Of a stretch of DNA of 64,000 nt, positions 1 through 64,000 are shown piece by piece. Position 1 is the stretch's first letter. Every line of letters starts with the position of its first letter. The translations under genes and the position numbers were made by a program. The DNA comes from Actinomycetota bacterium (GTDB lineage Bacteria; Actinomycetota; Actinomycetes; S36-B12): positions 306,337-370,336 of the forward strand of contig JADKGE010000003.1 of NCBI GenBank assembly GCA_016717115.1, read 5' to 3'. The notes beneath the pieces are model-generated. The model had not been told where the DNA came from. It did no database searches and saw only the letters and a list, made by a program, of their open reading frames with translations.

Positions 1-182
1 AGGATCACCAAGACGACGCGGACGATGACCGGGTCGATGCCGAGCCATCGGGCCACGCCGCCGGCGACGCCGGCCAGCACGCGGTCGGTGCGAACGCGGC
101 GCAGCGGCGGCCGGGGTTCGATGGGGGTAGTGGGTGGTGGCGCGTAAGAGGCGCCGGGGACGGGACCGGTGTTCTGTGTCAT
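1..182 (-). CDS. PspC domain-containing membrane protein, N-terminal part only (gene runs off the left edge)
   Basis: Reverse complement from ATG at 182 reads MTQNTGPVPGASYAPPPTTPIEPRPPLRRVRTDRVLAGVAGGVARWLGIDPVIVRVVLVIL. The R-x-LAGV-x-GG-x-A-x-WLGIDP-x-x-VR pattern is the PspC N-terminal domain. The gene is divergent from a PspC-type kinase and is absent from the ORF track because it is truncated. Confidence 0.6.
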   Translation of the reverse strand, partial: MTQNTGPVPGASYAPPPTTPIEPRPPLRRVRTDRVLAGVAGGVARWLGIDPVIVRVVLVI

Positions 183-276
183 GCCTCCACCCTCCACGCC
201 CCGAGGATGCCGCACATCGGGGATCAACCCCATTCGACCCTGATCTTTCCCCCGAGAAGATCAGGGGGTCACCCTG

Positions 277-1548
277 ATGCGTGAGCGGCGTGAAAGCGGG
301 GATGATCGGGGCGTGAGCATCGCCACCGCCCCGCCCCGGGCGACTCGGCCCACCCGCGGACGGATGGTGGCGGGAGTCGCCCGGGGCCTGGCCGACCACC
401 TGCACCTGCCTGTGTGGCTGGTGCGCGTCGCCTTCGTGGTGATGGCCCTGGCGGGCGGCATGGGCATCGTGATGTACGCCGCGTTCTGGGCGGTGCTGCC
501 CTTGGCCCCCGACGCCGCCGGCGACGCGACCAGCGAGGCAGATGTCGCTCGTGCGCGTTCGTCGGACTTCACCCGCCTTCTGGCGCTCGCCGGCGTCGTC
601 ATCGGCGTGGCGCTGCTCCTCGCCGCGATGGGCGTCAGCGCGATCGGTGGGGCGGTCGTCCCGATCGTCATCGCCCTGGTGGGCGCCGCACTCGTCTGGC
701 AGCAGGCCGACGACGACCAGCGGTCCACCTGGTCGGCGACCGCCGCACGGGCGGCCCGCGAGACCGCCGGTACCACGGCCCAGGCCGGCCGATGGCGCAT
801 CGTCGTCGGGATCGGCCTCGTGGTGCTCGGACTCATCGGCCTTCTGGTCAGCCGCACCGGGCCCGCGGCCGCGGTGCAGGCACTGGCCACCGCCCTCCTC
901 CTGCTGGCGGGCATCGGCCTGGTCGTGTTCCCGTGGGCCTACCGGCGGTGGCGCGAGCAGCAGGACCAGCGTCGGGCCCTGATCCGATCGGAGGAACGTG
1001 CGGAGATCGCCGCCCACGTCCACGACTCCGTGCTGCAGACCCTCACGCTCATCCAGCGCAATGCCGCGGACCCGCGGGAGGTGGCCCGGCTGGCGCGCAC
1101 CGAGGAGCGGGCCCTGCGATCGTGGCTGTACGCGCCCGAGGGGGATCCGTCGCGCACCTTCGCGGCCCGGCTCCTTCGCGATGCCGCCGAGGTCGAGGCC
1201 GCCTACTCGGCCACGCTCGACGTGGTCACCGTCGGCGACGGGACGATCGACGCGACTCTGGGAGCCCTGCTCGCCGCCACCCGTGAGGCCATGGTGAACG
1301 CGGCTCGCCATGGCGGTGGCATCGCCTCGGTCTACGCGGAGGTCGACGACACGTCGGCGGAGGTGTTCGTCCGCGATCGGGGCCCGGGCTTCGATCCCAC
1401 CGCTGTCCCGGCGGACCGGCACGGGCTGCGCGATTCTGTCATCGGGCGCATGGAGCGCAACGGCGGCACGGTCGTGGTGGCCAGTACGGTCGGGAGCGGC
1501 ACGGAGATCCGCCTGCGGATCGCCCGGCCCATGGAGGGAGGCGCGTGA
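277..1548 (+). CDS. PspC-domain sensor histidine kinase (HisKA_3 / NarL-type partner)
   Basis: 423-aa ORF. N-terminal PspC motif GRMVAGVARGLADHLHLPVWLVRVAFVV, several hydrophobic spans, H-box EERAEIAAHVHDSVLQTL, and ATPase boxes NAARHGG, DRGPGF and GSGTEI. The start could be an internal GTG. Confidence 0.85.
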   Translation: MRERRESGDDRGVSIATAPPRATRPTRGRMVAGVARGLADHLHLPVWLVRVAFVVMALAGGMGIVMYAAFWAVLPLAPDAAGDATSEADVARARSSDFTRLLALAGVVIGVALLLAAMGVSAIGGAVVPIVIALVGAALVWQQADDDQRSTWSATAARAARETAGTTAQAGRWRIVVGIGLVVLGLIGLLVSRTGPAAAVQALATALLLLAGIGLVVFPWAYRRWREQQDQRRALIRSEERAEIAAHVHDSVLQTLTLIQRNAADPREVARLARTEERALRSWLYAPEGDPSRTFAARLLRDAAEVEAAYSATLDVVTVGDGTIDATLGALLAATREAMVNAARHGGGIASVYAEVDDTSAEVFVRDRGPGFDPTAVPADRHGLRDSVIGRMERNGGTVVVASTVGSGTEIRLRIARPMEGGA

Positions 1549-2186
1549 CCATGCAACGGCTGACGGTGGTGCTGGTCGACGACCACGCCATGGTGCGGTC
1601 GGGCGTGCGCGCGGAACTCGGCGACGCCGTGGAGATCGTCGGCGAGGCGGGTGACGTCGACGAGGCCGTTCGGGTGATCCTGGCCACGAAACCCGACGTC
1701 GTCCTCCTTGACGTCCACCTGCCGGGCGGCGACGGGCGCTCCGTCCTCGACGCCTGCGTCGATCAGGTCCCGAACACCCGATTCCTCGCCCTCTCGGTGA
1801 GCGATGCCCCGGAGGACGTCGTCGCCGTCGTGCGTGGTGGGGCCCGCGGCTACGTGACCAAGACCATCTCGGGTCCCGAGCTGCTCGACTCGGTGCGGCG
1901 CATCGCCGATGGCGATGCGGTCTTCTCGCCGCGACTGGCGGGGTTCGTCCTCGACGCCTTCACGGGCGGCGTGGCCGAGAGCGACGACGAGCTCGACCGG
2001 CTCACACCGCGAGAGCGCGAGGTCATGCGCCTCATCGCCCGCGGGTACACCTACCGCGAGGTCGCGGCCGAACTCGTCCTGTCGATCAAGACGGTCGAGA
2101 CCCATGTCTCGGCCGTGCTGCGCAAGCTCCAGTTATCGGACCGCCACGAGCTGACCCGCTGGGCGTCGGCGCGGCGGATCATCTGA
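1545..2186 (+). CDS. LuxR/NarL-family response regulator
   Basis: Receiver domain VVLVDDHAMVRSGVRAEL...VVLLDVHLPGGDG. C-terminal LuxR HTH LTPREREVMRLIARGYTYREVAAELVLSIKTVETHVSAVLRKL. GTGA start/stop overlap with the kinase. Confidence 0.9.
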   Translation: MTMQRLTVVLVDDHAMVRSGVRAELGDAVEIVGEAGDVDEAVRVILATKPDVVLLDVHLPGGDGRSVLDACVDQVPNTRFLALSVSDAPEDVVAVVRGGARGYVTKTISGPELLDSVRRIADGDAVFSPRLAGFVLDAFTGGVAESDDELDRLTPREREVMRLIARGYTYREVAAELVLSIKTVETHVSAVLRKLQLSDRHELTRWASARRII

Positions 2187-2310
2187 GCACCGCGGGCGAT
2201 GAGGGTGGGGCCGGCTCTCGATCCGCGCTGGATCGGGAAGCCCCGCCAGCGGTCCGCGATAATGCGAATGCCAACGACGAGGCGCGACGCGGGAAGGGAT
2301 GGTCCGTCAC

Positions 2311-3285
2311 ATGCGGGCTGCGACATACGAGAGCACGGGAGCGGCCGCCGACGTCCTGCGGGTACGAGACGTCGATCGTCCCGTGCCCGGACCCGGCCAG
2401 GTGCTAGTGCGCGTCGCGGTCTCGGCGATCAACCCCACGGACCTCAAGATCCGAAGTGGTGCGACACCCCGGGACATCGACGTGTTCCAGGTGCCGCACA
2501 TGGACGGAGCCGGCCTGGTCGAGGCCGTGGGGGAGGGTGTCGACGAGGCGCGCATCGGCCAGCGGGTCTGGCTCACCCTCGCCGCAGTCCAGAGCCGGTG
2601 GGGCACCGCCGCGCAGTACTCCGTCGTTCATGCCGACCGTGCGATGCCGTTGCCGGACGGCGCGTCGTTCGATCTCGGCGCGACCGTGGGCATCCCCGCG
2701 GTGACCGCCGCCCACTGCCTGTTCGGCGACGGCCCGATCGGCGGGCGTGACGTCCTCGTGGCCGGTGGGGCGGGCGCAGTCGGTAGGGCGGCCGTCGAGC
2801 TCGCCGCCTGGGCAGGCGCCCGGGTGGCCGCGACCGTGAGCGGACCGGAGAAGGCCCGGATCGCCGCGGACGCGGGCGCCGACCTGGTCGTGAACTACCG
2901 CGAGGCGGACGCCGTCCAGCGACTCCAGGAGTGGACGAACGGCGTCGACCGTGTCGTCGAGGTCGCGCTGGGTCCCAACCTGGACCTCGACCTGTCCGTG
3001 TCACGTCCGGGGACCGTGATCGTGACTTACGCCATCGACGGACCCGACCCGGTCATTCCGGTGCGGCGCTGCATGGTCGCCGGCGTCGCGCTGCGGTTCG
3101 TGCTGTTGTACACCGTCCCGCTCGAGGACTTCGCCGCTGCGGTCCGGATCGTGAACCAGGCGCTGTCCGCCGGCGCCCTCACTCTGCCGGCGATCACGCG
3201 CTTCCCGCTCGACCAGGTCGCGGCGGCGCACCAGGCTCAGGAATCCGGGGCCGTGGGCAGGGTGCTGGTCGACATCCCCGACTGA
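2311..3285 (+). CDS. NADPH:quinone oxidoreductase / zinc-type alcohol dehydrogenase superfamily (MDR)
   Basis: MRAATYESTGAAADVLRVRDVDRPVPGPGQVLVRVAVSAINPTD and nucleotide motif VLVAGGAGAVGRAAVELA. Start set at ATG 2311, which has GGAAGGG about 13 nt upstream. The track ORF starts at 2299. Confidence 0.8.
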   Translation: MRAATYESTGAAADVLRVRDVDRPVPGPGQVLVRVAVSAINPTDLKIRSGATPRDIDVFQVPHMDGAGLVEAVGEGVDEARIGQRVWLTLAAVQSRWGTAAQYSVVHADRAMPLPDGASFDLGATVGIPAVTAAHCLFGDGPIGGRDVLVAGGAGAVGRAAVELAAWAGARVAATVSGPEKARIAADAGADLVVNYREADAVQRLQEWTNGVDRVVEVALGPNLDLDLSVSRPGTVIVTYAIDGPDPVIPVRRCMVAGVALRFVLLYTVPLEDFAAAVRIVNQALSAGALTLPAITRFPLDQVAAAHQAQESGAVGRVLVDIPD

Positions 3286-3369
3286 CGCCGGCGCCGCTCC
3301 ACCAGCGCCTTTCCCCCCGCGACGGGCGTTCGCGCGTCCTCACCCGCGCCGACCGAATACCCTGCCGCC

Positions 3370-3870
3370 ATGAAGGTCGCGACCGTTGGCGGAGTTGTCC
3401 GGTCCTACCGGAGAGCCTCCGGCATCAGCCAGAAGGATCTCGCCTCGATGGTGGGCATCTCCCGGGCCACCCTGAACTACCTCGAGAGCGGCCGCGACAT
3501 CGAGATCGGTGCCGGCAAGTTGCTGGCCCTCCTCGACGTCCTTGGCGTCCCCTTCGCCATCCCCGGTGAGGTGGACCACAAGCACGACGATGCCACGTTG
3601 AACAAGGCGATCAAGGGGATCACCGGCAAAGGCGGCAAGAAGCTGCCTCGCAAGGTTCTCGTCGAGGCACTGACCACCGGACGACTGCCGATCGGTTACG
3701 AATCCCAGATCGAGCAGCTGCTGGACACGGCTCCGGAGGCGTCGATCCTGGCGGTGGTCCGCGCCGTTTCCGCCTCGTCGAGCGTCTCGCCGATGGCCGT
3801 CTGGAAGAACGGGCGCAGCCTCGCGAAGGCCGTCGGATCGACGAGGAAGGGATGGATCCAGACCGGGTGA
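3370..3870 (+). CDS. XRE-family helix-turn-helix transcriptional regulator with an unassigned C-terminal domain
   Basis: N-terminal HTH_3-like segment VRSYRRASGISQKDLASMVGISRATLNYLESGRD. About 100 further residues have no motif I recognise. GC looks lower than in neighbouring genes. Confidence 0.7.
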   Translation: MKVATVGGVVRSYRRASGISQKDLASMVGISRATLNYLESGRDIEIGAGKLLALLDVLGVPFAIPGEVDHKHDDATLNKAIKGITGKGGKKLPRKVLVEALTTGRLPIGYESQIEQLLDTAPEASILAVVRAVSASSSVSPMAVWKNGRSLAKAVGSTRKGWIQTG

Positions 3871-3880
3871 TGTGAGACAT

Positions 3881-3911
3881 ACTTGACGTCTTTCTGAGAC
3901 ACGTGTCAAGT
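3881..3911 (+). terminator. Hairpin / inverted repeat just after the XRE gene stop (possible terminator and/or operator)
   Basis: ACTTGAC-GTCT-ttctg-AGAC-acgt-GTCAAGT, followed by gtatttgatatt. It lies 11 nt after the stop codon at 3868-3870 and directly upstream of a candidate promoter. Confidence 0.35.
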
Positions 3912-3915
3912 GTAT

Positions 3916-3944
3916 TTGATATTGGCGGCCATCCGACGTATCGT
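3916..3944 (+). promoter_or_regulatory. Candidate sigma-70-type promoter in the low-GC island
   Basis: TTGATA (3916-3921), a 17-nt spacer, then TATCGT (3939-3944, fits TANNNT). An ATG at 3951 lies 7 nt downstream, the geometry expected for a leaderless transcript. Confidence 0.3.
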
Positions 3945-3950
3945 GGACGC

Positions 3951-4213
3951 ATGATCAAGTCAGGAATGCACACCATCGTCAGTGGTATTTCACGGTTCTT
4001 GGACCTCATGCCGGAGCCCTTGGTGCTTCGCGCAATGACCGTCCAGGAGCCCTCCAGCCGCGCCGGCCGTTAGGGGCAGGGCGAAACTCGGGAAGGCAAT
4101 TTTCCGGGGGGTGGTGACGCGGGGCCACGTTTGCCGCTATTGTTAGCGTCAGCAAGGCCACATCATCACCGCAGTTCGAAGATGCCCGCCTGTGAAGGCG
4201 GGCTTCGTCCTTT
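3951..4213 (+). ncRNA. Candidate small transcript (sRNA or leaderless mRNA for a 40-codon sORF at 3951-4073)
   Basis: Bounded by the candidate promoter and by the hairpin GCCCGCC-tgtgaa-GGCGGGC (4184-4203) plus its tail ttcgtccttt. The sORF would read MIKSGMHTIVSGISRFLDLMPEPLVLRAMTVQEPSSRAGR. No family recognised. Confidence 0.2.
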
Positions 4214-4309
4214 CTGAGCACGTTTGCAGATGCGAGAACGACGGGTTGACTGGGTCGGCTGTGCCGGGCATCCGTCCGACACCCGCGTTACGCAAGGAGA
4301 ATTTGCATC

Positions 4310-4513
4310 ATGGCTCAGGGAACCGTCAAGTGGTTCAACGCCGAAAAGGGTTTCGGCTTCATCGCTCAGGCTGATGGTGGTCCGGACGTGTTCGTCCACT
4401 ACTCGGCGATCGACTCGAGCGGCTACCGCTCGCTGGACGAGAACCAGGCCGTTGAGTACGACATCACGCAGGGCCCGAAGGGCCCGCAGGCCGAGAAGGT
4501 CCGCGTTATCTAG
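4310..4513 (+). CDS. cspA: Cold-shock protein (CspA family)
   Basis: [34 protein letters not shown] contains the RNP1 (KGFGFI) and RNP2 (VFVHY) motifs. 67 aa. RBS AAGGAGA upstream. Confidence 0.97.
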
Positions 4514-4523
4514 TCAGGCCGTC

Positions 4524-4567
4524 GAAGCCTGGGGAACCGTGCCGCAAGGCGCGGGACCCCAGGCTTC
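4524..4567. terminator. Bidirectional hairpin terminator between convergent cspA and ltrA-like genes
   Basis: GAAGCCTGGGG-aa-CCGTGCC-gcaa-GGCGCGG-ga-CCCCAGGCTTC. An 11-bp outer stem, a 7-bp inner stem and a GNRA-like loop. It occupies almost the whole gap between the two stop codons. Confidence 0.65.
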
Positions 4568-4568
4568 T

Positions 4569-5696
4569 TCATGTCCCCGATCGGACGGGTGAGCTCTGCT
4601 TGTCGGTCCACACGGCGAGGACGGCATTGCCGATGACCACCGCGGCGCACACGCCAACCACGATGAGCACCTCCTCCTCGCCCCCCCGTGGCAGGACCAG
4701 TCCGACGGCCAGGATGACGACTCCGGAGGCGGCCTCGACCCAGCCGGCCAGGCCCAGTCGACCCTTCGTCGAGTAGCGAAGCAGCGCGAAGGAGACCAGG
4801 ACGGTGGCCACGCAGGCTACGAAGTACGTCAGCGCCCCCTCGCCGAGCTCGGCGCCCTCCTGCGCGGTGAGGAGGATGAGGATGTCCAGGGTGCCACCGA
4901 TCCCGAAGACCAGGGTCAGGTGCCCGAGCAGCGTCAGTCGCCAGCGCACGAGGGCGAGATCGGTGTCCTGCGCGAACGTGCCATCGAAGTAGATCCACCA
5001 CAGGGCGAAGGTCAGGAGGAACATCAGCGCGAACAGGTCACTGCGCGGGATGGATCCCGTCGCGTGCAGGGTCGTGACCAGTTGTGCGAAACCCTCGCCC
5101 AGGATGATGAGCACGAACAGGCCGAGGCGCTCGCGGAGGTGATCGAGCCGCAGTTGCGATCGTTGCTGCCATGCCGCGTACTCGCGCACGAGGATGGGGA
5201 CCATGCTCACGGCGACGGCCGCGAGGAGGAAGCCGATCGATCGGATGTTGTCGGCGAATGCTCCGATCCAGCAGATGACGGCCGCCAGGCCGATCGGGAC
5301 GACGGCCCCGAGCCGGACCGGTGTCCGCGTCGTGTGCGCCCCCCGCAGGATCAGGAGCGCCAGCAGGGCGAGCGCCACGCCGTAGGCCACGAGCCCGGCG
5401 CGGCCGCTGACACCATGCTCCTGGTCGACCGCCAGCGCGGCCACGATGACCGCAGCCATCTGAACCACAAGCACGAGGCGGCGCAGGGTGTCCTGGCCGG
5501 GAAAGACATTGTTGTACAGAGTCGTGAGGAACCACACCCACGCCAGGGCCGTCATGCAGGCCACCGCCAGCAGGGCACTGGTGAACGACGGCTGACGGAG
5601 GAAGAAGTCATTGGTCAGGCTCACCGCCGCGACGACGACAAGGTCGTAGAAGAGCTCGAACCAGCTCACGGTCGGGGTGTGGGCCTGCCTCACCAC
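4569..5696 (-). CDS. Low temperature requirement protein A (LtrA) family membrane protein
   Basis: 375 aa, polytopic. N-terminal signature VSWFELFYDLVVVAAVSL is typical of the LtrA family. Confidence 0.75.
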   Translation of the reverse strand: MVRQAHTPTVSWFELFYDLVVVAAVSLTNDFFLRQPSFTSALLAVACMTALAWVWFLTTLYNNVFPGQDTLRRLVLVVQMAAVIVAALAVDQEHGVSGRAGLVAYGVALALLALLILRGAHTTRTPVRLGAVVPIGLAAVICWIGAFADNIRSIGFLLAAVAVSMVPILVREYAAWQQRSQLRLDHLRERLGLFVLIILGEGFAQLVTTLHATGSIPRSDLFALMFLLTFALWWIYFDGTFAQDTDLALVRWRLTLLGHLTLVFGIGGTLDILILLTAQEGAELGEGALTYFVACVATVLVSFALLRYSTKGRLGLAGWVEAASGVVILAVGLVLPRGGEEEVLIVVGVCAAVVIGNAVLAVWTDKQSSPVRSGT

Positions 5697-6697
5697 CGGT
5701 TGACGACCTCCTCGGCCCAGCCGCGGACACCGTCGACGCGCACCTGCCGGCCACTGTCATCGGTCATGGTGCCGGTCCAGGTTCCGAACGCCTGGTGGGT
5801 GGTGTTGGCGACGAGCAGGAGACTGGTTTGGTCGGCTCTGACATGCTCGGGGTGGAAGACGAGGTCGACCCGGTCGCTCTCGGGGGAACGCACGGTCCAG
5901 GGCGCCAGCCACTCGTCGCGGTCGTACCCCCAGGCGAGGTCCTCGCCGATGTAGTGCACGGTGCCGTCGACGCACAGCGCGTTCTCCGTCGAGCCGGTGC
6001 CGTCGGTCCACCGGCCGCCCACCTGGACGCCGACGACCCGTCCGTCCACGAGGCCCGAACCCGAGCCCCAGTTCCAGGTGATCGCGTACGGCCAGCGACC
6101 TCGGCCGTGATCGAGGGTGGCCCAAGCACCGGTCAGGTCCGTCGTCGCGCCGTCGACGGTGATCTGGCCCGTCGCAGGCAGCGTGTTCTCCTTCACGGTG
6201 TGCTGGAAGAGCCGTCGACTCCACGGGACGACCACGGCCAGCGCCTCGTGGCCGCCCGGGCGATGGACGCGGACGTCGGCCTCCACTCGAAGCCCCTTCA
6301 CCCGAAGGTGCATGCCGGAGGTGGTGGGCTTCAGGTGGATCGACAGGTCGCGGGTGCGCACGTGAACGGGTCCGGCGCCGCACGACTCCGGGAGGGCGAC
6401 CCGGCCGAAGGGGGTCAGGGCGTGCTCGGCTATCTCCCCACCATCGGCGTCGCGGTAGTACACGGCGTGGAGCGTGGCGTAGTCGAGGTCGCTCACCGTC
6501 ACCGCGAGCACCGAGGCCGGTGACATGACGGCCCAGTACTCCCAGCGCTTGCTCCGCCCCCGTCCTCGAAGGTTGGCCCTGACCATGGGTCCCCTGGCCC
6601 AGCCCACGGCGTCGGGGTTGAGCCCGCCCAGCGCGTCGCACAGGTCGACGGGAGCGGTCAGCTCCGCGAGGGTCTCGGCCTTGGGTGTCGTGGACAC
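5690..6697 (-). CDS. DUF2804-like protein
   Basis: The C-terminal 335 aa of the 470-aa track ORF are non-repetitive (KRWEYWAVMSP...LDHGRGRWPYAITWNWGSGSG...). Trimmed to GTG 6697 (VSTTPKAETL) because the upstream extension is low-complexity and overlaps the opposite-strand META gene. Family name is from memory. Confidence 0.6.
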   Translation of the reverse strand: MSTTPKAETLAELTAPVDLCDALGGLNPDAVGWARGPMVRANLRGRGRSKRWEYWAVMSPASVLAVTVSDLDYATLHAVYYRDADGGEIAEHALTPFGRVALPESCGAGPVHVRTRDLSIHLKPTTSGMHLRVKGLRVEADVRVHRPGGHEALAVVVPWSRRLFQHTVKENTLPATGQITVDGATTDLTGAWATLDHGRGRWPYAITWNWGSGSGLVDGRVVGVQVGGRWTDGTGSTENALCVDGTVHYIGEDLAWGYDRDEWLAPWTVRSPESDRVDLVFHPEHVRADQTSLLLVANTTHQAFGTWTGTMTDDSGRQVRVDGVRGWAEEVVNRW

Positions 6698-6821
6698 CGG
6701 CCCATTGTCGCGGTCTCGGGCTCCTCTAGCGCTCTTGGCAGCGGTGAGACAGGATGAAAACCACGAGATCACCTCTCTGGATGCCCTCTTGGGGGCCTCC
6801 GACCCGATCTGGGGGCCGCCC

Positions 6822-7292
6822 ATGCGAGTGTCGACCGTTGTCCGCGCCATCGGCGCGCTCGTCCTGGTGACGGTTCTCGGTGCCTGTGGCGGAAGTGCCA
6901 CCAGCGATGCCGGGGCCTCGGCGTCCGTCGCCGCTTCGGCAGTAGGCCCCGTCGGTGGTCCCGGTCTGGTCGACACCCAGTGGAACCTCGTCGCTGCCGC
7001 CATCGACTCCTCGGACCTGTCGGCCTTCGCGATCACGATCGAGTTCACCGACACCGCCGCAACTGGCTTCGGGGGTGTCAACCAGTACTCCGCGTCGTTC
7101 ACGTCGAGCCCCGAGGGCGCGATGGACTTCGGCGAGATCGCGTCGACGATGATGGCCGGACCCGAGGACGCGATGGCGGCGGAACAGGTCTACCTCGAGG
7201 CGCTGCGCACGGTCACGGGCTACACGGTCACCGGTGACCAGCTGGACCTGTTCGTGGACCAACAGCAGTTCCTCACCTACACGGCGAAGTAG
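6822..7292 (+). CDS. META-domain (HslJ-like) lipoprotein
   Basis: MRVSTVVRAIGALVLVTVLGACGG has a signal peptide and lipobox (LGAC). It is followed by the META-like pattern DTQWNLVAA...GFGGVNQYSASF. Trimmed from track ORF 6525. Confidence 0.7.
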   Translation: MRVSTVVRAIGALVLVTVLGACGGSATSDAGASASVAASAVGPVGGPGLVDTQWNLVAAAIDSSDLSAFAITIEFTDTAATGFGGVNQYSASFTSSPEGAMDFGEIASTMMAGPEDAMAAEQVYLEALRTVTGYTVTGDQLDLFVDQQQFLTYTAK

Positions 7293-7293
7293 C

Positions 7294-7317
7294 CCCACGC
7301 CGCTGGGCGGCAGTGGG
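7294..7317. terminator. Hairpin between convergent META and DHPS-paralog genes
   Basis: CCCAC-GCCGC-tgg-GCGGC-a-GTGGG. 10 bp with one bulge, located in a 34-nt convergent gap. Confidence 0.45.
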
Positions 7318-7326
7318 AGGGGCCGC

Positions 7327-8220
7327 CTAGGCGTGCAGCAGCGCCATGGCGTCGAGAACGGCCCGCACGTGCGGGACCTCGTGCGTGCGATACACGCTCG
7401 TGCCGCCGAGATAGGCGAGCGTGGTGAAGAAGCCCTCTGCCGTGCGGAACTGGTCACCGAACAGGTCGAAGGCGTGCGGCATCGCTTGGCAGACGGGCAG
7501 TCCGAGCCGGCGTAGCCGGAACGTGCTGAGCAGGACCCGGGCCTGATGCTGCACCCGCACCGCCGGGTCGACGAGGTTGCCATAGAAGAAGCCCATGCCG
7601 GGGTCGATGACGATGTTGCTCACGCCATGCGCGCGCGCCTTCGCGACGCGCGCCGTGAAGTGGTCCAGCAGCTCGGGCATCGGATCGTCAGACGCGGTCG
7701 CGTCGGTGATCACGCGAACGTTCGCCCCCGCCACGTAGCAGAGGATCACCGTGGCGCCGTACCGGGCGGCGAGGTCGAAGATCTCCTCCTCGTCGGTAGC
7801 GCCCGTGAGGTTGACCACGCGCGCGCCGGCCTTCAAGCAGTCGTGCACGACCGAGGGTGCGTACGACTCGACCGAGATGATCGTGTCCGATGCGGCGAGT
7901 TCCTCGACAACGGGCACCAACGCGTCACTCTGGCTCGACGCGGGCACCCGTTCTGCGGCAGCCGTGCTCGACTCCGCTCCAAGATCGACGATGGCAGCCC
8001 CCTGCGCCGCCATGACGCGAGCCTTTCGGATGGCCGCGCCCGCCGATACCGCGATGCTCTCGCGGTAGGTCGAGTCGCGGGAGAGGTTGACACACCCCAT
8101 GATCACGGGGGACGTGTCCACGTCGAAGAGTCGGTCGCCGACGCACAGCGGTGCGACAGGCAGGTCGAGCTCCTCGCGATGGTCGTGTGCGAGCCCGGCC
8201 AGTGCGGCAAGCGACAGCAT
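7327..8220 (-). CDS. Dihydropteroate synthase paralog (pterin-binding domain protein, FolP2-like)
   Basis: 297 aa with DHPS-like layout: VIMGCVNLSRDSTYRESI, GAAIVDLGAESS, VIDPGMGF, GGTSVYRTHEV. It deviates from the canonical [11 protein letters not shown] loop that is present in the folP at 57054. Confidence 0.7.
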   Translation of the reverse strand: MLSLAALAGLAHDHREELDLPVAPLCVGDRLFDVDTSPVIMGCVNLSRDSTYRESIAVSAGAAIRKARVMAAQGAAIVDLGAESSTAAAERVPASSQSDALVPVVEELAASDTIISVESYAPSVVHDCLKAGARVVNLTGATDEEEIFDLAARYGATVILCYVAGANVRVITDATASDDPMPELLDHFTARVAKARAHGVSNIVIDPGMGFFYGNLVDPAVRVQHQARVLLSTFRLRRLGLPVCQAMPHAFDLFGDQFRTAEGFFTTLAYLGGTSVYRTHEVPHVRAVLDAMALLHA

Positions 8221-8229
8221 CGTTCCAGT

Positions 8230-8997
8230 CTAGGTGGCGGTCCCGGTGTCGGCATTCTCGTCGCGGGCGCAGTACCGCGTGAAGAGGAACCCCTCGTCGG
8301 CGATCACGTGGACCAGGTCGTACCCGCGGGGCTCGGCGAGCGGTGCTCCGGTCATGACCTGCCCGCCGCCCGCCAGCAGCGGGGCGAAGGTGATGTCCAC
8401 CTCATCGACGAGCCCCGCGGCGGAAAGCGACGCGAGCAACCGTGGGCCGCCCTCGCACACGATGCGCCTCAGGCCACGCGCGGCGAGGGCAGCGATGACG
8501 GCCGCCGCGTCGATGCTCGACCCCGGTAGGACGATGACGTCAGAGAAGGTCCGGGCCACGGACAGGAGATCAGCGTCGGCACCGTGGTGCGTGACGACGA
8601 TGGGCTGGATCGTGGACTCCGTGAAGACCGGCTCATCCCACGGCAGGTCGAGCGACGCGCTGACAACGGCCAGCACGGGGGCGGGTGCGAGCCCGGCGCG
8701 GTCCCGCTGACCGGCTGCGTCGGGCCGTGCTGTCATGGGCTGATATCGCTCCGTGCGCAGGGTCCCGGCGCCGATCAGGACGACGTCGCTGAGACGGCGC
8801 ACCTCCGCGAGCAGTGAACGATCCGTCGGAGAGGAGAGGGACCCACTTCTCCCGTCCGACCTCGCGACGGCACCGTCCAGGCTGAGGAGCATCATCGCTC
8901 TCAGCCACCGATTGGCGTCGGGCCAGGGGTAGGCCTCGGCGAGGTCTATGTCGGACAAGCGTGACACCCGGAGTCGGGGTGCCGAGGGGGCCGTCAT
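8230..8997 (-). CDS. RibD C-terminal domain / dihydrofolate-reductase-like pyrimidine reductase family protein
   Basis: GAGTLRTERY...RRIVCEGGPRLLASLSAAGLVDEVDITFAPLLAGGG is typical of RibD_C. Trimmed to ATG 8997. ATGA overlap with the upstream GNAT stop. Confidence 0.75.
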   Translation of the reverse strand: MTAPSAPRLRVSRLSDIDLAEAYPWPDANRWLRAMMLLSLDGAVARSDGRSGSLSSPTDRSLLAEVRRLSDVVLIGAGTLRTERYQPMTARPDAAGQRDRAGLAPAPVLAVVSASLDLPWDEPVFTESTIQPIVVTHHGADADLLSVARTFSDVIVLPGSSIDAAAVIAALAARGLRRIVCEGGPRLLASLSAAGLVDEVDITFAPLLAGGGQVMTGAPLAEPRGYDLVHVIADEGFLFTRYCARDENADTGTAT

Positions 8998-9488
8998 GAA
9001 TCGATCCCCGACACGTGCGACCACAACTGCAGGTCGTGGCGGCCGTCCCGTCGCGCCTGGGCGCTGCGCAGGGTTCCCTCGTAGGCGAATCCGGCCTTGA
9101 CGAGGGCCCGCTGTTCCGCGACGTTCGTGACGTCGGTCGACGCCTCGACGCGCACGAAACCCTCGGAGTGGAGCGAGGCCGCGAGAAGTGCCTGGGCGAC
9201 TCCGCCCACGCCCTGTCCGCGGAACTCCTCGGCGATGCTGATGCCGATGTTCATGCAGCGGGAGCCGGGCGTGGGGCCGTGCCACACCTCGTGGGCCGAC
9301 AGGTCCCCGACCGGGAGCACCTCGCCGGTCCCCGTGGTCAGCTCGACCAGCCAGCGGCGATGCTTGACGGACCGGGCCTCGTCCGCCATCTGCCCCCAGT
9401 CCTCGTACGGGCTCGACGAGTGCGGGCGGGGGTGGTCGTCCCCGATCGGACGTAGAGTCAGTCGGCCGAGGTCGTCGATCGTGCTCAT
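8994..9488 (-). CDS. GNAT-family N-acetyltransferase
   Basis: MSTIDDLGRLTLRPIG...IAEEFRGQGVGGVAQALL...AEQRALVKAGFAYEG contains the acetyl-CoA motif R/Q-x-x-G-x-G. Trimmed from track ORF start 9554. Confidence 0.75.
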   Translation of the reverse strand: MSTIDDLGRLTLRPIGDDHPRPHSSSPYEDWGQMADEARSVKHRRWLVELTTGTGEVLPVGDLSAHEVWHGPTPGSRCMNIGISIAEEFRGQGVGGVAQALLAASLHSEGFVRVEASTDVTNVAEQRALVKAGFAYEGTLRSAQARRDGRHDLQLWSHVSGIDS

Positions 9489-9565
9489 CGGGGCTCCCTC
9501 CCTCGGTGATGGCCGTTCGCGAAGACTGGCGCGGATCGCGTCCGTTGGCAACATAGGGTGACGGG

Positions 9566-11134
9566 ATGCGCCGACCAGCCCGAACGATCGTGACGACGGT
9601 CGTGTCGGCGCTCACTGCTGTGGCGATCATCGCGGCGCTGTTCGGTGCCGGACTGCTCGCACAGGGTGAGCATCCGCTGGCCGGACAGTCGGTGACGCCC
9701 GATGCGTCGTCGCCGGGCCCCCTTGGCGAGGGCCCGATCCCACCGCCGACGCCGCTGATCTCGAACGTCGTCCTCATCCTCGCCGACGATCTCGACTGGA
9801 AGCTGTGGAACGAGATCCCGCGGTTGCGCGCACTGCAGGATCGGGGCACGACGTTCACCAACTACGTCGTGTCCGACTCCCTGTGCTGCCCGTCGCGCAC
9901 GACCTTGTTCCGAAGCCAGTACGTCCACAACCATCAGGTGCTGTCGAACGACGTCGTTTCCGGTGGCGGGTGGCCCACGTTCCGCGACCGGGGGTACGCC
10001 ACCGAATGTCTGCCCACCTGGCTGCAGGATGCGGGCGTCACCACGGGGCTGATCGGCAAGTACCTCAACGAGTTCCCGGAGACTCCCGCGGAGGCCATCT
10101 CGATCCAGCCGGGTTGGGACACCTTCGTGGTTCCCATCTCGCACGGTGCGTCCTACACCGGCTACAACTACCAACTGGACGCCAATGGCGTCATCCAGAC
10201 CTATGGGAAGGAGCCGCAGGACTTCCTCAACGACGTACTCGACTCGAAGGCCGCGGAGTTCATCGCCGCGGCTGACTCGCCCTTCTTCCTGGAACTGGCG
10301 ACGTTCACGCCGCACCTGCCCTCGCCCGTGGCACCCCGCAATGTCGGTTCGCATGCAGGCGCCCAGGCGCCTCGCGATGCGGCATACGGCGCACAGGTGG
10401 AGAACCCGCCATCCTGGCTCGTGGGCCTCCCGCCGATCGGGCCGAAGAAGGCGAAGGAACTCGACCGCCTGTGGCAGCAGCGCGCGGAGTCGGCCGAATC
10501 CATCGCCGACTCCTACGACGCGGTGATGTCGGCGCTGGTGCGCAGCGGACATGACAAGGACACCTTGGTACTGGTGACGTCCGACAACGGCTTCCATGTG
10601 GGCAGCTACCGGCTGCAGCGCGGAAAGCGATCGGCGTTCGACACGGACACGGTCGTCCCCCTCGTGGCGATCGGGCCGGACATCCCGGCGGGGAAGATCG
10701 TGACGCAGATGGCATCCGCCACCGATCTCGCGCCGACGATCTCGGAACTGCTGGCCGCGCCGGCCCCGGACTGGGTCGATGGCCGGAGCCTGTGGCCGTT
10801 GCTGGACTCGTCGATCCAGTTCGGCGAGTCGACCGCCTGGCGGACCGCGACCCTCTCCGAGAGCCTCGGCGAGGCGCAGCCAGGTGATCCTGACTTCCAG
10901 CTCATCGCGCCGCCGACGTACCGGGCCCTGCGCACGCCGCAGTGGCTCTATGTCGAGTCGGTCAACGGGGAGCGAGAGCTCTACGACCGCCGGTCGGATC
11001 CCTACGAGCTGCGAAACGTCATCGCCACGACCCGCAGCGACATCGTCAGTGCGCTCCACGAGCAGTTCGTCGCGCTCACGACGTGCGCGGGATCGACGTG
11101 CCGCGTGGCCGATGCGATGGAACTGCCGCAGTGA
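9566..11134 (+). CDS. Cys-type sulfatase (formylglycine-dependent)
   Basis: ILADDLDW...SDSLCCPSRTTLFRSQY carries the C-x-P-x-R sulfatase signature. N-terminal membrane anchor or signal sequence. 522 aa. Confidence 0.85.
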   Translation: MRRPARTIVTTVVSALTAVAIIAALFGAGLLAQGEHPLAGQSVTPDASSPGPLGEGPIPPPTPLISNVVLILADDLDWKLWNEIPRLRALQDRGTTFTNYVVSDSLCCPSRTTLFRSQYVHNHQVLSNDVVSGGGWPTFRDRGYATECLPTWLQDAGVTTGLIGKYLNEFPETPAEAISIQPGWDTFVVPISHGASYTGYNYQLDANGVIQTYGKEPQDFLNDVLDSKAAEFIAAADSPFFLELATFTPHLPSPVAPRNVGSHAGAQAPRDAAYGAQVENPPSWLVGLPPIGPKKAKELDRLWQQRAESAESIADSYDAVMSALVRSGHDKDTLVLVTSDNGFHVGSYRLQRGKRSAFDTDTVVPLVAIGPDIPAGKIVTQMASATDLAPTISELLAAPAPDWVDGRSLWPLLDSSIQFGESTAWRTATLSESLGEAQPGDPDFQLIAPPTYRALRTPQWLYVESVNGERELYDRRSDPYELRNVIATTRSDIVSALHEQFVALTTCAGSTCRVADAMELPQ

Positions 11135-11565
11135 TCCGTCCGGCGGTCGCCGCGGACGGGGCTGCCGCTGCCGCGGTGTTCCACAGCAGTCGGGAGGCGG
11201 CGATGCCCTGGCTGCCCGTCCTGCACTCGCCCGAGGAGGACGTGCACTACTTCACCGAGGAGATCGCGTCGTCTGCAGCTTGGGTGTTCGACGTGGACCG
11301 CGAGGTCGTCGGCTTCGTCATCGCTCGGGGCGGCTGGCTCAGGCACCTGTACGTCCACCCCGACCATCAGGGCGACGGCGTGGGCACTGCCCTCCTCGCC
11401 CGCGTTCTGCCCGGCGACGGGGACGAACTGCAGCTGTGGGTTTTCGAGCGCAACACGCCGGCGAGGTCGTTCTACGAGGCCCGAGGATTCGCTAGGGTCG
11501 GTGGTACGGATGGCGCGGGAAACGAGGAACAGCAGCCCGACATCCTGATGCGCCGGGTCGGCTGA
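11131..11565 (+). CDS. GNAT-family N-acetyltransferase
   Basis: GTG at 11131 overlaps the sulfatase TGA (GTGA). VIRPAVAADGAAAAAVFHSS...HLYVHPDHQGDGVGTALL...ARSFYEARGF. Confidence 0.7.
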   Translation: MIRPAVAADGAAAAAVFHSSREAAMPWLPVLHSPEEDVHYFTEEIASSAAWVFDVDREVVGFVIARGGWLRHLYVHPDHQGDGVGTALLARVLPGDGDELQLWVFERNTPARSFYEARGFARVGGTDGAGNEEQQPDILMRRVG

Positions 11566-11927
11566 CCCCTCGGACCGAATCCCTTCCGCGAGTACGGACT
11601 TTGGTCCTTACTTTTGATGACAGATGATCAGAATTGGTGCGTTTCGACCTGTTGCAAGAACGTATGGCGAGCGGTAAGGCCGCGCGGCTGACAGGATCAC
11701 GAGCGAGAGAACCGAAACGCCGTCCGGAGCCTGCACATGAGTCACGCGTCACCACAGCAGAGCACGACGGTCGACCTTGCGCCGGAGACCAACCGGCAGC
11801 CACTGGGGGGTCGCGAACGCGACGACGGGGCTGGCAAGGGTCACGCATGCACGGGACCGGTTCGCCTCGGGCAGGTGGGTCTACCGGGAGTTCTCGCCAG
11901 GTAGTTGCGACGGGCAGGGGAGGGGCC

Positions 11928-12629
11928 ATGAGTTCACTACTGACACTGCACTTCGACGTTCAGGGATCATTGCGCGAGGAGGCGCGACGGTGCGAAGCGG
12001 ACATCTTCCTGGCCGCGTTCGGCAACACCCGGCAGCAGCTCGCCGACGAGTACGGACCCTATGAGAACCAGTCGGTCTTCCTTGCCGTGACCGACGAGGC
12101 GGGTGAGGTGCTCGGCATGACTCGCCTCATCGTGCCTGGTCCGTCGGGTCTCAAGACGCTGAACGACCTCGGCCGCGAGCCCTGGCTCGTCGATGGAGAG
12201 CGGGTTGCCCGGGCGGCGGGGGTCGACTCCGCCCGAGCCTGGGACATCGCCACGCTCGGGGTGCGGGAAGGTCATCGGGCCCGAAGCATGCGCGTGTCGC
12301 TGGCCCTGTACCACGGGGTCCTGAAGTCGACGTACCTGAACGAGATCCCGTCAGTGACGTCGATCCTGGACGAGACGGCCCGCCGCGCGTTCGCCTTGTT
12401 CGACCTCGTCTACACGACGTTGCCGAGCACATCGACCGCGTCCTACCTGGGGTCGGTGGCGAGCACTCCGGTGTACAGCCACGCCAGCATGCTCGACATC
12501 CAGCGCCGGGTGAACCCGGAGGCCTACCGGCTCCTGTCCCTCGGTATCGGCCTCGACGGACTGATCACGCCGGCCGACGAGGACTACCGACTGACCATGG
12601 CTTCGGAGGCGAGCGTCGTCGCTGCCTAG
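11928..12629 (+). CDS. GNAT-fold acyltransferase resembling LuxI / FeeM N-acyl synthases (tentative)
   Basis: ATG 11928 is preceded by GGGCAGGGGAGGGG. Motifs judged by eye: ADEYGPYENQSVFLAV, GMTRLIVPGPSGLKTLNDL (compare LuxI-type RLLPTTGPYML) and AWDIATLGV (compare WE-x-SRFAV). The upstream 98 in-frame codons are Arg/Gly-rich and were rejected. Confidence 0.4.
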   Translation: MSSLLTLHFDVQGSLREEARRCEADIFLAAFGNTRQQLADEYGPYENQSVFLAVTDEAGEVLGMTRLIVPGPSGLKTLNDLGREPWLVDGERVARAAGVDSARAWDIATLGVREGHRARSMRVSLALYHGVLKSTYLNEIPSVTSILDETARRAFALFDLVYTTLPSTSTASYLGSVASTPVYSHASMLDIQRRVNPEAYRLLSLGIGLDGLITPADEDYRLTMASEASVVAA

Positions 12630-14959
12630 CCCGCTACCTGAGGATCTGCCGACGTCCGGGCATCCTCGTGGACGATGTGAACGACCGCAGGCGGGTTGTT
12701 CCACGCCATGACCCAGGCGGCGACATGCTCTCCGCGCATGGGTTCGGAGATGTGGTACCCCTGCAGGATGTCGGCGCCCATGGCCAGGACCTCCGCACTG
12801 ACCGGCGCGTTCTCGACGCCCTCGGCCACGACCATGAGGTCCAGCGCATGGGCCATGTCGATGGTTGATGCCACGATCAGGCGACTGCGGTCGTCGACGC
12901 ACACACTGGCGACGAAGCTGCGGTCCATCTTCAACTCGCTCACGGGAAGGTCGCGCAGGTAGGCCAGGGAGGAGAAGCCGGTGCCGTAGTCGTCGATCGA
13001 GATCTTCAGCCCGTGGTTGCGCACGTCCAGCAGGATCTCCCGCGCCTTCTGCGGGTTCGCCAGGAACGTCTCCTCGGTGACCTCGACGGTGATGAGGTGC
13101 GCAGGGATCCGTGCGCGCGCGATGGCCTCGTAAAGGATCGGCATGAGCTGTCCGGCGAGGAGCTCGGGGGGAGCGACATTGATGGCGACATTGAGCGCGA
13201 GCCCCGAGTCATGCCACCGCTTCGCGGCCGCGACGGCCTGCTCCACGACCGCCTCGGAGAGCCCCTGCATGAGCCCTGTCCTGCGTGCCACGGGAAGGAA
13301 CTCCATCGGCACGATCGTGCCCCGCTCAGGATGGTCCCAACGGACGAGGGCCTCGACCCCGACGACCTGGTTGGTGAGCGAGTCCACCTTGGGCTGGTAG
13401 CGAAGGGTCAGGATCCCCTCCTTGAGGGCGCGCCTGAGCTCCTCGCCCATCTGCAGCCTCTCCCGCGAGAACTCGTCCCTGTCGGAGCTGTACAGCAGGG
13501 CCCCCGAGCGGCTGACCTTCGCCTCGAACATCGCGATGTCCGCCCGCCGCAGGAGGTCGACGGCGCGCGTGTCCTGCGGTTCGCTAATGGCGATGCCCAG
13601 CAACGCCGACATAGCCAGATCGAGCCCGTCGATCCTGGCCGGCGCCAGCAGGGTGCGGCGGATGCCCTGTGCCAGTTCGAGCAGGGCGAGGGGGTCGTCA
13701 TCCTGGGCGACGATGGCGAATTCGTCGCCGCCGATCCTCGCCATGCTCACCGAGGAAGGCAGCGAGTCCCGCACGCGCAGGGCGACCATCATCAGCAGGG
13801 TGTCGCCGGCGCTGTGCCCCAGGGTGTCGTTGACCTCCTTGAAGCCATCGAGCCCGAGCAGCATGAAGCCGACCGGCTGCTTGTCACGGATCAGTTGGTC
13901 GACGAGCCGGAGGGCGGCCCGTCGGTTGGGCAGCCCCGTGAGGTCGTCCGTCCGCGCGAGGTGGAAGGCCTCCGCGGCTGCCTGCGACTCGCGTAGGGCA
14001 ACGGCCAGCCGCGCGCCCGTGGCCACGAGAGTGATGATGGCCGGGAGCGCGATCAGGAATCCCGTCATTCCCTCGGGCCGTGCGCTCAGAAGTGCGATGC
14101 ACAGGAGGAAGCTGGCCACCAGGAACCCGCTGGGCAGGGGGCGTGAGATGCCCGTGAGGGGAGGTGGAGGGCTGCAGGCGGGATCGGTGATGAACATGAG
14201 CGAGGCCGCCCACATGACGATGACGGTGATGCTGAACGCGTACGGTCCGGACGTCAGGTGCAGGACCAGGCTCGAGTCGGCGACGGCGAGCAGCACGAAT
14301 CCGATGGCCAGGCTCAGCGTCCGCCACGACCAGGCGCGGGCCGCCATCGCGGCTTGGGCGATCACGACGAGGGCCAGCGCGAGGTCGATCATCGGGTAGG
14401 TCAGCGCCACGAGCAGGGGAACGCCGCCGTCGGGGTAGAACTCGCTGAAGGGCGTGAGCAGGAGGGCGCTGGCCAGCGTGGCCGCACCGCCGCAGAGGAT
14501 CACCGCATCGAGCCAGGCGGTGGCGGCACGCCCCCGCCTCCGGCTGCCGGAGTCGAGCACCAGGAAGGCGGCCATCCCGACGTACGAGGCGAGGAAGAGC
14601 CATTCGCCCGGGGCGGGGAAGGAGGTCTGGGCAGATGGGTCCGAGGAGTTGAGCGCGATCGACCCGGCACCCCACAGGACCACACCGATGGTGAGGGCCC
14701 CCACCGAAACCCGCCGCTGGGGCGACCAGGCCATCACCAGAAGGAGGCGGAGGATCGCGATGACGAAGAAGGTGCTGATGATGGCGACGAGCATCGCCTC
14801 GTTGAGGCTTCCGTTCGCGGCGACGCCGTACGTGACGCCCATGACGGCGCTCAGTCCGATGACGCCCCATCCGACGAATCCCAGGTTCCTCACCAGGGTC
14901 GTGCGGTGGGTGCGTGGTGAGCTTGGGGAAGCCACGTGACACGCACCTCTCACGGGCAC
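12626..14959 (-). CDS. Membrane-anchored GGDEF-EAL protein (diguanylate cyclase / c-di-GMP phosphodiesterase)
   Basis: About 300 aa of TM helices, then RIGGDEFAIV (intact GGDEF) and the EAL domain (VEALVRW, DDYGTGFSSL, VAEGVE). The start is uncertain (GTG 14959 or GTG 14935). The stop codon overlaps the convergent gene within CTAG 12626-12629. Confidence 0.9.
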   Translation of the reverse strand: MPVRGACHVASPSSPRTHRTTLVRNLGFVGWGVIGLSAVMGVTYGVAANGSLNEAMLVAIISTFFVIAILRLLLVMAWSPQRRVSVGALTIGVVLWGAGSIALNSSDPSAQTSFPAPGEWLFLASYVGMAAFLVLDSGSRRRGRAATAWLDAVILCGGAATLASALLLTPFSEFYPDGGVPLLVALTYPMIDLALALVVIAQAAMAARAWSWRTLSLAIGFVLLAVADSSLVLHLTSGPYAFSITVIVMWAASLMFITDPACSPPPPLTGISRPLPSGFLVASFLLCIALLSARPEGMTGFLIALPAIITLVATGARLAVALRESQAAAEAFHLARTDDLTGLPNRRAALRLVDQLIRDKQPVGFMLLGLDGFKEVNDTLGHSAGDTLLMMVALRVRDSLPSSVSMARIGGDEFAIVAQDDDPLALLELAQGIRRTLLAPARIDGLDLAMSALLGIAISEPQDTRAVDLLRRADIAMFEAKVSRSGALLYSSDRDEFSRERLQMGEELRRALKEGILTLRYQPKVDSLTNQVVGVEALVRWDHPERGTIVPMEFLPVARRTGLMQGLSEAVVEQAVAAAKRWHDSGLALNVAINVAPPELLAGQLMPILYEAIARARIPAHLITVEVTEETFLANPQKAREILLDVRNHGLKISIDDYGTGFSSLAYLRDLPVSELKMDRSFVASVCVDDRSRLIVASTIDMAHALDLMVVAEGVENAPVSAEVLAMGADILQGYHISEPMRGEHVAAWVMAWNNPPAVVHIVHEDARTSADPQVAG

Positions 14960-14975
14960 CGGAACCTACGGTGCC
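14955..14975 (-). terminator. Hairpin downstream of kynA (possible terminator; overlaps the longest GGDEF-EAL start)
   Basis: On the minus strand: GGCACCG-taggttc-CGGTGCC. 7-bp stem, no U tract. Confidence 0.3.
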
Positions 14976-15030
14976 CCTAGTGCGAAAGGTATCGGCTCGA
15001 GGCTCGGCATTGTGTACCGAATCGCGGCGC

Positions 15031-15885
15031 TCAGCCGCCGATCTCGCCCCTCACGGCGTACAGCTCAGGGAAGAAGGTCAGGTCGAGGGCCCGCCTCAGG
15101 AACGGGACTCCGCTCGAGCCACCGGTGCCGCTCTTCGAGCCGATGATGCGCTCCACGGTCTTGAGGTGGCGGAATCGCCACAGCTGGAAGTTGTCCTCGA
15201 CGTCGACGAGGGCCTCGCAGGCCTCGTACTCCCGCCAGAACTCGTGGGAGTTGGCGTAGATGCCCGCGAACACCGAGACCAGCTCCGGATGCAGCCGCCA
15301 GGCCTGCGTGACGTCACGGTCCAGAACGCTGGACGGCACGGGGTGCCCCAGCCGATTGAGGAACCGCAGGAACTCGTCGTACAGGCTCGGTCCCTCGAGG
15401 AGGTCCGTCAGCAGCGCATGGATGGTCGGGTCGTGGTCGAACACCTGCAGCATGTCAGGGTTCTTGTTGCCGAGGATGAACTCGATGGCCCGGTACTGCC
15501 AGGACTGGAACCCCGACGAGCTCTGGAGGTAGGAACGGAACTCCGCGTACTCGCTCGGCGTCAGCGTGGTCAGCACGCCCCACTGCTCGATGAGGGTGTG
15601 CTGGATGTGCTTCACCCTTGCGAGGCACTTCAATGCCGGCGCGAGATCGTCGTCGGCGAGCAGGTCGCGCGTGGCTCGCAGCTCGTGCAGCATCAGTTTG
15701 AGCCACAGTTCGGACGTCTGATGCTGGATGATGAAGAGCATCTCGTCGTGGCGCGGTGGATCGCTCAGCGGCTGCTGGGCCGCCAGCACGAGGTCCAGGC
15801 GGAGGTAGTCGCCGTAGGACATCGCGCTCCTGAAGTCGCGACGGACGGTGGGCTCGAGGTCCCTGGTGTTGTCGGTGCCCGTCAC
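15031..15885 (-). CDS. kynA: Tryptophan 2,3-dioxygenase
   Basis: [19 protein letters not shown]...[24 protein letters not shown]...SGFQSWQYR...GTGGSSG, all typical TDO motifs. 284 aa. Confidence 0.9.
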
Positions 15886-15913
15886 GACGCTCCCTCCGAA
15901 TGACCTCGCAAGG

Positions 15914-16318
15914 CTACTGACTGGGGGCTTCGCGCGCAGCGTTCCTGATGACGCTCGCGCCGCTGATCAGGCCACGGCGCCACGGCGGGACACCGTCGAT
16001 CTCGATCTCGAGGCTGAAGCTGAGGAACGTCCGGATGAGGACGATCAGGCCGAGGACCGTGACGTTCTCGATGGTGGGAGATACCGCCACCGTCCGGATG
16101 AGGTCGCCCGCCACGAGGACCTCCAGCCCGAGGAGGATGACGCCGCCGAACGACTGGCGAAGGACCCGGTAGCTCGCGGCTCCGTCGTCCGTGCGCCGGT
16201 ACGTGCGGACGGCGAGCACGAACGCGAGTACCAGTCCGACGATGAGGATGAGGGCAGCGGTCACCTCGAAGAACTGGGCGGCCAGCAGCATCCCTTGCGT
16301 GAAGGTCGACTCGCTCAT
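15914..16318 (-). CDS. DUF1622-like small membrane protein
   Basis: 134 aa with 3-4 TM spans, including [14 protein letters not shown]. Family name is from memory. Confidence 0.55.
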
Positions 16319-16352
16319 GCGCTCTCCTCGGCCCGCTCCGTCGAATGCTCGG

Positions 16353-16802
16353 TCACATGCGCGCCGAGTAGTCCCACGACGTGACCGACAGGCCCTCGAT
16401 CTGGATCGCGACCTCGGAGTCGAGACGGGAGATCAGCCAGCGGGCGAGGTCGTCCGGACGGTCACCCAGGTAGCGGTCGATCAGGCGTGGCAGGACCTCG
16501 TGAGCGGAGTCGGAGCGGATTCGCGCAGTTCCCGTGCCGCGTACCCCTCGGTAGGGCGGCTGGTCGCCGGACACCTCGAAGGCGCAGCGCGGGTCGGCCT
16601 GCAGACGCTTGGCGAGCACCGACGCTGACTGGGTGCAGCACCACAGGGAACCGTCGTCGTAGACGAACCACACCGACTGGACCAGGGGGAAGGCGGCGCC
16701 GTTGGAGGCCAGGCGCAGGGGGATGGCGGAGCGATCGAGGAAGTCCTCGACGACGCTGAGCTCCCACGGGCCCGACCGCACAGTGGGGCGGCGTTGATCC
16801 AT
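16353..16802 (-). CDS. Pyridoxamine 5'-phosphate oxidase-like FMN-binding split-barrel protein
   Basis: MDQRRPTVRSGPWELS...IPLRLASNG...PLVQSVWFVYDDGSLWC...RGVRGTGTA. Trimmed to ATG 16802. Confidence 0.6.
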   Translation of the reverse strand: MDQRRPTVRSGPWELSVVEDFLDRSAIPLRLASNGAAFPLVQSVWFVYDDGSLWCCTQSASVLAKRLQADPRCAFEVSGDQPPYRGVRGTGTARIRSDSAHEVLPRLIDRYLGDRPDDLARWLISRLDSEVAIQIEGLSVTSWDYSARM

Positions 16803-16863
16803 GAAGGGGATTGTCCACGCACGGGGTCCCCCCACGGTGAAGGCGCGCGGCGCCCGGAGGGGG

Positions 16864-17577
16864 TCAGCCGACGGCTGATGCCTCCCGCGACATGAGCCGC
16901 TGGCCCACCAGGACGGCCGCGAGGTAGAGCAGGGCCGCCACGACGAGCAGCAGCTGGTAGCCGAGGATCAGCGAGAGGTACTCCAGGCAGCCACCCACCA
17001 TGGCGCCGAAGAGGTTGGCCGCGAACGCCGCAGTGGGGTTCTTCGCATCCTTGAACCGCGAGGTGAAGAGCAGGTTGGCGAAGAAGATGGGCGCGAACGC
17101 GAGCACGGTGGCCACGACGAGCCGGACGGGAACGGGCAGGCCGAGCAGCGCGGCGTTCGGGATGAGGAAGGCGATGGCCAGGGAGCCGAACAGCGCGGGA
17201 AGGATGATCTTCCGGGAGATGGTGCGGCCGATGCGCTGCGTGACCTCGATGGCTGCCAGGACGGCCAGCAGCACGCCCGTGAAGACGAGCGCATTGACGA
17301 GCCAGGTCGTCCCGAAGAGCAGTGCGAACGTGGTGATGGACCTCGTCTCGAGGAGCAGGAAGGCCGCGCCCATGAAGAACAGGTCACCGTACCCGCGCAT
17401 CGACTTGAACGGCCCGCCGAAGACGCGGATGCCGATGAGTGACACGCCGAGGATCAGCGCGATGATGATGAGGTACAGCGACGGGATCGTTCGCTCCTTC
17501 AGGTACAGGAACGGACGGTCGTCGACCGCCGGCACCGGAATGGCCTGGCCTGCCGCGGCCACCGAGGTGCGATCCAC
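16864..17577 (-). CDS. Polytopic membrane ORF: either the C-terminal half of the spermidine-synthase-like protein or a separate gene
   Basis: Starts at GTG 17577. The PVPAVDDRPFLYLKERTIP segment is followed by about 6 TM helices. It overlaps the upstream ORF by 79 nt in another frame. Confidence 0.55.
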   Translation of the reverse strand: MDRTSVAAAGQAIPVPAVDDRPFLYLKERTIPSLYLIIIALILGVSLIGIRVFGGPFKSMRGYGDLFFMGAAFLLLETRSITTFALLFGTTWLVNALVFTGVLLAVLAAIEVTQRIGRTISRKIILPALFGSLAIAFLIPNAALLGLPVPVRLVVATVLAFAPIFFANLLFTSRFKDAKNPTAAFAANLFGAMVGGCLEYLSLILGYQLLLVVAALLYLAAVLVGQRLMSREASAVG

Positions 17578-18926
17578 ACGGCGCCGGGCGCGCAGACGGC
17601 GTTGTCCTCGCTCTTGCCGATCGTCACGGCGGCCAGCGACTGCACTGCCGTGAACTCGTCGAGGCAGGGCGCGTGGCCGTAGACCTCGTCGAGAGTGCCG
17701 GCCAGGCGGTTGATCAACCAGGGCTCGCGGTAGTAGTTGTACATCGCGAACACGCCGTCGTCGGTGAGGTGATCGCGCGCGGCCTGCATCGACTGCTCCG
17801 TGAACAGGTACGACTCGAGGCGCAGTTGGCTGGCACCTGACACCAGGGTGAGGGAGTCGGGAAGCGCGAACAGGATGAGGTCGTACTTGGTGTCGGTGCC
17901 CGACAGGAACGCCCGGCCGTCGTTGATGTAGACCGAGACGCGCGGGTCGTCATACGGCTTGTTCGGGTTGATCTGACTGCCGATCTGCTGGATGCGCGGA
18001 TCGATCTCGACCGCATCCACGTGCTTCGCGCCGTTCGCGAGGGCCAGTGCCACGTCGGTGCCGGTGCCCGCCCCGACGATGAGCACGTTGTTGAGGGGGT
18101 TGCCGACGGCGCGCTCGTAGGGGCGTCCGTACATCGGCTCCACCTTGAGCCGCTCCTGCACGTCCATGACGTTCTGGTGGGGGATCCCATTCACCTGGAT
18201 GGTGGTGAACTCGACGTTGGTGCCCTCGTTGTAGGTCTGCGTGTTCACCTTGTAGTAGGGCGACCACGAGACACCGGCGCTCATGGATTCGAAGACGAGG
18301 GCGCCGATGATGAGGACCATCGCCAGGCGGGACACCCACGGGAGGGCGAAGCCGTAGAGCGCCCAGAGGGCGACCAAGGTCACCAGCGGCCAGATCCATG
18401 ACGGTGCCCGCAGGAACGACACGATGGTGAAGGCCAGCGTGCCAGCGATCGAACCGATGATGTCCCAGCGGTAGGCGTCCAGGGCCTTGAACTCCCGGAA
18501 GGCCCGGCCGGTGATCTCGCCGAACCCCGTCATGGTCACGGCGATGACGATGAAGACCAGCGGAAGGGACACCCACGTGGGCAATCCCGAGGGGCGAACC
18601 TCCGTGAAGAAGATCAGGTCCGAGGACGACCCCTCGATCTTCGCGGGGAAGAAGGTGATGAACGCGACGAGAAGGAGCAGGCCCAAGGGGGTGTAGGGGC
18701 CCATGTCACGTGTCGTGCGCGAGCGGAGGAACCCCAGGCCGATGCCCAGGAAGGAGGCCAGGAGGATGAGGTTCGAGAAGTACGAGAGGTGGACCAGGTT
18801 GGCCCCCGCCCACCGGATGAGCGCCAGCTGGACGAACAGCATGAGGGCACTGGCCGCCATGAGGCGCCAGCGTCCCGTGAGGACGCGGCGGTAGGCGGGC
18901 GTGGTCTCAGAAACGATCGTGGTCAC
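17499..18926 (-). CDS. Spermidine synthase-like protein (N-terminal TM bundle plus SpeE/AdoMet-MTase fold)
   Basis: TM-rich N-terminus, then VLIVGAGTGTDVALALANGAKHVDAVEIDP and YDLILFALPDS. The last about 25 codons (IAPRWPRQARPFRCRRSTTVRSCT) look non-coding, which suggests a frame break near 17560-17590. Confidence 0.65.
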   Translation of the reverse strand: MTTIVSETTPAYRRVLTGRWRLMAASALMLFVQLALIRWAGANLVHLSYFSNLILLASFLGIGLGFLRSRTTRDMGPYTPLGLLLLVAFITFFPAKIEGSSSDLIFFTEVRPSGLPTWVSLPLVFIVIAVTMTGFGEITGRAFREFKALDAYRWDIIGSIAGTLAFTIVSFLRAPSWIWPLVTLVALWALYGFALPWVSRLAMVLIIGALVFESMSAGVSWSPYYKVNTQTYNEGTNVEFTTIQVNGIPHQNVMDVQERLKVEPMYGRPYERAVGNPLNNVLIVGAGTGTDVALALANGAKHVDAVEIDPRIQQIGSQINPNKPYDDPRVSVYINDGRAFLSGTDTKYDLILFALPDSLTLVSGASQLRLESYLFTEQSMQAARDHLTDDGVFAMYNYYREPWLINRLAGTLDEVYGHAPCLDEFTAVQSLAAVTIGKSEDNAVCAPGAVWIAPRWPRQARPFRCRRSTTVRSCT

Positions 18927-19030
18927 CGCGGAACCCTAACAAGTGGCCGGGTCCGCCAAAGCGAGGGCCGAGGAACCAGTCGCCTGGATCCTCGGCCCAC
19001 GCCCTCGGGGAAGCCCTATGTGGGCAGCGG

Positions 19031-19483
19031 CTAGGCGCCCCGGGGGTGGTCGTCGACCCGGTTGCGCAGGCCGTCGCCGTCCATGTCCCGATCCTTGCGG
19101 TTGACGATCCGGTCGCCGTCGATGTCGCAATCGGATGCATTGAAGATGCCGTCGTCGTCGATGTCGATGTCACCCCGGAGGCCACCGTGGTCGTCGCCCA
19201 CGTCGTGCAGCGGTCCGTCGACTCCGTGGTCGTCGCCGAGGTCGTGCAGCGGTCCGTCGACTCCGTGGTCGTCGCCGAGGTCGTGCAGTGGTCCGTCGAC
19301 TCCGTGGTCGTCGCCGAGGTCGTGCAGCGGTCCGTCGTCGCTGATCCCCACGGATGCGGACGGCACGGCGTCGTCCGCCCCGTGCTTGAACCCGGTCGCG
19401 GCCCCGGCCTGGGGGGCGACGAGAAGGGCGGCGAGCAGTGCGGTTGTCGCGGTGATGCCGGAAAGTGCGAGCGTGCGCTTCAT
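19031..19483 (-). CDS. Small secreted Asp/His-rich repeat protein with TSP3-like Ca-binding motifs
   Basis: Signal peptide MKRTLALSGITATTALLAALLVAPQAGA. Four copies of the 13-aa unit HD(L/V)GDDHGVDGPL. C-terminal DIDIDDDGIFNASDCDIDGDRIVNRKDRDMDGDGLRNRVDD fits the D-x-D-x-D-G pattern. RBS AAGGAGG. Confidence 0.75.
   Translation of the reverse strand: MKRTLALSGITATTALLAALLVAPQAGAATGFKHGADDAVPSASVGISDDGPLHDLGDDHGVDGPLHDLGDDHGVDGPLHDLGDDHGVDGPLHDVGDDHGGLRGDIDIDDDGIFNASDCDIDGDRIVNRKDRDMDGDGLRNRVDDHPRGA
19185..19340. repeat. 39-bp in-frame tandem repeat, 4 units
   Basis: Units at 19185, 19224, 19263 and 19302, consensus ccgtggtcgtcgccgaggtcgtgcagcggtccgtcgact. Unit 2 matches the consensus exactly and unit 3 differs from it by one base. 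Units 1 and 4 are slightly diverged. Confidence 0.9.
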
Positions 19484-19538
19484 GATTCCTCCTTAGGGTC
19501 CGGGGTCCCTGCGCCCCGGACTGAGAGGAACGTATTCC

Positions 19539-19563
19539 GGGGCAGGTGAAGCAGAAACCTGCC
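19539..19563 (-). terminator. Hairpin after the 487-aa secreted-protein gene
   Basis: On the minus strand: GGGCAGGT-ttctgcttc-ACCTGCCC. 8-bp stem, about 65 nt after the stop, no clear U tract. Confidence 0.4.
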
Positions 19564-19629
19564 CACAGTTAAGTAATAGCAAGGCTGCCCTTACCAAAGT
19601 TGGGGTATTGCCAAGGGCGACCCGGCCTG

Positions 19630-21093
19630 CTAACGAACGCGCAGCACGGCCTTGCCCTCGTTGAATCCGGCCTTCTTCGCTGAGGCACCGGCCTTGCCCC
19701 GCGAGCCGGGAGCGACGATGGTCGCCTTGCCCGCGCCGTTCGTGGTGGCCGTCCGACCCCCGAACTTCACGGAGACCCCGGAGACCGGGTCGCCAGCGTC
19801 GGTGACGGTGAAGGTGACGTCCGCGCCCCGACGCACGGGATTCGGTGAGCCCTTGATGCTCAGAGTGCGGACCGCCTGCGTGTGCCAGACGTTGACCTTC
19901 TCGGTCTTGTCGCTGGCCGTCGCGACGATGTCGAGGGTGCCGTCAGTGGCGGCCGTCGCGGTCTTCCACAGGTCGACCGTTCCTCGGGGCGCGCCCCACG
20001 TGCCCATCGCGCCGAACGCCGTGGCGGCCTTGTTCGTGTGCACCACCTTGATGCGGTCGCCCTGGGCGAAGGTGAGCCACAGTCGGCCGGAGGGGTCGGC
20101 CGACAGGCTCACCGCCGACGACTGAGGGGCGGGGACATCCATGGTGTCGCCCGTGCCGACGTGCCATACCCGGATCGAGGTGACGGAGGGGTAGCCCCTC
20201 GTGTAGGCGGCGTAGATGCCGCCGCCCGGTCGCCCGACGAGGGCGATGCGCTGGGTCGGTGCGACGGAGTTCGTGCCGTAGTCGTTGGTGGTGATGGATC
20301 CCGGCGCCTGGGTGAACGCCCCTTGGGTCGGGAGGATCTGTCCGACCTGGACGCCCTGCTCGGCGGAACCGCTGGAGTTGCTGTAGAAGGCCGCGTACAC
20401 CGCGCCCGTGGCCGGGTCGCGTGCGCCTGCTGCGTTGTAGGCGCAGCATCCCGTGAGGCCGAAATGCCCGTCGGAACCGTCGGGTGCCGGGTCGGTGGGC
20501 GAGATGCCCGAGTGCCAGGAGACGCCGTTCGTGGTGCCGGCGTTGCCGACCCAGACGGGCGTTCCGGCATTGTCGACGATGTCGTTGCCGTAGGCCCCAT
20601 AGGCGGTGGTGGTGTGGGAGAGCGTTCCGGCGCCGAGCGTGAAGGTCTGGCCGTCCGGAGATGTCGCGTAGTACTCGGCGCCGGAGGTGTACGGGGCGCC
20701 GGTGGTCGTGCTCTGCAGGCCGCTGAAGGCCAGGAAGCGCTGGCCACCGAGGGACATCAGTGCCGCGTTCTCCGTGACCGTCGACCAGTTGGAGATGATC
20801 TCGCGCGATGGCGTGGTGACGGCGCCCGCGCCGTCGACGATGGCCGTGTAGTAGTTCTCCCCGCTGGTGCCCTCGCCGTTCCAGACCACCTGAAGGGCCG
20901 AGCCGAAGCGGGCGACGGTCGGGATGTCGATGATCGACATCTTCGGCTTGGCGGTGGTCGAGGGGAACGCCGACAACTGTGTCCAGTCGCCCGGTGCGGC
21001 CATGGCAGCCGGTGCCATTCCCAGCGTCATCGCACCGGCGGCGAGCCCGGCGATGAGGGCGCGTCGCCATGGTCGTGAATGCGTGCTGGTCAT
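19630..21093 (-). CDS. Secreted hypothetical protein (Tat-like signal, Gly/Thr-rich beta-rich body, C-terminal Ig-like domain)
   Basis: MTSTHSRPWRRALIAGLAAGAMTLGMAPAAMA has twin Arg plus a hydrophobic core and AxA. C-terminus: VTFTVTDAGDPVSGVSVKFGGRTATTNGAGKATI. No family recognised. Confidence 0.65.
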   Translation of the reverse strand: MTSTHSRPWRRALIAGLAAGAMTLGMAPAAMAAPGDWTQLSAFPSTTAKPKMSIIDIPTVARFGSALQVVWNGEGTSGENYYTAIVDGAGAVTTPSREIISNWSTVTENAALMSLGGQRFLAFSGLQSTTTGAPYTSGAEYYATSPDGQTFTLGAGTLSHTTTAYGAYGNDIVDNAGTPVWVGNAGTTNGVSWHSGISPTDPAPDGSDGHFGLTGCCAYNAAGARDPATGAVYAAFYSNSSGSAEQGVQVGQILPTQGAFTQAPGSITTNDYGTNSVAPTQRIALVGRPGGGIYAAYTRGYPSVTSIRVWHVGTGDTMDVPAPQSSAVSLSADPSGRLWLTFAQGDRIKVVHTNKAATAFGAMGTWGAPRGTVDLWKTATAATDGTLDIVATASDKTEKVNVWHTQAVRTLSIKGSPNPVRRGADVTFTVTDAGDPVSGVSVKFGGRTATTNGAGKATIVAPGSRGKAGASAKKAGFNEGKAVLRVR

Positions 21094-21133
21094 CGGGCTC
21101 TCCCTCGTCGCGGACGTCCGTCAACGCTCGACG

Positions 21134-21799
21134 CTAGTGGAGCGAGGACCTCGAGGGAAGGGCGATGTCGGACATGGACAGGACACGGTGCGCAACCATC
21201 GTCGCTTCGGCCAGGTCGTGGGTCACGTGGAGGGCGCCGACCCCTTCGCGCCGAAGGGTCGCGGCCACGTCGCTCGCCAGGCGCTGGCGCAGTTCGACGT
21301 CGAGGGCGCTCAAGGGCTCATCCAGCAGGAGGACGGCAGGATGCGGTGCGAGGGCTCGGGCGAGCGCGACCCGCTGTGCTTGGCCGCCACTGAGCTCGTC
21401 GATCGATCTTCGCTCGTATCCGTCGAGGCCCAGCCAGTCGAGCAGCTCGCGAGAACGAGCGAGCGCCTCTGGCCGCGACAGACCCTGCCGGCGAAGTCCG
21501 TAGGAGACGTTGGCGACGACGTCGAGGTGAGGGAAGAGCAGCGGCTCCTGGAAGATGATGCCGATGCCGCGCCGGTGGATCGGCACCCGCGTCACGTCGA
21601 TTCCGTCGACGAGGATGCGTCCGCCCAGCGCAGGGGTCACCCCGGCGAGGGTCGTCAGGAGGGTGGACTTCCCGCTGCCGCTGGGGCCGAGGATGGCGAC
21701 GATCTCGCCGGGCGCGACGGCCAGGTCGATGTGCTCGGCCACCACGTGGCCCGGGTAGCCGATCGCGAGGTCGACCGTGGCCAGTCGGCTCGGGATCAT
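21134..21799 (-). CDS. thiQ: ABC transporter ATP-binding protein (thiamine-type importer)
   Basis: Walker A GPSGSGKST, signature LSGGQAQRVALARAL, Walker B LLLDEP. ATGA-type overlap with the permease. The operon is headed by a TPP riboswitch. Confidence 0.8.
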   Translation of the reverse strand: MIPSRLATVDLAIGYPGHVVAEHIDLAVAPGEIVAILGPSGSGKSTLLTTLAGVTPALGGRILVDGIDVTRVPIHRRGIGIIFQEPLLFPHLDVVANVSYGLRRQGLSRPEALARSRELLDWLGLDGYERRSIDELSGGQAQRVALARALAPHPAVLLLDEPLSALDVELRQRLASDVAATLRREGVGALHVTHDLAEATMVAHRVLSMSDIALPSRSSLH

Positions 21800-23415
21800 G
21801 TCGCCACCGCCGGGCGTCGGCGGCTCGGCCCGAGCCGGTCGACGAGCAGGACCATCGTCAGGGTGAGAGCGACCAGGACGACCGCGAGCACGGCTGCGAC
21901 ACCGTACGACTGCTCACCGGGCCGACTCAGCAACCGCACGATCTGAACGGGGACGGTGGGGCTCCCGGCTCGGGTGAGGAAGGAGGCGGCACCGAACTCG
22001 CCGAGGGACACGGCGCAGGCCAGACCAGCGGAGGCGAGCATGACAACCCGCAGGATCGACCCGTACGCCGTCACGAAGGCCCGAGTGGGCCGGGCGCCGA
22101 GGGAGGCCGCGACGGCGAGCGCCCGGGCGTCGGTCGCCCTGAGCGCGGGCGCCACGACTGCGACGACCAGTGGGACCGCCACGAGCGAATGGGCGATCGG
22201 GACAAGCAGCCCGGATGGCCGCAGATCAAGTGGCGGTCGACCGAACGCCAGCAGGGTGCCCAGTCCGAGCGTCGCCGACGAGATCCCCAGGGGGATGATC
22301 GCGAGGAGCGAGATCACTCGGGTGCGACCCCTCGTCAGGACGGCCACGGCGGCGAGACCACCGACGACGCAGGCGACCAGCGCGCAGACGAGGGCGAAGC
22401 CGATCGACGTGCCCAGCGCCGCGAGCGGGGAACCGATGCGTGTGGTGCCGACGTCGACGGAACCCAGGCGAAGCCACCAGTCCAGGCTCCATCCGCCGGC
22501 CGACCTCACGGACGCGACCACCAAGGCGGCGATGGGAGCGGCGACGATCGCGTAGGAGAAGAGGGCCGTGGCGGTCACGGCCCAGCGAGCGGATCCTCCG
22601 GCCGGGACCGGGAGCAACGATGTGGGGCGCATGCGCCGTCGCACCGAGGTGCGGCCAGCCAGGGTGCCGGCCGCGAGAACTCCGGCGACGAGCACGAGTT
22701 GCACGATCGCGCTGGCGGCCGCGCCCGGGAAGTCGAGGAGAACCGAGGTCTGCCGCAGGATCTGCGACTCCAGCGTGCGGGTGCTCGAGTCGCCGAGGAG
22801 CAGGACGATGCCGAGGGAGGAGAAGGAGAAGATGAACACGACGGCAGCGCTGGAGGAGATGGCCGGCCTCAGCATGGGCAGGGTGACCGTGCGGAACGCG
22901 GTCCACCTCGTCGCGCCGAGGGTGCGAGCGACGTTCTCGTAGTGCCCGTCGTGCTGCGACCACTGCGAGCCGACGATCCGCACGACGACCGCCAGATTCA
23001 CGTATGCGTGGGCGAGCACGACCAGCGCGAAGCCCTGCGGCACGCCGGGCCCCAGAAGAGCGCGGAAGGCCAGGGCCACGACCACTGTCGGCAGGACGAA
23101 GGGCACCGTCACCAACGCCTGCCCCAGTGCCCGACCGCGGAAGTCGTACCGCGACACCACGTTGGCGATGGGCAGGCCGACGATCAGGGCCATCAGGGTG
23201 CTGGCCATTGCCTGCAGGACCGCGAGCGGGACGACCTGCCAGGTACTCGATGCGATCAGCCGCTCGGCGCCTCCCGCGGAGGACACGTGCGCGCCCAGCA
23301 CGCCCAGCGGATAGGCGAGGAAGACCGCCAGGAAGGCGGCCGGCAGGAGCCAGGCCCAGTTCAGCCAGCGGGGGGTGTTCAGCGGCCCATCACCGTGCCC
23401 CAGTCGGCCAGCCAC
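21796..23415 (-). CDS. thiP: ABC transporter permease with duplicated BPD domains (thiamine/iron(III)-type)
   Basis: 539 aa, about 12 TM helices, two tandem binding-protein-dependent permease halves. The GTG start overlaps the thiB 3' end by 37 nt, so the start is uncertain. Confidence 0.75.
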   Translation of the reverse strand: MAGRLGHGDGPLNTPRWLNWAWLLPAAFLAVFLAYPLGVLGAHVSSAGGAERLIASSTWQVVPLAVLQAMASTLMALIVGLPIANVVSRYDFRGRALGQALVTVPFVLPTVVVALAFRALLGPGVPQGFALVVLAHAYVNLAVVVRIVGSQWSQHDGHYENVARTLGATRWTAFRTVTLPMLRPAISSSAAVVFIFSFSSLGIVLLLGDSSTRTLESQILRQTSVLLDFPGAAASAIVQLVLVAGVLAAGTLAGRTSVRRRMRPTSLLPVPAGGSARWAVTATALFSYAIVAAPIAALVVASVRSAGGWSLDWWLRLGSVDVGTTRIGSPLAALGTSIGFALVCALVACVVGGLAAVAVLTRGRTRVISLLAIIPLGISSATLGLGTLLAFGRPPLDLRPSGLLVPIAHSLVAVPLVVAVVAPALRATDARALAVAASLGARPTRAFVTAYGSILRVVMLASAGLACAVSLGEFGAASFLTRAGSPTVPVQIVRLLSRPGEQSYGVAAVLAVVLVALTLTMVLLVDRLGPSRRRPAVAT

Positions 23416-24476
23416 GCCGGCAGGTTGTCGGCGACGGTGGGGGAGTCCAGTTGCAGTGGTCGGGTGACGGTCGCCGCGAACTGGGTGAACACGTCGGGCA
23501 GGGCGATGCCTGCTCGTGCGGGGAAGACGAACATGGACAGCGGAACGTCACGTTGCACCGGGGTGGAGATCAGCCAGTCGACCACGGCGCGGGCCCCGGC
23601 CGGGTTGGCGGCGCCGGCCAGGACCCCCGCGTACTCGACCTGCCGGTAGCAGCCGTCGGTCATGACCGACGTCGACGGCTCGGTGGGCTTGGGGTCGGCG
23701 GCGTAGACGATCTCCGCCGGTGGGCTGGTGGCGTAGGACACGACGAGCGGACGGTCACCCGATCCGCCACCCGCGGTGAAGTCGCCCGTGTACGCGTCGG
23801 TCCAGGAACCTGCGACCTTCACTCCGTTCTCCCGCAGCGACGTCCAGTAGTCCTTCCAGTCGTCCCCGTAGCGCGCGATGGTCGCGAGGAGGAACGCCAA
23901 CCCCGGTGATGATGTCCCGGGATCCTCGACGACGAGCAGGTCCCGGTAGGCGGGTGCGATCAGGTCGTCCAGCGTGGTGGGCGGCGGCACATCGTTCTCT
24001 TCGAAGAAGCTGTCGTCGACGTTGACGCACACGTCGCCGTAGTCGACGGGCGTGACGAGGCCGTCGGCCGTGTCGGTCGCCAGCGCCGGCTCGAGCGCAC
24101 CGAGGTCGCTCGGCGAGTACGGCTCGAACACTCCCGCGGAGAGGGCCCGGCTCACGAGCGTGTTGTCGACGCCGAACAGGACATCGGCGGTGGGCGAGCC
24201 CGCCGCCAGCACGGCGCCGGCGACCATCGCACCCGCGTCCCCCGCGGTGATGATCTCGAGGGTCAGCCCCGTCTCCTTGGTGAAGTCCGCCAGCAGCGAC
24301 TCGGAGACCACGAAGGAGTCGTGGGTGAGCAGGGTGACCGTGGTGGGCGCCGGGGTCGAAGACTCCGACGATCCCTGGGCGGCCGGGGTCGATCCGCAGG
24401 CCGTCACCAGGGCGACGACGCTGAGGGCTACGGCGCTGCCCGTGATGCGCCTTTGGTATCTGACGTTGCCGACCAT
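23379..24476 (-). CDS. thiB: Thiamine/TPP ABC transporter substrate-binding lipoprotein
   Basis: Lipobox LVTACGS. TLLTHDSFVVSESLLADFTKETG...ADVLFGVDNTL resembles TbpA/ThiB. It lies immediately downstream of the TPP riboswitch. Confidence 0.8.
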   Translation of the reverse strand: MVGNVRYQRRITGSAVALSVVALVTACGSTPAAQGSSESSTPAPTTVTLLTHDSFVVSESLLADFTKETGLTLEIITAGDAGAMVAGAVLAAGSPTADVLFGVDNTLVSRALSAGVFEPYSPSDLGALEPALATDTADGLVTPVDYGDVCVNVDDSFFEENDVPPPTTLDDLIAPAYRDLLVVEDPGTSSPGLAFLLATIARYGDDWKDYWTSLRENGVKVAGSWTDAYTGDFTAGGGSGDRPLVVSYATSPPAEIVYAADPKPTEPSTSVMTDGCYRQVEYAGVLAGAANPAGARAVVDWLISTPVQRDVPLSMFVFPARAGIALPDVFTQFAATVTRPLQLDSPTVADNLPAWLADWGTVMGR

Positions 24477-24479
24477 GTC

Positions 24480-24574
24480 GTCCCTCCGCTGGCATTACCC
24501 AGATCAGGTTCATGGGTCGGCAGCAGCGGCTGCCCTCTCAGCCCGCCGATCTCGCGAGCTCCCCGGATAGGGAC
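24480..24574 (-). promoter_or_regulatory. TPP (THI-box) riboswitch
   Basis: Minus strand reads GUCCCUAUCCGGGGAGCUCGCGAGAUCGGCGGGCUGAGAGGGCAGCCGCUGCUGCCGACCCAUGAACCUGAUCUGGGUAAUGCCAGCGGAGGGAC. The GGGGAGC, CUGAGA and ACCC..GAACCUGAUCUGGxUAAUGCCAGCGxAGGGA cores all match. The P1 3' arm contains the GGAGGGA Shine-Dalgarno 4 nt before ATG 24476. Confidence 0.93.
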
Positions 24575-24630
24575 AGGCTAGTCCTCCATCGGGGCCGCGA
24601 GGACGGGCCGCCTCTGGAAGGGTGTCCCTC

Positions 24631-25074
24631 ATGGAGGACACCGATCGACAGATCATCACCTTGCTGAGCACCGACGGCAGAATGTCCTTGGCCGACATCG
24701 CCCGCGAGACGGGCCTGTCCACGTCGGCCCTCCATCAGCGGGTCAGGCGACTGGAGCAGCGGGGCCTCATCATCGGGTACCGCGCCGAGGTCGACTACCG
24801 AGCCGTGGGGCTGCCTCTTGCGGCCTTCGTCTCGTTGACACCGATCGATCCGGCCGCGCCGGATGACGTCCCCGAACGGCTGGAGGGAATCTCGGAGATC
24901 GAGGCCTGCTGGTCTGTGGCTGGCTCGGAGGCGTACATCCTCAAGGTCCGGGTCGTCGAGCCGGCGGATCTGGAGGATCTCCTCGGTCGGATCCGGTCGG
25001 CGGCGAACGTGTCGACGCGCACCACGATCGTGCTCTCGACGCCCTTCGAGAACAGGCCGCCCGTCCTTCCATGA
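24631..25074 (+). CDS. Lrp/AsnC-family transcriptional regulator
   Basis: MEDTDRQIITLLSTDGRMSLADIARETGLSTSALHQRVRRLEQRGLI HTH plus a C-terminal RAM/AsnC_trans_reg domain. ATG 24631 has GGAAGGG 8 nt upstream. The track start is GTG 24622. Confidence 0.9.
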   Translation: MEDTDRQIITLLSTDGRMSLADIARETGLSTSALHQRVRRLEQRGLIIGYRAEVDYRAVGLPLAAFVSLTPIDPAAPDDVPERLEGISEIEACWSVAGSEAYILKVRVVEPADLEDLLGRIRSAANVSTRTTIVLSTPFENRPPVLP

Positions 25075-25111
25075 TCCGGGGTTGGCTGCTGGCCCCCGTT
25101 AACCTTGTGGG

Positions 25112-25612
25112 ATGGCCGATCGAACGAATGAGGCGTTCACGTCCGGCGACGAGTGGACACCTGTCTCGAGCAAGCTGACCACCGCGCGTCGGCTGCTACT
25201 GGGCCTCGCCTACCTCCTCGTGATCGCTGGGGTGGTGGCGCTGTTCGTCATCGGGCGAGTCCCCGAGTTCGTGGCGTGGACCGGGCTGGCCGTCGCCTTG
25301 GTGGGCTTCATCTGGCTGTGGTGGCTCATCGGGCGCCGCGTCCGGTCCTTCGGCTACTCGGAGCGAGGGGACGACCTCCTCGTCACGAGCGGCATCATGT
25401 TCCGCCGGCTGGTCATCGTGCCGTACGGCCGGATGCAGCTCGTCGACGTCAAGGCGGGTCCGATCGACCGCTGGATGGGCCTGACGACGGTCCAGCTCCA
25501 CACCGCCGCGGCCACGACCGACGCGGCCATCCCCGGCCTGGAGCCGCAGATCGCCGCGGACCTGCGGGACCGCCTCGCCCGGCGCGGCGAGCAGCGATCT
25601 GCCGGACTGTGA
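25112..25612 (+). CDS. PH-domain (bPH_2, YdbS-like) membrane protein
   Basis: 166 aa. Two TM helices, then RGDDLLVTSGIMFRRLVIVPYGRMQLVDVKAGPIDRWMGLTTVQLHTA, typical of bacterial PH (YdbS). Confidence 0.75.
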   Translation: MADRTNEAFTSGDEWTPVSSKLTTARRLLLGLAYLLVIAGVVALFVIGRVPEFVAWTGLAVALVGFIWLWWLIGRRVRSFGYSERGDDLLVTSGIMFRRLVIVPYGRMQLVDVKAGPIDRWMGLTTVQLHTAAATTDAAIPGLEPQIAADLRDRLARRGEQRSAGL

Positions 25613-25614
25613 CC

Positions 25615-27045
25615 ATGCCCGAACCGGAGCCCAGCCGGTCACCGCTGCCGTCGGCTGTCGGTGACGACCTCGGTCTCGGTCTGACCATCCCCGGGCGCGG
25701 ATCCGTCGATGAAGCCGGCCGCCGACAGGTCCATCCGATCTCACCGCTCGTCCATGGGGTGGGTGCCCTGCCCATCGGTTTCGTCATCGTGTTCGCCATG
25801 TCGGCGGGCGCCTTCGGGAGGTGGGGGCTGTCCGCGGGCGCGGTGATCGTCCTGCTCCTGATCGCCCTTCCCCTCGTCGTCGGGGCGTGGTCATACGTCG
25901 GCTGGCGGAACCTGTGGTTCTGGTTCGACGAGGACGGCGACTTCCGCGTCGACTCGGGCGTGCTGACCAAGCAGCAACGTCGCCTGCAGCTCAGCCGGCT
26001 CCAGTCGGTCGACGTGGCTCAGCCGCTCGTCGCGCGCCTGTTCTCGATGGCTGAGCTCACCGTCGAGGTGGCGGGAACGCAGGGCTCCCGGGTGAAGCTG
26101 CAGTTCCTTCAGCTCGCCGATGCTCGCGCCCTGCGGAGCGAGCTGCTGGCGCGAGCCGCCGGACTACGGCACGACGTGGGCGAGGCGCCCGAGGAGCCCG
26201 TGGCCACCGTGGCCCCACGCGACCTCGCCGTCTCGCTCCTGCTGCGCACGACGACCGCCTTCCTGCTCCTGCTGACCGCTGTGATCGTCGTCGGGACCGT
26301 CTGGAGCAGCGGGTGGGGTGGGCTCGTCCTAGCCCTGTTCACCGGTGGCCTGCCCGTGCTCATGGTCGTCGCCGAGTTCATCAAGTACTTCAACTTCACC
26401 GTGAGTCGGTCACCTGACGGGCTCCGGCTGCGGTTCGGGATGGCGAAGACGGAGACGCGCACCGTGCCGCCAGGTCGGGTGCAGGCCATCGAGTACGTCG
26501 AGCCGCTCCTGTGGCGGCACTGGGGATGGGTGCGCCTGCGGGTGAACATCGCCGGCGTCGGCGGCGAGGACTCGGGTGGTCAGAAGGAGGAGACGATCCT
26601 CGTCCCCGTGGCGACGCGAGCGGTGGCCGATGACATCGTCCAGCGGGTGCTGCCCGGTCTTGATCTGGGCGCTCTCAGCTGGACGACCGCGCCCGAGCGG
26701 AGCCGGCGGCGTTCTCCCATCCAGTGGCGCAACCTGGGCGTGGCGTGGGACGGATCGGTGTTCGCCACGCGCTGTGGTCGGCTCACCCGGCGCCTCACGG
26801 TGATCCCTCATGCCCGCACCCAGTCGGTCCGACTCACTCAGGGACCCTGGGAGCGCGCCCTCGATCTCGCGAGCGTCCACGTCGACTCGACACCCGGCCC
26901 GGTCAAGGTCTCCGGCCTGCACCTCGATGCGGTGGCCGCGCGAACGATCGCCGACGAGCAGTCGGCCCGTGCCGAGCGGGGTCGGTCCGAGGACCGGTCC
27001 ATTCGCTGGGCGGCAGGAGACGACGGCGACGACGCCGGTCCGTGA
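25615..27045 (+). CDS. PH-domain repeat (YdbT-like) membrane protein
   Basis: ATG 25615 lies 2 nt after the upstream stop. Repeated bPH_2-like units (LQLSRLQSVDVAQPLVARLFSMAELTVEVAG; GRVQAIEYVEPLLWRHWGWVRLRVNIAG; ARTQSVRLTQGPWERALDLASVHVDS). The track ORF start 25153 was rejected. Confidence 0.75.
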   Translation: MPEPEPSRSPLPSAVGDDLGLGLTIPGRGSVDEAGRRQVHPISPLVHGVGALPIGFVIVFAMSAGAFGRWGLSAGAVIVLLLIALPLVVGAWSYVGWRNLWFWFDEDGDFRVDSGVLTKQQRRLQLSRLQSVDVAQPLVARLFSMAELTVEVAGTQGSRVKLQFLQLADARALRSELLARAAGLRHDVGEAPEEPVATVAPRDLAVSLLLRTTTAFLLLLTAVIVVGTVWSSGWGGLVLALFTGGLPVLMVVAEFIKYFNFTVSRSPDGLRLRFGMAKTETRTVPPGRVQAIEYVEPLLWRHWGWVRLRVNIAGVGGEDSGGQKEETILVPVATRAVADDIVQRVLPGLDLGALSWTTAPERSRRRSPIQWRNLGVAWDGSVFATRCGRLTRRLTVIPHARTQSVRLTQGPWERALDLASVHVDSTPGPVKVSGLHLDAVAARTIADEQSARAERGRSEDRSIRWAAGDDGDDAGP

Positions 27046-27051
27046 CGTCGC

Positions 27052-28092
27052 TCAGCCGGACGCAGCCATCTCCGCACCGATCGCGGTGGCGAAGGCGTCG
27101 ACGTCGCTCTCGCTGGTGTCCCAGGAGCACATCCACCGCACTTCGCCGGTGCCCTGATCCCACGTGTAGAACCGGAAGCGCTCCTGGAGCCGGGCGGTGA
27201 CATCGGTCGGGAGCACGGCGAAGACCGCATTGGCCTGCACCGGGCGCACCACGGCCACACCCGGGATCTGCCGTACGCGCTCCTCGAGCAGGCGGGCCAT
27301 GGCGTTGGAGTGCCGGGCGTTGCGCAGCCACAGATCGTCGGACAGGAGCGCCACCAACTGCGCGCTGATGAAGCGCATCTTGCTCGCGAGCTGCATCGAG
27401 GACTTGCGGAGGAAGTCGACCCCGGGTGCGGCCGCCGGATTGAGCACGATGACCGCCTCACCCAGCATCAGGCCGTTCTTCGTGCCGCCGAACGACACCA
27501 CGTCGATGCCGGCGTCGGTGGTGAACTCGCGCAGTCCGGTGCCCAGGGAAGCCGCGGCATTCGCGATACGGGCTCCGTCGATGTGCACTCCCATGCGCAT
27601 CGAGTGCGCGTGGTCGGCGATGACGGCGACCTCATCGACCGAGTACAGGGTTCCCAGCTCGGTGGACTGGGTGATGGTGACGGCGCCGGGCTGGGCCCGA
27701 TGGACATCGCCGAATCCCCAGGCCTGGAGGTCGATCAGGTCGGGAGTGATCTTGCCATCGGGTGTCGGGATCGTCCACAGCTTGAGTCCGGCCCCATGCT
27801 CGGGCGCGCCACCCTCGTCGACGTTGACATGTGCCGTCGCGGCGCATACGACGGCTTCCCACCTGCGGGTCATGGCCTGCAGCGCGACCACATTCGCGCC
27901 AGTTCCGTTGAAGACGGGGAAGATCTCCGCGATCGGACCGAAGTGGTCCTTGACGAGGTCGGTCAGCCGGGTCGACGTCGCATCGTCGCCGTACGCCACG
28001 TCGTGCCCGACGTTCACCTCGTTGATGGCGGCCATCACCTCGGGGTGGATCCCCGCGTAGTTGTCGCTCGCGAAGCCGCGCCACGTCGTCAT
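27052..28092 (-). CDS. ltaE: Low-specificity L-threonine aldolase (PLP, beta-eliminating lyase fold)
   Basis: MTTWRGFASDNYAGIHPEVM...GTGANVVAL...SFGGTKNG (PLP lysine). ATGA overlap with the SDR stop. Trimmed from the 650-aa track ORF. Confidence 0.85.
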   Translation of the reverse strand: MTTWRGFASDNYAGIHPEVMAAINEVNVGHDVAYGDDATSTRLTDLVKDHFGPIAEIFPVFNGTGANVVALQAMTRRWEAVVCAATAHVNVDEGGAPEHGAGLKLWTIPTPDGKITPDLIDLQAWGFGDVHRAQPGAVTITQSTELGTLYSVDEVAVIADHAHSMRMGVHIDGARIANAAASLGTGLREFTTDAGIDVVSFGGTKNGLMLGEAVIVLNPAAAPGVDFLRKSSMQLASKMRFISAQLVALLSDDLWLRNARHSNAMARLLEERVRQIPGVAVVRPVQANAVFAVLPTDVTARLQERFRFYTWDQGTGEVRWMCSWDTSESDVDAFATAIGAEMAASG

Positions 28093-28799
28093 GCGGAAGC
28101 CGTCCCCGTCGTCAGGTCGAGGCGGGTGCCGTTGTCGATCGGCGTCGTGGCGGCGTGGGCGATGGCTGACGCAAGATCGCGCACATGGGTGTACCCCGGC
28201 CAGGACTTCTCCGGGTCGGCCGCGACCATCCGGTCGGTCAGGAGCGCCTTGACGGCGACCGTGACCGATGCTGACGCGGTGCCCCGGAAGTAGTCGGCCA
28301 CGCCCTCCATCCACGCCTCGGCTGCGCGCTTGGCCGCCGCGTAGGCGATGTTGCCTGCCGTGGGTGTGGCGGCAGCCGTGCTCGTGACCATGAAGATCCG
28401 CCCGGCCTCGGCCGACTTCACGGTCGGGCCGAAGACAGCGGTCAGGGAGGCGAGGGTGCCGACCACGGGCGGGTGGAGGGCGTTCCAGTTGTCGACCGAC
28501 GTGAGGCCGAGGCCTGGAGAGCCGCGCCAGCCGCCGACGAGATGGACCACGACGTCCGCCCGGCCAAGGCGCGCGACCACGTCGTCGTGCAGGGCAACGA
28601 CGGCGGTGACGTCGAGGAGATCGATGCCGTGGGCTTCGGCGGAGCGGCCCCCGGCGGTCACGGTGTCGGCGGCGGCCTGGGCGGACTCCAGCCGGGAATC
28701 CAGGATCACGACATGGAAGCTCTCGGCCGCCAGGGCGAGCGCGGCCGCCTCCCCGGCTCCGCCTGCTCCGGCGACGATGGCTACTCGGCCCGCCGTCAC
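28089..28799 (-). CDS. SDR-family oxidoreductase
   Basis: VTAGRVAIVAGAGGAGEAAALALA (Gly-rich NAD(P) motif), TSTAA...YAAAKRA (S...YxxxK). The GTG start overlaps the upstream TGA (GTGA at 28796-28799). Confidence 0.8.
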   Translation of the reverse strand: MTAGRVAIVAGAGGAGEAAALALAAESFHVVILDSRLESAQAAADTVTAGGRSAEAHGIDLLDVTAVVALHDDVVARLGRADVVVHLVGGWRGSPGLGLTSVDNWNALHPPVVGTLASLTAVFGPTVKSAEAGRIFMVTSTAAATPTAGNIAYAAAKRAAEAWMEGVADYFRGTASASVTVAVKALLTDRMVAADPEKSWPGYTHVRDLASAIAHAATTPIDNGTRLDLTTGTASA

Positions 28800-30901
28800 G
28801 CGGTGATCCCCGACGTGGCATCGATCGTCGTCGCCAGCTTCCGCTGGAGCGCGTCGTAGAAGACGTTGAGCGGGAACTCGTCCGGAAGCACGACGTCGAC
28901 CATAGCCTTCGGCTCCCCGTCGAGGGGAAGAGCCTGCGGGCCCTGGGCCCACATGGACAGCGGGTGCGGCTCGACCAGCGCGCTGACGAACTCGTGGGCG
29001 GCAATCCACTGGGCCACGCGCGATCGACCTATGCCGCCTCGGTAGAGGGCATCGACCTCGTCGCACAGCGCGATCATCGAATCGTTCACGCGGAACCAGT
29101 CGATCGTCAGCATGTTGTCCGTCCAGTGGAGAACACCGTCGCGGTGCAGCCAGGCGAAGATGATCTGGCCGCCGAGGCCGTCGTAGTTGCGCACGCGCGA
29201 GCCGGTGATCGTGAAGCGGAACAGTCGGTCGAACAGGATCGCGTAGCGGATGAAGCGGCCGAGGTGGATCTCCCGGGTGTCCAGGGCGATCGTCTCGCGG
29301 AACGTTGACAGGTCGCAGCGGAGCTCCTCCAGCGCGTACATCCAATAGGGCATCCGCTGCTTGATCATGAAGGGGTCGAAGGGCAGATCGCCGTGACTGT
29401 GAGTGCGGTCGTGGATGAGATCCCACAGGACGAACGTCTCCTGCGCGAGGCGCTGGTCGTTCAGGAGCAGGTCGGCGTCCGGAGGGAGGGAGAGTCGCAG
29501 GGTGTCCGCGGCGGCGCGTGACACGACGCGGAACCGCGCTGCCTCGCGGTCGCAGAAGATGCCGCCCCAGTGGAAGTCGGCCGTCTCGCGTGTGGCCACC
29601 GTCTCGGGGAACAAGACGGCCGAGTGCGTGTCGTACCCGCCCGTGAAGCCGACGAACTCGATGGGCACGAACGCCGCATTGACGTGGGAGCGCTCTTGCT
29701 CGGCGAGCCAGTCGGGCCAGAACGTCCGGACGACGACCGCTTCCAGGTTCCTGTTCGGGTTGCCGTTCTGGGTGTACATCGGGAAGACGGCGAAGTGCTC
29801 GATGCCGTCCTCACGTCGCATGTCGGGCCGGAAGAGCACAAGGGAGTCCAGGAAGTCCGGAACCGCGAATCCTCCCGCGGCCCAGGACTGCAGGTCGACG
29901 ATGGTCGCGGCCAGGTGGTCGGCCTGATGGGAGAAGCGCGGGGCGAGGGCCGCGATGGCCGACACCATGGTGTCGACGTACCCGCGTGCCGTGTCCGCGG
30001 AGTGCTCGGCGAGGTCGATCGAGCCGTCCTTGGCCTGCATGGGCCGCAATGCCTCGATGGCTCCGACCAGACTCGCCCAGGCGGCGTCGCCGTCGATCCA
30101 TGCGGCGGTCGATGCTGCCTGCGTGGGGGTGCAGGCGACGCGTCCACCCGCCGCCCACGTGACGATGTTCAGCCAGAGCTGCTCATGGCCGAGGGCAGTG
30201 ATCGAGTCGTCGCCGAAAAGATCCGAGTCCGACACGACGACCACGCGGCCCGCCGTGCCGGTGCTGGTCATGAGGAGGCCGGCGCGTGCCGGATCGGCCT
30301 CGTTCGACGTCTGCGCGACCGTCTCGATCACCGTGCCGTCGTCGTCGGCCACGGATCGCAGGGTTCCCGCCCGGTAGAAGCAGGCCTGGCCCACGCGGGC
30401 GGTGAGGTCGTGGCGCGCGCCGGGGATCAGATCGGCGAGCACCCAGGTGGGCACGTCCTTGTACGCGTGCGCAGGGTCCTGCACCGTCGTGCTCTCGATC
30501 TCGATGCCGAAGATGCCGGCGAGTTCGGCGAAGTTGTTGCCGTACTTCGCCTGCTCGGTCTCCGCGAGGATCACCACTCCTCCGCCCCCCGCGACGAAGC
30601 GCTTGATGGCCTTGATCTCCGGGAGGGTGAGACGCGGGTAACCCGTGCCCGTGGTGCGCTCCCACTCGTCATCGGCGGCATGCGGGATCACCAGGACGTC
30701 GGTGTCGGCGAGGGCCCGGTCGTCGACCGTGCCTTCCGCGTGGACGACGACGTCGAGACCGCTGCTGGCCAGAACGGCAGCAGCCCGCTCGTAGGACGCA
30801 TCGGCGGGGTTGACGGGATTCATCCGCGAGGCCACGTCGGACCGCGTGGACCACGCCTGACGGTGGGACTCGTCAACAAGGACGCGGGCAATCGGGCGCA
30901 T
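28796..30901 (-). CDS. Uncharacterised 701-aa two-domain protein (N-terminal flavodoxin/GATase1-like domain; C-terminal domain with HDxxH...EELRCD motif)
   Basis: Clean non-repetitive ORF with RBS GGAG upstream. N-domain DVLVIPHAADDEW...IKAIKRFVAGGGGVVILAE...VVVVSDSDLFGDD. C-domain DLIHDRTHSHGDLPFDPFMIKQRMPYWMYALEELRCD (coordinates 29312-29413). I cannot name the family with confidence. Confidence 0.8.
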   Translation of the reverse strand: MRPIARVLVDESHRQAWSTRSDVASRMNPVNPADASYERAAAVLASSGLDVVVHAEGTVDDRALADTDVLVIPHAADDEWERTTGTGYPRLTLPEIKAIKRFVAGGGGVVILAETEQAKYGNNFAELAGIFGIEIESTTVQDPAHAYKDVPTWVLADLIPGARHDLTARVGQACFYRAGTLRSVADDDGTVIETVAQTSNEADPARAGLLMTSTGTAGRVVVVSDSDLFGDDSITALGHEQLWLNIVTWAAGGRVACTPTQAASTAAWIDGDAAWASLVGAIEALRPMQAKDGSIDLAEHSADTARGYVDTMVSAIAALAPRFSHQADHLAATIVDLQSWAAGGFAVPDFLDSLVLFRPDMRREDGIEHFAVFPMYTQNGNPNRNLEAVVVRTFWPDWLAEQERSHVNAAFVPIEFVGFTGGYDTHSAVLFPETVATRETADFHWGGIFCDREAARFRVVSRAAADTLRLSLPPDADLLLNDQRLAQETFVLWDLIHDRTHSHGDLPFDPFMIKQRMPYWMYALEELRCDLSTFRETIALDTREIHLGRFIRYAILFDRLFRFTITGSRVRNYDGLGGQIIFAWLHRDGVLHWTDNMLTIDWFRVNDSMIALCDEVDALYRGGIGRSRVAQWIAAHEFVSALVEPHPLSMWAQGPQALPLDGEPKAMVDVVLPDEFPLNVFYDALQRKLATTIDATSGITA

Positions 30902-30940
30902 GGTTACTCCGACCGTGGAGAGGGATAATCGTCGAAAATC

Positions 30941-30969
30941 AGGCTAACAGACAGGAAAACTCGCGGCAA
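30941..30969 (-). promoter_or_regulatory. Candidate promoter of the 701-aa/SDR/ltaE operon
   Basis: Minus strand: TTGCCG, a 17-nt spacer, then TAGCCT. It sits in a locally AT-richer 120-nt leader region. Confidence 0.3.
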
Positions 30970-31022
30970 TCGGCGACATTCGACGCCTGTCATCCCGAAT
31001 CGCACCCGGCGGCGGGCCATCG

Positions 31023-31253
31023 TCACGGCGCGGGTGGATCCATCGTGCGCAGGCGGCGCCAGGTGTAGGCGCCCGCCGCGATGATGAGGCCGAACGCGAG
31101 CGTCAGCAGGATGGTCACGACGTCCCAGCCGAAGGCCACGATGCGGACGACCGCGGCCCCTCCCATCATCAGCGCGGCGAACGCCTGAAGGAACAGGGAG
31201 AACCTCAGTTGGCGTCGAGCCGAGGCCGGGCTGGGGGAGTATCCGTCGGACAT
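31023..31253 (-). CDS. Small two-TM membrane protein (hypothetical)
   Basis: 76 aa: MSDGYSPSPASARRQLRFSLFLQAFAALMMGGAAVVRIVAFGWDVVTILLTLAFGLIIAAGAYTWRRL. Two clear hydrophobic helices. Confidence 0.5.
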   Translation of the reverse strand: MSDGYSPSPASARRQLRFSLFLQAFAALMMGGAAVVRIVAFGWDVVTILLTLAFGLIIAAGAYTWRRLRTMDPPAP

Positions 31254-31279
31254 GGCCGAATCCTGTCACGCGCGGGCAG

Positions 31280-31882
31280 TCAGGGCCGCTGAGCGCTGCC
31301 GGCGTTCCAGCAGGTGATGACATGGTGCTCATGCTCGGAGCCGAGAGCCGACAGGCGGGCGGGACCGAGAGCGAACAGCCGTCCGTCGATGGGGGTCAGG
31401 CCCAACCACCGCGCGGTCAGGATGCGCAGGACGTGCGCGTGTGCGACGAGCACGCAGTCGCGGCCCGAGTCCAGTACGGGCAGGCACCGCTCGATGACCC
31501 GGTCCACCCGCCGGCCGACGTCCGGCAGCTGCTCGCCCGGCGTTTCTCCCGCCGGCACCGGGTGATCCCACACCAGCCAGTCGGGATCACCCAGGAGCAC
31601 GCGGATCTCGGCCGTGGTCAGCCCCTCCCATGCGCCGTAGTCCCACTCGCACAGGTCGTCGGTGATGTCGTCGGGCACCAGTCCGGCGGCGCGAGCGGTG
31701 TCCCGTGCCCGCTGCATGGGGCTGCACAGGATCAGGCCCGGGTGGATGGCGCCCACCTCAGGGGCGAGTGACTCCGCGTTCGCCATGCCGTCGGCTGTCA
31801 GTGGGATGTCCGTGCGTCCGGTGTGGCGACCGACGCGGCTCCACTCGGTCTCGCCATGCCGGATCAGCCAGATGTCACTCAC
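31280..31882 (-). CDS. Histidine phosphatase (phosphoglycerate mutase) family protein
   Basis: VSDIWLIRHGETEWS has the RHG catalytic motif, and AHAHVLR is also present. GTGA overlap with the upstream gene. Trimmed from the 494-aa track ORF. Confidence 0.8.
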   Translation of the reverse strand: MSDIWLIRHGETEWSRVGRHTGRTDIPLTADGMANAESLAPEVGAIHPGLILCSPMQRARDTARAAGLVPDDITDDLCEWDYGAWEGLTTAEIRVLLGDPDWLVWDHPVPAGETPGEQLPDVGRRVDRVIERCLPVLDSGRDCVLVAHAHVLRILTARWLGLTPIDGRLFALGPARLSALGSEHEHHVITCWNAGSAQRP

Positions 31883-32922
31883 GAGACCCGCTCCCTTCGG
31901 CGTCGCTCCCAGGTGAAGATACCCAGCGCGCCGAGGCCTGCGAGGAGTTGCGGCAGAAACCAGACCAGTCTCCAGATGAGGTCGGCCGCGATGGCCGTCG
32001 TCGACGTGGCCCCGAACTGGCGCAGCAGCAGGACGAGGGCTGCGTCGACGGTGCCCAGCCCGCCAGGCGTGATCGGGAAGCTGGTGAGCAGGAGGGCGAT
32101 GGCGTAGGCGGCGAACACCTCGACCCAGCTGAGCGGATCGGGAAAGGCGCCGAGTCCGGCGACGGCGGCCACCAGCACGAAGTACGGCATGACCTGAGCG
32201 GCCACGTTTGTCAGGGTGAGCGTCTTCCAGCGCTGGGCCACGCGCCCGCTCGCCTGCGCGTTGCACTCGGTCAGCCGGGCCTCGGTGTCGGGCGGTGTCC
32301 TCCGGAGCAGGCCCCACACCCGGGTGGCGGGCTTCTGCAGCCAGGCGCCGAGGCGGCGGGCCGAGTCGGCGCTCCGGAGCACCGATGCGATGGCGATGAT
32401 CGACGCCACGACGACGAGCAGGCCGACCATGGCCAGCGTCGTGTACCCGGCGGCGGACCTTCCCTCGGCGACGAGCAGGCCGACGGCGAGAGCGGGCGTG
32501 CCCAGCACCATGAGATAGGTCCAGATCGCGTCGGCGGAGACCGCGGCCGCGGCAGCGTTCGCTTTCACGCCGTAGAACGACAGGATCGAGAACTGCGTCC
32601 CGACCGCCACCGCGCCCCCGCCGGGTATCACGTTGCTGATGAGGAAGCCGGACTGCCGATCGACGAAGGCGTGCCGGTAGGGGAGTCCGGGGATGGCCGC
32701 GGTCGCGGTGAACGGGTACACGAGGATGTTCGCGAGTCCCGTCACGGCGAGAGCCCCCAGCCACAGGGGCGGGATGGATCGCAGTTCCTCGAGCGCCTGC
32801 TCGTACGTGCCGAGCTGCGGGAACAGGAACGCGAACACGGCGATCATGACGGCCAGGCCGACCGCGAATGCGATGACGGTGGACCTGCGGCTGCGACGAC
32901 GGGGCTCCGAAGGCGTCGTCAT
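31879..32922 (-). CDS. YbhN / lysylphosphatidylglycerol-synthase-TM-region family membrane protein
   Basis: 347 aa, about 8 TM helices. FLISNVIPGGGAVAVGTQF and ITPGGLGTVDAAL are typical of the UPF0104 flippase-like family. Confidence 0.6.
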   Translation of the reverse strand: MTTPSEPRRRSRRSTVIAFAVGLAVMIAVFAFLFPQLGTYEQALEELRSIPPLWLGALAVTGLANILVYPFTATAAIPGLPYRHAFVDRQSGFLISNVIPGGGAVAVGTQFSILSFYGVKANAAAAAVSADAIWTYLMVLGTPALAVGLLVAEGRSAAGYTTLAMVGLLVVVASIIAIASVLRSADSARRLGAWLQKPATRVWGLLRRTPPDTEARLTECNAQASGRVAQRWKTLTLTNVAAQVMPYFVLVAAVAGLGAFPDPLSWVEVFAAYAIALLLTSFPITPGGLGTVDAALVLLLRQFGATSTTAIAADLIWRLVWFLPQLLAGLGALGIFTWERRRRERVS

Positions 32923-33104
32923 GCTACCCAGCGTAGAACGGGCGCCCCCGCAGAGCGGATTTCGCGATCCGCCGCCCCCGCCCGTACACTCGACACGTCA
33001 CTACGCCGTAGTGGCTGATCATCAGGCGCGTGTTGCGCCGCTTGCGAGTCTTGCTTTTTCTTGTGGTCGAACCAGGGCTACCCATTCAAGACGCGCCAGT
33101 CGTC

Positions 33105-34430
33105 ATGAATGGACGTTTACCCATGCACGCCGTGCCCACCTTTGCCGAACTCGGCATCTCCTCCCCTCTCGTCTCCGCGCTGAAGCGTGGAGGCATCGAC
33201 GCGCCCTTCCCCATCCAGGTGGCGACGCTCCCGGACGCGATCGCGGGCCGTGACATCCTCGGTCGAGGACAGACGGGCTCGGGCAAGACCCTGGCCTTCG
33301 GCCTGGCTCTGCTCACGCGGCTCACGGGCCGACGCGCGCAGCCTAAGCGGCCCCTCGGCCTCGTGCTCGTGCCGACGCGCGAACTCGCCATGCAGGTCAG
33401 CGACGCACTCACCCCGCTTGCACACTCGGTCGACCTCAGTGTCCGCCTGATCGCCGGCGGGATGCCCTACTCGAAGCAGATCCGCAGCCTGGAGCGCGGC
33501 GTGACGATCCTGGTGGCCACGCCCGGCCGGCTCGTCGACCTCGTCAACCGGGGTGACCTTGACCTCTCCGAGGTCGCGATCACCGTTCTCGACGAGGCCG
33601 ACCAGATGGCCGACATGGGATTCGTGCCGATCGTCCGCGAGATCCTCGACATGACGAAGCCCCGAGGCCAGCGCCTCCTGTTCAGCGCCACCCTCGACGG
33701 CGATGTCGACGCTCTCGTCCGCACGTACCTGCGCAACCCCGCGACCCACTCCACGGCACCCGTGCATGCGCAGATCGACACCATGGACCACCACGTGCTG
33801 CTCGTGCATCCCGCCGACAAGGACATCGTCACGGCCCAGATCGCCGCACGCGACGGTCGCACCATCTTCTTCATGAGGACCCAGGCCGGCGTCGACCGGC
33901 TGGCCGGCCAGCTGGCCGCCCAGGGCGTTCCCGTCGGAGCGCTGCACGGTGGCAAGACCCAGGCCGTGCGCACGCGCACCCTCGAGGCGTTCCGCAACGG
34001 GGACACCCCCGCCCTGGTGGCCACCGACGTCGCGGCTCGCGGCATCCACGTCGACGGCATCAGCCTCGTCGTGCATGTCGACTCGCCCACGGATCCCAAG
34101 GACTACCTGCACCGCGCGGGCCGTACGGCGCGCGCGGGTGAGTCGGGCACTGTCGTCACGCTCGCCTCACCGAAGCAACAGCGCATGGTCTCTTCCCTGA
34201 CCAAGCGCGCCGGCGTCGACGCCGACGTGTCCCGGGTCCGTCCCGGAGACCAGACCCTCACCGACGTGACCGGCGCCCGGCAGCCCTCGGGCGTGCCGTG
34301 GATCGCGCCGGCCGCCCCGGCCAAGCGCACCTATTCGTCGCGTCCCGGCTCAAGCCGTCCCGGCTCGTCCGGCCGCGGACCGGGCCGCCCCGGCCGCTCG
34401 TCCGGCCCTCGCCGGCACCAGTCCCGATAG
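33105..34430 (+). CDS. DEAD-box ATP-dependent RNA helicase
   Basis: Q-motif FAELGISSPLVSALKRGGIDAPFPIQ, Walker A GQTGSGKT, VLDEADQM (DEAD), SAT and HRAGRTARAG motifs, Ser/Gly/Arg-rich tail. Start uncertain (33105 or 33123). Confidence 0.92.
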   Translation: MNGRLPMHAVPTFAELGISSPLVSALKRGGIDAPFPIQVATLPDAIAGRDILGRGQTGSGKTLAFGLALLTRLTGRRAQPKRPLGLVLVPTRELAMQVSDALTPLAHSVDLSVRLIAGGMPYSKQIRSLERGVTILVATPGRLVDLVNRGDLDLSEVAITVLDEADQMADMGFVPIVREILDMTKPRGQRLLFSATLDGDVDALVRTYLRNPATHSTAPVHAQIDTMDHHVLLVHPADKDIVTAQIAARDGRTIFFMRTQAGVDRLAGQLAAQGVPVGALHGGKTQAVRTRTLEAFRNGDTPALVATDVAARGIHVDGISLVVHVDSPTDPKDYLHRAGRTARAGESGTVVTLASPKQQRMVSSLTKRAGVDADVSRVRPGDQTLTDVTGARQPSGVPWIAPAAPAKRTYSSRPGSSRPGSSGRGPGRPGRSSGPRRHQSR

Positions 34431-34463
34431 CCGCGGCGCCGCGCACCTAGGTGGCGGCAGCGG

Positions 34464-35174
34464 TCAGGCGTCGAGTTCGGGGCGTTGGTCCCCGGCCACG
34501 TCGATCTCGGGCGACTGCGTCCTGCCGATACGGCCCGTGGCTCGAAGGCCGTAGCCGACGGCTGGGCCGATGAGCACGGCGAACAGCACCGTGCCGACAC
34601 CGACCGTGCCGCCGAGCAGCCAGCCGACGACGAGAACGAGGGCCTCGATACCCAACCGGACCGCGCTGATGGGCCAGCCAGTGGCGACGTGGATGCCGGT
34701 CATCCAGCCATCGCGCGGCCCGGGACCGAGGTTGGTCGTGAGGTAGAGGCCGCTGCCCACGCCGATCAGCACGATGCCGCCGAGGACGAAGCCGAGCCGG
34801 GCCAGAGGGTGGGAGGGTGACGGAAGGACGACGACCATCACCTGCAGGGCGAGGGCGATCACGACCGCGTTGGTGATCGTGCCGACACCGGGTCGCTCCT
34901 TGAGCGGTATCCACAGCAGAAGGACCAGTGTGCTGATCGCGAGCGTGGCCAGACCGATGCTGATCGGCAGCCGGACGCTCAGGCCCTCGGCCAGCACGGT
35001 CCAGGGACTCACGCCGAGCGTCGACGCGACGAGGAGCGCCTCGCCGGTGCCGAACAGCCACAGGCCCGCGCAGAGAATGACGAACGTCATGGGACCGGTG
35101 CGCCAGCGGGAGACCGAGCGCCAGCGGGTAACGGGCACGGTCCGCGAGGGGCGCAGGAACGACAGGCGGGACAT
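34464..35174 (-). CDS. YczE-like polytopic membrane protein
   Basis: Trimmed to ATG 35174 (MSRLSFLRP...). GLWLFGTGEALLVASTLGVSPWTVLAEGL is a pattern seen in the COG2364 family. Confidence 0.5.
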   Translation of the reverse strand: MSRLSFLRPSRTVPVTRWRSVSRWRTGPMTFVILCAGLWLFGTGEALLVASTLGVSPWTVLAEGLSVRLPISIGLATLAISTLVLLLWIPLKERPGVGTITNAVVIALALQVMVVVLPSPSHPLARLGFVLGGIVLIGVGSGLYLTTNLGPGPRDGWMTGIHVATGWPISAVRLGIEALVLVVGWLLGGTVGVGTVLFAVLIGPAVGYGLRATGRIGRTQSPEIDVAGDQRPELDA

Positions 35175-35212
35175 CCGAGGAGTGTGGCCTACGCGTGCGC
35201 TGACCTCGTGAC

Positions 35213-35737
35213 CTAGGCGGACTGCGGTCGGCGATGACCGGACTTCAGGTGCTCGGTCGCGGCCTCCGACCTGCGCACCCGGGTGGCGGGCAGCTTCGCC
35301 TCCGCCACCCACCGGGCGTACTCCCGGCGGTGGGACGGCGCGAGCGCCTCGAAGGCGTCCTTGGCCTCGAGGTCGGTGCGCAGCCGGGCAGCGAGTTCGG
35401 GTGGCAGGTCGACCGTGCGAACAGTGTCGTCCTTCTTCACCTGCACGCGCACCCGGTCGCCAGCGCGGACGGCTGCGGCGTCACGAACGGTCGCGTTGAC
35501 CACGAGGTGGTAGGCGTCGCCGTACACCTGTGTCGTGGTGCGCCAGCTGTGCTCGTTGATCGTCACCCGCACGGGGCAGCGGGCCCGACCGAACAGCACC
35601 TTGACGTCGAAGGGGAGGGTGATGAAGGTCTGAGAGCCCGTCTCATCGGGACGCCAGACGTCGGCCTCGAAGTCGACGACGTCGGTCACCGGCCAAGTCT
35701 GGCCACGAAATGCGCGCTGCGCAGCCGATCCGGCCAT
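35213..35737 (-). CDS. DUF1905 / YdeI-family protein
   Basis: FITLPFDVKVLFGRARCPVRVTINEHSWRTT (DUF1905-like beta-barrel) plus C-terminal FEALAPSHRREYARWVAEAK (YdeI-like). Confidence 0.6.
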   Translation of the reverse strand: MAGSAAQRAFRGQTWPVTDVVDFEADVWRPDETGSQTFITLPFDVKVLFGRARCPVRVTINEHSWRTTTQVYGDAYHLVVNATVRDAAAVRAGDRVRVQVKKDDTVRTVDLPPELAARLRTDLEAKDAFEALAPSHRREYARWVAEAKLPATRVRRSEAATEHLKSGHRRPQSA

Positions 35738-35763
35738 TATGGTAACGAAATGGTGAAGGAATC

Positions 35764-36255
35764 GTGACGGGCACCGGGTCGACGCGAGTACGCCTGGCCG
35801 GGGCCGTGAGTGTCCTCGTGGTCGCTGCCGTGGCTCTCACGGCGTGCGGGGGCGGCGACGCCGATCCGTCGGCCTCCGCCTCCGGATCCGCCGGCGCGTC
35901 CAGCGCGAGCCGGCAGACCCTCCTGGATGCCCAGCAGCTCACCGTCTTGGACCAGCCCGTCAAGTACCCGAAGAAGAAGCCCGCTCAGGTGTCCAGCTCG
36001 ATCGTCCAGCTCGAGCCCGGGCAGGAGACCGGCTGGCGCAAGTACAACGCCCCCACGTACGCCTATGTGCTTGAGGGCACCATCTCCGTGGAGTACGACG
36101 CGGGCGTGACCAAGGAGTACCCCGCCGGCACGGCGCTGATGGAGGCCGAGGGCGTCTGGCAGAACGGCACCAACAAGGGCGACCAGCCCGTGCGGATGCT
36201 GCTCGTGAACATGGGCGCCAAGGGCGTCAAGAACACAGTCGAGCGAGCACCCTGA
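35764..36255 (+). CDS. Cupin-domain lipoprotein
   Basis: Lipobox LTACGG. Cupin-like core WRKYNAPTYAYVLEGTISVEYDAG...EYPAGTALMEAEGVWQNGTN. GTG start. Confidence 0.6.
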   Translation: MTGTGSTRVRLAGAVSVLVVAAVALTACGGGDADPSASASGSAGASSASRQTLLDAQQLTVLDQPVKYPKKKPAQVSSSIVQLEPGQETGWRKYNAPTYAYVLEGTISVEYDAGVTKEYPAGTALMEAEGVWQNGTNKGDQPVRMLLVNMGAKGVKNTVERAP

Positions 36256-36275
36256 TCCTTTGATCCGCGTGCGCC

Positions 36276-37514
36276 ATGGCACGGTGCCCTAGAGTCGGAC
36301 GGGTGCTGAGCGTGGACGACTACCGCAACAGCGTCCTCGAGGGTATCGGGGTCCTGTCACCCATCGAGCTGCCCCTGTCCTCGGCGCACGGCTGTGTTCT
36401 CGCGGCCGATGTGGCGTCCCCGTGGCCGCTGCCGTCGTTCGACAACTCGTCGATGGACGGCTACGCGGTGATCGCCGCCGACCTCACGTCGGCGACCGGG
36501 GAGCGGCCGGTGGAGCTGACCGTCATCGATGACGTACCGGCGGGCTTCCGGTCGACCGAGGTGGTGACTGCCGGCTCGGCGATCCGCATCATGACGGGTG
36601 CGCCGATGCCCGCCGGTGCCGATGCGGTCGTCCCGGTCGAGCGCACCGATGGTGGGACGCAGACCGTCCAGGTCACGGGTTCGGTAGAACGCGGGGCCCA
36701 CGTCAGGAGGGCCGGCGAGGACGTCGTCGCGGGCGAGCTGGTGCTGCCCAAGGGCACACTCATCGGCGCACGACAGGTGGCGATCCTGGCGGCTGTCGGG
36801 TGCGGGCTGGTGTTCGTGCACCCGCGTCCCCGCGTCGCCGTGATCTCCACGGGCTCCGAGCTTGTCGAGCCGGGCCTGCCGCTGCGCCACGGGCTCATCA
36901 GCGACAGCAACAGCTACCTGCTCGTCGCGGCCGCCAAGGAGGCGGGTGCGGATGCCTACCGGGTCGGCCCCATCGTCGACGACGAGACCCTCTTCCTGCG
37001 CACGGTCGAGGACCAGATCCATCGATGCGACCTCATCCTCACCAGCGGCGGGGTGAGCATGGGCGCCCACGACACGGTGAAGACCGTGCTCAGCGCGTTG
37101 GGCTCTGTGACGTTCACGAAGGTGGCCATGAACCCGGGCATGCCCCAGGGCCATGGCTTCGTGGGCGAGGAGCGAGTGCCGATCATCACGCTTCCGGGCA
37201 ACCCGGTAAGCAGCTACATCTCGTTCGAGAACTTCGTGCGGCCGGCGATCCGGCTGATGCGGGGACTGCCGGACCTCCTGCGGCCCCAGATGACGGCCGT
37301 CTGCGGGGCGGCACTGACCTCGCCCTTCGGCAAGCGTCAGTTCGCCCGGGCTCGCTTCCTGGCGTCAGGCGTGGTGCTGCCGACCGGCACGGGCCAGGGC
37401 TCGCATGTCATGGGCGGCCTGGCCAGCGCGGAGGCCCTCATCGTGATCCCCGAGGAGGTCACGGGAGTCGAGGCGGGTCAGACCGTCTCCGTCATCGACC
37501 TGCGGACGCGGTAG
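36276..37514 (+). CDS. moeA: Molybdopterin molybdotransferase
   Basis: SVDDYRNSVL...FDNSSMDGYAV...IRIMTGAPMPAGADAVV...ISTGSEL...SNSYLL...LILTSGGVSMG...LPGNPVSS, the classic MoeA motifs. An alternative GTG start is at 36303. Confidence 0.92.
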   Translation: MARCPRVGRVLSVDDYRNSVLEGIGVLSPIELPLSSAHGCVLAADVASPWPLPSFDNSSMDGYAVIAADLTSATGERPVELTVIDDVPAGFRSTEVVTAGSAIRIMTGAPMPAGADAVVPVERTDGGTQTVQVTGSVERGAHVRRAGEDVVAGELVLPKGTLIGARQVAILAAVGCGLVFVHPRPRVAVISTGSELVEPGLPLRHGLISDSNSYLLVAAAKEAGADAYRVGPIVDDETLFLRTVEDQIHRCDLILTSGGVSMGAHDTVKTVLSALGSVTFTKVAMNPGMPQGHGFVGEERVPIITLPGNPVSSYISFENFVRPAIRLMRGLPDLLRPQMTAVCGAALTSPFGKRQFARARFLASGVVLPTGTGQGSHVMGGLASAEALIVIPEEVTGVEAGQTVSVIDLRTR

Positions 37515-37521
37515 ACGGACG

Positions 37522-37872
37522 TCAGCGCAGGACCGCCGCCAGTTCCGCCAGTCGATCCGCGTTGACGGAGTACCAGGCCCAGGTGCCTCGCGTCGTGCGG
37601 TCGAGGAGACCAGCGTCCGTCAGGACCCTCAGGTGATGGCTGACCGTGGGTTGCGACAGCGCCAGGGGAACCGTGAGGTCGCACTGGCACACCTCACCGT
37701 CGGGGCTCGCCTTGATCAGCGACAGCACCTGCAGGCGAGCGGGGTCGGCGACCGCCTTGAGCAGTCGCGACAGGCGTTCCGCGGACTCGCGGTCCAGGGG
37801 AGTGGCCAGTCCGTTGGGGCAGCAGGCTGGCGCGCTCGCCAGGTCGACGCTCAGCGTTCGTGATCGGGGCAT
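37522..37872 (-). CDS. arsR: ArsR/SmtB-family metalloregulator
   Basis: LLKAVADPARLQVLSLI...GEVCQCDL...LSQPTVSHHLRVLTDAGL. ATG 37872 is preceded by GAAGGAG at 7 nt spacing. The track start GTG 37896 was rejected. Confidence 0.88.
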   Translation of the reverse strand: MPRSRTLSVDLASAPACCPNGLATPLDRESAERLSRLLKAVADPARLQVLSLIKASPDGEVCQCDLTVPLALSQPTVSHHLRVLTDAGLLDRTTRGTWAWYSVNADRLAELAAVLR

Positions 37873-37889
37873 CGGCGGGCTCCTTCGCA

Positions 37890-37930
37890 TTGACACCCGT
37901 CAATATAGCCGCGAGACTGTCAGATAGACA
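37890..37930. promoter_or_regulatory. Divergent arsR / cadI control region with two short palindromes
   Basis: TTGAC-accc-GTCAA (37890-37903) and TGTC-agata-GACA (37918-37930) lie in the 81-nt AT-richer gap between the divergent starts. Confidence 0.4.
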
Positions 37931-37953
37931 AGCATCAATAAAGGGAGTCAGCC

Positions 37954-38403
37954 ATGTCACGCGTCCAACTCGCCCTCAACGTGTCCGACCTCGAGGCGTC
38001 CATCGCGTTCTACTCCACCTTGTTCCAGGTCGAGCCCCACAAGCGCCGCAAGGGCTATGCGAACTTCGCGATCGCCGACCCGCCACTGAAACTCGTCCTC
38101 ATCGAGGTGCCGGCGGACCAGCGTGGCGCGGGCACCGTGAGTGCGCTGAACCACCTCGGCATCGAGGTGGACGCCGCCGAGACCGTCGATGTCGAGGCGC
38201 GCCGTCTCCAGGCGGCCGGACTCGTCGCGCTGGAGGAGAAGGACACGACCTGCTGCTACGCCCTCCAGGACAAGGTATGGGTCGATGATCCGGCCGGTGC
38301 GCCGTGGGAGGTCTACACGGTGAAGGACGACAACCCTGTTCTCGTCGTCGCCGAGGAAGCCGCCTGCTGCGTCGCCGTGCCCTCGTCTGGCTCCTGCTGC
38401 TAG
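37954..38403 (+). CDS. ArsI/CadI-family VOC (glyoxalase-fold) metalloprotein
   Basis: MSRVQLALNVSDLEASIAFYSTLF...PPLKLVLIE...LNHLGIEV...DTTCCYALQDKVWV (vicinal Cys pair). Cys-rich tail AACCVAVPSSGSCC. RBS AAGGGAG. Confidence 0.85.
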   Translation: MSRVQLALNVSDLEASIAFYSTLFQVEPHKRRKGYANFAIADPPLKLVLIEVPADQRGAGTVSALNHLGIEVDAAETVDVEARRLQAAGLVALEEKDTTCCYALQDKVWVDDPAGAPWEVYTVKDDNPVLVVAEEAACCVAVPSSGSCC

Positions 38404-38407
38404 GGCG

Positions 38408-39520
38408 ATGACCATCCCTGCGTCGTCCCCGTCCGCCCGGGCGGACGAGGAGGCCGTCCTTCGGCGCCTGTCCGTGCTCGACCGGTTCCTCCCGCTGTGG
38501 ATCCTCGCGGCGATGGCGGCCGGCCTGCTCATTGGGCGCTACCTGCCCGGTGTGCAGACCGGACTCGACGCGGTCAAGGTCGGACAGACGTCGCTGCCGA
38601 TCGCCCTGGGCCTGCTGCTGATGATGTACCCGGTGCTGGCCAAGGTGAAGTACGAGGACATGGGCCACGTCACCGGCGATCGCCGGCTCCTGTGGCTGTC
38701 GATCGTCCTCAACTGGGTGATCGGCCCGGCGCTGATGTTCACCCTGGCCTGGGTCTTCCTGCCGGACCAGCCGGCCTTCCGCACCGGACTGATCGTCATC
38801 GGACTGGCTCGATGCATCGCCATGGTGCTCATCTGGAACGACCTCGCGTGCGGCGACGGCGAGGCCGCCGTCCTCCTGGTGGCGATCAACTCGCTCTTCC
38901 AGATCGTCGCCTACGCCCTGCTGGGCACCTTCTACCTGACGATCCTGCCCGGGTGGCTGGGCCTGGACACCCAGGACGTCACGTTCTCCACCTGGGAGAT
39001 CACCAAGGCGGTGCTGATCTTCCTCGGGATCCCGCTGGTGGCCGGGTACCTCACCCGCCGCATCGGTCTGCGCCGGAAGGGCCGTGACTGGTACGAGAGC
39101 AAGTTCCTGCCCCGGATCGGTCCGTTCGCGCTCTACGGGCTGCTGTTCACCATCGTGGTCATGTTCGCGCTGCAGGGCGACGCGATCCTCAGCGACCCGC
39201 TCTCGGTCGTCCAGATCGCCATCCCCCTCCTCGTCTACTTCGCGCTCATGTGGAGCGTGTCCTTCTTCCTCGGTGTGCGGGCGCACCTGGGCTATCCCAA
39301 GACGGCCACCGTGGCCTTCACCGCGGCGGGCAACAACTTCGAACTGGCCATCGCGGTGAGCATCGGGGTGTGGGGTGTCACGTCCGGACAGGCTCTGGCC
39401 GGCGTGATCGGACCCTTGATCGAGGTGCCCGCCCTGGTGGCGCTGGTCTATGTGAGCCTGTGGCTGCGCCGTCGGATGCAATCGTCGGGTCGCTTCGACA
39501 CGGCCAGAGAAGTCACCTGA
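38408..39520 (+). CDS. acr3: ACR3-family arsenite efflux permease
   Basis: 370 aa, 10 TM helices. LSVLDRFLPLWILAAM, LARCIAMVLIWNDLA and FTAAGNNFELAIAV are ACR3 signatures. Confidence 0.9.
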   Translation: MTIPASSPSARADEEAVLRRLSVLDRFLPLWILAAMAAGLLIGRYLPGVQTGLDAVKVGQTSLPIALGLLLMMYPVLAKVKYEDMGHVTGDRRLLWLSIVLNWVIGPALMFTLAWVFLPDQPAFRTGLIVIGLARCIAMVLIWNDLACGDGEAAVLLVAINSLFQIVAYALLGTFYLTILPGWLGLDTQDVTFSTWEITKAVLIFLGIPLVAGYLTRRIGLRRKGRDWYESKFLPRIGPFALYGLLFTIVVMFALQGDAILSDPLSVVQIAIPLLVYFALMWSVSFFLGVRAHLGYPKTATVAFTAAGNNFELAIAVSIGVWGVTSGQALAGVIGPLIEVPALVALVYVSLWLRRRMQSSGRFDTAREVT

Positions 39521-39533
39521 GTCGGCACCTTTC

Positions 39534-39566
39534 GTTCATCACTTGTTCACTTATCGTTCATCTAAT
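39534..39566 (+). promoter_or_regulatory. PHO box array (three 11-nt direct repeat units) upstream of pit
   Basis: GTTCATCACTT GTTCACTTATC GTTCATCTAAT. GTTCA recurs at 39534, 39545 and 39556, exactly 11 nt apart. Weaker units occur at 39639-39660. Confidence 0.65.
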
Positions 39567-39724
39567 CGCGCCCACACAGCGCGACTCGGACCATTTCGTG
39601 CCTACAGAATGCGCAGACGACGAATCCGTTAGGCATTCGTTCATTCTCGGTACACCTTCGGGTGATATGTCGCACTAACGTTGCATTCGTTCCCGGTCGA
39701 ACTTGCCTAGGAGGCACGAGGGTT

Positions 39725-40906
39725 TTGGATATTCTCTTGATCAGCGTCGTGGCGATCGTCGCGCTCGCCCTCGTGTTCGACTTCACCAACGGCTTCCATG
39801 ACGCGGCCAACTCGGTCGCCACCGTCGTGGCTACCCGGGCCTTGCCGGCCAAGTGGGCCCCGGCCTTCTCGGCCTTCTTCAACTTCCTTGCGTACTTCGT
39901 CGTGGGCACCGCCGTTGCCAACACAGTCGCCAAGACGGTCAAGGGCGATTTCGTGGGAGTGGCCGTCATCTTCGCCGCAGTGTTTGCGGCCGTCGCGTGG
40001 AACTACGCCACGTGGCGGTTCGGAATGCCGTCGTCCTCCAGCCACGCCATCATCGGCGGCCTGGTGGGTGCCGGCCTTGCGGCGGGCGGGTTCAGCGCCA
40101 TCGACTGGTCCAGCGTCTCGAAGGCCGGCATCGGCATCATCCTGTCGCCCGCGGTCGCTTTCGGTATCGCCTTCGTAGCCATGTACCTGGTCCTCGGCAT
40201 CCAGCGACTCACCAAGCTCCACGACAACCACCCCGTCTTCAAGGGCCTTCAGCTCGTGTCCGCCGGAGCGGTCTCCTTCGGCCACGGGGCGAACGACGCC
40301 CAGAAGACGATGGGGGTCATCGCCGCTCTCCTCCTCGGTGCTGGCTACTCCGAGATCGGTGAAGACGGGAAGACCATCGTCGTTCCCGAATGGGTGGCCC
40401 TGTCGGCCTACAGCGCCATCGCTCTCGGCACCCTGTGGGGCGGCTGGAAGATCATCGAGACGATGGGCCTTCGCCTGACCACCCTGCACGCCAACTCGGG
40501 CCTTGCCGCCAATATCGGCGCCACGACAGCCATCTTCGGCGCCACGGCTGTGGGCATGCCCATCTCGACCACTCACGCCGCCGCCTCATCGATCGTCGGC
40601 GCGGGCGTCTCCTCCGGCAAAGGCGCGAACTGGAAGGTCGTCGGCGAGATGGTGATCGCCTGGGTCATCACGATTCCTGCCGCCGCCACCGTGGCGTTCA
40701 TCATGTTCCACCTCACCCAACTGCCGACGATCCTCGCCTTCGTGGCCGTGGGCGCGGTGCTCATCGGGTTCGGCGCCTGGGCCGTGTACGCGATGATGCA
40801 CACGATCCACGCGAGCGACGTCGAGGCCGAGATCCTGCCGGAGGAAGTGCTGGCCGAGCCGGTGAGCGGACATCCGCACATCGAGGGTCACGGCCCGGTC
40901 GACTGA
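39725..40906 (+). CDS. pit: Inorganic phosphate transporter, PiT family
   Basis: LVFDFTNGFHDAANSVATVV and HGANDAQKTMG are PHO4/PiT signatures. Start placed at TTG 39725, 10 nt after GGAGG. The track start 39662 is unlikely. Confidence 0.85.
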   Translation: MDILLISVVAIVALALVFDFTNGFHDAANSVATVVATRALPAKWAPAFSAFFNFLAYFVVGTAVANTVAKTVKGDFVGVAVIFAAVFAAVAWNYATWRFGMPSSSSHAIIGGLVGAGLAAGGFSAIDWSSVSKAGIGIILSPAVAFGIAFVAMYLVLGIQRLTKLHDNHPVFKGLQLVSAGAVSFGHGANDAQKTMGVIAALLLGAGYSEIGEDGKTIVVPEWVALSAYSAIALGTLWGGWKIIETMGLRLTTLHANSGLAANIGATTAIFGATAVGMPISTTHAAASSIVGAGVSSGKGANWKVVGEMVIAWVITIPAAATVAFIMFHLTQLPTILAFVAVGAVLIGFGAWAVYAMMHTIHASDVEAEILPEEVLAEPVSGHPHIEGHGPVD

Positions 40907-40918
40907 TCGCGGCCCGTC

Positions 40919-40951
40919 GTTCACGGGCTGTTCACCCTGAGTTGCCGGTTG
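40919..40951 (+). promoter_or_regulatory. PHO box array upstream of pstC
   Basis: GTTCACGGGCT GTTCACCCTGA GTTGCCGGTTG. Three units in exact 11-nt phase (40919, 40930, 40941), starting 13 nt after the pit stop. Confidence 0.6.
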
Positions 40952-41002
40952 CGTTGATCAACGGTCACCTGCCGTCCACGCCGGAGCACAACACTCGGGG
41001 TC

Positions 41003-41965
41003 ATGGCAGACGTGGGGGCGCCCGAGCTTCGCGACCTGCAATCGGCCGCCACGTCGCACCGTGGGGATCGGGTCTTCAACCGGACCATCACGGCGGCTGC
41101 CTTCGTCGCGCTCTTGGTGCTGGCCGGCATAACGATCTTCCTCGGAGCTCAGGCCATCCCCGTACTGCAGACGCAGGGCATGGACTTCCTCACCACGTCG
41201 ATCTGGGATCCGCCCAACTACGGCATCTGGGGCATGCTCTACGGATCGCTGCTCCTGGCAGTGATCGCCCTGGTCATCGCCGTCCCGGCGTCACTGCTGC
41301 TGTCGGTCTTCATGGTCTTCCTGGCGCCGTCGGGCGTCGCCAAGGTGCTCACCAACCTGGTCGACCTCATGGCAGCCATCCCGAGCGTCATCCTCGGCCT
41401 GTGGGCGTTCTACGTTCTCGCTCCGGTCTCCGAGCAGTGGCAGCAGTTGCTCAACCAGTACCTGGGGTGGATCCCGATCTTCCAGAACGAGAGCGGCAAC
41501 TTCAGCGGTACGCCGTTCACCGCCGGCTTCGTCCTGGCGATCATGATGATCCCGATCGTGACCTCGGTGACCCGCGAAGTGCTGGGCCGCACCCCGCCCG
41601 AGCTCATCAACGCGTCTGAAGCGCTGGGCTGCTCGTTGTGGACCATGCTCCGGTACGTCGCCCTTCCGTACGGTCGAGGTGGGCTCGTCGGCGGCGTGAT
41701 GCTGGGCCTGGGTCGCGCCCTGGGCGAGACCATCGCGGTGTTCTTCGTAATCAAGATCGCCTTCGATCCGGTGAACTACTACAACATCATCGAGTCCGGG
41801 GGCGGATCGGTCGCGACGCTCATCGTCTCCAAGTTCGGTGAGGCATCCGGACCGTATGAGACCCAGCTGCTGCTCGCGGCCGGCTTCTTCCTGTTCATGG
41901 GGACCCTCGCCGTCAACGTGATCGCCAACCTCATCGTGAACCGGACGGGACGGCTCCAGTCATGA
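41003..41965 (+). CDS. pstC: Phosphate ABC transporter permease PstC
   Basis: 320 aa, 6 TM helices. LMAAIPSVILGLW and the EAA-loop region EALGCSLWTMLRYVALP. Confidence 0.9.
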   Translation: MADVGAPELRDLQSAATSHRGDRVFNRTITAAAFVALLVLAGITIFLGAQAIPVLQTQGMDFLTTSIWDPPNYGIWGMLYGSLLLAVIALVIAVPASLLLSVFMVFLAPSGVAKVLTNLVDLMAAIPSVILGLWAFYVLAPVSEQWQQLLNQYLGWIPIFQNESGNFSGTPFTAGFVLAIMMIPIVTSVTREVLGRTPPELINASEALGCSLWTMLRYVALPYGRGGLVGGVMLGLGRALGETIAVFFVIKIAFDPVNYYNIIESGGGSVATLIVSKFGEASGPYETQLLLAAGFFLFMGTLAVNVIANLIVNRTGRLQS

Positions 41966-43047
41966 GTTCCACCATCACGTTCGACGCCGAGTCGCTGCCC
42001 CGGCTCGAAGAGCAGAAGCCGCAGACGCCGTGGGGCCGACGCACGTCCAGGTTCCGCACCGTCGTCATCCTCGCGGTACTCATTCCCGCGATGGTCGCGA
42101 CGATGCTGTTCTGGTTCTCGGCGATCGCGGGGCCGATCATCGTGGTGGCCATCTACCTTCCCCTGCAGATCATCGCCGCCGTCCTCGCCGCGGTCGCGGT
42201 GCGCGGGACGAAGTCGGCCGGAGATGCCGTCATCATCGTGTCGGCGATCGCAGCCACGATCTTCAGCCTCATCGTGCTCGTGTCTGTGCTCTGGTCGATC
42301 GTCACGAAGGGCATGCAGGCGCTGAGCGCGGCCTTCATCTTCCAGAACAACGAGTACATCAGCCCGAGCACGCCGCTCGGGTACGGCGGCGTCGGCCACG
42401 CGATTCTGGGCACCGTGCTGATCGTGTCCATCTCGGCACTGATCGCCGTCCCGCTCGGCGTGATGACGGCGATCTACATCACGGAGGTGCGAGGCCGAGC
42501 GGTCCCGTACGTGAGGTTCTTCGTCCAGGCCATGAGCGGCGTGCCGTCAGTCGTCGCAGGCCTGTTCATCCTCACCGTCCTGATCCTCACGGGCGTTCTC
42601 GACAACAGCGCGTTCGCGGCGGGGCTGGCCTACTCCATCCTCATGCTGCCGACCGTGGCGCGCACCGCGGAAGAGGTTCTGAAACTGGTCCCCGACGACC
42701 TTCGGACGGGGGCCCTCGCGCTCGGCTCCACTCGGGCGCGGGTCGTGCTCAGGGTCGTCGTGCCGGCCGCCAAGACGGGCATCATCACGGCCGCCATCCT
42801 GGGCGTGGCGCGGGTCGTGGGCGAGACCGCACCCCTGCTGCTCACTGCGCTCAAGAATGACAAGACGGTGCTCAACCCCTTCTCCGAGCCGATCAGTGCA
42901 CTGCCCACCTACATCTTCACGAATGTCGCGCAGCCCTATCCCGATGCCGTGATCCGAGCATGGGGAGCCGCGCTGACCCTCATGGTCATCGTCGCGGTCC
43001 TGTTCACCCTGACCCGAATGCTCTCAACGAAGCGCCCCGGCAAGTAG
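41962..43047 (+). CDS. pstA: Phosphate ABC transporter permease PstA
   Basis: ATGA overlap with pst[45 protein letters not shown] is typical PstA. Confidence 0.9.
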
Positions 43048-43060
43048 AGAGAGGGAACCT

Positions 43061-43900
43061 GTGTCCACCGCCGAGTACGAGGACGTGTCGATGATGGAAG
43101 CCGATCTGGCCATGACGGCGGCCACGTCCGCGCGCACCGAGATGGAGACGCGCGACGTGAGCGTGTGGTTCGGGAAGCGCAAGGTGCTCGAGGGTGTCAA
43201 CATCGCCTTCCCGAAGAACACCGTGACCGCGCTCATCGGACCGTCAGGCTGCGGCAAGTCGACGTTCATCCGGACCCTCAACCGCCTGCATGAGCTCATC
43301 CCGACGGCGGCGCTCGCGGGCGAGGTTCTGTACGAGGGGAACGACATCTACTCGCCCGAGGTCGATCCGGTGCACATCCGGCTCAAGATCGGCATGGTGT
43401 TCCAGAAGCCGAACCCCTTCCCGAGCATGACGATCCGCGGCAACGTGCTGTCCGGTCTCAAGCTGTCCGGGATGAAGCGACCCAACCACGACGACATCGT
43501 GGAGCAGACCCTCACCGCTGCCGGACTGTGGAACGAGGTGAAGGACCGCCTCAACAATGCGGCCGGGGACCTGTCCGGCGGTCAGCAGCAGCGCCTGGTC
43601 ATCGCTCGGTCCCTCGCCGTCAACCCGAGCGTCCTGCTCATGGATGAGCCGTGCTCGGCCCTGGACCCGGGATCGACCCTCAAGATCGAGGAGACGATCC
43701 GGGAGCTGTCTAGGGACATCACCATCATCATCGTCACCCACAACATGCAGCAGGCGGTTCGCGTTGCCGACAACACGGCGTTCTTCCTCGCCACGGACGG
43801 CAATCCAGGCCACGTGGTGGAGCAGGGCCCGACGACGGAGATCTTCGGCAACCCGCAGGACCAGCGCACGCTCGACTACGTCAACGGACGATTCGGTTAA
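43061..43900 (+). CDS. pstB: Phosphate ABC transporter ATP-binding protein PstB
   Basis: [53 protein letters not shown]. Confidence 0.95.
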
Positions 43901-43932
43901 CCCGCTGTTCACCCGTACATCCACTGTTCACC
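43896..43932 (+). promoter_or_regulatory. PHO boxes upstream of pstS (overlapping the pstB stop codon)
   Basis: GTTAACCCGCT GTTCACCCGTA in 11-nt phase (43896, 43907), plus a third GTTCACC at 43926. Confidence 0.6.
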
Positions 43933-44029
43933 CAGGCGTTGGGCCGAGGTCACGCAGGGCACACCTGCGGGTCATCGAGGCTTCCTAGCGTGCAGGGTGT
44001 TGAACCAATCACCTACGAAGGAGAAACCA

Positions 44030-45085
44030 GTGCGTCGCACTCTTGCGATTCTGGCCAGCGCTGCGGTCGCCGTTTCGACGATCGCCCTCGCTGCCCCCGC
44101 CAACGCGGCCAACACCATCAGCGGTGGTGGAGCCTCGTTCCCCTACCCGTTCCTGTCGCAGTGTGCGGCGGACTTCAATGCCTCGCAGACGAACTTCGAC
44201 ATCCAGTACACGTCGACCGGATCGGGCACGGGCAAGTCCAACTTCACCAAGGGCCAGTTCGTATACGCCCAGACCGACAGCAAGTACTCGTCGGGTGAGC
44301 CCACGTTCGACTGGGAGTACATCCCGAACATCGGAGGAGCGATCGCCTTCCCGATCAACCTCAAGAACGCGAAGACCGGTCGTTCGCTCGGCTCCTCGAT
44401 CCAGCTCAAGCAGACCACGCTCTCGAAGCTGCTGTCGGGCAACCTGACCACGTGGCGTGCCCCCGAGATCCTGAACGACAATCCGCGCATCGCGGCGGCC
44501 ATCCCCAACGTCCCGGTCACCGTGGCCTACCGCTCGGGCAACTCCGGAACGTCGAACAACACGCTGCAGTACCTGAACGCGTGGGCGCCGACGATCTGGT
44601 CGAAGGTCCAGGATGACTTCTCCACGGCATTCCCCGGCGGGAAGCCGCCGGCCAGCTCGGTCTCCGGCAAGGACAACGCCGCGGTGCTCTCGCTGGTCGC
44701 CGGCAAGCCGGGCGCCATCGGGTACGTCGATCTCGGCGACGCGAAGGGCTACCCGTCGGCACGCATCCAGAACGCCAAGGGCGAGTTCGTGGCTCCCACG
44801 TCATCCTCGGCCGGCAAGAACCTCGCCAACCAGACGAACATCGCCACGAACGGACTGGTGACGTTGAACTACAAGCTGCCGGTTTCTGGCGCGTACCCGG
44901 TGGCGATCTTCAGCTACATGCTCGTCCGCACCGACGGCAAGGGCCCCAACGGCCTGGGCGTCCGTCAGTTCGCCGACTACGTCCTGCAGAAGTGCGGCCC
45001 GTCACGCGCACCCGGGCTCGGGTACGTGGCCGTGGGCGGCGCAGTACTGGCCAAGGCCAAGACACTCGCACTCAACATCAAGTAG
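44030..45085 (+). CDS. pstS: Phosphate-binding protein PstS
   Basis: GTG 44030 follows AAGGAGAAACCA. Signal peptide VRRTLAILASAAVAVSTIALAAPANA. GGGASFPYPF, YTSTGSGTG and YRSGNSGTSNN are the PstS phosphate-binding loops. Confidence 0.85.
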   Translation: MRRTLAILASAAVAVSTIALAAPANAANTISGGGASFPYPFLSQCAADFNASQTNFDIQYTSTGSGTGKSNFTKGQFVYAQTDSKYSSGEPTFDWEYIPNIGGAIAFPINLKNAKTGRSLGSSIQLKQTTLSKLLSGNLTTWRAPEILNDNPRIAAAIPNVPVTVAYRSGNSGTSNNTLQYLNAWAPTIWSKVQDDFSTAFPGGKPPASSVSGKDNAAVLSLVAGKPGAIGYVDLGDAKGYPSARIQNAKGEFVAPTSSSAGKNLANQTNIATNGLVTLNYKLPVSGAYPVAIFSYMLVRTDGKGPNGLGVRQFADYVLQKCGPSRAPGLGYVAVGGAVLAKAKTLALNIK

Positions 45086-45127
45086 TCGCACCACAGCACT
45101 GCTGAACAGAATCGACGCAGCGTAAGG

Positions 45128-46312
45128 ATGAGGACGATGCCCCGGAACAGCCTGACCACCCGGGGCGTCGTCCTCATCGCGCTTGCCGGCATCGCTCTGT
45201 CGGCTTGTACGCCGCCCCTGCCGCCCGATGTGCTCGCGGCCCAGGCCGAGACCAACATCACCTGCCAGAGCGGGACTCTCGACGTGAGCGTTCCCGAGGA
45301 CTTCCTGGGCGCGATGGACGCCGTGGGCGCCGCCCTGACCAGCGTGTGTCCCGATCAGGGATTCATCGAGTCGGTGGACAAGGCGGACGCGAAGCTCAGG
45401 ATCGTCGACCATGCACCCACTGCCGAAGAGACCGCGGCGTTCACCGCCCAGGCGTGTCCCACCGGCACCGTGATCGTCGTGCCGGCCTTCGGCTACGCCG
45501 TGGCACTCGCCTACGACGTCATCGGTCTCGAGGGCCTCGTCATGACACCGCAGGCGATCGCCGGCATCCTCGACGGCACCGTCACGTCTTGGGAGGACCC
45601 GCTCATCACCGGGCCGAACGCCGATTACGACATGACGGGGCTGCCGGACATCTCGGTCCTGTACATAGACAAGCCGCAAGGCTCTGTCGAGGCCATGACC
45701 ACCTGGCTCACCGCTGAGGACCCCGCGGCCTGGCCAGGCGGCGTCACCGACACCCTGTCCATGGGGACTGCGTTCCCGACCCAGGTGGACCTCATGGGTG
45801 AACTCACCCTGACGGAGGGAACGGTCGCGGTCATCCCAGCCTTCTCCGCGGTCAACAACGGCATCGCGATCGCCGCCGTCCCGGTGGGGGACCTCATCAT
45901 CAGCCCAGATGACACCCAACTGCTGAAGGTGGGTGTCGCGGCGACGAACGTCACGGTCGATGCCGCGGGGAACCTCCTGGCCGGCCCCGCGATCGGTGGC
46001 GTGCCGGTCGCCGGGCAGTTCGACCTGGCGTCGTCGAAGATCGTCTTGGCCGAGGGACAGCCCGTGATCGGTTGGCCCATCATGGGCATGGCCCACATGA
46101 TGGTGTGCGACGATCCGGCCGACCCTCTCGCGCTGTCGGCCGCGCAGTACGTCGTGCGCCTCGCCGGTCAGGGCTCCCTGGAGACCTTCGGCGTGACGCC
46201 GCTTCCGGAGCCCATCCGGGTGCAGACGTTCACTCCTCTCAAGGTCGCTGCCAGTCTGGCGAGCGCCAACCCGCTCCCGGCGTCTGCTGGCCCCACGCCC
46301 ACGTCGTCCTGA
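45128..46312 (+). CDS. PstS-like periplasmic-binding-fold lipoprotein with degenerate phosphate-binding loops
   Basis: Lipobox LSAC. VVPAFGYAVALAYDVIGLEGLVMTPQAIAGILDGTVTSWEDP aligns with the PstS core, but the R-S-D/G-x-SGT loop is replaced by IDKPQGSVEAMT. Confidence 0.65.
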   Translation: MRTMPRNSLTTRGVVLIALAGIALSACTPPLPPDVLAAQAETNITCQSGTLDVSVPEDFLGAMDAVGAALTSVCPDQGFIESVDKADAKLRIVDHAPTAEETAAFTAQACPTGTVIVVPAFGYAVALAYDVIGLEGLVMTPQAIAGILDGTVTSWEDPLITGPNADYDMTGLPDISVLYIDKPQGSVEAMTTWLTAEDPAAWPGGVTDTLSMGTAFPTQVDLMGELTLTEGTVAVIPAFSAVNNGIAIAAVPVGDLIISPDDTQLLKVGVAATNVTVDAAGNLLAGPAIGGVPVAGQFDLASSKIVLAEGQPVIGWPIMGMAHMMVCDDPADPLALSAAQYVVRLAGQGSLETFGVTPLPEPIRVQTFTPLKVAASLASANPLPASAGPTPTSS

Positions 46313-46316
46313 TCAA

Positions 46317-46353
46317 CAAGAGGCGCGCCACCCGATGGGTGGCGCGCCTCTTG
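46317..46353. terminator. Perfect 17-bp-stem bidirectional terminator hairpin
   Basis: CAAGAGGCGCGCCACCC-gat-GGGTGGCGCGCCTCTTG, between the convergent pstS-like and dsrE-like genes. Confidence 0.8.
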
Positions 46354-46369
46354 GTTGTCGACTGTGGCG

Positions 46370-46879
46370 TCAGATGAACAGCAGCTGCGCGCCGTCGGTC
46401 AGCTCGATGAAGTCGCTGGCATTGATGATGTCGTCGACACCGTCCCAGAGGTCTTCCTTCTTCAGGTGGTTCATGTCGACGCTCATGCGGCAGGCCCACA
46501 TGTGACCACCCGACGCCTTGATGAGCTCCAGGAACTCCGGCACCTCGGGCACGTCGAGACCCGCGATGGACTTCTTCATCATCTTCGTCGCCATCGTCGT
46601 CATGCCGGGCAGCGGGGTGAGCGCCTGGGGCATGTGAGCGGCCGTGTTGCCGACGGGGGAGAACTTCAGGTGCTCCATGTGGGACTTCGTGATCATGTCG
46701 AGGCCCCAGAACGTGAAGAACAGGTGCAGCTCGACGCCCTCGCCCAGTGCGGCGTTGCCGAGGATGAGCCCCGGGTAGGCCATGTCGAGGTTGCCCTTGG
46801 AGCAGATGATGGCCAGCTTGCGGCCCTCGCTCGCCTCGTCATCGAACGACGGGACGATCATGTCTTGGGTTGCGGTCAT
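46370..46879 (-). CDS. DsrE/DsrF-like sulfur-relay family protein
   Basis: 169 aa. KLAIICSKGNLDMAYPGLILGNAA...HLFFTFWGL...GGHMWACRMSVD (conserved Cys). Confidence 0.75.
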   Translation of the reverse strand: MTATQDMIVPSFDDEASEGRKLAIICSKGNLDMAYPGLILGNAALGEGVELHLFFTFWGLDMITKSHMEHLKFSPVGNTAAHMPQALTPLPGMTTMATKMMKKSIAGLDVPEVPEFLELIKASGGHMWACRMSVDMNHLKKEDLWDGVDDIINASDFIELTDGAQLLFI

Positions 46880-46909
46880 GACGTTTCTTCTCCTGGTTTC
46901 TCGAGGCCG

Positions 46910-47224
46910 TCAGACGCAGCCATGCGGCTTGGGCAGCCCGGCGATGTAGGCCATCTTCTTGGCCGGCTTCTTGGGGAACAGCACGAACAGCTGCTTGGTG
47001 TCGATGCCGCCGACGGTCGATACCCGGCGGATCGTCGGGGTCTCTCCCTGGGTCTTGAAGTCGTCCCGCAGGAAGCGGATCGCCTTCCAGTGGTCGTCGG
47101 TCATCTCGACCCCGATGGCGGTGGCGAGGGCAGCGCCCATCGTCTCGTCCCACTGGTCGTACTCGGTCATGAACCCCTCGTCGTCGACGAAGACTTCGCG
47201 CCCGTTGATGGTGGTGGTTGGCAT
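46910..47224 (-). CDS. TusE/DsrC-family sulfur-relay protein
   Basis: 104 aa. VDDEGFMTEYDQWDE...HWKAIRFLRDDF...AGLPKPHGCV. The C-terminal P-K-P-x-G-C-V arm has only the terminal Cys, which is TusE-like. Confidence 0.85.
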   Translation of the reverse strand: MPTTTINGREVFVDDEGFMTEYDQWDETMGAALATAIGVEMTDDHWKAIRFLRDDFKTQGETPTIRRVSTVGGIDTKQLFVLFPKKPAKKMAYIAGLPKPHGCV

Positions 47225-47259
47225 GTCTTTCTCTTCCCTTGTGGTTGCGTGCCCTGCGG

Positions 47260-48510
47260 TTACTTAGCTGCGATGAGGTCGGTGCGCTTGCCCGAGAGGG
47301 ACATGAGGGTGCTGATCGGCAGCGGCCGACCAGGCATGAGCATGTTCCAGTACACCCACCTGAAGGCCAGCTTGCCGAAGTGGTTGAGGTGCGTCTCCTT
47401 CAACAGGCCCATGGGTCCGAGCGAGCCGTACGGGAACTTCCCGGGCAGGGGCTCGGTGTCGTAGTTGAAGTCGATGAGCATCGCCTTGCCGCCACCGGTC
47501 TCGATGAAGCAGTTGGCATGGCCGTCGAACTTGTGGGTCATGTCGCTGCCGGCGATCAGCTGGAGGAAGTTCTCGAGGAAGATGTCGACCTTGAAGTGGG
47601 CGACCGATCCCGCCTTGGAGGCCGGGATGTCGTTGGAGTCACCCAGGGCGAAGATGTTCGCGTGCGCCTTCGACTGCTGGGTGAACTTGTCCACCGGCAC
47701 GAGGTTGAGGTCGTTGCCGAGGCCGGACCGGGCGATGCAGTCCGCACCCATGTTCAGCGGGATCGTGACCAGCAGGTCGAAGGGCACCTCGGTCTCGTCG
47801 TAGGCGACGATCTTCTTCGCTTCCGCGTCGACGCTCTCGATCATGAAGTCGGGGACGACGGTGATGCCCTTCTCCTCGAGGGTCGTGCCGAAGGCCTGGG
47901 CCGCGATGGGCTTCGTGAAGGCGGCATCCAGTGGCGTGACGTACGTGATGTCCACGGCATCTCGGATGCCCTTGTCCTTGAAGAACGCGTCGGCGAGGAA
48001 GGCGAACTCCAGCGGCGCCACCGGGCACTTGATCGGCATCTCGGTGATGTGGATGACGAGCTTGCCGCCGGTCCAGGTCCTGAGCTTCTCCGCCAGTGCG
48101 ACCGAGCCCTCGTAGGAGTAGAACTCGTGCACGCTCTTGTGCCATTCGGCCTCGTCGTCCATGCCCGGCGTCTGATCGGGCCGCGGCGTGACGCCGGTGG
48201 CGACGATGAGGTAGTCGTACGTCAGGCGCTGGCCGTCGGTCAGCAGCACGGAGTTGTCCGCCGGCTCGACCTTGTCGATCTCGCCGTACACCAGGGACAC
48301 GCCCTTGCTGAGGTACTTTCTCCGGCTCTTGGTGACCTGAGCGGGCTTGTAGGTGCCGAACGGGAGGAACAGGAAGCCCGGCTGGTAGCGGTGGTTGTCG
48401 TCGACGTCGATGACGGTGACCGACCAGTCTGCTGGGGACAGCGCCTTGCTCAACTTGTTGGCGGCCATCGTTCCGGCGGTGCCCCCGCCGAGGATCAGTA
48501 CTTTCTTCAT
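47260..48510 (-). CDS. sqr: Sulfide:quinone oxidoreductase-like FAD-dependent pyridine nucleotide-disulfide oxidoreductase
   Basis: MKKVLILGGGTAGTMAANKL (FAD Rossmann fold), IKCPVAPLEF and HANCFIETGGG (candidate redox Cys). ATG 48510 preferred. The track start is GTG 48519. Confidence 0.75.
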   Translation of the reverse strand: MKKVLILGGGTAGTMAANKLSKALSPADWSVTVIDVDDNHRYQPGFLFLPFGTYKPAQVTKSRRKYLSKGVSLVYGEIDKVEPADNSVLLTDGQRLTYDYLIVATGVTPRPDQTPGMDDEAEWHKSVHEFYSYEGSVALAEKLRTWTGGKLVIHITEMPIKCPVAPLEFAFLADAFFKDKGIRDAVDITYVTPLDAAFTKPIAAQAFGTTLEEKGITVVPDFMIESVDAEAKKIVAYDETEVPFDLLVTIPLNMGADCIARSGLGNDLNLVPVDKFTQQSKAHANIFALGDSNDIPASKAGSVAHFKVDIFLENFLQLIAGSDMTHKFDGHANCFIETGGGKAMLIDFNYDTEPLPGKFPYGSLGPMGLLKETHLNHFGKLAFRWVYWNMLMPGRPLPISTLMSLSGKRTDLIAAK

Positions 48511-48524
48511 ACCCCCCACGGTAT
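48509..48524 (-). promoter_or_regulatory. Short palindrome overlapping the sqr start (possible CsoR/CstR-type operator)
   Basis: Minus strand ATACC-gtgggg-GGTAT. The TACC...GGTA ends and G-rich centre resemble CsoR-family operators as I remember them. The arms are only 5 bp. Confidence 0.25.
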
Positions 48525-48605
48525 AGGCACCCGTCGCCGAGGGAGCAGGGCCGAAGTGCGTGACTTTGCGGGACGTTAGTCCCCGATCCGGGTCTGTGGG
48601 TGGCC

Positions 48606-49127
48606 TCAGTGCCCGTTCGTATGGGGGTGCATGCCGCCGGCCTCGTCACAGCGCAGCCAGGACGCGCGGATCTCCTGCTCGGCCTCGGTGCGGCCCACCC
48701 ACGTGGCGCCTTCGACGCTCTTGCCCGGCTCGAGGTCCTTGTAGACCTCGAAGAAGTGCTGGATCTCCAGGCGGTCGAACTCGCCCACATGGTGGATGTC
48801 GCGCAGGTGCTCGAGCCTGGGGTCGCCCGCGGGCACGCACAGCACCTTGTCGTCGCCGCCGGCCTCGTCCGTCATCCGGAACATCCCCACGGCCCGGCAG
48901 CGGATGAGGACGCCGGGGAAGGTGGGTTCGGCCGTCATGACCAGCGCGTCGAGCGGATCGCCATCCTGGCCGAGGGTGTCCTCGATGAACCCGTAGTCGT
49001 GCGGGTACCGGGTGGAGGTGAAGAGCATGCGGTCGAGGCGGATGCGACCGGTGATGTGATCCATCTCGTACTTGTTGCGGCTACCCGCCGGGATCTCGAT
49101 GGTGACGTCAAAATCGAACGGTTCCAC
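48606..49127 (-). CDS. ppa: Inorganic pyrophosphatase (family I)
   Basis: [16 protein letters not shown]...[23 protein letters not shown]. Confidence 0.95.
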
Positions 49128-49198
49128 GAGAACCTCCTGTCGGGCCGCGGTGCGTCCGCGGCGAACTCACGTGATCGGGTCGGGCCCGTCGTGCTCTA

Positions 49199-50587
49199 GT
49201 GTTCCGTACGTCCGGGCGTGAGGAGCAGGTGGTGCGTCGAAGTAGTCGGCGAGGTCACGCAACCCTCGTGATCTGCGTGCTCGCGGCGGGGCTCACGCTG
49301 GCCGGCCTCGGTCCGGGGGCGGCTGCCGCCGACGGAGACGGGGTGCCGCCGGCACCTGCCCCCGCGGTCCTCCAGCCCATCGACGTGACGACGGCCGCCG
49401 GCCCGGCCCCCACCCCGGCCGGGATCAAGGCGGCCGTCCGACCGCTCGTCGGGCCGACGCTCGGCGACGAGTCCATCGTCATCATGGATCCCACGAGCCA
49501 GACCGTCCTGTTCGAGAAGCAGGCGGCCCGACCGCGGATCCCGGCATCCACGCTGAAGCTGGCGACCGCATCCGCCGCCCTCACGGTGCTCGGCCCGCAG
49601 GCGCGGATCCCCACCGTCGTCTATCGCGACGCCGACACCGTGTTCCTCGTCGGAGGCGGCGACCCCACGCTCGTGCGTTCCGGCGGCGGCAATCCCCTCG
49701 CCGGCGGGAGCGCCTCCCTGCGGACACTGGCGCGATCGGTGGCATCGGACTTCACGGCGGGAACCGCTGTCTCCGTCGTGTACGACGACTCCGCCTTCCG
49801 CGGGCCCAGGCTCGGCCCCGGGTGGCCGCGGTCCTTCCCCAGTGCCGGCGTGGCAGCTCCGGTGACGGCGCTCGTCGTGGACGGCGGGCGCGTGCGCCCA
49901 GGCGCCCTGTCGCGAGTCGCCGACCCTGCCCGTCAGGCGGCGCTCGTCTTCGCCGGCTTCCTCAAGGGACGCGGGCTGGACGTGACGGCCGTGACCAAGG
50001 GGAAGAGGGGCGGGGCCGGCAGCGAGATCGCCCGCGTCGAGTCTCCACCGGTCGGCGACATCGTGCAGCGGATGCTCACGGAGTCGGAGAACAACTTCGC
50101 GGAGGCGATGGCCCACCTCGTCGGTGGCAAGGTCCTGGGCCAGCCGACCTTCGCCGGTGGCGCGGCGGCCATGTCGGCGGCCCTCGCCGATCTCGGGATC
50201 GACACCGGCGGCGTGTCGTTCGCCGACGGCAGCGGCCTGTCGGGCCAGAACCAGGTGCCGGCGAGAGTGCTGGCCTCGATCCTGACCGACGTGGCCCGCG
50301 GTGCGGACCCCGATCTCGCGCTCATCGCCCCCGGACTGGCCGTGGCCGGATTCACCGGAACCCTCGCAGAGCGCTTCCAGACGCCGGCCACTGCCGCGGG
50401 CCGCGGAGTCGTCCACGCCAAGACCGGCACGCTCACCGGGGTCGTGAGTCTCGCCGGGACGGTCCTCGATGCCGACGGTCGTGTCCTCGTGTTCGCGCTG
50501 ATCGCGAACACGGTGCCGTCGTTGACCGCTGCGCGGGACACTATGGACCAGATAGCCAGTCGCCTTGCCACCTGCGGTTGCTCCTGA
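49199..50587 (+). CDS. dacB: D-alanyl-D-alanine carboxypeptidase/endopeptidase (PBP4 family)
   Basis: Signal-anchor region, active-site PASTLKLAT (SxxK), SENNFAE (SxN) and HAKTGTL (KTG). Confidence 0.88.
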   Translation: MFRTSGREEQVVRRSSRRGHATLVICVLAAGLTLAGLGPGAAAADGDGVPPAPAPAVLQPIDVTTAAGPAPTPAGIKAAVRPLVGPTLGDESIVIMDPTSQTVLFEKQAARPRIPASTLKLATASAALTVLGPQARIPTVVYRDADTVFLVGGGDPTLVRSGGGNPLAGGSASLRTLARSVASDFTAGTAVSVVYDDSAFRGPRLGPGWPRSFPSAGVAAPVTALVVDGGRVRPGALSRVADPARQAALVFAGFLKGRGLDVTAVTKGKRGGAGSEIARVESPPVGDIVQRMLTESENNFAEAMAHLVGGKVLGQPTFAGGAAAMSAALADLGIDTGGVSFADGSGLSGQNQVPARVLASILTDVARGADPDLALIAPGLAVAGFTGTLAERFQTPATAAGRGVVHAKTGTLTGVVSLAGTVLDADGRVLVFALIANTVPSLTAARDTMDQIASRLATCGCS

Positions 50588-50603
50588 CCGCCCGATCGAT
50601 GGG

Positions 50604-51659
50604 ATGCCCGCCATGATGCCGATGCTGCTGCCGGCCAACCAGTTCGACCACTTCTACCGAGGCGGCGACCGGATCGGTGCGCTACGTCACGGGCCTGGCG
50701 GCCCCAATCGCCCCGAGGACTGGCTGGGTTCGACGACCGCCCGGTTCGGCCTGGCCCCCGCGGGTCTCACCGTTCTGCCCGACGGCCGCCTGCTGTTCGA
50801 GGCGATCGAGACAGATCCGACGGCCTGGCTGGGCGCGGAGCATGTCGCGCGGTACGGGGCGAGCAACGAGGTCCTGGTGAAGCTGCTCGACCTCGGCCAG
50901 CGACTCCCCGTCCACCTCCACCCCAACCGCGCCTTCGCCCGTACCCACCTCGGCCTGGCCCATGGCAAGACGGAGGCCTGGTACGTCATCGACGCCCCGG
51001 AAGGGTCGGAGGTCGGCGTGGGCTTCAAGGAGCCCATGACCCTCGACCAGGTCTCGTCATGGGTGGCGAACCGAGACAGCGAGGCCCTGCTCGGTGCTCT
51101 GCAGACCCGAGTCGTCCGGCCGGGCGACGCGCTGCTCGTCCCGTCCGGCCAGCCGCACACGGTTGCGGCCGGCGTGTTCGTCCTCGAGCTGCAGGAGCCC
51201 ACCGACCTGTCGATCCTTCTCGAGTGGCAGGGGTTCGCGGTCGACGGGATGAAGGACGGCCATCTCGACCTCGGCTACGAGACCGCACTGCAGGCGGTCG
51301 ACCTGGCCGGCATGTCGGCCAGCGACCTCGAGCGGCTCGTTGTCACGAAGGAGAGCATCGAGCGGGCTGGACTGTCGTCGGTCATGCCGTCGGCCGCCGA
51401 CTCCTACTTCCGGGCACATCGCTTCGAGGCCTCCGACGGCCCGGTGTCCGTCGATGCCGGGTTCGCCATCGTGCTCGTCCTCCAGGGACATGGCGTGCTC
51501 GTGAGCTCGGCTGGGTCGATGGAGGTGAGGAAGGGCGACGTCGCGCTCGTGCCGTACTCCGCGGGGGAGTTCGCCCTCCATTCGGAGGATGACGGCGCGC
51601 CGCTCGTCGGCGTCGTCTGCCGGCCTCCGGCCCCCGACGCTCCCGCGGGTGCGCGCTAG
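50604..51659 (+). CDS. Class I mannose-6-phosphate isomerase-like cupin protein
   Basis: LVKLLDLGQRLPVHLHPN, GKTEAWYVI and LVPSGQPHTV resemble type I PMI zinc-site motifs. Start ambiguous (50604-50622). Confidence 0.6.
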   Translation: MPAMMPMLLPANQFDHFYRGGDRIGALRHGPGGPNRPEDWLGSTTARFGLAPAGLTVLPDGRLLFEAIETDPTAWLGAEHVARYGASNEVLVKLLDLGQRLPVHLHPNRAFARTHLGLAHGKTEAWYVIDAPEGSEVGVGFKEPMTLDQVSSWVANRDSEALLGALQTRVVRPGDALLVPSGQPHTVAAGVFVLELQEPTDLSILLEWQGFAVDGMKDGHLDLGYETALQAVDLAGMSASDLERLVVTKESIERAGLSSVMPSAADSYFRAHRFEASDGPVSVDAGFAIVLVLQGHGVLVSSAGSMEVRKGDVALVPYSAGEFALHSEDDGAPLVGVVCRPPAPDAPAGAR

Positions 51660-52717
51660 TGGCCGAACCCATCGACTGGGACCTCGCGGTCGCCACCGCA
51701 ACCCGCCTGGCGCCCAAGGGTCCTGAACTGCCCGGTGACGAGGCGCGCGACGCGGTGCGCATGCTGCGCACCCTGGCCCGTGAGGCCATCGCGCCGGTGC
51801 GCGAGGTGACAGGACTGGTGGCTCCCGAGGCGGCGGCGGCCGTGATCGTCGACCGGCCCGGGTGGATCGCGTCGAACGTCGACGGCATGCGCATCGTCCT
51901 GTCGCGGTGGGAGGTGCTCGCCGAGAAGTCCGACGCGGCCCCGGCCGTCGTGCGCAGCCTCGGCTCCCGCGGTACGGCCCTCCAGCTCGGCGCCGTCCTG
52001 GCCTGGATGTCGGGGAAGGTGCTGGGCCAGTACGAGGTGTTCACGGAGGACGACGACCCCGCGCGGCTCCTCCTGGTGGCGCCCACCATCGTCGCGGTCG
52101 AGCGTCAGCTGGAGGTGCCGACCCGCGACTTTCGCTACTGGGTGTGCCTGCACGAGGAGACGCACCGCGTGCAGTTCGGCGCCGTCCCCTGGCTCGGCGA
52201 CTACCTCACCGACCGGATCTCGGCGCTGCTGGACGCGTCCGACATCGGCACCCGCGAGGCGCTCCAGCGCCTCGTGGCCTTCTTCTACGCCCTCGTCCGC
52301 TCGTTGCGGCCGGATTCGGAGGTCAGCGCCGTCGAGGCGATCCAGACCCCGGAGCAGAGGGTGGTCTTCGACGAGCTGACGGCGCTCATGTCCCTTCTCG
52401 AGGGCCACGCCGACGTCGTGATGGACGCCGTCGGCCCCGCGGTGATCCCGTCCGTCGAGCTGATCAGGGAGCGGTTCAGCCATCGACGCGAACAGCCCGG
52501 GACGCTCGACTCGCTCGCGCGTAAGGCGCTCGGCATGGACGCGAAGATGCGCCAGTACAGCGATGGGGCGGCATTCGTGCGTCATGTCGTCGACCGGGTC
52601 GGCATGGATGGCTTCAATCGGGTCTGGACCTCTGCCGAGCACCTTCCGACCCGGCTCGAACTGCACGATCCCGATGCCTGGCTGGCACGGACGGCCGAGG
52701 TCACCACGCCGTCATGA
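51659..52717 (+). CDS. Zinc-dependent metalloprotease (DUF2342 / Rv3626c-like)
   Basis: WVCLHEETHRVQFGAVPWL (HExxH), 352 aa. GTG overlaps the upstream TAG by 1 nt. It occupies the conserved position before tilS. Confidence 0.75.
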   Translation: MAEPIDWDLAVATATRLAPKGPELPGDEARDAVRMLRTLAREAIAPVREVTGLVAPEAAAAVIVDRPGWIASNVDGMRIVLSRWEVLAEKSDAAPAVVRSLGSRGTALQLGAVLAWMSGKVLGQYEVFTEDDDPARLLLVAPTIVAVERQLEVPTRDFRYWVCLHEETHRVQFGAVPWLGDYLTDRISALLDASDIGTREALQRLVAFFYALVRSLRPDSEVSAVEAIQTPEQRVVFDELTALMSLLEGHADVVMDAVGPAVIPSVELIRERFSHRREQPGTLDSLARKALGMDAKMRQYSDGAAFVRHVVDRVGMDGFNRVWTSAEHLPTRLELHDPDAWLARTAEVTTPS

Positions 52718-53712
52718 GCAGCAAGGCCGCCTCTGGCCCCGTGGTCGCGGTGCGCACGGCGGTCGGCCGGGCGGTCGAGGACCTGCCGGGAGGTTCGGTG
52801 CTGCTCGTGGCCTGCTCGGGCGGACCCGACTCGCTCGCCCTTGCGGGCGGGGCCGCGTGGGTGGGGGCGCGACGGGGCCTTGACGTCCGTGCCCTCGTGG
52901 TCGACCACGGACTGCAGGACGGCTCGGACGTCGTCGCGACCGAGGCCGCGGCCACGTGTCGTGCACTGGGCATCCGCCAGACGGATGTGGTCGGCGTGCT
53001 GGTGGGAACCGGCGGCGGGCCTGAGGCCGCGGCTCGCGCAGCCCGGTACGCGGCCCTCGAGCAGGCGGCCCTGGACATCGGCGCCGCTGCCGTGCTGCTC
53101 GGCCACACCCGGGAGGACCAGGCGGAGACGGTACTGCTCCGGCTGGCCCGGGGCTCGGGCGCGCGGTCCCTCTCGGCGATGCGCTCGCGCGCCGGACTGT
53201 GGCGGCGCCCGCTCCTCGGCCTCCCGCGAGCGGACGTCCATGCGGCCGCCGCCGACCTGCTCGTGCCGTTGGGACTCGCGCCCTGGGCAGATCCGCACAA
53301 CGACGACCCCGGCTTCGCGCGCGTGCGCGTGCGGGCGCTCCTCGACGACCTCCGCGCTGCCGCCGGTCCCGGGGCCGTCCTGGGCCTGACCCGCTCGGCC
53401 GACCTCCTGCGCGACGACGCGGACGCGCTCGACGGGTGGGCCGCCGAGGCCGCCGAGGCCACGGTCGTGGCCGACGACCTCGGCCTGTCGGCGGACTGCG
53501 CGGAGTTGCTCGCCCTCCCTAGGGCCGTGCGCACCCGGGTGGTCCGCGACATGTGCGTACGCCAGGGGTGCCCAACGGACGCGCTCACGTTCGAGCACGT
53601 GGGAAGGGTCGACGCCCTCGTCGGCGACTGGCGCGGCCAGGGCGAGATCCGGCTGCCGGGCGGTGTCGTCGCGCTCCGCTCGTATGGGAGGCTGTGCCTG
53701 CGGTCGCCGTGA
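52714..53712 (+). CDS. tilS: tRNA(Ile)-lysidine synthase
   Basis: LLVACSGGPDSLAL (PP-loop SGGxDS). ATGA overlap with the upstream gene. Followed by hpt, as in many bacteria. Confidence 0.9.
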   Translation: MSSKAASGPVVAVRTAVGRAVEDLPGGSVLLVACSGGPDSLALAGGAAWVGARRGLDVRALVVDHGLQDGSDVVATEAAATCRALGIRQTDVVGVLVGTGGGPEAAARAARYAALEQAALDIGAAAVLLGHTREDQAETVLLRLARGSGARSLSAMRSRAGLWRRPLLGLPRADVHAAAADLLVPLGLAPWADPHNDDPGFARVRVRALLDDLRAAAGPGAVLGLTRSADLLRDDADALDGWAAEAAEATVVADDLGLSADCAELLALPRAVRTRVVRDMCVRQGCPTDALTFEHVGRVDALVGDWRGQGEIRLPGGVVALRSYGRLCLRSP

Positions 53713-53754
53713 CGACGGGCCGACGGGGGCCGACCCGCACGACAGACACCCGAG

Positions 53755-54321
53755 ATGGAGTGGCGCGTGGATCCACAGGACATCAGTACCGAACTCGCGC
53801 ACGTCCTCCTCACCGAGGAGCAGATCCAACACCGCCTGAACGAACTCGCGGCGCAGATCGACGCCGACTACGCGGGCAAGGACCTCCTGCTGGTGGGCGT
53901 CCTCAAGGGCGCTGTGATGGTGATGGCCGATCTGGCCAGGGCCCTGCACCGAACGGTCGACATGGACTGGATGGCGGTGTCGTCTTACGGGTCCGGAACG
54001 ACGTCGAGCGGTGTCGTCCGCATCCTCAAGGACCTCGACGGAGACCTCGGCGGTCGCAACGTGCTGGTCGTCGAGGACATCCTCGACTCGGGCCTCACCT
54101 TGTCCTGGCTGCTGAAGAACCTCGCCTCCCGGGCGCCCGAGTCGGTCGAGGTGTTCACGCTGCTGCGCAAGCCCGATGCCATGAAGGTCAACGTCGCCCC
54201 CCGCTACATCGGCTTCGACATCCCCAACGAGTTCGTCGTCGGCTACGGCCTGGACTACGCGCAGAGGTATCGCAACCTGCGCTGCGTGGGCACGCTCTCG
54301 CCGCACGTGTACGGCGGCTGA
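53755..54321 (+). CDS. hpt: Hypoxanthine phosphoribosyltransferase
   Basis: [16 protein letters not shown] and the PRPP motif [14 protein letters not shown]. Confidence 0.95.
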
Positions 54322-54434
54322 CGCGCTCCGGCTGGCCCGACCTCACTGGTTGGGAAGTGTGGCTTACGCGTGGGGCGTAATGCCCAGTGCTCGGCGCGGT
54401 CGTGGGCCCACGGGCCTCGTAGTACCGTGAGGCG

Positions 54435-56435
<2,001 letters not shown>

Positions 56436-56445
56436 GTGGCCTCGC

Positions 56446-57057
56446 ATGAGCGGGATCAATGCGGTCTCCCTGCCGGATGACCGCCCGATTCGTGCTTTCG
56501 ATGCCGCGGGGGTGGAGCAGGCGGTTCGCGCGCTCCTCGTCGCCATGGGCGAGGATCCCGACCGCGACGGCCTGCTCAACACCCCGGCGCGCGTCGCGAG
56601 GGCCTACGAGGAGATGTTCCGCGGACTGCACATGACCGCTGAAGAGGTGCTGGCGACGACATTCGACCTGGGGCATGACGAGATGGTCCTCGTCAAGGAC
56701 ATCGAGCTCTACAGCACCTGCGAGCACCACCTGGTCCCCTTCCACGGGGTCGCGCACATCGGCTACATCCCCAACGAGAACGGCCGCATCACGGGCCTGT
56801 CGAAGCTGGCACGCCTCGTCGACGTGTTCGCCAAGCGCCCGCAGGTGCAGGAGCGGCTGACCACTCAGATCGCCGATTCCCTCATGCGCATCCTCGAGCC
56901 GCGGGGTGCGATCGTCGTGCTGGAGGCGGAGCACCTGTGCATGTCCATGCGCGGGGTGCGCAAGCCCGGTGCGAAGACGGTCACCAGTGCCGTCCGGGGA
57001 TCCCTGCGCGACCCGGCCACCCGGGCCGAGGCCATGTCCCTCATCCTGGGTCGATGA
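56446..57057 (+). CDS. folE: GTP cyclohydrolase I
   Basis: [41 protein letters not shown]. Confidence 0.97.
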
Positions 57058-57923
57058 TCCGGCGGCCCGAGGGGCTGCCCGCCCGCCTCGCCGCACTCCG
57101 ACGGACGATGGTCGTCGGCGTCCTCAACGTGACGCCGGACTCGTTCTCCGACGGTGGACACTTCCTCGATCCGGCCGCGGCGGTCGCTCACGGCACCGCG
57201 CTGTGGGAGCAGGGAGCCGACCTCATCGACGTGGGTGGCGAGTCGACGCGACCAGGGGCCCTTCGGGTGCCTCCGCAGGATGAGGCAGCGCGCGTCCTGC
57301 CCGTGGTCGCCGGGCTCGTGGCGGCGGGAGTGCCGGTCAGCATCGACACGATGCGGGCGTCCACAGCCGAGGCGGCGGTGTCAGCCGGCGCCTGCGTCGT
57401 CAACGACGTGAGCGGCGGGCTGGCCGATCCGTCCATGTACTCGGCCGTCGCCGGTCTCGGCGTCCCCTACGTCGTCATGCACTGGCGGGGCCACAGCGAC
57501 CGCATGGAGTCGCTCGTCCGATACGACGACGTCGTGGTCGACGTCTGCAGGGAGCTCGCGCAGCGGGTCGAGGAGGCGGTGGCGGCCGGCATCTCGGCGG
57601 ATCGCCTCGTGCTCGACCCCGGGCTCGGCTTCGCGAAGGAGGCGGTTCACAACTGGCTCCTGCTGCGGCACCTCGACGCCCTGGCCGGTCTGGGCTTCCC
57701 CCTGCTCATCGGCGCCTCCCGGAAGCGATTCCTGGGCTCGCTGCTCAGCGATGTCGATGGCACCGCGCGGCCCGTCGACGAACGGGATGCGGCAACCGAT
57801 GCGGTGACGGCCCTGGCCGCCGTGCAAGGGGTCTGGGCGGTACGCGTTCATGACGTGCGCGGCAGCAAGGATGCCGTTCGGGTGGCCGCGGCCTGGCACT
57901 CCGGGGGTGCCGTCGATGGCTGA
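57054..57923 (+). CDS. folP: Dihydropteroate synthase (canonical)
   Basis: ATGA overlap with fol[55 protein letters not shown]. Confidence 0.95.
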
Positions 57924-58281
57924 CCAGATCGTGATCCGGGGGATCCGCGGCATCGGCCACCATGGCGTGCTCGACCACGAGCGTGTCGATGGGCAGCCGT
58001 TCTCCGTCGACGTGCGCCTAGACCTCGATACGGCCGTCGCCGCGGGATCGGACTCGCTCGACGACACGGTCGACTACGGGCGCGTGGCGAAGGCCGTGCA
58101 CGAGCTGATCGTCGGGGAACCGGTCGACCTCATCGAGACGCTCGCCGAGCGCATCGCCACCGCCTGCCTCGACTGGCCGGCAGTGCATCGCGTACGCGTC
58201 ACGGTGCACAAGCCCCAGGCGCCGATCGAGGTGCCGTTCGACGACGTCGAGGTGCGCATCACCCGACGGCGCGGTGAGTGA
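57916..58281 (+). CDS. folB: Dihydroneopterin aldolase
   Basis: [35 protein letters not shown]...TVDYG...LIETLAE. Overlaps the folP 3' end by 8 nt. Confidence 0.93.
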   Translation: MADQIVIRGIRGIGHHGVLDHERVDGQPFSVDVRLDLDTAVAAGSDSLDDTVDYGRVAKAVHELIVGEPVDLIETLAERIATACLDWPAVHRVRVTVHKPQAPIEVPFDDVEVRITRRRGE

Positions 58282-58828
58282 CGTGGACACCGTCGCGGCC
58301 GACGCATCGGCGGCACGGCGACCCGTCGTCCTCGCCCTGGGCTCCAATCTCGGCGACTCGCTGACGATCCTGCAGGGCGCGATCGATGACCTGTCTGGCG
58401 TCGAGGGGCTCGACGTCACTGCCGCCTCCGGCGTGTACGAGACCGACCCGGTCGGCGGCCCCGAGCAGCGGCCTTATCTGAACGCGGTCGTCCTCGGCTC
58501 GACGTCGTTGAGCGGCCTCGAGCTGCTCGCCGTGACGCAGGGGGTGGAGCAGGCGTGGCACCGCACGCGAGAGGTGCGGTGGGGACCACGCACCCTCGAC
58601 ATCGACGTCATCTCTGTGGGCGAGGAGACGTCGGCAAACGCCGACCTGACGCTCCCGCATCCCCGCGCTCACGAGCGGGGCTTCGTCCTCGTGCCGTGGT
58701 TCGCGGTGGATCCCGAGGCCACCCTCGTCGGCCAGGGCACGGTCCGCGACCTGATCGCGGGCATCGACGTCGCGGGCGTGAGGGAGACGACGCACCGACT
58801 CCTGGTGCCGGCTGTGGCGGGGGACTGA
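58274..58828 (+). CDS. folK: 2-amino-4-hydroxy-6-hydroxymethyldihydropteridine pyrophosphokinase
   Basis: VVLALGSNLGD...YETDPVGGP.QRPYLNAVV...RWGPRTLDIDVI...LTLPHPRAHERGFVLVPW. Confidence 0.95.
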   Translation: MSDVDTVAADASAARRPVVLALGSNLGDSLTILQGAIDDLSGVEGLDVTAASGVYETDPVGGPEQRPYLNAVVLGSTSLSGLELLAVTQGVEQAWHRTREVRWGPRTLDIDVISVGEETSANADLTLPHPRAHERGFVLVPWFAVDPEATLVGQGTVRDLIAGIDVAGVRETTHRLLVPAVAGD

Positions 58829-58830
58829 TC

Positions 58831-59310
58831 ATGGACCCGATGAGGCCGACCCGGGTGTGGTCGCTGGTCGCCATCGCGGCCATCGCCGCCGCGCTCGGCT
58901 GGGGACTTGTCCAGATCATCGACGCCTGGCTCGGTCGGCTCCTGCCCGTGCCCTGGCTGGCGGCAGCGGCGCTATGGCTGGTCGCGGGCGCCGTCCTGTA
59001 CTGGGCCGTCACCACTCGCCCGCGGCTCCAGGGGCGGCCGGGCGCGAAGCCGATGCCGCCGCTGGTGGCGGCCCGCACCGCGGCCCTGGCCATGGCGGCC
59101 TCACGCATCGGTGCCCTCGTCGCCGGCTTCTACGCCGGTGTCGCCGGTGGGATCTCGTCGTCGATCGGCACGCCCACCGGGGCGAGCACCTTCTGGAGCG
59201 CGTCGATGGCCAGTCTGGGTGCCGTGGTGCTCGTGATCGCGGCGCTGTGGCTCGAGCACATCTGCCGTTTGCCGGTCGGACCACCCGATGACTTCACAGA
59301 TAGGGTCTAG
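58831..59310 (+). CDS. DUF3180-like membrane protein (Rv3605c position)
   Basis: ATG lies 2 nt after the folK stop. 159 aa, 4 TM helices. This is the conserved slot after folK in actinobacteria. Confidence 0.7.
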   Translation: MDPMRPTRVWSLVAIAAIAAALGWGLVQIIDAWLGRLLPVPWLAAAALWLVAGAVLYWAVTTRPRLQGRPGAKPMPPLVAARTAALAMAASRIGALVAGFYAGVAGGISSSIGTPTGASTFWSASMASLGAVVLVIAALWLEHICRLPVGPPDDFTDRV

Positions 59311-59313
59311 AAC

Positions 59314-59601
59314 ATGAGTGAGACCGCCCTCGAGGACCTGCCGTTCGACGAGCTGCGCCAGAAGGCGTTCCACCGAGCCGAGAAGCACATGGACGTGGGC
59401 TTCTTCACCGACCTGTTCGGACACATGCCCGGGATGGCCGCCATCGAGGGCGAGGGCGGCGACCTGGGCGCCGTCGGCGGCACCGTCTGGGAGTCGATCC
59501 GAGCGTGGCGCGAGATGTTCGGGGACACCCCCCTCGACGAGACGACACAGACGCTGCTGCGCGCTCGTTTCGTCACCTACCTGCGCGAGCACGGCGAGTA
59601 G
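59314..59601 (+). CDS. Hypothetical small acidic protein
   Basis: 95 aa: MSETALEDLPFDELRQKAFHRAEKHMDVGFF.... Composition looks coding, and the ATG lies 3 nt after the upstream stop. No family recognised. Confidence 0.5.
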   Translation: MSETALEDLPFDELRQKAFHRAEKHMDVGFFTDLFGHMPGMAAIEGEGGDLGAVGGTVWESIRAWREMFGDTPLDETTQTLLRARFVTYLREHGE

Positions 59602-59634
59602 CCGCTTCCCGCTTGCCGATGGTCGCACCGGCTC

Positions 59635-60775
59635 CTACCGGTCGACGTCGCCCACCACGAAGAAGAACGACATCACCGCGTCGGCGAGGTCATCGACGCG
59701 CGTGCCGACCAGGGCGGTGGTGAGAGCCTGGGCGTTCGCGAACGACGCGGATCGGATCTTCAGGCGCCATGGGGTCTTCTCGCCCACGCTCGCGAGCAAG
59801 CAGCCGGTGACGCCCAGGGGCCCCTCGATCCAGCCATGGGTGACACCCTCCGGCACTCGAACGGTCTTGGGGAGCAGCACGTTGACCGGCCCGTCGCCCA
59901 GAGACCGCAGCCGATCGATGCAGGCGGACATGAGGCGCAGGCTCGTGGGCACCTGCTCGAGGAGGAGGGCGTAGCGCGCGGTGGCGTCGCCCGTCGTGCG
60001 CAGGGGCACCGACAACTCGTCCGTCAGCTCGCCGTAGGCGAGGTAGGGCGTCGTCGCGCCGCAGGTCGATGTCGAGTCCGCCCGCCCGGGCGACCACTCC
60101 GCTGGTACCGAAGGCGATGGCCGACGGGCGAGACAGGGTCGCGAGCCCGGCGAGGCCGGTGGAGTAGTCGAGAACGGCGTCCTCGATCAGCGCGTGGGCG
60201 GACCCGAGGTCCGCGACGATTGCCGTGTACCTGTCGAGGGACACCGCATCGAGAGGGGTGGCGACCCCACCGATCCTGGCGAACATCGGGTGGACGCGCC
60301 CGCCGGTGACGTATTCCTGGGCGGCGACCAGACGCTCGCGGGCGCCGAGCGCGACGTCGCGGTGCGCCGTGTCTCTGATGACCGATCCGAGGAACGCGAG
60401 ACTGGCCGCGACGCGGTTCGCCTCGGCCAGGAGGGTGCGCGTCCAGGTCGCCCGCTCAGGGGGCGTGATTCCCGTGGCGTCCTCCAGGGTGAGGGCGACG
60501 GCGAGCTCGGACGAGAACGCCGAGAGCCAGTCGTGCCGGTTGGCGAGCATCATGAGCTGGCGGTAGTCACGGGCCTCGAACAGCTTCTCCGCGCCGCGGT
60601 GCATCAGGCCCATCCGCGGGTCGGCACTGACGACGACGCCGTCGTCGACACGCACCTGGAGCTGGAACCCGGCGTGCCCGGTGGGGTGGAAGGGGCGCAG
60701 GGCCAACACGCGATCGCAGTCGAGGTGGGCGGCCACGCCGACGCCGAACAGGAGGTCCGCCGGTGTGTCGGTCAC
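59635..60775 (-). pseudogene. NuoD / complex I 49-kDa subunit paralog, orphan, with an apparent 1-nt frame disruption near 60046-60050
   Basis: From GTG 60775: FHPTGHAGFQLQV, DPRMGLMHRGAEKLFE, NRHDWLS, ...GGLDIDLRRDD. After a frame change the reading continues [26 protein letters not shown]...PEGVTHGWIEGPLGVTGCLLASVGEKTPWRLKIRSASFANAQAL...VVGDVDR. This is collinear with NuoD/NDUFS2. The span of 1141 nt equals 3n+1. Confidence 0.75.
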
Positions 60776-60779
60776 GTGG

Positions 60780-61703
60780 TCATCGTGCCAGTGCCTGGAC
60801 GAGCCACCAATAGTCGTCGCCGTCGCCTGACGGGAACAGCTCCGCGGAGTGAGCGCTGACGGCCGGCGCGCAGGCGTCGAGGGCGACGTGGGCGGTGATG
60901 TTGCAGGAGCCGTCCGGGATGGGGGAGACGAGGTGTCCGGCCCGATAGCCGGTGAGGGTCCCCCCGTCGAACAGGCCGTCGGCGCGCTGCGACGCGACAT
61001 GCGCGTAGTCGACGGCCAGCGCGATGCCATCGGTCACGAGGCCGGCGATGGCCGACCACGCCTCGTCGCGCGCGACGCCGACCTCCACCCGGGCGGCCGG
61101 CTCCCGACGGGGCCACCACTGCTCGCACCATGCGTCGAGACGGGCGCCGTCGACGTGCCGGGACCCACAGGCCCGCTGATCGTCTAGGGTCGGGCCGAGC
61201 TCCTGGGCGCCGGTGATCGGATCGACGAGGACGAGTCGGCGGGCTCCGCGATCGTCGATCTCGACGATGTCGCAGGGGATGTCGTCGAGCAGCTCGTGGG
61301 CGACGACGAGCCCGGGTCCCGGAGCGATCCTGGGACTGATGAGCCGCACGTCTCCCTGATGCCACTCGACGCTGGTCGCGACACGGTCCGGCCGAGGACG
61401 CACGTCGACCGCCCGCCAGGTCAGGCGCTGCGCCGTCTCCCTCGGGAGCAGCGTCCTGAGCTGGGCGAGGAGCGTGCCGTCGCCGCCCCCCACGTCGGTG
61501 ACGGTGACGGTCCGGTGCCGCTCGAGTAGCGCCGTGAGTGGGCCGACGGTCAGGGCGGCTATGCGGCGGGCGACGAGGTCCCCGTCGGTGACGTGCGTGG
61601 CGAAGGTGCTCTCGGCGTTCCCGGCCGTCGTCCGGTAGAAGCCGCGTGACCCCACGGCGGCGCGCTCCCAGGCGACCGACCAGGCCTCCGTGTCATCCGC
61701 CAC
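60780..61703 (-). CDS. MidA / NDUFAF7-family (COG1565, former DUF185) SAM-dependent methyltransferase
   Basis: VTVTDVGGGDGTLLAQL (SAM motif), VVAHELLDDIPCDIVE, and AVDYAH...GGTLTGYRAGH...DGSCNITAHVAL, which matches the family pattern DYG...GTL.xY.xH...DITAHVDF. The stop lies 4 nt before the NuoD-like GTG. Confidence 0.8.
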   Translation of the reverse strand: MADDTEAWSVAWERAAVGSRGFYRTTAGNAESTFATHVTDGDLVARRIAALTVGPLTALLERHRTVTVTDVGGGDGTLLAQLRTLLPRETAQRLTWRAVDVRPRPDRVATSVEWHQGDVRLISPRIAPGPGLVVAHELLDDIPCDIVEIDDRGARRLVLVDPITGAQELGPTLDDQRACGSRHVDGARLDAWCEQWWPRREPAARVEVGVARDEAWSAIAGLVTDGIALAVDYAHVASQRADGLFDGGTLTGYRAGHLVSPIPDGSCNITAHVALDACAPAVSAHSAELFPSGDGDDYWWLVQALAR

Positions 61704-61738
61704 AGGCAGTCACGGTAGTGCGGTCTACGCTCCGTCAG

Positions 61739-62638
61739 GTGAGCACATCGGGGCCGCCACGTCTCCGGGTCGGCGTGATCGGGGCCGGTCGCGTAGGAGC
61801 GGTGCTCGGCGCCGCCCTCCGCCGGGCCGGTCATGACGTCGTGGCCGTCGCGGCCGTCTCCGATCTGTCCCGGTTGCGGGCCGAGGCCCTGCTGCCGGGA
61901 GTGCCGATCCTGCCCGCGCCCGACGTGGCCGCACACGCCGATCTCGTCCTGCTCGCGGTGCCCGACGACGTCCTGGCCGGGCTGGTGACCGGGCTCGTCG
62001 AGGCGGGCGCGATCCATGCCGGTCAGTTCGTGGCCCACCCCTCCGGTCGGTACGGCATCGACATCCTCGATGCCGCCCGCAGGGTCGGCGCACTGACCCT
62101 CGCGGTGCACCCGGTCATGACCTTCACCGGCACCAGTGTCGACCTCGCCCGACTCGAGGACTGCCCGTTCGGCGTGACCTCGACCGACGCCGTCCGGCCG
62201 GTGGCCGAGGCGCTCGTGGTCGAGATGGGCGGCGACCCCGTGTGGGTGCCGGAGGAGGCGCGCGTGCTGTATCACGCGGGTATCGCCTTCGGCGCGAACT
62301 TCCTCATGACCGTTGTCCTCCAGTCGCTCGACCTGCTGCGCGAGGCCGGCATGGCCGAGCCGCAGCGGCTCATGGCGCCGCTGCTGAGCGCCTCGCTCGA
62401 CAACGCCCTGCGGCATGGTGACGCGGCGCTCACCGGTCCCGTCGCGCGCGGAGATGACCGGACGGTGGCTGATCACCTCGCCCGCATCGAGGACGTGTCC
62501 CCGGCCGCTGCGGCCGGCTACCGGGCCCTCGCGAGACTCACGGCCGATCGGGCGTTGGCGGCCGGTCTGATCGACATGACGTCCGCGGCTCGCCTGCTCG
62601 AGGTCTTGGCGTCATCGCCCGACGGCGGTCGCGCATGA
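61739..62638 (+). CDS. Rossmann-fold plus DUF2520 protein (ketopantoate-reductase-like, conserved upstream of panC)
   Basis: GTG 61739. RVGVIGAGRVGAVLGAAL (NAD(P) motif) and TGPVARGD in the C-terminal domain. ATGA overlap with panC. Only 35 nt separate it from the divergent midA-like start. Confidence 0.7.
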   Translation: MSTSGPPRLRVGVIGAGRVGAVLGAALRRAGHDVVAVAAVSDLSRLRAEALLPGVPILPAPDVAAHADLVLLAVPDDVLAGLVTGLVEAGAIHAGQFVAHPSGRYGIDILDAARRVGALTLAVHPVMTFTGTSVDLARLEDCPFGVTSTDAVRPVAEALVVEMGGDPVWVPEEARVLYHAGIAFGANFLMTVVLQSLDLLREAGMAEPQRLMAPLLSASLDNALRHGDAALTGPVARGDDRTVADHLARIEDVSPAAAAGYRALARLTADRALAAGLIDMTSAARLLEVLASSPDGGRA

Positions 62639-63489
62639 TGCCGCATCTGGTGACGACGTCGACGGAGGTGCGGGCGCTGCCTGCCGCGGTAGGCCCCCGC
62701 CTCGTCGTGATGACCATGGGCGCCCTGCACGAGGGTCACGCCGAACTCATCAGGGAGGCCCGCCGCCGAGCCGGAGCCGAGGGAACGGTGCTCGTCACGA
62801 TCTTCGTCAACCCGACGCAGTTCGGTGCCGGCGAGGACTTCGGTCGTTACCCCAGGACGCTCGACGACGATCTCACCCTGTGCGCTGAGGCCGGCGCCGA
62901 CGTGGTCTGGACCCCGGACGTGCAGCAGGTGTACGGCAACCCGGATGGCTTCCGCGACGACAGCGTCACCATCGATCCGGGTCCGCTCGGCCGGATCCTG
63001 GAAGGTGCGTCTCGCCCGGATCACTTCCGCGGCATGCTGACCGTCGTGGCCAAGCTCCTCGCCGTGACCGCGCCGGACGAGGCGCTGTACGGAGAGAAGG
63101 ACTACCAGCAGCTCGTCCTCATCCAACGTATGGCTCGTGACCTGAGCATGTCCGTGGCGATCAGCGGGGTTCCCACCGTGCGCGAGCCGGATGGTCTCGC
63201 CCGGAGCAGCCGCAATCGCTACCTCAGCGGCCCGGAGAGGGAGGTGGCCTCGGTGGTGCCGAAGGCGCTGCATGCGGCCGTCGCGGCCGCCCGTGACGGT
63301 GCGCAGGCGGCGCTCGAGGCTGGACGCGCCGTCGTTGCCGACGTCCGCGGCATCACCTTGGACTACCTCGTGGTGACCGATCCCGAGCTCGCGGCAGCGC
63401 CGACCGTGGGTGAGGGTCGCGTGCTCATCGCGGCCCGGGTGGGGTCGACCCGCCTCATCGACAACATGGCGTGCAGGCTGGGCGCGTGA
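62635..63489 (+). CDS. panC: Pantoate--beta-alanine ligase
   Basis: VVMTMGALHEGHAELI (HxGH), FVNPTQFG, GEKDYQQL, RNRYLS. Confidence 0.95.
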   Translation: MMPHLVTTSTEVRALPAAVGPRLVVMTMGALHEGHAELIREARRRAGAEGTVLVTIFVNPTQFGAGEDFGRYPRTLDDDLTLCAEAGADVVWTPDVQQVYGNPDGFRDDSVTIDPGPLGRILEGASRPDHFRGMLTVVAKLLAVTAPDEALYGEKDYQQLVLIQRMARDLSMSVAISGVPTVREPDGLARSSRNRYLSGPEREVASVVPKALHAAVAAARDGAQAALEAGRAVVADVRGITLDYLVVTDPELAAAPTVGEGRVLIAARVGSTRLIDNMACRLGA

Positions 63490-64000
63490 TGTCGATCCAG
63501 ATCGCCCGCCGACTTCGTGCCGCCGCTCCGGGCTGGACCGCCCGCGCTGACGTGATCGTCGTGGGATCAGGGGTGGCCGGTCTCACGGCCGCGCTGCGCG
63601 CTCGCGCCCTCGGCCGGACCGTCCTGGTCGTGACGAAGGCCCAGGTCGACGAGGGCTCCACCAAGTGGGCGCAGGGGGGGATCGCTGCCGCCCTCTCCGA
63701 CGACGACTCCCCGGAGGAGCACCTCCACGACACCCTCGTCGCGGGAGTGGGGCTGTGCGACGACGTGGCCGTCCGCATCCTGGTGACCGAGGGCCCGGCC
63801 GCCGTGCGCGAGCTCATCGAGCTCGGGGCCAGGTTCGACCGCGACGCGTCCGGGCGGATCGCCCTCACCCGGGAGGGTGGCCACCTGCGCGATCGCATCG
63901 CGCATGCCGGTGGAGACGCCACCGGAGCGGAGATCTCGCGCGCCCTCGTCGCCGCCGTGCGCGAGGATCCGGGGATCGACGTCGTCGAGAACGCCCTCGC
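63489..64000 (+). CDS. nadB: L-aspartate oxidase, N-terminal part (runs off the right edge)
   Basis: The ATG at 63489 shares its A with the panC TGA. DVIVVGSGVAGLTAAL, STKWAQGGIAAAL, TLVAGVGLCD, REGGHLRDRIAHAGGDATG. Absent from the ORF track because it is open-ended. Confidence 0.85.
   Translation, partial: MSIQIARRLRAAAPGWTARADVIVVGSGVAGLTAALRARALGRTVLVVTKAQVDEGSTKWAQGGIAAALSDDDSPEEHLHDTLVAGVGLCDDVAVRILVTEGPAAVRELIELGARFDRDASGRIALTREGGHLRDRIAHAGGDATGAEISRALVAAVREDPGIDVVENAL

Follow-up and report, generated by a model that had tools for sequence, protein, structure and literature searches.

The locus studied here raises the question of what reaction is carried out by a 701-aa protein whose gene is chained to those of an SDR and a threonine aldolase. 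It lies in a window of 64,000 nucleotides from an Actinomycetota bacterium (contig JADKGE010000003.1), and all positions given below are those of the window. The three genes are on the minus strand and have clean ORF translations: the gene of the 701-aa protein (28796-30901, ATG start), the gene of a classical SDR (28089-28799, 236 aa, GTG start), and the gene of the L-threonine aldolase, a fold-type I PLP enzyme of 346 aa (27052-28092). As described previously, they are linked by overlapping start and stop codons, GTGA at 28796-28799 and ATGA at 28089-28092. A leader of ~120 nt (30902..31023, minus strand) separates a small upstream membrane-protein ORF from the ATG, and on reading the sequence it holds a GGAG ribosome-binding site and TTGCCG-17-TAGCCT. 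The leader had been called AT-richer with a promoter-like element; the direction of the first claim is right, but the difference is slight (GC 0.656 versus about 0.70). The element is present upstream of the ATG, but it is at most a weak lead as a promoter, because a simple sigma-70 consensus scan of the upstream sequence calls no site (0 versus 0.2 expected by chance). The leader has no match in Rfam.

Family, fold and metal motif of the 701-aa protein

The preliminary description could not place the 701-aa protein in a characterised family. The results show that it has two domains and belongs to the DUF6421/PolE family: PF19985 matches it with an E-value of 9e-196 (651 bits, cut-off 25) over profile positions 2-436 of 437, and this family, for which 915 clusters at 50% identity were found, has a studied member, PolE. 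The DUF6421 domain corresponds to residues 273-701 (28796..30085 on the minus strand, including the stop codon). The best sequence matches in the PDB are the solved PolE structures 9j3g/9j2e (3e-9 by sequence and 1e-16 by profile). An AlphaFold model of the 701-aa protein (pLDDT 94.5, pTM 0.92) has PolE as its top Foldseek match (TM 0.78-0.79 on the PolE length; for 9j3g, E 5.7e-15, TM 0.79, and 422 aligned columns), followed by DPP III (5zum 4e-8, 6eom 6e-8), and the matched PolE entries are titled 'Fe2+/pterin-dependent'. The C-terminal domain is predicted to be the catalytic domain, with a DPP III-like fold. Pfam peptidase families give no match to the protein at E-values up to 0.1.

PolE acts in the polyoxin pathway as an Fe(II)/O2/tetrahydropterin-dependent L-isoleucine 3,4-desaturase; it strictly needs Fe2+, O2, and BH4, is stimulated 2-3 fold by QDPR, and has no detectable activity in soluble mutants of its HExxHxnE motif, E203A being insoluble (PMC12614342). 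The same study counts ~10,000 DUF6421 homologues and describes the family as structurally homologous to DPP III, with neither the HExxGH motif nor the catalytic His of DPP III conserved (PMC12614342). It also cites HExxH Fe/2-oxoglutarate oxygenases as motif relatives, while PolE is without the basic residues that bind 2-oxoglutarate (PMC12614342).

The motif IHDRTHSHG...EELRCD spans residues 496-530, and the interval 29312-29413 on the minus strand, covering H497 to D530, is confirmed in the translation. The motif residues, including those named in the preliminary description as possible metal-site residues, are nearly all kept in an alignment of 60 homologues: H497 in 58, D498 in 57, and H501 in 58, while E525, E526, R528, and D530 are conserved in all 60. 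The exception is position 503, which is variable (H in 22, R in 22, K in 4), so H503 is not a ligand. The Glu follows H501 with a spacing of x23 (E525) or x24 (E526), and going by the alignment with PolE, E526 is more likely to be the ligand than E525. In the alignment with PolE, HDRTH...EELRCD matches HEyHH...LEELRVD, and the two proteins also share (D/E)RxxR(F/Y), NYD...Q, and LFPE. F140 and Y280 of SnPolE, which are mutated according to the PDB entries, correspond to the conserved F431 and Y573. By analogy with PolE, H497, H501, and E526 (or E525) would form a mononuclear non-haem Fe(II) site, and we infer iron rather than zinc. The suggested likeness to gluzincins and DPP III holds for the conserved His/His/Glu motif and the DPP III-like fold found by Foldseek, but probably not for the chemistry, since the studied relative PolE is an oxidase and not a zinc hydrolase. 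The two His and the second Glu of the EE pair are likely metal ligands as in DPP III (MEROPS M49, an HExxGH/EExxAE zinc peptidase), whereas HDRTH replaces HExxGH, the general-base Glu is missing, and Pfam M49 is not matched. At the second motif, EExxAE, the sequence EELRCD has the EE pair and ends in Asp.

PolE (PDB 9j2e, 9j2r, 9j3g) has the same Pfam family, fold, His-x3-His...Glu arrangement, and further motifs as the protein described here, but there are several differences. The structural alignment gives no more than 16-17% identity, the clade described here has HDxxH where PolE has HExxH, and I448 takes the place of SnPolE Y157. Compared with PolE, the catalytic domain has about 55 more residues and is preceded by an additional domain of about 260 aa at the N-terminus. 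The PolE gene belongs to an antibiotic cluster, where its partner is an HDO such as PolF and not an aldolase, whereas the aldolase operon described below is phylum-wide. The low identity, HD in place of HE, and the setting of PolE, a desaturase of an antibiotic cluster with no aldolase partner, count against a PolE-like reading.

The N-terminal domain (about residues 1-258; 30128..30901, minus strand) had been described as a class-I-amidotransferase-like alpha/beta domain, and Pfam, Foldseek, and profile searches agree on a fold of this kind, closest to GIFT and ThuA-like domains. It has weak Pfam matches to DUF4350, ABC_transp_aux, IFT52_GIFT, and ThuA; PF14258 (GIFT / DUF4350) scores 29.8 bits, slightly below its cut-off of 30.4, and is recorded on most homologues. 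Foldseek matches it to the IFT52 N-domain (5fmr/5fms, E 5e-10 to 3e-9), OST48, and the ThuA-like protein 1t0b, and the profile search against the PDB finds IFT52 at 7e-11. A catalytic class I glutamine amidotransferase is not supported: GATase Pfam families give no match, and the near-invariant residues in the homologue alignment (D68, G107, G218, D225, and D227) include no Cys or His for a Cys-His-Glu triad with its nucleophile elbow; the best structural matches, non-catalytic GIFT and ThuA-like domains, also argue against it. The domain is probably non-catalytic. The fold is that of the GIFT domain of IFT52 and GldG and of ThuA-like proteins, but here it is fused to a predicted oxidase domain, against which it would pack.

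Partner enzymes and conservation of the operon

The proposed identities of the two partners are borne out. The aldolase matches PF01212 Beta_elim_lyase (6e-49), and its PDB matches are L-threonine aldolases (5vye, 1.3e-86 over residues 6-338; 7w0i, 1e-78) and the P. putida aldolase 1v72 (6e-72). It contains a GGTKNG segment as the candidate PLP lysine site, and a search of the source genome found no threonine-aldolase homologue besides this single copy. The SDR matches Pfam adh_short (5e-20), and an alignment of 19 orthologues of its subfamily shows no variation in HLVGGW or in Y153 and K157 of YxxxK. Its model (pLDDT 93.3) has a generic FabG/7alpha-HSDH-like fold (Z 27-29). Profile comparison with QDPR gives 2e-11 to 7e-10 over most of the length (8b5t 2e-11, 1dhr 2e-10), and HLVGGW aligns with VAGGWAGG at the end of strand 4 of QDPR 8b5t, a segment whose Trp we take to matter for pterin binding in QDPR. 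However, 3rkr (1e-20), 7alpha-HSDH, and YciK score above QDPR, and QDPR is absent from the top 50 fold matches, which are all tied at Z 27-29. The SDR does not look specifically QDPR-like, and its best matches are generic ketoreductases.

The DUF6421-aldolase operon is conserved across Actinomycetota. Among 72 related loci with enough DNA around the DUF6421 gene, 70 have a threonine aldolase directly downstream, including loci from Nanopelagicales, Rhodoluna, Microbacteriaceae, Actinomadura, Sciscionella, and others. Between the two genes lies an SDR gene in 44 of these 70 loci, an Lrp/AsnC gene in 14, and neither in 12. The three-gene arrangement is therefore conserved in its aldolase, but the SDR is optional, being missing from 26/70. 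In a sample of 301 Actinomycetota genomes, all 13 DUF6421-positive genomes also encode such an aldolase (at least 55% identity), and none with DUF6421 alone was found, while at least nine genomes have the aldolase without DUF6421, indicating that the dependence is one-way. The operon is retained in streamlined genomes of 1.1-1.4 Mb. No other conserved biosynthetic neighbours of the operon were found, and in ten SDR-less operons a nitroreductase-family gene directly follows the aldolase gene; RutE, a malonic semialdehyde reductase, ranks second among the NCBIfam matches of this gene.

An Lrp/AsnC-family regulator (24622..25074, plus strand; Pfam HTH_AsnC-type and AsnC_trans_reg) is convergent with the operon, about 2 kb past the aldolase. 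It shares 60% identity over 150 aa with the Rhodoluna Lrp gene that lies between DUF6421 and aldolase, and sequence comparison identifies it as orthologous to the regulator found within or beside the operon in other lineages. Such an orthologue is linked in 39/80 loci, in three arrangements.

Streptomyces-like genomes (G054, G024, G282, and others) keep the three genes, but their DUF6421 protein is without the N-terminal domain. This single-domain protein is 56% identical to the C-terminal domain and is followed by the orthologous SDR (about 40%) and threonine aldolase (about 64%), with 4-nt overlapping stop and start codons as in the window. No separate copy of the N-terminal domain is found near these DUF6421 genes. 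In an unrooted tree the single-domain proteins are nested among the two-domain proteins, indicating two or more gains or losses of the N-terminal domain.

A proposed route and its alternatives

As in the preliminary description, a route via a beta-hydroxy amino acid is the most plausible logic. We judge it probable, with some reserve, that the 701-aa protein oxidises an amino acid with Fe(II) and O2, probably with the help of a pterin, and that its product goes on to retro-aldol cleavage to glycine. Family membership, fold, and the conservation of motif and operon are computed here, whereas pterin use, the order of steps, and the substrate are inferred. By analogy with PolE, the DUF6421 enzyme would use O2, and probably a reduced pterin as well, to attack an unactivated C-H bond in a free L-amino acid, resulting in hydroxylation or desaturation at C-beta or C-gamma. 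The coupled L-threonine aldolase would most likely cleave the beta-hydroxy-alpha-amino acid formed in this way, releasing glycine together with an aldehyde or a ketone. Where the SDR is present, it may re-reduce the oxidised pterin like QDPR or reduce the carbonyl product, and the amino-acid substrate is probably the signal to which the linked Lrp/AsnC regulator responds. In carnitine biosynthesis, trimethyllysine hydroxylase is followed by the HTML aldolase and a dehydrogenase, so that iron-dependent beta-hydroxylation leads to PLP-dependent retro-aldol cleavage to glycine and an aldehyde, and then to a redox step on the aldehyde. The likeness is by analogy only, because the carnitine hydroxylase is a 2-oxoglutarate dioxygenase with a fold unrelated to DUF6421, and nothing at the present locus points to trimethyllysine as the substrate.

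The source genome encodes a pterin-4a-carbinolamine dehydratase (PCD), and no aromatic amino acid hydroxylase was found in it; each of the five streamlined operon-bearing genomes tested (1.1-1.4 Mb) has GTP cyclohydrolase I. A PCD without an aromatic amino acid hydroxylase and GTP cyclohydrolase I in such small genomes count indirectly for pterin use. The PCD gene is absent from 6 of the 16 operon-bearing genomes tested, which, together with the SDR-less operons, indicates that a dedicated pterin-recycling module is not universal.

Threonine aldolases are reversible, and the route could run in the biosynthetic direction: the aldolase would make a beta-hydroxy amino acid from glycine and an aldehyde, or simply supply glycine or acetaldehyde from threonine, and DUF6421 would oxidise the product, with the SDR acting next. 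The closest solved relatives of the aldolase are L-threonine aldolases, PolE is itself biosynthetic, and the gene order, with the oxidase first and the aldolase last, is uninformative on the order of reactions. We nevertheless regard this direction as unlikely, since the operon is kept in the streamlined genomes without other conserved biosynthetic neighbours, and the one-way co-occurrence would be expected at least equally well if DUF6421 were an accessory that provides substrate to a general aldolase.

An Fe(II) oxygenase with a non-pterin co-substrate such as 2-oxoglutarate or ascorbate, where the SDR or, in SDR-less operons, the nitroreductase-family enzyme merely removes the toxic aldehyde that the aldolase produces, is also rather unlikely. 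The HExxH Fe/2-oxoglutarate oxygenases are motif relatives of the family (PMC12614342), the SDR folds like a generic ketoreductase, PCD is missing in six operon-bearing genomes, and the RutE-like match of the nitroreductase-family gene would suit such a role. However, the residues in common with PolE reach well past the metal ligands, a sign that the two enzymes use the same cofactors, and PolE has no 2-oxoglutarate-binding basic residues (PMC12614342). In addition, the SDR and QDPR share the GGW motif with near-full-length profile matches, and the nitroreductase family also includes dihydropteridine reductases.

A DPP III/gluzincin-type zinc metallopeptidase that frees an amino acid or dipeptide for the aldolase is very improbable despite the next-best DPP III folds and the resemblance of HxxxH...EE to DPP III motifs, because HD at the first His in 57/60 homologues removes the zincin general base, no Pfam peptidase matches, and the family keeps neither HExxGH nor the catalytic His of DPP III and includes the Fe/pterin oxidase PolE (PMC12614342).

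Significance for the DUF6421 family

PolE, the sole studied DUF6421 member, is atypical in belonging to an antibiotic pathway, whereas the 701-aa protein represents the dominant clade of the family, which has a housekeeping look. The near-obligate pairing with the aldolase (70/72), the linked amino-acid-type regulator, and the retention in small genomes provide a testable hypothesis for most of DUF6421, for which the cultivable Streptomyces orthologues are a possible test bed. As a tentative extension, on balance doubtful, the main DUF6421 clade, with its constant aldolase and frequent Lrp/AsnC partner, may define a route of primary metabolism not described before in Actinomycetota, ranging from Streptomyces to the 1.1-Mb freshwater Rhodoluna, in which a common amino acid undergoes iron/pterin beta-hydroxylation and is split to glycine and a carbonyl. 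If true, this route would serve O2-dependent glycine production or the degradation of aliphatic amino acids, and it would be the first housekeeping role of a bacterial non-aromatic pterin-dependent oxygenase. Hydroxylation followed by cleavage, should it hold, would also be a new oxygen-dependent link from amino-acid to glycine metabolism in a phylum of ecological and industrial importance.

Family and domains of the 701-aa protein

The 701-aa protein, translated from the open reading frame at 28796-30901 on the minus strand (ATG start), matches DUF6421 (PF19985) in Pfam over residues 273-701 and the full profile length (E 9e-196), and residues 90-246 show weak Pfam matches to DUF4350, ABC_transp_aux, IFT52_GIFT, and ThuA. 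The preliminary description could not place the protein in a characterised family, a view superseded by the Pfam assignment, since DUF6421 has a studied member, PolE. The PolE structures (PDB entries 9j2e, 9j2r, and 9j3g) are the only significant PDB sequence matches to the C-domain, at 3e-9 with the single sequence and 1e-16 with a 60-sequence profile. An AlphaFold2 model of the protein built on our alignment A2 (mean pLDDT 94.5, pTM 0.92) was used for a Foldseek search, in which the PolE entries rank at the top (E 6e-15 to 6e-14, TM 0.78-0.79 on the PolE length). We are nearly certain that the 701-aa protein belongs to the PolE family.

For the N-domain, Foldseek found the IFT52 GIFT domain, OST48, ThuA-like proteins, and the GH42 trimerisation domain, and the earlier suggestion of a GATase-like fold agrees with these GIFT/ThuA-like matches. 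A role as a catalytic GATase was rejected because no Cys or His is conserved in the N-domain. The search for homologues of the 701-aa protein gave more than 5,500; each of the top 120 is roughly 700 aa in length, and both DUF4350 and DUF6421 are present in nearly all of them, the few exceptions including truncated sequences. The 7-10 Mb, Streptomyces-like genomes encode a single-domain DUF6421 protein, 56% identical to the C-domain and followed by orthologous SDR and aldolase genes, with no coding copy of the N-domain nearby. In an unrooted tree of C-domains the single-domain proteins nest among the two-domain proteins, indicating that the N-domain was gained or lost at least twice and is dispensable for the core function.

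The metal motif and its alignment to PolE

PolE, a polyoxin-pathway enzyme, is an L-isoleucine 3,4-desaturase that depends on Fe(II), O2, and tetrahydrobiopterin (PMC12614342, Nat Chem 2025). The conserved DUF6421 motif is HE/DxxHx(21-23)E, and soluble PolE mutants of the motif show no detectable activity, while E203A is insoluble (PMC12614342). As described from the sequence, IHDRTHSHG...EELRCD occupies residues 496-530 of the 701-aa protein (H497-D530 at 29312-29413). Among 60 homologues with 77% down to 28% identity, E525, E526, R528, D530, D558, R559, R562, and Q579 are invariant, H497 and H501 are found in 58, and D498 in 57. The motif residues singled out beforehand (H497, H501, E525, E526, and D530) are thus kept in 58-60 of the 60 homologues, with the exception of H503, which is variable (H in 22, R in 22, K in 4).

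In the profile alignment, HDrtH and LEELRcD of this protein correspond to HEyHH and LEELRVD of PolE, and DRlfRF, NYDgLaGQ, and lFPE correspond to ERLLRY, NYDAVASQ, and LFPE. PolE lacks two residues ahead of the EE pair relative to the 701-aa protein, and its ligand Glu therefore aligns with E526, the second Glu, which has the same position in the pair as in the EExxAE motif of DPP III. By this alignment E526 is the counterpart of the PolE ligand and a predicted metal ligand. PDB entry titles list F140 and Y280 of SnPolE as mutated, and these two align with the conserved F431 and Y573 here; SnPolE Y157 aligns with I448. In two cluster representatives, P0137 (674 aa) and P0177 (437 aa), H497, D498, and H501 are missing (RARAR and RRGDS) and the EE..R..D block is retained; these may be paralogues without activity, or the change may be a sequencing artefact.

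The likeness to a DPP III metal site proposed from the sequence is also seen in the fold, where DPP III structures rank directly behind PolE among the Foldseek matches to the C-domain. A zinc peptidase is a rival reading of the C-domain, and the structural kinship of DUF6421 with DPP III does not extend to the HExxGH motif and catalytic His, which DUF6421 lacks (PMC12614342). We consider it fairly likely that the 701-aa protein is instead an oxidase that uses Fe(II) and O2 and has an amino acid as its substrate.

Organisation and conservation of the operon

The SDR gene (28089-28799, 236 aa, GTG start) and the threonine aldolase gene (27052-28092, 346 aa, ATG start) follow on the minus strand, as judged by ORF translation. 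The 4-nt stop/start overlaps GTGA and ATGA are both present between the three successive genes, in line with the translational coupling proposed earlier. The proposed promoter-like element TTGCCG-17-TAGCCT does lie upstream of the ATG, where a GGAG ribosome-binding site is also found, but it failed a simple sigma-70 rule and is only a weak lead. The GC content of the window is about 70%. Scans for sigma-70 sites and terminators found nothing, and Rfam called neither a riboswitch nor a leader RNA across 26500-31800.

The Lrp/AsnC gene is separated from the operon by a gene at 25153-27045 (plus strand) for a 630-aa protein with three bPH_2 (bacterial PH) domains; it is convergent with the aldolase gene, the stop codons lie 6 bp apart (27045 and 27052), and no terminator-like hairpin was found between them. 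Upstream of the operon on the same strand are a small predicted membrane protein of about 76 aa (around 31024-31253, minus strand) and a 494-aa open frame (31280-32764, minus strand, longest ORF call), whose last 190 residues form a histidine-phosphatase domain and whose preceding 290 or so residues have no Pfam match. Synteny of these two genes is confined to close relatives.

The aldolase belongs to the Beta_elim_lyase family in Pfam, its closest solved relatives are L-threonine aldolases (5vye, 1.3e-86), and its gene is the only one of its kind found in the 3.9-Mb genome (91% complete). We examined 80 Actinomycetota loci (Nanopelagicales, Rhodoluna, Aquiluna, Microbacteriaceae, Actinocorallia, Actinomadura, Sciscionella, Acidothermaceae, and many MAGs), a survey that left out the most distant two-domain and single-domain representatives (P0125-P0194). 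Among the 72 loci with enough downstream DNA, the three-gene arrangement is conserved in 44, but the others are arranged differently: the aldolase gene immediately follows DUF6421 in 12, an Lrp/AsnC gene stands between the two in 14, the aldolase gene is divergently upstream in one, and SDR occurs without aldolase in one. All-against-all ORF clustering of 86 loci and the window (87 stretches) found no broadly conserved neighbours besides SDR, aldolase, and Lrp, the remaining clusters being opposite-strand shadow ORFs or local synteny.

Of 301 genomes sampled evenly across the phylum, 13 have DUF6421, among them 8/8 genomes of one genus with genome sizes of 7-10 Mb. Every one of the 13 encodes an aldolase of ≥55% identity, and at least nine genomes have such an aldolase and no DUF6421. 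The dependence is one-way, of the oxidase on the aldolase and not of the aldolase on the oxidase. Other copies were also observed: one genome has a second DUF6421 copy followed by SDR without aldolase (L105, G009 contig C17), a second copy of the threonine aldolase gene lies outside the operon in a Streptomyces-like genome (G054 C1:914515-915534), and at a locus from another class (L106, G236 contig C10, 28800-42000) a two-domain DUF6421 and the aldolase are each split into two or three adjacent frame-shifted pieces, which could reflect assembly indels or operon decay. Amino-acid-modifying enzymes adjoin many DUF6421 homologues (PMC12614342); neither the text nor the supplementary files of that paper refer to the pairing with the aldolase or to the fusion with DUF4350, and our literature search turned up nothing on either the three-gene unit or the fusion.

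Cofactor, reductase, and a possible pathway

The second gene encodes a classical SDR by Pfam, of a subfamily with an invariant HLVGGW segment and Y153xxxK157. QDPR entries match its central segment in a segment search and its profile over nearly the full length (2e-11 to 7e-10), generic SDRs score higher in the profile search (3rkr, 1e-20), and the fold search returns FabG-like reductases at nearly level scores (Z 27-29). Across these searches the likeness to QDPR is one of motifs only, and is suggestive. QDPR stimulates the PolE reaction 2-3 fold (PMC12614342).

The only pterin-4a-carbinolamine dehydratase (PCD) of the genome under study shares one 247-aa open frame with a Glyoxalase_6 (VOC) domain fused at its C-terminal end (L081 583-1326, minus strand, G000 contig C6), and no aromatic amino acid hydroxylase was found in this genome. 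PCD occurs in 7/8 genomes with SDR in the operon versus 2/8 without it, a small sample confounded by phylogeny and genome size, so that this co-occurrence is a hint only. GTP cyclohydrolase I is present in 5/5 streamlined genomes tested, which leaves pterin dependence unrefuted. A rival reading is that the oxidase uses another co-substrate.

No SDR orthologue was found elsewhere in genomes whose operon lacks SDR. In 10 of 26 SDR-less loci, a nitroreductase-family gene directly follows the aldolase gene (L019 9724-10308, plus strand; same position in loci L020, L022, L025, L026, L029, L033, L048, L060, and L062). Against NCBIfam, the gene scores highest with NfsB-type and next with RutE (malonic semialdehyde reductase), in both cases far below curated cut-offs. 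It may be a non-orthologous replacement of SDR; as a general replacement it was rejected, since it is present in only these 10 of the 26 loci, all from related lineages.

Lrp/AsnC orthologues are linked to DUF6421 in 39/80 loci, either within the operon, convergent right after the aldolase gene, or convergent about one gene further, as in the window; the gene inside Rhodoluna operons is 60% identical to the window gene at 24622-25074. Regulators of this family typically sense amino acids, and the linkage thus fits an amino-acid substrate. We tentatively propose that the DUF6421 oxidase would form a beta-hydroxy amino acid, which the aldolase would cleave into glycine and a carbonyl compound. 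Carnitine biosynthesis, with a hydroxylase step and then an aldolase step, offers the same logic as an analogy only; the rival is that the steps run in reversed or biosynthetic order. Replacement of SDR by a nitroreductase fits pterin recycling and aldehyde reduction equally well. Dihydropteridine reductases have been reported in both families, SDR-family aldehyde reductases exist, and RutE is a nitroreductase precedent for aldehyde reduction; the reductase, as the third gene of the unit, would therefore serve either pterin recycling or carbonyl reduction.
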